Origin: Candidatus Calditenuis fumarioli
Lineage (GTDB): Archaea > Thermoproteota > Nitrososphaeria_A > Caldarchaeales > Calditenuaceae
Direction: 5' to 3'
Assembly: GCA_030059665.1 (NCBI GenBank)
Contig: JANVYR010000001.1
Span: 687,106 to 711,105 of the forward strand
DNA length: 24,000 bases
In this document: positions 1-24,000 of the stretch, one piece after another
Position numbering within the stretch: the first letter of the stretch is position 1
Layout: every line of letters begins with the position of its first letter
Notes under the pieces: model-generated
What the model saw: only the letters and a program-made list of their open reading frames with translations
Told to the model about the DNA's origin: nothing
Databases searched by the model: none
Position numbers and translations under genes: made by a program

Positions 1-1017
1 TCGGGCCGCATCGTTCTGGAGGGCGATACCGAGGATGTGCTCAGCGAGGTCGACCTGCTCAGGAAACTCGGCCTGAATCCGCCGGAGCCGGCCGCGCTCC
101 TCCACGACCTCGGAGTCGATTCGAGGCCGCTTCCGATGACGGTCGAAGGTGCCCTCGAGAGGATGCCTCCCATCAGGAAGTACAGGGAGCCGGTGGACGG
201 GGAGAGGGCGGGCAGCGATCCGGTGGTTGAGGTGGACGACGTCTGGTTCGCCTACCCCGGCGGCGACTGGGCCCTGAGGGGCGTCAAGCTCACGGTCCAC
301 AGAGGCGAGATGGTCGGGCTGATAGGCCAGAACGGGAGCGGCAAGACCACGCTCGCGCAGACGATCATGGGGATCCTCAGGCCCGCGAGGGGCACCATAC
401 GCCTCTTCGGGGAGGACGCGACCTCGATGGAGCTGATGGAAAGGGCGAGGACCGTCGGTTACGTCTTCCAGAACCCCGACTACCAGATATTCACCAAGAG
501 CGTCTACGACGAGATAGCCTACGGCCTGAGGGCAAGGGGGATGCCCGAGGAGGAGGTGAGGAGGAGGGTGGAGGAAGTTGCGAGGATGGTGGGCCTCACG
601 GGGCTCCTCGAGGAGGACCCGTTCTTCCTGCCCAAGGCCCACAGGCAGAGGGTGGCGGTGGCCTCGGTCCTGGCACTGAACCCGAAGCTGGTGATCCTGG
701 ACGAGCCAAGCACCGGTCTCTCACCCGGCGAGACAAGGGCCATGATGGACCTCGCGAGGGACCTGAACAGCAAGGGGACAACGTTCGTCGTGATAACGCA
801 CGAGATGTGGGTCGTTGCGGAGTACTGCAACAGGGTGGTGCTGATGTCCGAGGGGAGGGTGGTGCTCGACGCTCCAACGAGGACCGCATTCGCAATGGGA
901 GACCTCATCAGGGGTTACGAGATCGAGCCTCCCGCGGTTGTGGAGATCTCTAAGCGGCTCTTCGGCACTCCCTTCCTCACGATCAAAGAGTTCGTCGAGT
1001 CGGTGGAGGTGGGCTGA
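1..1017 (+). CDS. ecfA: ECF/ABC transporter ATP-binding protein, 5'-truncated by the window edge. The visible part is the tail of one NBD, a linker and a complete second NBD (fused tandem EcfA/CbiO-type ATPase).
   Basis: Frame 1 is open from nt 1 (SGRIVLEGDTEDVL = typical end of an ABC NBD) and runs into a full NBD. Motifs: Walker A GQNGSGKTT, Q-loop FQNPDYQ, Walker B LVILDEPS, H-loop VITHEM. The stop overlaps the ATG of the next gene (TGATG). Confidence 0.85.
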   Translation, partial: SGRIVLEGDTEDVLSEVDLLRKLGLNPPEPAALLHDLGVDSRPLPMTVEGALERMPPIRKYREPVDGERAGSDPVVEVDDVWFAYPGGDWALRGVKLTVHRGEMVGLIGQNGSGKTTLAQTIMGILRPARGTIRLFGEDATSMELMERARTVGYVFQNPDYQIFTKSVYDEIAYGLRARGMPEEEVRRRVEEVARMVGLTGLLEEDPFFLPKAHRQRVAVASVLALNPKLVILDEPSTGLSPGETRAMMDLARDLNSKGTTFVVITHEMWVVAEYCNRVVLMSEGRVVLDAPTRTAFAMGDLIRGYEIEPPAVVEISKRLFGTPFLTIKEFVESVEVG

Positions 1018-1814
1018 TGCCGGAGTACGTCCTTTACGTCGATCGCAAATCATTCTTCCACGGCCTCGATCCCAGGTCGAAGCTTCTCTTCGTGGTGTGC
1101 GTCTTCATATGGTCCTCGGTCTTCAACCACCCGCTTTACACGGGCATCGTGCTGGCGGCCGTTCTGACGATGGTATTCGCGTCCGGTGTCGCTTCCAGAC
1201 TCAAGCTCTTCTGGTTCGGCCTCCTCTCGCTCGCCGTCATGAGCCTCGTCCTCTGGCCCCTCTTCAGGAGGGGAGGGAAGACGCCGTTCGTTGATGTGAT
1301 GGGCTTCGTGGTGACCCAGGAGTCGCTGCTGTACGCTCTTGCGGTTGCCTTCAGGCTTGTGGCGATGGTCCTCTCGGGACTTTTGCTGCTGACCACCACG
1401 AAGATCGAGGAGCTGGAGCTGGCCTTCACGAAGCTCGGCCTTCCCTTCCCCGTGGCCTTCGGCTTCTCAGCGGTCTTCAGGTTCATCCCGACGATGGTGG
1501 GAGACGGATTGACGGTCCTCGCAGCCCAGCAGTGCAGGGGCGTCAACGTGGCCAGAGGCAGCGTCTTCAGCCGCCTCAGGAACTCCGCGGCCATCATCGT
1601 TCCACTCTTCATCACCACGATGAGGAGGTTCAACGAGCTCCCCATGGCTATCGAGTCGAGGGGTTTCGTCCCTATGGGAAGGAGGACGTTCTTGCTTGAG
1701 CTGCGGTTCAGGAAGAGGGACGTTGCGTTCTCGTCCGTCGTGCTCTTCCTCGCGGTCCTGAGCGTTTACCTCCGCCTCAACGGATACGGAGCTATTTTCC
1801 CGGAGGTGATATGA
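1017..1814 (+). CDS. ecfT: ECF transporter transmembrane T component (CbiQ/EcfT family)
   Basis: 265-aa multi-pass hydrophobic protein directly coupled to the ATPase gene. EcfT-like C-terminal coupling region present (...PMAIESRGF...). Confidence 0.8.
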   Translation: MPEYVLYVDRKSFFHGLDPRSKLLFVVCVFIWSSVFNHPLYTGIVLAAVLTMVFASGVASRLKLFWFGLLSLAVMSLVLWPLFRRGGKTPFVDVMGFVVTQESLLYALAVAFRLVAMVLSGLLLLTTTKIEELELAFTKLGLPFPVAFGFSAVFRFIPTMVGDGLTVLAAQQCRGVNVARGSVFSRLRNSAAIIVPLFITTMRRFNELPMAIESRGFVPMGRRTFLLELRFRKRDVAFSSVVLFLAVLSVYLRLNGYGAIFPEVI

Positions 1815-1818
1815 AGTT

Positions 1819-2778
1819 ATGGTGAGGTGCAGGGCACTGTACTTCGATGGAACCTCGTTGAGGCTGATAGATGACCACGTGGTGGAGCGCGGCAATGAGG
1901 TGCTGGTGCGCGTGAGGTACGCAGGCATCTGCGGAACTGATCTCCAGATCCTGCGGGGCTACGCTGGCTTCAGGGGCGTTCCGGGGCACGAGTTCGTCGG
2001 GGTGGTTAAGGAGGCAGACGACCCGAACCTCATCGGGAGGAGGGTTGTCGGTGAGATCAACGTGGCGTGCGGGAAATGCGACATGTGCTCGATCGGCCTG
2101 AGGAGGCACTGCCGCAATAGGACTGTCCTCGGCATCGCAGGACGTCACGGTTCCTTCTCCGAGTACCTGAAGCTTCCTCCAGAGAACCTGCACCCAGTAC
2201 CGGACGGTGTGACCGATGAGGAGGCGGTCTTCGTCGAGCCCCTGGCAGCGGCCCTCGAGATCTCCGAGCAGCTTCACATCGAGCCGACGTTCAGGGCAGC
2301 GGTCGTGGGCGACGGCAGGCTAGCTAACCTGATCGCGCAGGTTCTCAGGTACCGCGTTCAGGAGCTCAGGGTCTTCGGTAGACACGAGAGGAAGCTCCGC
2401 CTTCTGGAGGAGCTGGGGATCGAGGTCGCCCTCTCGGTCTCGGAGGAGGACAGGGCCAAGTACGACCTGGTAGTCGAGGCAACCGGGAGGGACTCGGGGC
2501 TGAAGACCGCCATCGAGCTCGTCAGGCCCCGGGGGACCGTAGTCCTCAAGTCCACCATCGCAGGCGAGTACAGGATAGATCTGGCACCGGTCGTGGTCAA
2601 CGAGATAAGGCTGGTCGGATCGAGGTGCGGCCAGTTCCCTCCGGCCATCACTGCGCTAAGGCAGAAGCTCGTCGACGTCAGGAGGCTGATCGACGGGATC
2701 TACCCGCTCGAGTCGTACCTCGAGGCCTTCGAGGCCGCCTCCTCACCCGGGACGATGAAGGTGCTCCTGAAACCCTGA
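1819..2778 (+). CDS. Zn-dependent alcohol/threonine dehydrogenase family (MDR) oxidoreductase
   Basis: Catalytic-zinc motif GHEFVGVV; structural-zinc cysteine cluster CGKCDMCSIGLRRHC; Rossmann VVGDGRLA. GGAGGTGAT Shine-Dalgarno-like sequence about 8 nt upstream of the ATG. Confidence 0.8.
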   Translation: MVRCRALYFDGTSLRLIDDHVVERGNEVLVRVRYAGICGTDLQILRGYAGFRGVPGHEFVGVVKEADDPNLIGRRVVGEINVACGKCDMCSIGLRRHCRNRTVLGIAGRHGSFSEYLKLPPENLHPVPDGVTDEEAVFVEPLAAALEISEQLHIEPTFRAAVVGDGRLANLIAQVLRYRVQELRVFGRHERKLRLLEELGIEVALSVSEEDRAKYDLVVEATGRDSGLKTAIELVRPRGTVVLKSTIAGEYRIDLAPVVVNEIRLVGSRCGQFPPAITALRQKLVDVRRLIDGIYPLESYLEAFEAASSPGTMKVLLKP

Positions 2779-2793
2779 AGGGGTTAGAGACCG

Positions 2794-3969
2794 CTAATCG
2801 ATCGAGTAGATCGTGACGTAGGCGTAGTGCCCGGTACCTCCGACGTTGTGGGTCAGCGCCACGCCGTTCCGTATGTCGGCCTGTCTCCCGTTCTCCGCAC
2901 GCCTCGTCAGCTGCTTGACGGCCTCCACCGCCATCCCCACCCCGGTCGCGCCGATCGGGTGGCCCTTCGCCTTGAGGCCGCCGTCGAGGTTGACCGGTAT
3001 CAGGCCGCCGATGTAGGTCTGGTCCTCGCGGAGGAGCATGTAGCCCTCTCCCCTCCGGGCGAATCCCAGGTCCTCGTACGCCAGGATCTCCGCTATCGAG
3101 AAGCAGTCGTGGACGGTCGCCACGTCTATCTGCTTGTAGGGCCGGTCGTGGTCTATCCCCGCCTTCTTGTATGCGGCCCTCGCGGCCCTGTAGGCCGCCT
3201 CGAGCCCGAGGAAGTCGGGCCTCTTGGAGAGGTTGGCGGTTCCGCTGGCGTGGCCGATGGCCCTTATCCACACGGGAGAGTCGGTCAGCTTCCTCGCAAC
3301 TTCCTCTGACGCGAGGACCACAGCGGCCGCTCCGTCGGTGATCGGCGAGCACTCAAGAAGCTTCAGGGGCCATGCGATGTACCGGGAAGAGAGCACCTCC
3401 TCCAGCGTGACCTTGCGCTGGAACTGCGCCTTCGGGTTGAGCGAGCCGTAATAATGGTTCTTCACGGCAACGCGGGCTATGTCCTCCTCGGTGGCTCCGT
3501 AGGCGTCCATGTAGGCGGTGGCGTAGAGCGCGTAGTAGCCCGGGAAGGTGAGGCCGAAGTTCTCGAACTCCCAGAAGTAGTTCCCCGCACGGCCGATCAG
3601 CTCCACCACGTTCGGCGTAGGAGACTCGTTCATCCGCTCAACGCCCAAAGCCATCGCGATGTCGGCGGCGCCGGAGGCGACTGCGTCGTGGGCGATCTTG
3701 ATGGCGGCGCTCCCGGAGGCACAGGCGGCCTCCACCCTGAGCAGACCCGGTGAGTCGAGACCGAGGTACTCCGAGACGACAACGGCCGGTAGGGACTCGG
3801 AGCTCCAACCCGCCACGTTTCCGACCGCGACGAACTGGACCTCACCGGGCTCCACGCCAGCGTCCCTGAGCGCCTCCCTTCCTGCCTCGAAGGCCAGCTC
3901 CTGCAGGGTCCTGTCGGAGGCCCTTCCGAACCTCGTAATTCCAATGCCTACAACAGCAACCCTCCTCAA
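2794..3969 (-). CDS. Thiolase-domain protein (archaeal acetyl-CoA C-acetyltransferase / SCP-x type)
   Basis: 391 aa. Nucleophile region VEAACASGSAA; C-terminal thiolase motifs GGLKAKGHPIGATG and HNVGGTG. TTG start. Confidence 0.8.
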   Translation of the reverse strand: MRRVAVVGIGITRFGRASDRTLQELAFEAGREALRDAGVEPGEVQFVAVGNVAGWSSESLPAVVVSEYLGLDSPGLLRVEAACASGSAAIKIAHDAVASGAADIAMALGVERMNESPTPNVVELIGRAGNYFWEFENFGLTFPGYYALYATAYMDAYGATEEDIARVAVKNHYYGSLNPKAQFQRKVTLEEVLSSRYIAWPLKLLECSPITDGAAAVVLASEEVARKLTDSPVWIRAIGHASGTANLSKRPDFLGLEAAYRAARAAYKKAGIDHDRPYKQIDVATVHDCFSIAEILAYEDLGFARRGEGYMLLREDQTYIGGLIPVNLDGGLKAKGHPIGATGVGMAVEAVKQLTRRAENGRQADIRNGVALTHNVGGTGHYAYVTIYSID

Positions 3970-4011
3970 TACCGTTCAATAAACCACCGTTAGGCAATCT
4001 GATAAGTCTTA

Positions 4012-4758
4012 GTGGACGGCACCGGACCGGTGGGAAAGGGTTACGTGATCGCCGGTCAGCGGAGGGCGGGGTTGCTCGGCTGCGCGGTCTTCGACCTGGA
4101 CGGAACGCTGGTGGAGTTCCCACACGAGTGGATCAGGAGGGCGAAGGCGTGCACCGTCGAGAAGCTGATCGACGCGGGCTTCAAGGTCCCGGATGTTCCT
4201 CTGACGAGGCCCCTCTCCGAGATAATGGGGAGGATGGTCAGCCTCAACGGGCCCGATTCTGAGGATGAGATCTACCGGATCGTGGACTCCACGTTCAGGG
4301 AGTTCGAGCTCAGGGCTGCGATGGAGGCCAGGGTCAGGGAGGGAGCTGCGGAGCTGCTGGAGTCGGTGAGGCGGGAGGCCCGAGTCGCGGTGGCCACCAA
4401 CAACTCGAGGGAGGCTGCGTTGAGGTCGCTCCAGGTCGCTGGCCTCAGCGGGTACGTGAGCGTGGTGGTCTCAAGGGACGAGGTGGATCGGATGAAGCCG
4501 GACCCCCAGATGGTCATCAAGGCCGTGAGGGAGTGCAGGTCTCCCCTGAACGGTGCTGTTCACGTGGGTGACTCGTACGTCGACGTCGTCGCCGCGCGGA
4601 GCACCGGCGTCCTCTCCATCGCGGTGCTGGGCGGCGTTTCGAACCTCGAGGAGCTGGTGAGACACAGGCCCCACATAATCGCGAGGGACCTGAACGAGGT
4701 GAGAATGACGCTGGAGTCGATGATGCTGGGCAGACGCCCACTGGTCCGAAGCGGTTGA
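4012..4758 (+). CDS. HAD-superfamily hydrolase (phosphoglycolate-phosphatase-like, subfamily IA)
   Basis: Motif I FDLDGTLV; motif II VAVATNNS; motif IV VGDSYVDV. The start is uncertain: GTG 4012, or in-frame GTG 4030, which sits about 27 nt after an A/T-rich box. Confidence 0.75.
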   Translation: MDGTGPVGKGYVIAGQRRAGLLGCAVFDLDGTLVEFPHEWIRRAKACTVEKLIDAGFKVPDVPLTRPLSEIMGRMVSLNGPDSEDEIYRIVDSTFREFELRAAMEARVREGAAELLESVRREARVAVATNNSREAALRSLQVAGLSGYVSVVVSRDEVDRMKPDPQMVIKAVRECRSPLNGAVHVGDSYVDVVAARSTGVLSIAVLGGVSNLEELVRHRPHIIARDLNEVRMTLESMMLGRRPLVRSG

Positions 4759-4766
4759 GACGGATG

Positions 4767-4778
4767 ACACTTATTGCC
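4767..4778 (+). promoter_or_regulatory. TATA-like box (ACACTTATTGCC) for the 4800-6036 gene pair
   Basis: Centre is 27 nt upstream of GTG 4800. Confidence 0.4.
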
Positions 4779-4799
4779 TCCTATTGAGAGGTCGTCTCG

Positions 4800-5582
4800 G
4801 TGCGCAGGTCGAGGTACGTCGCACCTCCGCTGCTCGCGCTGGCGCTGCTACTGCTCTTCCTGCTGATGCCCATGCGGGAGGCCGGATCAGGCCAGCTCCT
4901 CGAGATCGAGCAGCTCATCTCCGTCCCGGGAACGGGCGAACCGAACAGGGTGACCGTCAGGGTGGTCGTCCTCCACTCGGTCGACTGGGGGCCTCCGAGG
5001 AGGGCGAGGTTCGCTGAGGCGGTGGTGATGGTGGGGAGCGAGGTCCGGAGGGTCTCCTTCAACGGCGAGGCGGTCTTCCAGGTCCGGGTTGGGAACCACA
5101 CCGTCTCGGTTTACTGGGCCGACGGCCGGTTCCCCGCCTTCAGGACCAGCGTCCAGGTCCAGCAGGACACCGAGGTGACCGTCCAGTTCACAGAGCTGAG
5201 GGTCAGACCCCAGGCCATCGAGGTGGTGGCCGATCGGCAGATGGGGAGGAGCCTCGTGACGGTAACGGCAGTGGCCCCCGTGAGCGGTGACTTCTACGTC
5301 GCAACGCCCGTGATAAGGTACGTCGATTGGGAGGGCGAGGTGCTGGTACACCCGTTCATGACCAGGGCCGATCTGGTCTCGGTCATGCCCTACTCACTTG
5401 ACCGGTCGAGGCTTGCGGCCAGCGCTGATGAGGAGACGGGCCTCGGGGACGCCGCCATCGACGCCCAATCCAACGTCATCAGGATCGAGACCACGGTTCA
5501 GGACGTTATCGCTGCGGTGCTGGAGGGGAGCTACGTCCCGGTCCTGGTGATGAACCACACGGTGAGGGCCGTTGCTCGCTGA
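4800..5582 (+). CDS. Hypothetical N-terminally membrane-anchored/secreted beta-rich protein
   Basis: N-terminal RRSR + LLALALLLLFLLM signal/anchor. The remainder is beta-strand-like, with a segment resembling carboxypeptidase-regulatory/PEGA folds (VSFNGEAVFQVRVGNHTVSVYW...TEVTVQF). GTG start 27 nt downstream of the box ACACTTATTGCC. Confidence 0.6.
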   Translation: MRRSRYVAPPLLALALLLLFLLMPMREAGSGQLLEIEQLISVPGTGEPNRVTVRVVVLHSVDWGPPRRARFAEAVVMVGSEVRRVSFNGEAVFQVRVGNHTVSVYWADGRFPAFRTSVQVQQDTEVTVQFTELRVRPQAIEVVADRQMGRSLVTVTAVAPVSGDFYVATPVIRYVDWEGEVLVHPFMTRADLVSVMPYSLDRSRLAASADEETGLGDAAIDAQSNVIRIETTVQDVIAAVLEGSYVPVLVMNHTVRAVAR

Positions 5583-6036
5583 GGAGCTCCTTTACAGCCC
5601 TCTCTTCCTCATTGCGGTCAACGCCGCTCTTGCGGCCGGAATAGTGCTGGCGGTCAGGCGCTTGAGGTCGGCTGCGAACCAGCAGGTCGAGCAGGTCCGG
5701 GATCCGCACGAGAGGCTGAGGTCCGCGATCCGTGCGGAGGTCAGGGACCCCTCAGAGTACGTGATCGGTGTGGGTAGGGCGCTGATGGGAGAGCTCCTCG
5801 AAATCCGTGAGCTCGGGCTGAGCAGGTCCAGCACCTTCAGGGAGGCCCTCGACGCGCTGGCCTCACACCTCGGTCAACTGGACGGTCTCGATGAGTTCGC
5901 GATGACCTTCGAGAGGGTCAGGTACGGAGGCGAGGTGCCGAGCGGGGAGGAGCTGGAGAGGTACAGGGCTACTGCGCTGGCGATCCTCGAGGCCCTCGAT
6001 CGAAGAGCTCCGATGAGACCCTCCAGAGCTCGTTGA
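5572..6036 (+). CDS. Small membrane protein with DUF4129-like C-terminal domain
   Basis: N-terminal TM helix (PLFLIAVNAALAAGIVLAV). The C-terminus matches my recollection of the DUF4129 consensus (SSTFREAL...FERVRYGGEVPSGEELERYR). TTG start overlaps the upstream stop by 11 nt. Confidence 0.5.
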   Translation: MLAEELLYSPLFLIAVNAALAAGIVLAVRRLRSAANQQVEQVRDPHERLRSAIRAEVRDPSEYVIGVGRALMGELLEIRELGLSRSSTFREALDALASHLGQLDGLDEFAMTFERVRYGGEVPSGEELERYRATALAILEALDRRAPMRPSRAR

Positions 6037-6955
6037 TGGCCCTCCTCGGATACGGTCCAAGGGGGCCGCCGAAGACGATCCCGTCTAGGAATCGGACCGG
6101 AAGCTCCGAGAGGGACCTCCTTACGTCAGCGGCGTTACCTGATACCGAGAGGGCGAGGGCCAGGTCGTCCGGCAGGACCTCGTGGATCCTCAGCCAGTCC
6201 CCTTTCGAGACCGCGTCGCTGAGCCTCGTCAGGAGGCCCTCTTCAACGCCCAACCGCTCACGCCAGGTTTGTGGCATGCCGAGCAGGACCACGGCCACGT
6301 ACGGCTTCACGGTCTTGACCGCCTTGGCCCTCTCCTCATGTAGCGAAGTCAGCACCTCCGCCTCCACCGCGAAGCCTTCCCTACCCGCCGAGGTCGCGGC
6401 GTCACGGGCCCTCCTCGCCGACTCCTCGAGGAACGGAAGGTTGGCCGAGTTGATCAGGACACCGTCACCGACCTTACCCGCGAGCTCCAGCATCCGCTTC
6501 CCCTGAGCGGCCAAGTAGATCGGAACGGTGCCGCGCGGCCTGAAGTCGAGCCTCAGGTGGCCCTCAGTCCTCGAGCCCGTGAGGAGCGTCCTGACCGTCA
6601 CCACAGCCTCCTCCACCCTCCTCAAGGGATCGACCCAGCCGAGGCCCATCGCTTTGAGCGAGACAGGGTCTCCGGCCCCTATCGAGAGCGCCACGCGGCC
6701 CGGAGCGAGTTCCGTCAGGCTCGCGGCGAACTGCGCCATCAGCGCAGGACTGAAGGCGTAGGGGTTGAGCACGCCCATCCCGATTCGCAGAACCCTGGTC
6801 CTCAGCGCGAGGTAGGTCGCGGCCACGACGGAGGACCTGTTGAAGTGGTGCTCGCTGAGCCAGACGGCGTCGTAACCGAGGCGCTCCGCGGTGACCGCGT
6901 AGACCCTCATCCTCCAGAACGGGTCCTTCGGAACCAGCTCGATCGAGAGCCTCAA
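5969..6955 (-). CDS. Luciferase-like monooxygenase (LLM) family oxidoreductase, probably F420- or flavin-dependent (Mer-like architecture)
   Basis: 328 aa. MRLSIELVP...GYDAVWLSEHHF...LNPY...LSIGAGD... is typical of the LLM TIM-barrel family. TTG start overlaps the stop of the upstream small ORF (TTGA). Confidence 0.75.
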   Translation of the reverse strand: MRLSIELVPKDPFWRMRVYAVTAERLGYDAVWLSEHHFNRSSVVAATYLALRTRVLRIGMGVLNPYAFSPALMAQFAASLTELAPGRVALSIGAGDPVSLKAMGLGWVDPLRRVEEAVVTVRTLLTGSRTEGHLRLDFRPRGTVPIYLAAQGKRMLELAGKVGDGVLINSANLPFLEESARRARDAATSAGREGFAVEAEVLTSLHEERAKAVKTVKPYVAVVLLGMPQTWRERLGVEEGLLTRLSDAVSKGDWLRIHEVLPDDLALALSVSGNAADVRRSLSELPVRFLDGIVFGGPLGPYPRRAINELWRVSSELFDRGPRGSPAQ

Positions 6956-7209
6956 ACCTCCAGCCCTCGCCTCCTCAGGACTTCCCTGAACTTCTCGGGC
7001 TCCGTCCTCATCGCGAGCTCGCAGAGGAACTTGAACCCATCAGCGTCGTGGAGGGCCCCTCTCTCGTAGAGGTCGGCGAGCCTCTCTCCCTCTCCCGGAT
7101 CGATCAGGTGATGGTTGTAGGTCGTCAGCGCAACGTCCAGGAGGTCCTCGACCAGCTCCCCGAAGTCAGACCTTCCCCTTACGGCCTCGTAGAGCCCGAT
7201 CGGGTCCAT
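6952..7209 (-). CDS. Hypothetical small acidic protein (85 aa from ATG 7209; 87 aa if TTG 7215)
   Basis: ORF with coding-like composition, translationally coupled (TTGA) to the LLM gene. ATG 7209 lies 27 nt from the TATA box at 7232-7239. I recognise no family. Confidence 0.45.
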   Translation of the reverse strand: MDPIGLYEAVRGRSDFGELVEDLLDVALTTYNHHLIDPGEGERLADLYERGALHDADGFKFLCELAMRTEPEKFREVLRRRGLEV

Positions 7210-7231
7210 CCTCAATCATCTGAACCGATGC

Positions 7232-7239
7232 AATATTTA
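7232..7239. promoter_or_regulatory. Near-palindromic TATA box AATATTTA shared by divergent genes
   Basis: Centre about 7236. ATG 7209 (- strand) and GTG 7263 (+ strand) both lie 27 nt away. Confidence 0.5.
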
Positions 7240-7262
7240 GGGGACCGGTTGCGATGTCGCGT

Positions 7263-7964
7263 GTGGCCTTCGTCAGCAGCAGGGCCAGAGTATTGGGAAG
7301 GGTTCTTCCTGGGGCGGTGATCCTCGGACCGACGGTGGTCGGAGAGCGGAGCCTCATCGACTCCTTCGCGACGCTCGGGTATCCCAAGAGGTCGAAGCTG
7401 CTCGAGCTGAGGGAGGGGAGGCTGGAGGAGCTGGACGCGGTCAGCAACGGTTGCTCCGTCGGTTCGTGGTGCCTGATCAGGAGGGGATGCGTGGTCTACG
7501 AGGACGTCACGCTGATGGACGGCACAGAGCTCGGGCACAACGTCCTCATCCGCTCGGGGAGCGTCGTGGGCCGGAACACCAGGATAGGGACCGGGACGCA
7601 GCTGGACGGAGAGGTGGTCGTCGGCGACGGCTGCTCGATACAGTCCAACGTCTACCTTCCCCACCTGACCCGGGTCGGATCGAACGTCTTCATAGGACCG
7701 GGGGCGTCCGTGATGAACGACAGGTACCCGCCCAGCGACAGGCTCGAGGGCGTCGAGATAGGTGACGGAGCGGTGATAGGTTCGGGAGCGCTGCTGGTGG
7801 CCGGCATCAGGATCGGGAGAGGTGCGGTGGTGGCCGCTGGGGCCGTCGTCACCCGGGACGTACCCGATGAGGCGGTGGTAGTCGGGGTTCCGGCGCGGGT
7901 CGTGGGAACCAGGTCCGAGTACGACCTGAAGCGCCTCGGCGTGATCAGGCGTCCTCGAGGATGA
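7263..7964 (+). CDS. Left-handed beta-helix (hexapeptide-repeat) acyl/acetyltransferase
   Basis: Long run of imperfect hexapeptide repeats (IRSGSVVGRNTRIGTGTQLDGEVVVGDGCSIQSNV ... IGDGAVIGSGALLVAGIRIGRGAVVAAGAVV). The ORF opens at ATG 7254, but GTG 7263 has the -27 spacing to the TATA box. Confidence 0.75.
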   Translation: MAFVSSRARVLGRVLPGAVILGPTVVGERSLIDSFATLGYPKRSKLLELREGRLEELDAVSNGCSVGSWCLIRRGCVVYEDVTLMDGTELGHNVLIRSGSVVGRNTRIGTGTQLDGEVVVGDGCSIQSNVYLPHLTRVGSNVFIGPGASVMNDRYPPSDRLEGVEIGDGAVIGSGALLVAGIRIGRGAVVAAGAVVTRDVPDEAVVVGVPARVVGTRSEYDLKRLGVIRRPRG

Positions 7965-8619
7965 GGCCGTAAACGGTGCAGGGCGCGCTGTCGATGAGGT
8001 CGATGGCCAGCGGCGCCACCAGCATCAGGTCGTACCTCTCTGGCTTCCCCTCGAGGTCCATGTCCTCCACGATCAGGAACCTCCTGCCCCTCAGCAGGAC
8101 CCTGTGGGCCTCCCTTCCCATCTCCCTCCTGAGCGGGGAGCTGATGCTTATCGCGTCGATCCCGATGGCCCTGAGGTTGCCGAAGGAGGCGATGAGCCTC
8201 GCTGCCTCGACCGAGAGGGAGATCCCGACGTTCGCGTAGGTCTCAGGGTCCCTCGACCTGTGCCGCTGGAGCCCCGTCCTGATCAGGACCGCCTCGGACG
8301 TCCTCAGCTCCTCACCGTACCCTCTCAGGTCCTCCGGTGCGATGACCTCTCCCGGGGACTTGGGGACGTCCAGCACGCGAACTCCCCGGAAGGTCAGCTC
8401 CTCAGGCCCGAACTCGGAGATCCTGGGACCTGCGTCGTCGAAGTGGTTCGGGGCGTCGACGTGGGTGCCGATGTGGTTGGTGAGGGAGAGACGCCAGGCG
8501 TTGGAGCTGTCTCCGCGCGCAATGCTCCTCACCTGCTCCAGAACCGGCCCCTCGTTCCCAGGGTAGACCGGGTCGCCGATTCGGGTCACGTGGGACAGCC
8601 TGAAAACCCTGAAGCGCAT
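7945..8619 (-). CDS. Putative cyclase / kynurenine-formamidase-like metal hydrolase family protein
   Basis: HIGTHVDAPNHF matches the HxGTHxDxPxH motif of the putative-cyclase family. Start set at ATG 8619 (MRFRVFRL...), 27 nt from GGTATATGC. The longer ORF to 8766 would run into the divergent gene. Confidence 0.7.
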   Translation of the reverse strand: MRFRVFRLSHVTRIGDPVYPGNEGPVLEQVRSIARGDSSNAWRLSLTNHIGTHVDAPNHFDDAGPRISEFGPEELTFRGVRVLDVPKSPGEVIAPEDLRGYGEELRTSEAVLIRTGLQRHRSRDPETYANVGISLSVEAARLIASFGNLRAIGIDAISISSPLRREMGREAHRVLLRGRRFLIVEDMDLEGKPERYDLMLVAPLAIDLIDSAPCTVYGLILEDA

Positions 8620-8642
8620 CGGCTCAACCCGATCCGACCTCA

Positions 8643-8650
8643 GCATATAC
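8643..8650 (-). promoter_or_regulatory. TATA box (GTATATGC on the - strand) for the cyclase-family gene
   Basis: Centre about 8646, 27 nt upstream of ATG 8619. Confidence 0.45.
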
Positions 8651-8737
8651 CGGTGGTCCGATCCGCGTGTGGCCAAAGCGAGCGTCCATGCCCGGGTCAG
8701 GGGGATGGCCTTTATCAGGTGCAGCAGCTGGGAGGGG

Positions 8738-9787
8738 GTGAGGTTGCGAAGCAAAAGGGAGCTCAAGCTCGGCTACTGGCTGGCGACGGAGCAGCACGGC
8801 CCTACGAGGCTTATGGAGCTGGCGACCCATGCGGTCATCGCGGGCTTCGACGTCCTCGTGCTAAGCGACCACTTCCACCCGTGGAGGGACAAGGGAGGTC
8901 AGGCACCGCACCCGTGGATAGTGCTCACCGCCATCGCCGAGCGCTTCAAGGGGGTTGAGGTGGGGACCGCGGTGACGACGCCCCTGTTCAGGTACCACCC
9001 TGCAATAGTCGCGCAGGCCTTCGCAACCCTCGACCACATGTACCCCAACCGGATCTTCATCACCGTCGGAACTGGTCACGCGATGAACGAGGTTCCACTG
9101 GGCTTCGAGTGGCCGGGCTACAAGGAGAAGGTGGGGAGGCTGAGGGAGGCGATCGAGATCATGAAGCTGCTCTGGGAGGGGGACTTCGTCGATTACGAGG
9201 GGACTTACTACAAGCTCAGGACCGCGAAGCTCTACACCAAGCCCCGCGGAAGGGTGAGGGTTTACGTGGCCACAGCCGATGCGGGCGTTGCGCGGATCGC
9301 CGGAGCGCTCACCGACGGGATCCTGACGAACCCGAGGGGGATGGAGAACTTCAACGCGCTGGTATCGGCATTCCTGGAGGGCGCTAAGTCCGCCGGTAAG
9401 GACCCGTCGAGCCTCTCACTTTGTCTGGAGTTCAAGGTCTCCTACGACATCGACTACGACAGGGCGCTCCAGGGAGCCCTCTTCTGGGGGCCGACCGCGA
9501 TACCGCGGGAGAAGCGGGAGAAGATCTGGGACCCGAGGGTTCTGGAGAGCATGGTCGGCGAGGCCGAGGTCGAGAAGATCAAGAAGACCTGGCTGATCAC
9601 GAGCGACCCGGACGACATCTACAAGGCTCTGGGCGAGCTGATGAAGCTCGGGTTCGACAGGGTCTACATCCACAGCTCGTCTCCCGACGAGGAGAAGTTC
9701 CTGAGGATGCTGGGGAGGGAGATACTGCCGTGGCTGAGGGAGTACTACAGCTCCCTCCGGGTGCCTCTCAGGGTAGCGCCCGAGTGA
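8738..9787 (+). CDS. LLM-class F420-dependent oxidoreductase, glucose-6-phosphate-dehydrogenase (FGD) family
   Basis: Near-colinear with my recollection of mycobacterial FGD: ELKLGYW..EQ...SDHFHPWR..GGQAP...TPLFRYHPAIVAQAFATLDHMYPNRIFITVGTGHAMNE...GDFVDYEGTYYKL. Start ambiguous (GTG 8738, TTG 8744, or GTG 8669). Confidence 0.8.
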   Translation: MRLRSKRELKLGYWLATEQHGPTRLMELATHAVIAGFDVLVLSDHFHPWRDKGGQAPHPWIVLTAIAERFKGVEVGTAVTTPLFRYHPAIVAQAFATLDHMYPNRIFITVGTGHAMNEVPLGFEWPGYKEKVGRLREAIEIMKLLWEGDFVDYEGTYYKLRTAKLYTKPRGRVRVYVATADAGVARIAGALTDGILTNPRGMENFNALVSAFLEGAKSAGKDPSSLSLCLEFKVSYDIDYDRALQGALFWGPTAIPREKREKIWDPRVLESMVGEAEVEKIKKTWLITSDPDDIYKALGELMKLGFDRVYIHSSSPDEEKFLRMLGREILPWLREYYSSLRVPLRVAPE

Positions 9788-9921
9788 GCGGAGCCCTTCG
9801 CGCCCGGTTCCCGATCTGGGCCAGCTCTCCGTTAATTTCCGCTTCCCAAACCGTCGGAGCCGCAGGACAGCGCAAACACTACAAATTGCACCGCGTATTG
9901 CTGACCGGAGCGGGTGGAGGG

Positions 9922-10500
9922 ATGTCCGAGCTGAGGGCTGAGACGACGGCGAAGCCGAAGTACGCGGAGGAGGTCGTCCAGATCCCGGAGGGCGTGACGG
10001 TCGAGGTGGTGGACGAGGTGACGATAAGGGTGAAGGGGCCGCTGGGGGAGCTGGTGAAGTCCTTCGCGAACGCCGGCATCAGGATCTCCAAAACCGAGAA
10101 CGGCCTGCTGGTCAGGGTCTACGGGAGGGGCAAGAGGGTCGATGCGATGATCGGGACGTTCAAGGCCGTCTTCAGGAACATGGTGCTGGGCGTGACGAAG
10201 GGATTCACGTACAAGCTTAAGGTCGTTCAGACCCACTTCCCGATGAACCTGAAGGTGCAGGGGAACAGGCTCGTGATCGAGAACTTCATCGGCGAGCGCT
10301 ACCCGAGGGTCGTCGAGATTTTGCCGGGCGTTAAGGTGACAGTGAAGGGCGAGGACGTGATCGTCACCGGGATCGATAGGGAGGCGGTCGGGCTCGTCGC
10401 GGGCCGGATAGAGCAGGCGACCAAGATCAGGAACAAGGACCTCAGGAAGTTCCTCGACGGGATCTACGTCTACTACAAGGGCGTTGGGATCGAGAAGTAG
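9922..10500 (+). CDS. rpl6: Ribosomal protein uL6 (L6P)
   Basis: 192 aa. IPEGVTVEV...VKGPLGEL...GVTKGFTYKLKVVQTHFPMNLKVQGNRLVIENFIGERYPR...VTGIDREAVG..A.RIEQATKIRNKDLRKFLDGIYV is canonical archaeal L6. ATG preceded by GGTGGAGGG. Confidence 0.9.
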   Translation: MSELRAETTAKPKYAEEVVQIPEGVTVEVVDEVTIRVKGPLGELVKSFANAGIRISKTENGLLVRVYGRGKRVDAMIGTFKAVFRNMVLGVTKGFTYKLKVVQTHFPMNLKVQGNRLVIENFIGERYPRVVEILPGVKVTVKGEDVIVTGIDREAVGLVAGRIEQATKIRNKDLRKFLDGIYVYYKGVGIEK

Positions 10501-10511
10501 CCGCACCCCCT

Positions 10512-12611
10512 TCACGACCTCGCCTCGAACCGCAGCAGCTCCAGCGGGTGGAGCACCCTCATCCCGGTTCCCGACCTCAGGTGAAGGGCGCAGACGCTGC
10601 TCTCCGTGACGATCGCGTCGAACCCTCCCGACCTGAAGGCGTCGAAGAGCCTCCTGCCCATCGCCTGAGAGAGCTTTCTCCCGATCGGCCCGGCCTTCAT
10701 CCCGAAGGTTCCGGCCATGCCGCAGCACATCCCGTCGCCGACGACCTCGGCCTCTGCACCGGCCCTTCGCAGCAGCCAGAGAACGTTCTCGGCACCGGAG
10801 AGGGCCCTCTGATGGCACGGGACGTGGACGCCGTACCTACCCCTCACCGGCCTCGCGGACAACCTGCCCGATGCCGCGAGCTCCCTCAGCAGCCCCAATG
10901 CTTCCACCGTTTTCCCCGCGACCTCCACAGAGGCCTCGTTGCGTAGCAGGTAGGGGTAGACGAACTTGAGCGCGTAGGTCGCCGTCGGCTCCAGAGATAC
11001 GACGAGATAACCCCTGGAGGTGAACTCTCGCAGCACGCGGACGTTGTACTCCGCGATCCTCATCGCCCCCTTCAGGTCTCCGTAGGCCACCAGCGGGTAG
11101 CCCGAGGTCCTAACGTCGGGGACATCCACCTCGATCCCGGTTTCCTGCAGCAGCGCGATCATCCCCTCGGCCAGGTCAGGCCTGACGTACTCGTAGAAGA
11201 AGTCCGGGAAGAGCGCGACCCGCATCACGGGGTTCTCGGGCCTCCGCATCACCCTCCCCAGACGCGCCCTCAAGCTCCTCTCCGCGAAGGGAGGAACCTC
11301 TGCATCCCTGTCCAGGCCCAGCAACCTCTCCATCAACCACCTGAAGGTACGGGACCTCAGCGCCCAGTTGGCGACGGGCGCGAACCTCGAGGCCAGTGCT
11401 CCGAACCGCTCGTAGGCCATCATGACCCTGTTGACCCAGGGGAATCCGCGGGACTCCGCGTCGAGCTCCTTCACCCGCGCTATCATCATCGGTATGTTGA
11501 TCTCCACTGGGCAGACCTCCCTGCAGAGGCCGCAGGAGATGCAGAGGTGCGCGAAAACGGCACGATCGAGGCCGTGGACGTTCGCGGTCCAGGGTATACC
11601 GATGGGCCCTGGGTAGATGTGCCCGAAGACGTGACCGCCGACGACGCTGTACGGAGCGCAGACGTTCATGCAGGCCCCGCACCGGATGCAGTAGAGGGCC
11701 TCCCTGAAGACCGGATCTTCCCTCATCCTCCTACGGCCGTTGTCGAGCAGAACCACGTGCAGCTCCCTCCCCTCGGACCCTGGCAGCTCCATCCTCCCTC
11801 CCATCACGGAGACGTAGACGGTCAGCCTCTGGCCCGTGGCGGCCACCGCGTGGGACCTGGCGAGCATCAGGGCCTCCTCGACTGTACTCACCACCTTCTC
11901 GATGCCTAGGAGGACGATCTGGATTCTCGGCAGCGAGGCGACGAGCCTGCCGTTCCCCTCGTTCGTCTCCAGCACCACCGCACCCAGCTCCGCGATCGCG
12001 ACGTTGGCGCCGTTGATGCCGACGTCAGCCTCGAGGAACTTCCGCCTGAGCCTCTCCCTGACGTACCTGAGCACCGCGCCTATCTCCGGCTCAAGCCTCA
12101 CTCCTGCCTCCGCGGAGAAGAGCCCTGCCACCTCCTCGACCGTCCTGTGTATCGCGGGGAAGACCAGGTGGCTCGGCCTCTCCTTCGCCAGCTGGATGAT
12201 CCGCTCGCCGAGGTCCGTCTCGATCACCTCGATCCCAGCACCCTCGAGAACCCCGTTCAGCTCGATCTCCTCGCTGGTGAGGGACTTAGACTTGACGACG
12301 GTCCTGGCGCCTGCCCTCTCCGCTATCCCGAGGATTATCTCGCAGGCCTCTTTCGCGTCCGCTGCGAAGTGCACCTTCGCTCCCCTCGCCTCGGCGTTCC
12401 TGACGAACTCCCGCACCAGCTCCTCGAGCTCCTCGACGCTCCTCTCCTTGATCGCCCTCACACCAGCCCTGAACGACGCGTAGTCCTCGAACTCCGCTAT
12501 CGCCCGCTCCCTACCCCTCAGACCCCTGAGCATGGCCGCGTACAGCCCCCTCACCCCTCCCCTCCGGATCGACTCGGAGACGGCCCGCTCGAGCTCCCGG
12601 TACGTCATCAC
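10512..12611 (-). CDS. Fused LutB-LutA-type iron-sulfur oxidoreductase (LUD domain + 2x[4Fe-4S] ferredoxin + CCG cysteine-rich domains)
   Basis: N-terminal LUD/DUF162-like region (KSKSLTSEEI...HLVFPAIH). Ferredoxin motifs CIRCGACMNVCAPY and CISCGLCREVCPVE. C-terminal CCG motif GMCCGMAGTFG. Confidence 0.75.
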   Translation of the reverse strand: MMTYRELERAVSESIRRGGVRGLYAAMLRGLRGRERAIAEFEDYASFRAGVRAIKERSVEELEELVREFVRNAEARGAKVHFAADAKEACEIILGIAERAGARTVVKSKSLTSEEIELNGVLEGAGIEVIETDLGERIIQLAKERPSHLVFPAIHRTVEEVAGLFSAEAGVRLEPEIGAVLRYVRERLRRKFLEADVGINGANVAIAELGAVVLETNEGNGRLVASLPRIQIVLLGIEKVVSTVEEALMLARSHAVAATGQRLTVYVSVMGGRMELPGSEGRELHVVLLDNGRRRMREDPVFREALYCIRCGACMNVCAPYSVVGGHVFGHIYPGPIGIPWTANVHGLDRAVFAHLCISCGLCREVCPVEINIPMMIARVKELDAESRGFPWVNRVMMAYERFGALASRFAPVANWALRSRTFRWLMERLLGLDRDAEVPPFAERSLRARLGRVMRRPENPVMRVALFPDFFYEYVRPDLAEGMIALLQETGIEVDVPDVRTSGYPLVAYGDLKGAMRIAEYNVRVLREFTSRGYLVVSLEPTATYALKFVYPYLLRNEASVEVAGKTVEALGLLRELAASGRLSARPVRGRYGVHVPCHQRALSGAENVLWLLRRAGAEAEVVGDGMCCGMAGTFGMKAGPIGRKLSQAMGRRLFDAFRSGGFDAIVTESSVCALHLRSGTGMRVLHPLELLRFEARS

Positions 12612-12612
12612 C

Positions 12613-13164
12613 TCACACCTCCAGGAAGACCACCGTTGTGTGTGGTCCGTGCACGCCGAGCGTCAGCCTGAGCTCTATGTCGCCGGTCCTGCTCGGCCCA
12701 GAGATCAGCGTCACCGCGAAGCCCCTGCTCTGAGCTGCCCTCCTGATCAGGCCAGCGACCTGAAGGAGGTCCGGGAGCACAGCTTCGGCCCTGATGTGGG
12801 CGACGTGGACCGGAGGTAGAGCGGAGACCAACCTGTCGGACTCGGTGTGGCAGACCTCGACGATCGATCCCGTTTCGGCGACCGCCGCTGCCGGGAAGGT
12901 TACGCCGGCCCCGCAGCCCTCGATGCTCGCCGCGTCTGCGCCCGGTGGAACCACCTCGAACCGTCCGCGGAGCTCTCGGATCAGATCGCTCGACCTGTTG
13001 TCGCCGGAGGAGGCCACAGCCACCCGTTTCACCCCTCTCCTCTCCAGCCACTCCGCTATGCCCCGGACGGCCCCGTCCCAGCCGCGCGTGACCACGACCT
13101 CGCCGTTCTGGTCGGTGAACCTCTCCGCAAACCTCCTCACGACCTCGCCGACCTCCGGCTGCAA
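12613..13164 (-). CDS. LutC-like LUD-domain protein
   Basis: 183 aa with the size and composition of LutC/YkgG-type LUD proteins. Sits immediately upstream of and coupled to the LutB-LutA fusion (1-nt spacer). TTG start 27-28 nt from CTTTTATAG. Confidence 0.6.
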   Translation of the reverse strand: MQPEVGEVVRRFAERFTDQNGEVVVTRGWDGAVRGIAEWLERRGVKRVAVASSGDNRSSDLIRELRGRFEVVPPGADAASIEGCGAGVTFPAAAVAETGSIVEVCHTESDRLVSALPPVHVAHIRAEAVLPDLLQVAGLIRRAAQSRGFAVTLISGPSRTGDIELRLTLGVHGPHTTVVFLEV

Positions 13165-13187
13165 CCCACGACGGCATCAGCCCATCG

Positions 13188-13196
13188 CTATAAAAG
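13188..13196 (-). promoter_or_regulatory. TATA box (CTTTTATAG on the - strand) for the lutC-lutBA operon
   Basis: Centre about 13192, 28 nt upstream of the TTG at 13164. Confidence 0.5.
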
Positions 13197-13290
13197 TGGG
13201 GATCGCAACGGGTTCCGAGAGGTCAACTGTGGGGACGCAGGCGCGGGAACCCGGCACGATCCGATGGGACGCCTCAATCGCGGCGAACCA

Positions 13291-13298
13291 CTAAATAC
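13291..13298 (+). promoter_or_regulatory. TATA box (CTAAATAC) for tRNA-Val
   Basis: Centre is 27 nt upstream of tRNA position 1 (13322). Confidence 0.5.
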
Positions 13299-13321
13299 TG
13301 TGGCTCAACAGTCCTGTCTGC

Positions 13322-13393
13322 GGGGCCGTGGTCTAGTGGCATGACGCCGCCCTCACACGGCGGAGGTCGTGGGTTCGATTCCCACCGGCCCCA
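13322..13393 (+). tRNA. tRNA-Val (anticodon CAC), no intron, CCA not encoded
   Basis: Manual cloverleaf. Acceptor GGGGCCG/CGGCCCC; D arm GUCU-AGUGGCA-UGAC; anticodon stem CCGCC/GGCGG with loop CU-CAC-AC; T arm GUGGG-UUCGAUU-CCCAC; discriminator A. Confidence 0.9.
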
Positions 13394-13481
13394 TCCGATA
13401 AGTTGGGCAACTCTCGTCCACGGCGGGTCACTTGCTGAGCTTCGGCCCCTCGGCGAGAGGTCGGTTCGGCGTGACGTGAGC

Positions 13482-13490
13482 AATATATTA
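13482..13490 (+). promoter_or_regulatory. TATA box (AATATATTA) for the Trbp111-like gene, followed by a GACCGGTTG element
   Basis: Centre is 27 nt upstream of GTG 13513. Confidence 0.5.
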
Positions 13491-13512
13491 GACCGGTTGA
13501 GGACGGATCGCC

Positions 13513-13845
13513 GTGGCGGAGCAGATCGACATCTCCGAGTTCAGGAAGGTCGACATCAGGATAGGGAAGGTAGTCGAGGCCGAGCGGGTCCAGGGGACCG
13601 ACAGGCTGATCAGGCTGACCGTGGACTTCGGAGGCGTCCGGAAGCAGGCCCTTACGGGACTCGGTCACCTCTACCAGCCCGAGCACTTCCTGGGAAGGAA
13701 GTTCGCCTTCGTCACGAACCTTAAGCCGAAGAAGGTGAGGGGTCTCGTGTCCGAGTGCATGATCCTTGCGGCCATGAAGGACGAGAACGACGTGGTCCCT
13801 CTGGTCCCGGAGAGGGACATCGCCGAGGGCTCTCAGGTCCTCTGA
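13513..13845 (+). CDS. Stand-alone tRNA-binding OB-fold protein (Trbp111/CsaA/MetRS C-terminal-domain-like)
   Basis: 110 aa. F.KVDIRIGKVVEAE...DRLIRLTVDFG...RQ...GL...Y.PE.L.GRKFAFVTNLKP.K.RG..S.CMILAA is typical of this domain. Confidence 0.8.
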   Translation: MAEQIDISEFRKVDIRIGKVVEAERVQGTDRLIRLTVDFGGVRKQALTGLGHLYQPEHFLGRKFAFVTNLKPKKVRGLVSECMILAAMKDENDVVPLVPERDIAEGSQVL

Positions 13846-14261
13846 CCCCTCAGGAACTCCTCAGCGGCCGCGAGCACCTCCCTCGACGTCCTGAACCTCA
13901 GCCTGGACATCGCCTCCTCGAAGGGCAGCCACTCGAACCCCTTGTGCTCGTGGGAGATCCTCACGTCGGTAGTTTTGGATTTTCCAAGATAGTAGACGAC
14001 GCTCTTATGCACTTTCTCACCCTTCTCGGTGTAGAAGTAGCTGATCTCCTTCCGGAAGCCGAAGAGGACCTCGACGTCGTTCAGGCCGGTCTCCTCGCGG
14101 AGCTCCCTCAGGGCGGCCCTGATGTCGCTCTCCCCCTGCTCCACGTGGCCCTTCGGGAAGTCCCAGTGACCGCTGGGGTAGTGGAGAAGCAGATAGAGCC
14201 TGGTGCCGTCCTCGCGCTCGGAGAAGACGACGAAGCCCGCGGACCTCTCCCTTCTGACCAT
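13833..14261 (-). CDS. Nudix hydrolase (Ap4A-hydrolase-like)
   Basis: Nudix box GHWDFPKGHVEQGESDIRAALRELREETG. Starts 4 nt after the acs stop. Confidence 0.85.
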   Translation of the reverse strand: MVRRERSAGFVVFSEREDGTRLYLLLHYPSGHWDFPKGHVEQGESDIRAALRELREETGLNDVEVLFGFRKEISYFYTEKGEKVHKSVVYYLGKSKTTDVRISHEHKGFEWLPFEEAMSRLRFRTSREVLAAAEEFLRGQRT

Positions 14262-14265
14262 CCGC

Positions 14266-16275
14266 TCAGCGGATCTGCCTCCTCAGCTCCTCGTAAGCGG
14301 TCTTGATCTCCTCAACGGTCGCCTCATCCTCGAGGGTCGTGACGTCGCCCAACGGCGCGTTCATCAGGACCGCCCTCAGCAGCCTCCTCATGATCTTCCC
14401 GCTCCTGGTCTTGGGAAGGGCCCTGACGAAGACCACCTCCCTCGGCACCATTATCGGTCCGTACCTCTCCCTTATCCACCTCATCAGCTCGGCCTTCAGC
14501 TCGCCCGACGGCTGGTGTCCTGACTTGAGGACGACGAACGCCACCGGAGCCTCGCCCTTGACCTCGTCCGGAACGCCCACCACGGCCGACTCCGCAACGG
14601 ACGGGTGAGCGACGAGCGCCGACTCGAGCTCGTAGGTGCCTATCCTGTGGCCGGCGACCTTGAGGACCTCGTCAGCCCTTCCAGCGACCCAGATGTAACC
14701 GTCCTCGTCCCTGATCGCGTAGTCGCCTGTGTAGTAAACCCCTGGGAACCTGGACCAGTACACCCTGTTGTAGCCCTCCGGATCCCCCCACATGCCGGTG
14801 GGAGGAGCGAGCATCCCGGGCCAGGGCCTCTTGATCACGAGGAAGCCCTTCGATCCGGCCGGCAGGGACCTTCCCTGCTCGTCGACCACGTCCACCTCTA
14901 TCCCAGGAAGCGGAGGGCCGTTGGTGCCGGGCTTCAGCGGGACAAGCGCCAGCCCGGGAGCGTGGCTGATCAGGATCCCACCGGTCTCGGTCTGCCACCA
15001 AGTGCTCCCGACCGGGCACCTCCCTCCGCCGACCACCTCGTAGAGCCACCTCCAGGCCGACGGGTTGATCGGTTCGCCGACGCTGTGGATCAGCCTCAGC
15101 GTCGAGAGGTCGTGCCTCTTCACGTGCTCGTCGCCGAAGCGGATGAGCATCCTGACGGCCGTCGGGGTGGTGTAGAGGATCGTGACGCCGTACCTCTCCA
15201 CTATCGACCACCACCTGTCTGGTGCCGGGTAGTCGGGCGTTCCCTCGTACATCACGATCGTTGCTCCCTCCATCAGCGGCCCGAAGACGACGTAGCTGTG
15301 CCCCGTGACCCATCCTATGTCGGCCGTGCAGAAGTAGACGTCCTCGTCCCTTATGTCGAAGACCCACTTCATCGTGGCGTGGAGGAGGACGGAGTAGCCG
15401 TGGTGGTCGTGGATGATGCCCTTGGGCTTCCCGGTGGTACCTGAGGTGTAGAGCACGTAGAGCGGCTCATCGCAGGTCATCCTCTCGGGCTCCACGTAGG
15501 CGTTCACGGGGACCTCAGCGAGCAGGTCGTCGAGGAAGACGTCGCGTCCATCCGTCATCGGTACATCGGCCCCGAGCCTACTGACGACGACCACCTTCCT
15601 GATGCCGTCGTAGAGCCTGATCGCCTCATCGGCGATCTTCTTCAGCTCGATGACCCGACCCCTCCTGTAGAACCCGTCGGCGGTGATCAGGTACCTGGCT
15701 CCGAGGTCCCTCATCCTCATCGCGAGGTTCTCGCCGGTGAAGCCGCTGAAGACGACGGTGAAGACAGCGCCGAGCCTGGCGCATGCCAGCATCACCGCTG
15801 GGAGCTCCGGAACCATCGGCATGTAGATCGCCACCCTCTCCCCCCTCGAGACGCCCAGACGCCTGAGGGCATGGGCTATCCTGTTGACGAGCCTCCAGAG
15901 GTCGAAGTAGGTGAGGACGCGCCTCTCTCTCGGTTGGCCCCTCTCGTCGACCGGCTCACCCTCCCAGATGATCGCGACCTTGTTCCGCCTCCAGGTCCTG
16001 ACGTGCCTGTCGAGGCAGAGGTGGGAGACGTTGATCTCGCCGCCGACGAACCAGCGGTAGACGTTCGGGTGCTCGCCTGGAACGAGGACCCTATCCCACT
16101 TCCTGAACCACTCCAGCTCCTCCGCGACCCTACCCCAGAAGCCCTCCAGGTCCTCGACCGCGGCACGGTGGAGCTCGAAGTACGACTTCGGGTCCACGAC
16201 TTTACCCGAGTGGCTCGCCGGGACGATCCTCTCCTCAAACGGAAGGGGTTCGCCCATGATGCCCTCGGACGACAT
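14266..16275 (-). CDS. acs: Acetyl-CoA synthetase (AMP-forming acetate--CoA ligase)
   Basis: 669 aa, colinear with Acs. N-terminal ...FWGRVAEELEWF..W; AMP-binding motif YTSGTTGKPKG; YYTGDYA; C-terminal catalytic-Lys region TRSGKIMRRLLR. Confidence 0.9.
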   Translation of the reverse strand: MSSEGIMGEPLPFEERIVPASHSGKVVDPKSYFELHRAAVEDLEGFWGRVAEELEWFRKWDRVLVPGEHPNVYRWFVGGEINVSHLCLDRHVRTWRRNKVAIIWEGEPVDERGQPRERRVLTYFDLWRLVNRIAHALRRLGVSRGERVAIYMPMVPELPAVMLACARLGAVFTVVFSGFTGENLAMRMRDLGARYLITADGFYRRGRVIELKKIADEAIRLYDGIRKVVVVSRLGADVPMTDGRDVFLDDLLAEVPVNAYVEPERMTCDEPLYVLYTSGTTGKPKGIIHDHHGYSVLLHATMKWVFDIRDEDVYFCTADIGWVTGHSYVVFGPLMEGATIVMYEGTPDYPAPDRWWSIVERYGVTILYTTPTAVRMLIRFGDEHVKRHDLSTLRLIHSVGEPINPSAWRWLYEVVGGGRCPVGSTWWQTETGGILISHAPGLALVPLKPGTNGPPLPGIEVDVVDEQGRSLPAGSKGFLVIKRPWPGMLAPPTGMWGDPEGYNRVYWSRFPGVYYTGDYAIRDEDGYIWVAGRADEVLKVAGHRIGTYELESALVAHPSVAESAVVGVPDEVKGEAPVAFVVLKSGHQPSGELKAELMRWIRERYGPIMVPREVVFVRALPKTRSGKIMRRLLRAVLMNAPLGDVTTLEDEATVEEIKTAYEELRRQIR

Positions 16276-16346
16276 GACCTTAACACTCCCGCGACCCGTC
16301 CAACGGATAAGCCTTCAGGCACACGTAAAGCCGTGGTCGGAGAACG

Positions 16347-17143
16347 TCAGCTCAGGTCCTTTTCCTCGGCTGCACCGGTCCGCCTGAACTTCCCCTTCCA
16401 GAAGGCCGGATAGGTTCCCCGCTCCATCAGGACGACGTCCGTCCTCACGAAGACGCCTCCCTCGTCGAAGTCGAGCGCCGACTTCTCGGCTTTGCCGAGG
16501 GCCACCAGCTCGCCCTTCAGCGTGAAGATCGCAACGAGGTCGCCCTTCTCGATGGTCCGGTCGTAACGCGCCACCCCGGGCGTCGCCAGTGGGGCTCCGT
16601 GGCATATGGCATCGACCGCCGTGTCGAGCACTTCCACCCTCGGGAGGTGTGCGACCAGCTCCTCGGGGTTCCGGACGATCTCCCTGAGCCAGGACCCGTC
16701 GCCCTCCAGATAGGACCTGTAGGCGGCGTAGACCTCCAGCAGGCTGTGGGCCTGGGACTCGTGGAGGTTCCCGACCCTGGTGCGCCTGAGCTCGCGAAGG
16801 TGGGCTCCTGTTCCCAGCAGAAGGCCGACGTCGTGGCAGAGCTTCCGGACGTAGGTCCCTCCGCTGACGACGACCCTGAAGAGGACGTCCCTCCCCTCCC
16901 TCTCGAGGACCTCGAGCTCGTAGACCGTCCTGAGCCTGGGCCTCCTGGCGACCCTCGACCTGACGGGTGGGGTCTGGTAGATCTCGCCGACGAACTTGGT
17001 CAGCGCCTCCGCCAGCTCCCTGTCCGAGACGTCGCCGTGCAGCCGCATTACGCCCACGTACTCCTTGGGCAGGCCCGTCACCGCCTGCGTGAGCCTCGTG
17101 GCCCTTCCCAGCAGCACCGGGAGGACGCCGGTTACAGCGGGAT
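16347..17143 (-). CDS. cbf5: tRNA/rRNA pseudouridine synthase Cbf5 (TruB family), exon 2: 2nd and 3rd nt of the catalytic Asp codon, then PAVTGVLPVLLG... through the PUA domain
   Basis: ...(D)PAVTGVLPVLLGRATRL...GEIYQTPP...LFRVVVSGGTYVRKLCHDVG...GAHLRELRRTRVG...PUA-like C-terminus. Colinear with archaeal Cbf5 once joined to exon 1. Confidence 0.85.
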
Positions 17144-17163
17144 CTCCCCCGCCCCGAGGGCGC
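17144..17163 (-). other. 20-nt bulge-helix-bulge intron inside the cbf5 coding sequence (RNA: GCGCCCUCGGGGCGGGGGAG)
   Basis: Removal restores the frame and the GHGGTLDP motif. The flanks form a canonical hBHBh' structure with both junctions after the 2nd nt of 3-nt bulges (see finding). Confidence 0.8.
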
Positions 17164-17398
17164 CAAGGGTCCCGCCGTGGCCGGCCTGCTCGACGCCGAG
17201 TATCCGGCGGACGGATGCCACCACGTCCTGGCTCGTAGGCCCGGCGTGCTTGTCCGCGACGAGGTACCCGAACTCGAGCAGATCCCGCAGGGTCCGGTCC
17301 TCGGGACGCTTGCCGTACCTCTCGTCGGTCGTCGCGTCCACCACCGTCACGATCTCCCTCTCACGCTCTCTGAAGGGGTCGGAGTAGACGAACCTCAA
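17164..17398 (-). CDS. cbf5: Cbf5 exon 1 (N-terminus to ...AGHGGTL plus the first nt of the Asp codon)
   Basis: ...DERYGKRPEDRTLRDLLEFGYLVADKHAGPTSQDVVASVRRILGVEQAGHGGTL matches the Cbf5 N-terminal region. Proposed TTG start overlaps the rpl14e stop (TTGA); an alternative GTG is at 17350. Confidence 0.75.
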
Positions 17399-17685
17399 CT
17401 GACCCCGACCTTCACCCTCGACCTCACGTACTCGATGAGACCCGCCTCTTCCAGCGCCCTCTTCACCTCCTCGTCGGACGCTCCCCTCGCTATCCTGACC
17501 TTGTGCGGGGTGAAAGCCAGGTGGAGCACGTTGACCCTGCGCCTCCTGACGCCCGATACCTCCTTGGGCCCGGTCACCACCACGAACCCGTCCTCCTTGT
17601 CGACGTCCACGATCACGCACTTCAGCCCCGCCTCCCTTCCCCTCGTCTTCACCGCGATCCTCCCGATCTCCTCATCCAGGCCCAT
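17395..17685 (-). CDS. rpl14e: Ribosomal protein eL14 (L14e)
   Basis: 96 aa. EIGRIAVKTRGREAGLKCVIVDV.D..FVVVTGPKEVSGVRRRRVNVLHL..T.....I.RGASDEEVKRALEEAGL is canonical L14e. ATG 17685 lies 27 nt from the AAATTT box. Confidence 0.85.
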   Translation of the reverse strand: MGLDEEIGRIAVKTRGREAGLKCVIVDVDKEDGFVVVTGPKEVSGVRRRRVNVLHLAFTPHKVRIARGASDEEVKRALEEAGLIEYVRSRVKVGVS

Positions 17686-17709
17686 GCCAGCGGCACAGTC
17701 CATCAACCC

Positions 17710-17715
17710 AAATTT
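17710..17715 (-). promoter_or_regulatory. TATA core (AAATTT) for the rpl14e-cbf5 operon
   Basis: Centre about 17712.5, 27 nt upstream of ATG 17685. Confidence 0.45.
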
Positions 17716-17754
17716 GAACGCTAACGACGCTGGAGGCGTCTGAGGGCGGAAGCG

Positions 17755-17760
17755 CAATAA
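17755..17760 (+). promoter_or_regulatory. Weak TATA-like box (CAATAA) for the GINS gene
   Basis: Centre is 27 nt upstream of GTG 17784. Confidence 0.35.
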
Positions 17761-17783
17761 CCCGCGGGCTCGGTGGCCGGTGC

Positions 17784-18356
17784 GTGGGCGCAGAGGAGGA
17801 GGTCTACGAGCGGTTGCTGAGGGCCCACGCGGAGGAGGTGAGGTCGCAGGGGCTCGCGAAGGTCCCGGAGGAGCTGCTCGACGCGATCGCCGCGCATGCC
17901 TCATCGCTGAGGAGGGCCATCAGGACCGCCGCGGAGAAGGGGTCGGTACACCAGAGGCTGAGGGAGCGGGAGCTCGAGGTCATGCGGAGGGTTCTGGCCG
18001 ATCTGCTCGAGCGGAGGCTGGCGAAGGTCGTCGGTGCGGCACTGGAGGGAAGGGTGCCTGAGAACGCGCTGCTCTTCGAGCTGCAGCTGTACCAGGAGCT
18101 CCGGACCGCCCTCGACTCCTACAGGGACCTCATGCTGCAGGCGGTGGAGGACCTGGACCTCCGGGGCTGCACATACCGGAGGGGACAGGCTCTGCTGGTC
18201 TTCACGGAGGACCACCCTGCGGTTACGGACGAGGAGGGCAGAAGAAGGGGCCCCTTCAGGCGAGGCTCCATTGCCTCCCTGCCACCGGTGACCGCGCTGC
18301 TCGCGCTGGACGCCGGAAAGGCGCGGCGCATCCCGCCACCACGGAGGCCGGAATAG
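17784..18356 (+). CDS. GINS complex subunit (Gins51/Gins15-like)
   Basis: Helical N-terminal domain (YERLLRAHAEE....L.KVPEELLD...). Small C-terminal beta domain (LLVFTEDHPAVTDEEGRRRGPFRRGSIASLPPVTALLALDAGKARRI). Assignment made by pattern memory only. Confidence 0.5.
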   Translation: MGAEEEVYERLLRAHAEEVRSQGLAKVPEELLDAIAAHASSLRRAIRTAAEKGSVHQRLRERELEVMRRVLADLLERRLAKVVGAALEGRVPENALLFELQLYQELRTALDSYRDLMLQAVEDLDLRGCTYRRGQALLVFTEDHPAVTDEEGRRRGPFRRGSIASLPPVTALLALDAGKARRIPPPRRPE

Positions 18357-18410
18357 CCGAATCTCCAGTAACCAATATTCATATGACGGTGCGGCCGAGC
18401 AGGGCCGGCG

Positions 18411-19565
18411 TTGTCTATCCCGAAGAGCAGCGTCGGGTATCTAACGCAGGTCTATCAGAACGTCTCCGAGGTCGACTGGTCCGGGGCCGAGGCACTCTAC
18501 AACTCCCTCAGGTCCGCGGGCGTGATCATCCCTGACGGGGAGGGGAGGAGCAAGGGAGCGCTGAGCATCGTCTGCAGCGAGATCGCCAAGATGCGCGGCG
18601 GCAAGGTCGTGATCGACAGGGCCGACATAGGATTTCCGGACAGGGACGTGGACGGAGCTGCACCGATCCTGAGGGAGAGGTACGGCCCAGTATCCCTGCT
18701 GATCTTCTCCGGCAGCGGACGGTCGCTGATACCGCTGGTCGACGCGCAGAAGCTGGCGCTCTACATCACCAAGTCGGGCAGGAGGAGGGACTACAGCATC
18801 GACGTGGTCACGAGCGACCCCAGCTCACCGCTGGGCAGGCTCGGGATGGAGTTCGGGACGTGCCTCGTCGTGAAGGGGAGGGAGCTGGAGGAGGACACGG
18901 TCGACACCTCTGCCTTCAAGTCCGTCGGCATCCTCGGCGACGTCTTCATCCTCGGCGCCAGCCTCGTGCTCCAGGCCATCGCAGAGTCCCTCTACTCGGG
19001 CAGGCCCTCCGAGATACGGAGCAGGGCCGCGAGGCTGATGGAGGAGACGAACGCGGTGGTTGAGAGGTTCGTCAACAGCGACTTCCTCACCGAGCTCGTC
19101 AGCCTCCTCGAGAGGAGGAACCTCTGTTTCTTCGCTGGCCTCGGGAGCGGACGTGAGGTGGCCCGGATGACCGCGGTCAGGATGGGTCACGTCAAGAGGG
19201 CGATAGGCGATCAGGTCTACGTCGCCGGCGAGTCGAGCACCCCGCCTCCGAGGGCAGGAGACGTGCTGGTGGTGATATCCTACAGCGGCGAGACGGAGGT
19301 CGTCGCGGCCTGGTGCAAGAACTTCAAGAAGCTCGGGGGGACGATCGCCTCGATCCTCGGCAGGAAGGGGACCACCATCGAGTCGCTCTCGGACATGGTC
19401 TTCCACATCGAGACGGAGGTCGAGCCCGGCGCACCGAACGACTTCTACATCAAGGCGGCCTTCGCCACCAGTCCCCTGCCCATCTACCTGATCGAGAAGC
19501 TGCAGGAGAGGGGGCTCAAGCTCCCCGAGTACATCATCCGCTGGTACCACTCGGTGACCGGCTGA
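18411..19565 (+). CDS. Tandem SIS-domain (sugar-phosphate isomerase/binding, PHI-like) protein
   Basis: C-terminal half is a clear SIS domain (FFAGLGSGREVARMTAVRMGH....VYVAGESSTPPPRAGDVLVVISYSGETEVV...K.LGGTIASI). The N-terminal half repeats the layout in degenerate form (DGEGRSKGALSIVCSEIAKM...LLIFSGSGRSLIP). TTG start. Confidence 0.65.
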   Translation: MSIPKSSVGYLTQVYQNVSEVDWSGAEALYNSLRSAGVIIPDGEGRSKGALSIVCSEIAKMRGGKVVIDRADIGFPDRDVDGAAPILRERYGPVSLLIFSGSGRSLIPLVDAQKLALYITKSGRRRDYSIDVVTSDPSSPLGRLGMEFGTCLVVKGRELEEDTVDTSAFKSVGILGDVFILGASLVLQAIAESLYSGRPSEIRSRAARLMEETNAVVERFVNSDFLTELVSLLERRNLCFFAGLGSGREVARMTAVRMGHVKRAIGDQVYVAGESSTPPPRAGDVLVVISYSGETEVVAAWCKNFKKLGGTIASILGRKGTTIESLSDMVFHIETEVEPGAPNDFYIKAAFATSPLPIYLIEKLQERGLKLPEYIIRWYHSVTG

Positions 19566-19654
19566 TCTCCGAACGCCCGACCTCCTCACGTGCCGGGCCG
19601 CTCCCTCCCCTGCTGGGGTAAAGGAGAAAAGGGCCGCTCTGCCCACTACATCTC

Positions 19655-20131
19655 GTGTCGGCCGGTAAGGACGTCGTCATCGGTCTCCTGAGGGAGGCCA
19701 ACGTCCCGTTCGAGGTCTACGAGCTCCGGGGTGATCAGGCGGCCACCGTGGAGAGCGCAGCCAGGTCCATCGGCGTCGACCCTTCCGTGATAGTGAAGAA
19801 CGTGGTCTTCACCTCCGGCGACGAGGCGGTCGTGGTGCTCTGCTCCGGCGACAAATCGGTCGATCGGGCGAAGCTCTCCGCAGCGCTGGGGAAGAACCTC
19901 CGGCTGGCCTCGAGGGACGAGGTACCGAGGCTCACCGGCTTCGTGGCAGGAGGCGTACCGCCCTTCGGTCACAGGGGCGAGGTGAAGGTCACCGTCGTTG
20001 CGGACAGATCGATCCTGAGGTTCGAGGAGGTGGTGACCTCCGCAGGCACGCCGAGCTCCCTTCTCAGGATCAGGACCGAGGACCTGCTCAAGCTCTCGAA
20101 GGCGATCGTCCTCGACGTCGCGAGGGGATAG
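19655..20131 (+). CDS. YbaK/ProX-type aminoacyl-tRNA deacylase (trans-editing domain protein)
   Basis: 158 aa. ...VIVKNVVF...VVVLCSGDKSVDRAKL...GFVAGGVPPFGH... is typical of the YbaK/ProRS-associated editing domain. Confidence 0.7.
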   Translation: MSAGKDVVIGLLREANVPFEVYELRGDQAATVESAARSIGVDPSVIVKNVVFTSGDEAVVVLCSGDKSVDRAKLSAALGKNLRLASRDEVPRLTGFVAGGVPPFGHRGEVKVTVVADRSILRFEEVVTSAGTPSSLLRIRTEDLLKLSKAIVLDVARG

Positions 20132-20215
20132 CGCCGATAGCGCCGCGAAGGCCCGTCCCTCTTCGCAAATCGACCTTAAATTAACGGGAATGGAACCGGG
20201 ACCGAGGTCGACCTC

Positions 20216-21271
20216 ATGTCACGAAACAAGACCGTGGTTTTGATACGTGGTGACGGAACCGGACCGGAGCTGACGGAAGCCTTCCTCGCGGTGCTGGAGA
20301 AGGTGAACCCTCCGGGACTCGAGGTCCTGATCAGGGAGGGAGGTTACGACTGGTGGGTATCTGCCGGCAAGCCGAAGGTGCCCGCGTTGATGCCCGAGGA
20401 GACGTGGGAGGCGATCAGGAACAGCGACGCCTGCCTCAAGGCTCCCACCACCACCCCACCCGATCCGGAGGCTCCGAGGAGCGTGGCCGTGAGCATCCGT
20501 CAGGCGATGGACCTCTACGCCAACATTAGGCCGATCAAGACCTTCAAGGGCCTTCCCGGGCCGCTGGGAGAGGTCGACTTCGTCTGCGTTAGGGAGGCGA
20601 CGGAGGGCCTCTACATCGGCATCGAGTTCATGGTCGAGAAGGGCGTTGCTGTGGCGCTCCGCAGGATAACCGACAGGTGCTCCGAGCGGATCGCGAGGGT
20701 GGCCTTCCAGGAGGCCAGAGCGAGGGGCTACGGCAAGGTCATCGCGATCACCAAGCGGAACATCCTGAGGCTGACCGACAGCGTCTTCTTCAACGCGGTC
20801 CAGCGGGTCGCCTCCGAGTTCCCGGACATAGCCCTGGAGGAGTACTACATCGACAACATGGCCCAGCAGCTGGTGAAGAACCCCCAGCGCTTCAACGGAA
20901 CGGTGCTGCTCAGCACCAACCTCTTCATGGACGTGATCTCGGAGCTCGCGTCGGCCCTCGTCGCCAACATCGGGATGATCTACTCCGCCAACATCGGCGA
21001 CAGCTACGCGATGTTCGAGCCTGCCCACGGATCCGCACCGAAGTACAAGGGGATGTACCGCGTGAACCCGACGGCCATGATCCTGTCCGGCGCCTGGATG
21101 CTGGAGTACCTTGGCTACGTCAAGGAGGGTAGGGCCATCTTCAGGGCGACCGAGGAGGTGGTGGAGGAGCGGAGGGAGGTCACGCACGACCTCGGCGGCA
21201 ACGCAAGCACGCTCGACATGGCGAGGGCGATAGCGAGGAGGGCAGAGCAGATCCTCGAGAGGGGAGGTTGA
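20216..21271 (+). CDS. Isocitrate/isopropylmalate dehydrogenase family enzyme (LeuB/homoisocitrate-DH-like)
   Basis: 351 aa. IRGDGTGPE; ...LKAPTTTP...SIRQAMDLYANIRP...; FVCVREATEGLY; YYIDNMAQQLV; EPAHGSAPK. Confidence 0.8.
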   Translation: MSRNKTVVLIRGDGTGPELTEAFLAVLEKVNPPGLEVLIREGGYDWWVSAGKPKVPALMPEETWEAIRNSDACLKAPTTTPPDPEAPRSVAVSIRQAMDLYANIRPIKTFKGLPGPLGEVDFVCVREATEGLYIGIEFMVEKGVAVALRRITDRCSERIARVAFQEARARGYGKVIAITKRNILRLTDSVFFNAVQRVASEFPDIALEEYYIDNMAQQLVKNPQRFNGTVLLSTNLFMDVISELASALVANIGMIYSANIGDSYAMFEPAHGSAPKYKGMYRVNPTAMILSGAWMLEYLGYVKEGRAIFRATEEVVEERREVTHDLGGNASTLDMARAIARRAEQILERGG

Positions 21272-21274
21272 GGG

Positions 21275-21793
21275 TCAGAGGAGGGCCAGCAACCTCTCCA
21301 GCAGGCCGTCGGCCTCGAGCTCCGTGATCCAGTCTACCTCCTCCGAACGGATCTCTCCCCGAAGGGCCCTCAGCACGAGGTCCGCCACCTCCTCTACCGT
21401 CCTGCCCGAGACCCTGATCTGGACCGTTCTCCGGGGGCCGTAGATCTCCAGCGTCCTGACGTAGACCAAGTCTATCAGCTCGGCCTCGACGTTCTGCCTC
21501 ACCTTCTCCCTGTCGTAACCTCTGGACCTCAGGACCTCCACCAGCTCGATCGGGTTCCTCCTCAGCACCACCACCCTCCTCGGGATCAGGCCCCTCGGCT
21601 TGAAGGGGACGTGCGAGACGACCACCCCGCCCCCTCTCCTCAGTAGGGCTCCGGCCCTCGCGGAGACGGCCCTCATGTCGGCCTCCTCTCCGCCTGCGAG
21701 CTCCGCCAGCTCGATCAGCCTCAACCCTAGCCTCTCGGCCACGATCCTTCCCACCTCGGACTTCCCGACGCCCGGTGTGCCGAAGATCAGCAC
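21275..21793 (-). CDS. Fap7/AK6-like nucleoside-triphosphatase (putative adenylate kinase, COG1936-type)
   Basis: P-loop FGTPGVGKS near the N-terminus; ...VVVSHV...VVVLRRNPIELVEVLRSRGY...KVRQNVEAELID. Start moved to GTG 21793 because the longer ORF overlaps the divergent gene and the TATA box. Confidence 0.65.
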   Translation of the reverse strand: MLIFGTPGVGKSEVGRIVAERLGLRLIELAELAGGEEADMRAVSARAGALLRRGGGVVVSHVPFKPRGLIPRRVVVLRRNPIELVEVLRSRGYDREKVRQNVEAELIDLVYVRTLEIYGPRRTVQIRVSGRTVEEVADLVLRALRGEIRSEEVDWITELEADGLLERLLALL

Positions 21794-21809
21794 CGCCCTC
21801 ACGACGGTC

Positions 21810-21818
21810 AAATTTTTT
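21810..21818. promoter_or_regulatory. A/T tract AAATTTTTT, candidate shared TATA box for the Fap7-like (-) and archaemetzincin (+) genes
   Basis: The only A/T-rich element between the two divergent genes. Candidate starts GTG 21793 and TTG 21845 lie about 21-31 nt on either side. Confidence 0.4.
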
Positions 21819-21844
21819 GCATGCCCTCTCAAAGCGTTCACGGT

Positions 21845-22363
21845 TTGGGTAGGAGGCGGCTGAGGATAGTAGCGGAGGGGTCGCTGAGGGAGGAGGCCCT
21901 TGAGGGCTCCGATGCGGTCCGGGAGGCCCTTCCGGTGGAGCCGGAGGTGGTCGTCGCGGACCTCACAGAGCGGGTCAGCAGTTCCAGGAACAGGATGAGG
22001 GGTCAGGTGAACGCGGTGAGGTTCCTCGAATCGATCGGCACCGATCCGCGCAGGGAGGAGCTGGTGCTCCTGCTGATATCCGACGACATCTACATCGACG
22101 GCTTCAACTTCTGCTTCGGGCTGGCATACGGTAAATCCGCGGTCGTCTCGGTCTACCGCCTCAGGTCACGGGACCGGCAGCTCTACCTGAGAAGGGTGAG
22201 GAAGGAGGTGGTCCACGAGGTGGGCCACATGCTGGGCCTCAAACACTGCAGGGACAGTAGCTGCGTCATGTTCTTCAGCAACTCGATCGAGGACACGGAC
22301 CGCAAAGGTGAGACCCTATGCCAGAGGTGCGCTGCGACTTTGCAGAGGATCGCCGTCAGCTGA
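21845..22363 (+). CDS. amzA: Archaemetzincin (peptidase M54)
   Basis: HEVGHMLGLKHC...SCVM...followed by CQRC (zinc protease site plus Cys4-type site). Start uncertain: TTG 21845 is preferred over ATG 21821, which abuts the TATA box. Confidence 0.8.
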   Translation: MGRRRLRIVAEGSLREEALEGSDAVREALPVEPEVVVADLTERVSSSRNRMRGQVNAVRFLESIGTDPRREELVLLLISDDIYIDGFNFCFGLAYGKSAVVSVYRLRSRDRQLYLRRVRKEVVHEVGHMLGLKHCRDSSCVMFFSNSIEDTDRKGETLCQRCAATLQRIAVS

Positions 22364-22448
22364 ACCGCAGTTCCTCCCGGTCTGAGCCCTCGGTGACCCG
22401 AGGCCCAGCGCTCCCGGATCGGGCTCCGGTGGACGTCAGTAGGCCCCC

Positions 22449-22886
22449 TCACTCCTCCCTCGCTTCCCTCTGCTCCCTCCCCTGCGTCTGGGCGAGCGCA
22501 GCACCCGAGGATATCAGGCCCTCTACGTACTCCCGGGTGATCACCTTCGACTCCAGCAGGTTCACAATGGAGTTGAGCGAGGCTATGCCCGTCAGCCTGC
22601 CGAGGGTTCCGGTGATCTGCCGCCACCTCAGCCTGGTGTTGCCGCTCCTAGAGTTGTAGATCACGCCCAGGACGTCGATCGCCTTCACGAAGGTTATGTC
22701 CCTGATCTGGGCCAGCTCGATCTTCGCCGCGGCCTCCAGGTAGATCTGTCCCCTCTCCGCCGGTCGCTCAGGGAAGATCGTCGGGTCCCTCAGGTACCCC
22801 TTCGGTATGAAGGAGAGGCAGGTGTTGTAGATCATGAAGCGCCTGAACCTCTCCAGCGGCGTCCTGACGTCGATCTGCACGCTCAT
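22449..22886 (-). CDS. Hypothetical protein (145 aa), family not recognised
   Basis: ORF with ATG about 32 nt from ATAAATATT. Mixed beta/helical composition with an acidic/Gln-rich tail (QTQGREQREAREE). No motif I can name. Confidence 0.5.
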   Translation of the reverse strand: MSVQIDVRTPLERFRRFMIYNTCLSFIPKGYLRDPTIFPERPAERGQIYLEAAAKIELAQIRDITFVKAIDVLGVIYNSRSGNTRLRWRQITGTLGRLTGIASLNSIVNLLESKVITREYVEGLISSGAALAQTQGREQREAREE

Positions 22887-22997
22887 GCTTCCCGCATGTC
22901 ATGACGTCCTCGGAATATTTATGTGGTTAAGGTAACAGGAGCCGCGTTCGGCCGTCCCGAGTGGAACCGTAGAATACCGGCAGGTCGGAGCAGGAGC

Positions 22998-24000
22998 GTG
23001 GCTTTCAGGAAGGGAAGGCTCGAGGGCGAGGTGCCTGAGAGGGTAGCGCGGTACATCTCATCGCTCGAGGAGGACGAGGAGATACTGGATGAGGTCCTTG
23101 CGGTGAACGCAGCCCACCTGAGGTCCCTGCGGAGGATGGGCCTGATCAGCGACGATGTCCTGGAGAGGGCGCTCGGCGCGCTGAGGGGGTTCCCGAGGGA
23201 GGCGCTGAGGACCGCGGACCCGAGGCTCGAGGACGTCCACATGGTGGTGGAGGAGCACCTGAGGTCGGAGGTACCAGAGGCCGGGGAGAACCTGGCGCTC
23301 GGGAAGAGCAGGAACGACGCCGTCTCCGCCGCGATCAGGATGAGGGTTCGCCGTTTCATCGCCGAGCTCGTCCTCTCGGGCACCGGCCTCGCGGAGGCGC
23401 TGCTCTCCAAGGCGGAGGAATACGCTGAGACCCTCTTCCCCCTCCACACGCACGAGCAGCCTGCCGCTCCGGGGACCCTCGGGTTCGTGCTGAGCTGCCA
23501 CGCATCCCGCCTCCTGAAGGCCCTTCGGGCGCTGGCCTCGGCGTACGGAGAGGTTAACGCGTCGCCTCTCGGCGCCGGACCGGTTGGCGGGACCTCCGTG
23601 CCCCATGACCGGCTGGCCATTGCCGAGGACCTCGGTTTCGACGGCGTCGTCCTGAACGCCCTGGAGGCTAGCTCCTCGAGGGACTTCGCGCTTGCCTTCC
23701 TCTGCGGCCTCCTCAGGGTTTCGCTCGTCCTCACAGACCTCGCGGAGGAGCTCGTGAGGTACGTCTCGCAGAACCCTCCGTTGCTGGACTTCGACGACGC
23801 CTTCTTCTCGACCAGCAGCATCATGCCCCACAAGAGGAACCCGGTCGTCGCGGAGGTTGCCAGGACCTCGCTCTCAAGGGTGCTCGGGGAGCTGGTGAGG
23901 TTCTCGGTCAACGTCTCGAGGAGGTTCGGTGGTTACGTGCTGGACCTCCAGGAGTCGACGGAGCCCCTCTGGAGGGCGGCGCGGTGGACGCTCGAGACGC
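22998..24000 (+). CDS. argH: Argininosuccinate lyase, 3'-truncated by the window edge
   Basis: Not in the ORF track because it is open to the window end. My own translation gives VAFRKGRLEGEV...AHLRSL...GKSRNDAV...HTHEQPAAPGTLG...FFSTSSIMPHKRNP (fumarate-lyase signature). Confidence 0.85.
   Translation, partial: MAFRKGRLEGEVPERVARYISSLEEDEEILDEVLAVNAAHLRSLRRMGLISDDVLERALGALRGFPREALRTADPRLEDVHMVVEEHLRSEVPEAGENLALGKSRNDAVSAAIRMRVRRFIAELVLSGTGLAEALLSKAEEYAETLFPLHTHEQPAAPGTLGFVLSCHASRLLKALRALASAYGEVNASPLGAGPVGGTSVPHDRLAIAEDLGFDGVVLNALEASSSRDFALAFLCGLLRVSLVLTDLAEELVRYVSQNPPLLDFDDAFFSTSSIMPHKRNPVVAEVARTSLSRVLGELVRFSVNVSRRFGGYVLDLQESTEPLWRAARWTLET

Follow-up and report, generated by a model that had tools for sequence, protein, structure and literature searches.

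The window analyzed here, a 24-kb stretch of the genome of the hot-spring archaeon Ca. Calditenuis, carries on its − strand a cbf5 gene that is split exactly at the catalytic Asp codon by a 20-nt tRNA-type intron. Directly upstream lies rpl14e (50S ribosomal protein L14e; 17395..17685, −; NF003320, 99.4 bits, cut-off 87), whose stop overlaps the TTG start of cbf5 by 4 nt (GTTGA). A short gene also stands directly upstream of cbf5 exon 1 in the loci L083, L088, and L089, with no Pfam match there. As read from the genome, cbf5 is divided between two open reading frames: one (17132..17620, −) ends in ...AGHGGTLGALGAGEIPL and a stop codon, and the other (16347..17117, −; N-terminus MLLGRATRL) contains a GTG at 17117 in frame with cbf5 exon 2. 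Deletion of 17163..17144 on the − strand (GCGCCCTCGGGGCGGGGGAG, 20 nt) fuses the two frames into a 343-aa Cbf5 that starts at TTG 17398 and ends with the stop codon 16347-16349 (−), with the junction ...GGG ACC CTT G↓AT CCC GCT GTA... (arrow, splice point) encoding GHGGTL-D-PAVTG. The initial annotation had proposed this deletion and a 343-aa product with the catalytic Asp, and the sequence, ORFs, and junction are all as it described them.

Exon 1 (17164..17398, −) consists of 78 codons, beginning with the TTG start, followed by the G that opens the Asp79 codon; its product covers the DKCLD domain and the first part of TruB_N, as far as ...AGHGGTL. The intron (GCGCCCUCGGGGCGGGGGAG, 17144..17163, −) lies between nucleotides 1 and 2 of the Asp79 codon (G↓AT) and is delimited by frame restoration, its bulge-helix-bulge (BHB) structure, and the introns of relatives. 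Exon 2 (16347..17143, −) opens with the AT that forms nucleotides 2-3 of the Asp codon, continues with PAVTGVLPVLLG..., covers TruB_N, TruB_C_2, and PUA, and ends at a TGA stop (16347-16349). The joined protein contains the Pfam domains DKCLD, TruB_N (profile positions 1-149 of 149), TruB_C_2, and PUA, scores 377.9 bits against the NCBIfam Cbf5 equivalog NF003280 (cut-off 242), and matches Cbf5 structures in the PDB at 1e-87. Its alignment with P. furiosus Cbf5 (2hvy_A) is gap-free across AGHGGTLDPAVTGVLPV / AGHGGTLDPKVSGVLPV, where the catalytic Asp, residue 79, aligns to the Asp of the P. furiosus GTLD motif. The junction-spanning stretch of the spliced protein reads ...AGHGGTLDPAVTGVLPVLLGR.

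The 45 nt from 17178 to 17134 (−) form an hBHBh′ motif, identified by fold evaluation, covariation, and a chance scan. The outer exon-exon helix (ACGGCGGGA/UCCCGCUGU; 9 bp, one G·U) pairs 17178-17170 with 17142-17134 (−), the central helix (CCCU/GGGG; 4 bp, the last pair a U·G wobble) pairs 17169-17166 with 17149-17146 (−), and the inner intron helix (CGCCC/GGGCG; 5 bp) pairs 17162-17158 with 17154-17150 around a UCG loop (17157-17155, −). Two 3-nt bulges lie on opposite strands with the 4-bp helix between them: the 5′ bulge UG↓G (17165-17163, −; predicted cut after 17164) and the 3′ bulge AG↓A (17145-17143, −; predicted cut after 17144). The strict hBHBh′ is defined by flanking helices h (exon) and h′ (intron) of at least two Watson-Crick pairs each (PMC7714728), and the cbf5 motif, with h = 9 bp and h′ = 5 bp, falls within this definition. 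Every helix, bulge, and loop of the fold drawn by hand in the initial annotation was recovered, the central-helix wobble being an addition.

The − strand was also folded with RNAfold, a check that the initial annotation had suggested. At 37 °C the BHB structure has −28.3 kcal/mol vs. −28.9 for the unconstrained minimum free energy (MFE) structure, and it becomes the MFE structure at 85 °C. We rejected the unconstrained 37 °C fold, which pairs slightly differently and is 0.6 kcal/mol better, in favor of the BHB as the 85 °C MFE structure with covariation support. The 66-nt region around the intron has a folding z of −2.9 against shuffles. Cuts after the second nucleotide of both bulges yield CUU G↓AU CCC and the in-frame 343-aa Cbf5. 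Because a G precedes the intron and a G ends it, a cut shifted by 1 nt would give an identical mRNA, and the exact cut site is therefore fixed by the BHB rule only.

A BHB-aware search, likewise suggested earlier, was run over both strands of the window with strict hBHBh′ thresholds (h at least 9, h′ at least 5, intron 12-60 nt). The cbf5 site was the sole match, against an expectation of 0.04 per window from dinucleotide shuffles. Looser BHB-like motifs were at chance level (25 observed vs. 21.8 expected), so the weight rests on the strict geometry and on its exact fit to the frame break. The second-best BHB (+ strand, 9637-9657; 21 nt, in frame) was rejected, because it falls within the region of a luciferase-like monooxygenase that aligns to Pfam. 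ARAGORN and Rfam (gathering thresholds) returned a tRNA-Val (13322-13393) as the sole match in the window and nothing at the cbf5 intron, which is expected because there is no model for such an intron.

The initial annotation had also proposed aligning cbf5 with that of relatives to see whether the intron position is shared, which proved to be so. Ca. Calditenuaceae OTU-1 pSL4 and Ca. Calditenuis PSP.bin.8, both at 90% identity and both of the lineage Nitrososphaerota; Caldarchaeales, were the nearest genomes. Among 81 sequences (the best 80 GTDB genome loci and the window itself), 22 carry a 13-38-nt insertion at the identical cbf5 site, as do L081-L089 and 17 metagenome contigs (again 13-38 nt). 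Two of the 19 metagenome pattern matches (L096, L103) were chance matches outside cbf5 and were discarded. Among the sampled relatives, which lie outside Bathyarchaeia, Korarchaeia, Brockarchaeia, and Asgard archaea, the interruption at this site extends to Methanomethylicia, Nezhaarchaeales, and further metagenome lineages, including a sediment lineage (L095, L097-L099, L101, L106) with a 16-nt intron and the motif GQGGTLD. Although the contig is of metagenome type, with 64% G+C and error-prone G-runs, we give next to no credence to a spurious 20-nt insertion or indel from assembly or sequencing: NCBI MAGs, JGI metagenomes, and Logan SRA assemblies share the site with related but different 20-22-nt inserts, and these independent assemblies effectively refute such an artefact.

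Across 25 distinct sequences, BHB pairing reaches 85%, vs. 45-54% when the partners are slid. The central helix is paired at 4/4 positions (100%) in 25/25 sequences, with two compensatory pairs, and the inner helix covaries at 4/4 pairs (the first pair, e.g., being GC:10, CG:9, AU:4); the observed pairing and covariation values were reached in 0/500 shuffles. The exon-exon helix is kept via synonymous sites (8.6/9 pairs in aigarchaeal intron-bearing cbf5 vs. 5.1/9 in intronless cbf5), although this helix alone is weak evidence because the amino-acid motif (GGN GGN vs. CCN) forces part of the pairing. Because the outer helix consists of coding sequence on either side, it is codon choice that maintains the structure. 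The aigarchaeal version combines a short intron with a strong exon-exon helix, and the Thermoprotei-side loci recovered combine a long intron hairpin (at most 11 bp) with a weak exon helix (5.1/9 pairs).

These comparisons bear on whether the 20-nt insertion inactivated cbf5 and left a frameshifted, decaying pseudogene, as might be read from gene callers and public annotation, which give two ORFs or a truncated 256-aa "Cbf5". We regard this as very improbable. Within the Caldarchaeales-type Cbf5 clade, the same nucleotide is interrupted in 15/15 distinct genomic loci despite protein identities of 45-88%, and the insert varies in sequence and length while its BHB pairing is kept by compensatory changes. 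Both exons remain open and conserved as protein in intron-bearing relatives (exon 1 identity 81% to L001 and 67-70% to L081, L085, and L086). Cbf5 is a near-universal archaeal protein, and the best 80 loci include no second cbf5 locus of the same genomes. The earlier view of the gene as intact and spliced, not a pseudogene, is thus supported comparatively.

It is very likely, in our judgment, that the Ca. Calditenuis genome encodes a cbf5 pre-mRNA intron that folds into a BHB and is removed by EndA and RtcB. The transcript of rpl14e and cbf5, which are probably co-transcribed, would fold into a canonical bulge-helix-bulge around the catalytic Asp codon. EndA, the splicing endonuclease of tRNAs, would cut after 17164 and 17144 (−), the second nucleotide of each 3-nt bulge, and the RNA ligase RtcB would ligate the exons. 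The mature mRNA, its Asp79 codon rebuilt as G↓AU, would then encode the 343-aa Cbf5, which serves the H/ACA RNP as pseudouridine synthase. EndA cleavage and ligation of the Calditenuis cbf5 transcript are inferred, as would be any regulatory role. Genes for EndA and RtcB were not found within the 24-kb window. For the aigarchaeon Ca. Caldiarchaeum subterraneum, numerous BHB introns in tRNAs and a splicing endonuclease of the heterotetrameric type have been reported (PMC3082918).

Unspliced RNA can yield solely an 88-aa N-terminal fragment and a 256-aa fragment from GTG 17117 that lacks the Asp, and splicing would therefore be obligatory for Cbf5 activity. Both pieces are open, and exon 2 has the in-frame GTG, so that the two ORFs could in principle be translated separately as a split Cbf5, or the ribosome could bypass or frameshift over the 20 nt. 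Such expression without splicing has little chance of being right, however: the catalytic Asp is in neither ORF, and every start codon in the exon 2 frame comes only after DPAVTGVLPV. Two 3-nt bulges exactly 4 bp apart are explained by no known bypass signal, and the BHB is still kept around the in-frame 33- and 36-nt introns of Ignisphaera and Desulfurococcales, where a frameshift would be needless. For the crenarchaeal homologues, cDNA sequencing together with cleavage by EndA has demonstrated splicing (PMC2738675).

The Calditenuis insert is a cbf5 pre-mRNA intron of the known archaeal kind, at a position already published. This intron has been reported from Desulfurococcales and Sulfolobales, where it is 16-44 bp long and separates the first letter of the catalytic Asp codon from the second (Yokobori 2009, PMC2738675). 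The earlier statement that BHB introns occur in cbf5 of Aeropyrum and Sulfolobus was correct, and the published site is identical (PMC2738675). Like the introns of Aeropyrum pernix and Sulfolobus (Watanabe et al. 2002; Yokobori 2009), the Calditenuis intron has the same host gene and insertion point; its 20 nt fall within the crenarchaeal size class, and it has no ORF. The BHB logic is common to the two groups, the cuts falling after the second nucleotide of each bulge, and in both the intron 3′ end GGGG(A/U)N pairs with the exon CCCU. Calditenuis, however, has an exon-exon helix of 9 bp in a strict hBHBh′, whereas crenarchaeal cbf5 introns have been described as mostly "unconventional" BHBs (PMC2738675).

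The host also differs. Ca. Calditenuis belongs to the order Caldarchaeales ("Aigarchaeota"; NCBI phylum Nitrososphaerota), outside the reported Desulfurococcales/Sulfolobales range, and is not a classical crenarchaeote. The initial annotation had assigned the contig to a "Thermoproteota-type archaeon", a label that fails in the sense of a classical crenarchaeote and is valid in the GTDB sense only, because GTDB places Caldarchaeales in the phylum Thermoproteota. A literature search, which lay outside most subscription journals, found no cbf5 intron described earlier from Aigarchaeota, Caldiarchaeum, or Calditenuis, and Ca. Calditenuis (Caldarchaeales, "Aigarchaeota") appears to be a new host lineage.

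Thermoproteales, Cenarchaeum, Nitrosopumilus, and Korarchaeum have been scored as lacking the cbf5 intron, and its gain has been dated to the ancestor of Desulfurococcales and Sulfolobales (Yokobori 2009, PMC2738675), a dating that the distribution found here makes questionable. We see about an even chance that the intron, present beyond those two orders at the same phase-1 Asp site in Caldarchaeales, Methanomethylicia, Nezhaarchaeales, and metagenomic lineages, is ancient or recurrent. Either it descends from an early TACK (Thermoproteati) ancestor and was lost repeatedly (in Thermoproteales, ammonia oxidisers, Wolframiiraptor-like Caldarchaeales, Pyrodictiaceae, and Ignicoccus), or BHB introns land repeatedly at the site GGN-GGN-ACN / GAY-CCN. 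A neighbor-joining tree sets the Caldarchaeales-type Cbf5 clade apart from a Sulfolobales/Desulfurococcales clade, as a single-gene tree with no resolution at its deep nodes. The nucleotides common to Calditenuis-type and crenarchaeal introns (a first nucleotide that is mostly A, and 3′ GGGG(A/U)N) are all forced by pairing, and common descent is not provable from the intron itself because its interior has no sequence similarity to crenarchaeal introns. Ancient presence with losses vs. repeated insertion at one site is a question answerable from existing genomes, and if either option is true, the published timing would be revised for the only well-studied archaeal protein-gene intron.

The same reading, if true, means that Cbf5 is systematically mis-annotated in these lineages as a truncated, Asp-less protein. 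Public pipelines give a 256-aa "Cbf5" without the catalytic residue and a separate DKCLD ORF; database proteins included no full-length (spliced) Calditenuis Cbf5, the close matches all being 247-257-aa calls of exon 2 only. Because of this mis-calling, completeness, marker-gene, and Cbf5 phylogeny work on Aigarchaeota, Methanomethylicia, and Nezhaarchaeales uses truncated proteins.

In hBHBh′ geometry (a 4-bp helix between 3-nt bulges), in cleavage positions, and in presumed processing by EndA and RtcB, archaeal tRNA and rRNA BHB introns match the Calditenuis intron, which differs from them in lying in a protein-coding mRNA and in being missed by ARAGORN and Rfam. The archaeal splicing endonuclease also acts on an mRNA in Haloferax volcanii, where the 5′ UTR of HVO_1309 contains a BHB intron (Schwarz et al. 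2020, PMC7714728), but that intron lies in a UTR and not within a codon, in an unrelated gene, and in a euryarchaeon with an α2 enzyme. The Calditenuis motif, a textbook hBHBh′ made up largely of coding sequence, would offer a clean natural substrate for comparing EndA types of different stringency on mRNA.

On the minus strand, cbf5 is divided between two ORFs in different frames: 17132..17620, the exon-1 frame, ends in ...VEQAGHGGTLGALGAGEIPL and a stop, and 16347..17117, the exon-2 frame, starts with MLLGRATRL. Removal of the 20 nt at 17163..17144, which read GCGCCCTCGGGGCGGGGGAG, joins ...GGG ACC CTT G to AT CCC GCT GTA... and gives a single 343-aa frame from TTG at 17398 to TGA at 16349-16347, in which the Asp of the GTLD motif is residue 79. 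This Asp is the established catalytic residue of TruB/Cbf5 enzymes (PMC2738675). The joined protein contains the Pfam domains DKCLD, TruB_N, TruB_C_2, and PUA, with TruB_N complete (profile positions 1-149/149) across the splice junction. It scores 377.9 bits against the NCBIfam equivalog NF003280 (cut-off 242) and aligns with Pyrococcus furiosus Cbf5 (2hvy_A) at E = 1e-87, gap-free through AGHGGTLDPAVTGVLPV / AGHGGTLDPKVSGVLPV. Frame, domains, and profile score therefore bear out the proposal in the initial annotation that a 20-nt deletion restores the catalytic Asp and a 343-aa Cbf5 from a two-frame gene.

The RNA fold of 17178..17134, originally drawn by hand as an hBHBh' motif, was reproduced exactly. 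These 45 nt can pair as follows: the exon-exon helix has 9 bp (ACGGCGGGA/UCCCGCUGU, with a single G·U), the central helix 4 bp (CCCU/GGGG, with a U·G wobble as its last pair), and the inner intron helix 5 bp (CGCCC/GGGCG, loop UCG), and there are two bulges of 3 nt each (UG|G and AG|A). The handedness is right, with h-H-B-h' on the 5' strand and h'-H-B-h on the 3' strand, and the in-frame junction needs cuts after nucleotide 2 of each bulge, as in tRNA introns. At 37 °C the BHB fold has -28.3 kcal/mol and the unconstrained MFE -28.9; the BHB becomes the MFE itself at 85 °C, and the 66-nt intron context folds with z = -2.9. A purpose-written scanner for strict hBHBh' motifs (h ≥ 9, h' ≥ 5, intron 12-60 nt) returned only the cbf5 site from both strands of the window, where 0.04 are expected by chance (100 dinucleotide shuffles); relaxed BHB-like motifs occur at chance level (25 observed vs. 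21.8 expected). That a strict motif matches the frame break of the catalytic codon to the nucleotide goes far beyond what chance would give.

The GTL|D|P site was located by script in each cbf5 locus. The Asp codon is interrupted between G and AY in 22 of 81 sequences (the best 80 GTDB loci and the window), and also in nine further relatives' contigs (L081-L089). The intron position is thus common to the Calditenuis clade and further lineages, the comparison with relatives having been proposed at the outset. Within that clade the intron measures 20 nt (window, loci L001, L002, and L088/89) or 22 nt (L081/82, L085, L086/87). It measures 13 nt in a related MAG (L083/84), 14-20 nt in other Caldarchaeales-type MAGs (L018, L025, L028, L030, L040, L047, L048, L056), including Ca. 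Caldarchaeum sp. SKYG59 and Archaeon HR02, 29-38 nt in seven Ignisphaera loci, 36 nt in a Desulfurococcales MAG (L042), and 18 nt in Sulfolobales HS-7 (L065). [quoted passage not shown] A pattern scan of JGI metagenomes gave 19 matches, 17 of them intron-bearing cbf5. Introns of 16 nt occur there in two further lineages (~53% G+C) with the motifs GQGGTLD and GYGGTLD, the conserved His of GHGGTLD being replaced by Gln or Tyr (contigs L095, L097-L099, L101, L106 and L100, L102, respectively); a protein search with these lineages returned no close relatives from named taxa.

Among the examined loci, cbf5 is intronless in Thermofilum, two Thermoprotei/Thermoproteales MAGs, Nitrososphaerales, Geothermarchaeota, one Sulfolobales MAG, and all euryarchaeal and DPANN loci. 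Full-length, apparently uninterrupted 338-aa Cbf5 proteins (~55% identical) in Ca. Wolframiiraptor (P0022) and other “Nitrososphaerota” MAGs show that the intron is not universal in the Caldarchaeales/Nitrososphaerota group. Its presence is patchy even within “Aigarchaeota”, implying losses or multiple gains.

Two ORFs in place of one could denote a pseudogene, an assembly artefact, or a split protein. All three are disfavoured by covariation in the BHB, by codon choice, and by conservation of both exons. Twenty-six sequences, 25 of them distinct, were aligned in fixed register over 15 exon-1 nt, the 5 nt that open and the 10 nt that close the intron, and 10 exon-2 nt. The BHB is paired in 85.2% of the cells of this alignment, and sliding the 3' partners by 1-3 columns lowers the value to 45-54%. 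Pairing in the central helix is complete (100%), two of its pairs showing double (compensatory) C-G to U-A changes, and 4/4 inner-helix pairs covary (e.g. first pair GC:10, CG:9, AU:4). None of 500 shuffles reached the observed pairing, covariation score, or compensatory-pair number. Within the Calditenuis clade CGCC(C)/(G)GGCG is replaced by GGCC(C)/(G)GGCC in the inner helix, and the loop changes freely. Codon choice keeps 8.6/9 exon-exon helix pairs in aigarchaeal intron-bearing cbf5 vs. 5.1/9 in intronless cbf5 with the same motif. Protein identity between the window and L001 is 81% in exon 1 and 88% in exon 2, and with L081/L085/L086 it is 67-70% and 73-76%. The cbf5 intron is a real feature of the window.

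The introns fall into two architectures. Caldarchaeales-type cbf5 has introns of 13-22 nt and a near-perfect exon-exon helix of 6-9 bp, which the pairing of Pro-Ala-Val (CCC GCN GU) with His-Gly-Gly-Thr (AC GGC GGG A) allows; outside Calditenuis the inner helix is short or irregular. On the Thermoprotei side (Ignisphaera, Desulfurococcales, Sulfolobales) the site encodes Pro-Lys/Asn-Val, the weak exon helix has ≤4 contiguous pairs, and the intron hairpin is up to 11 bp long. Methanomethylicia and Nezhaarchaeales resemble this side in their Pro-Lys-Val motif and weak exon helix, but their introns are shorter, at 23 and 19 nt, and their inner helices have just 5 bp and 3 bp. Among all introns seen here, that of the window is the most canonical hBHBh' and, from established EndA specificity, could in principle be cut even by a strict EndA. 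The 13-nt intron of L083 (positions ~1479-1491) and L084, AGUUCUCGGGGAG, essentially lacks h', its 5' bulge running into the hairpin loop, and, if spliced, would need a relaxed-specificity endonuclease.

Published cbf5 introns are 16-44 bp long, so that the L083/84 intron is shorter than the published minimum, and form mostly “unconventional” BHB motifs with predicted cuts between bulge residues 2 and 3; splicing was confirmed in several species by cDNA sequencing and endonuclease cleavage (Yokobori et al. 2009, PMC2738675). The window's intron lies at the position published there, and its identification as the cbf5 BHB intron was correct. The intron has been reported only in Desulfurococcales and Sulfolobales, with none scored in Thermoproteales, Cenarchaeum, Nitrosopumilus, or Korarchaeum (PMC2738675), and a 2020 paper still describes it as one “in crenarchaeota” (PMC7714728). 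Neither the Caldiarchaeum genome paper nor the Calditenuis paper mentions it, and targeted full-text searches found no report in Aigarchaeota. The feature is therefore the known intron at its known position, in a lineage that appears to be new for it, and the distribution found here contradicts the published restriction and dating.

In GTDB genomes, taken one per species, the loci closest to the window (63-66% G+C) belong to Ca. Calditenuaceae archaeon JGI OTU-1 pSL4 (AWOE01000013.1) and to Ca. Calditenuis sp. PSP.bin.8, with 90% identity in the best segment. Since NCBI lists Calditenuis under Thermoproteati; Nitrososphaerota; Ca. Caldarchaeales (formerly “Aigarchaeota”), the host is not a crenarchaeote in the sense of the cbf5-intron literature; GTDB assigns Caldarchaeales to phylum Thermoproteota, class Nitrososphaeria. 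In a single-gene NJ tree of 81 spliced Cbf5 proteins, built without bootstraps and with deep nodes unresolved, all Caldarchaeales-type intron-bearing Cbf5 sequences form one clade, separate from a second that contains Sulfolobales, Desulfurococcales, Ignisphaera, Methanomethylicia, and Nezhaarchaeales. This separation makes a recent transfer of intron-bearing cbf5 from crenarchaeotes unlikely. Intron interiors have only pairing-constrained nucleotides in common. The pattern may reflect either one ancient gain with many losses or repeated insertion at a self-complementary site (GGN GGN vs. CCN).

Very probably, the rpl14e-cbf5 transcript would fold into the BHB, EndA would cut both bulges, RtcB would ligate the exons, and the mature mRNA would be translated into active 343-aa Cbf5. 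The overall interpretation in the initial annotation was right, with cleavage and ligation as predicted steps. Because unspliced RNA gives inactive fragments only, the predicted splicing could gate Cbf5 production. A negative regulatory role for the cbf5 intron was proposed by Watanabe et al., as cited in a passage of PMC2738675. The ribosomal protein gene rpl14e (NF003320, 99 bits) lies directly upstream on the same strand, with a 4-nt overlap between its stop and the cbf5 TTG start (GTTGA; 17395-17401, minus strand). This overlap suggests translational coupling of the two genes and makes one ask how splicing and coupled translation would compete.

An acetyl-CoA synthetase gene lies downstream of cbf5. 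Six long ORFs (183-330 aa), at 17784-18356 (+; divergent from and adjoining rpl14e-cbf5), 12608-13177 (−), 13755-14306 (+), 22919-23911 (−), 9832-10818 (−), and 4800-5582 (+), match nothing in Pfam (E ≤ 1e-5) or NCBIfam (E ≤ 0.01); some may be spurious, given the 64% G+C genome. The second-best BHB-like motif of the window, at 9637-9657 (+; h ≥ 7, h' ≥ 4, 21 nt, in frame), is part of the gene for a luciferase-like monooxygenase (8669-9787). Since it falls within the Pfam-aligned domain, and chance would give 1.1 motifs of this kind, it is most likely no intron.

The intron also matters for annotation, as public records truncate Cbf5 in these lineages. Close database Cbf5 proteins, from 100% down to 63% identity, are all 247-257-aa exon-2-only calls. 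Mis-annotation is systematic across the intron-bearing lineages: PGAP and IMG name this ORF, which lacks the catalytic Asp, “Cbf5” or “H/ACA RNP subunit 4” (P0001, P0002, P0004, P0005, P0205, and P0206; e.g. NCBI MDJ0274328.1). The ORF of exon 1 is a call of its own (DKCLD; once “TruB”), and in the relatives' contigs this DKCLD ORF, 81-127 aa long, directly precedes the exon-2 ORF and in most cases overlaps it.
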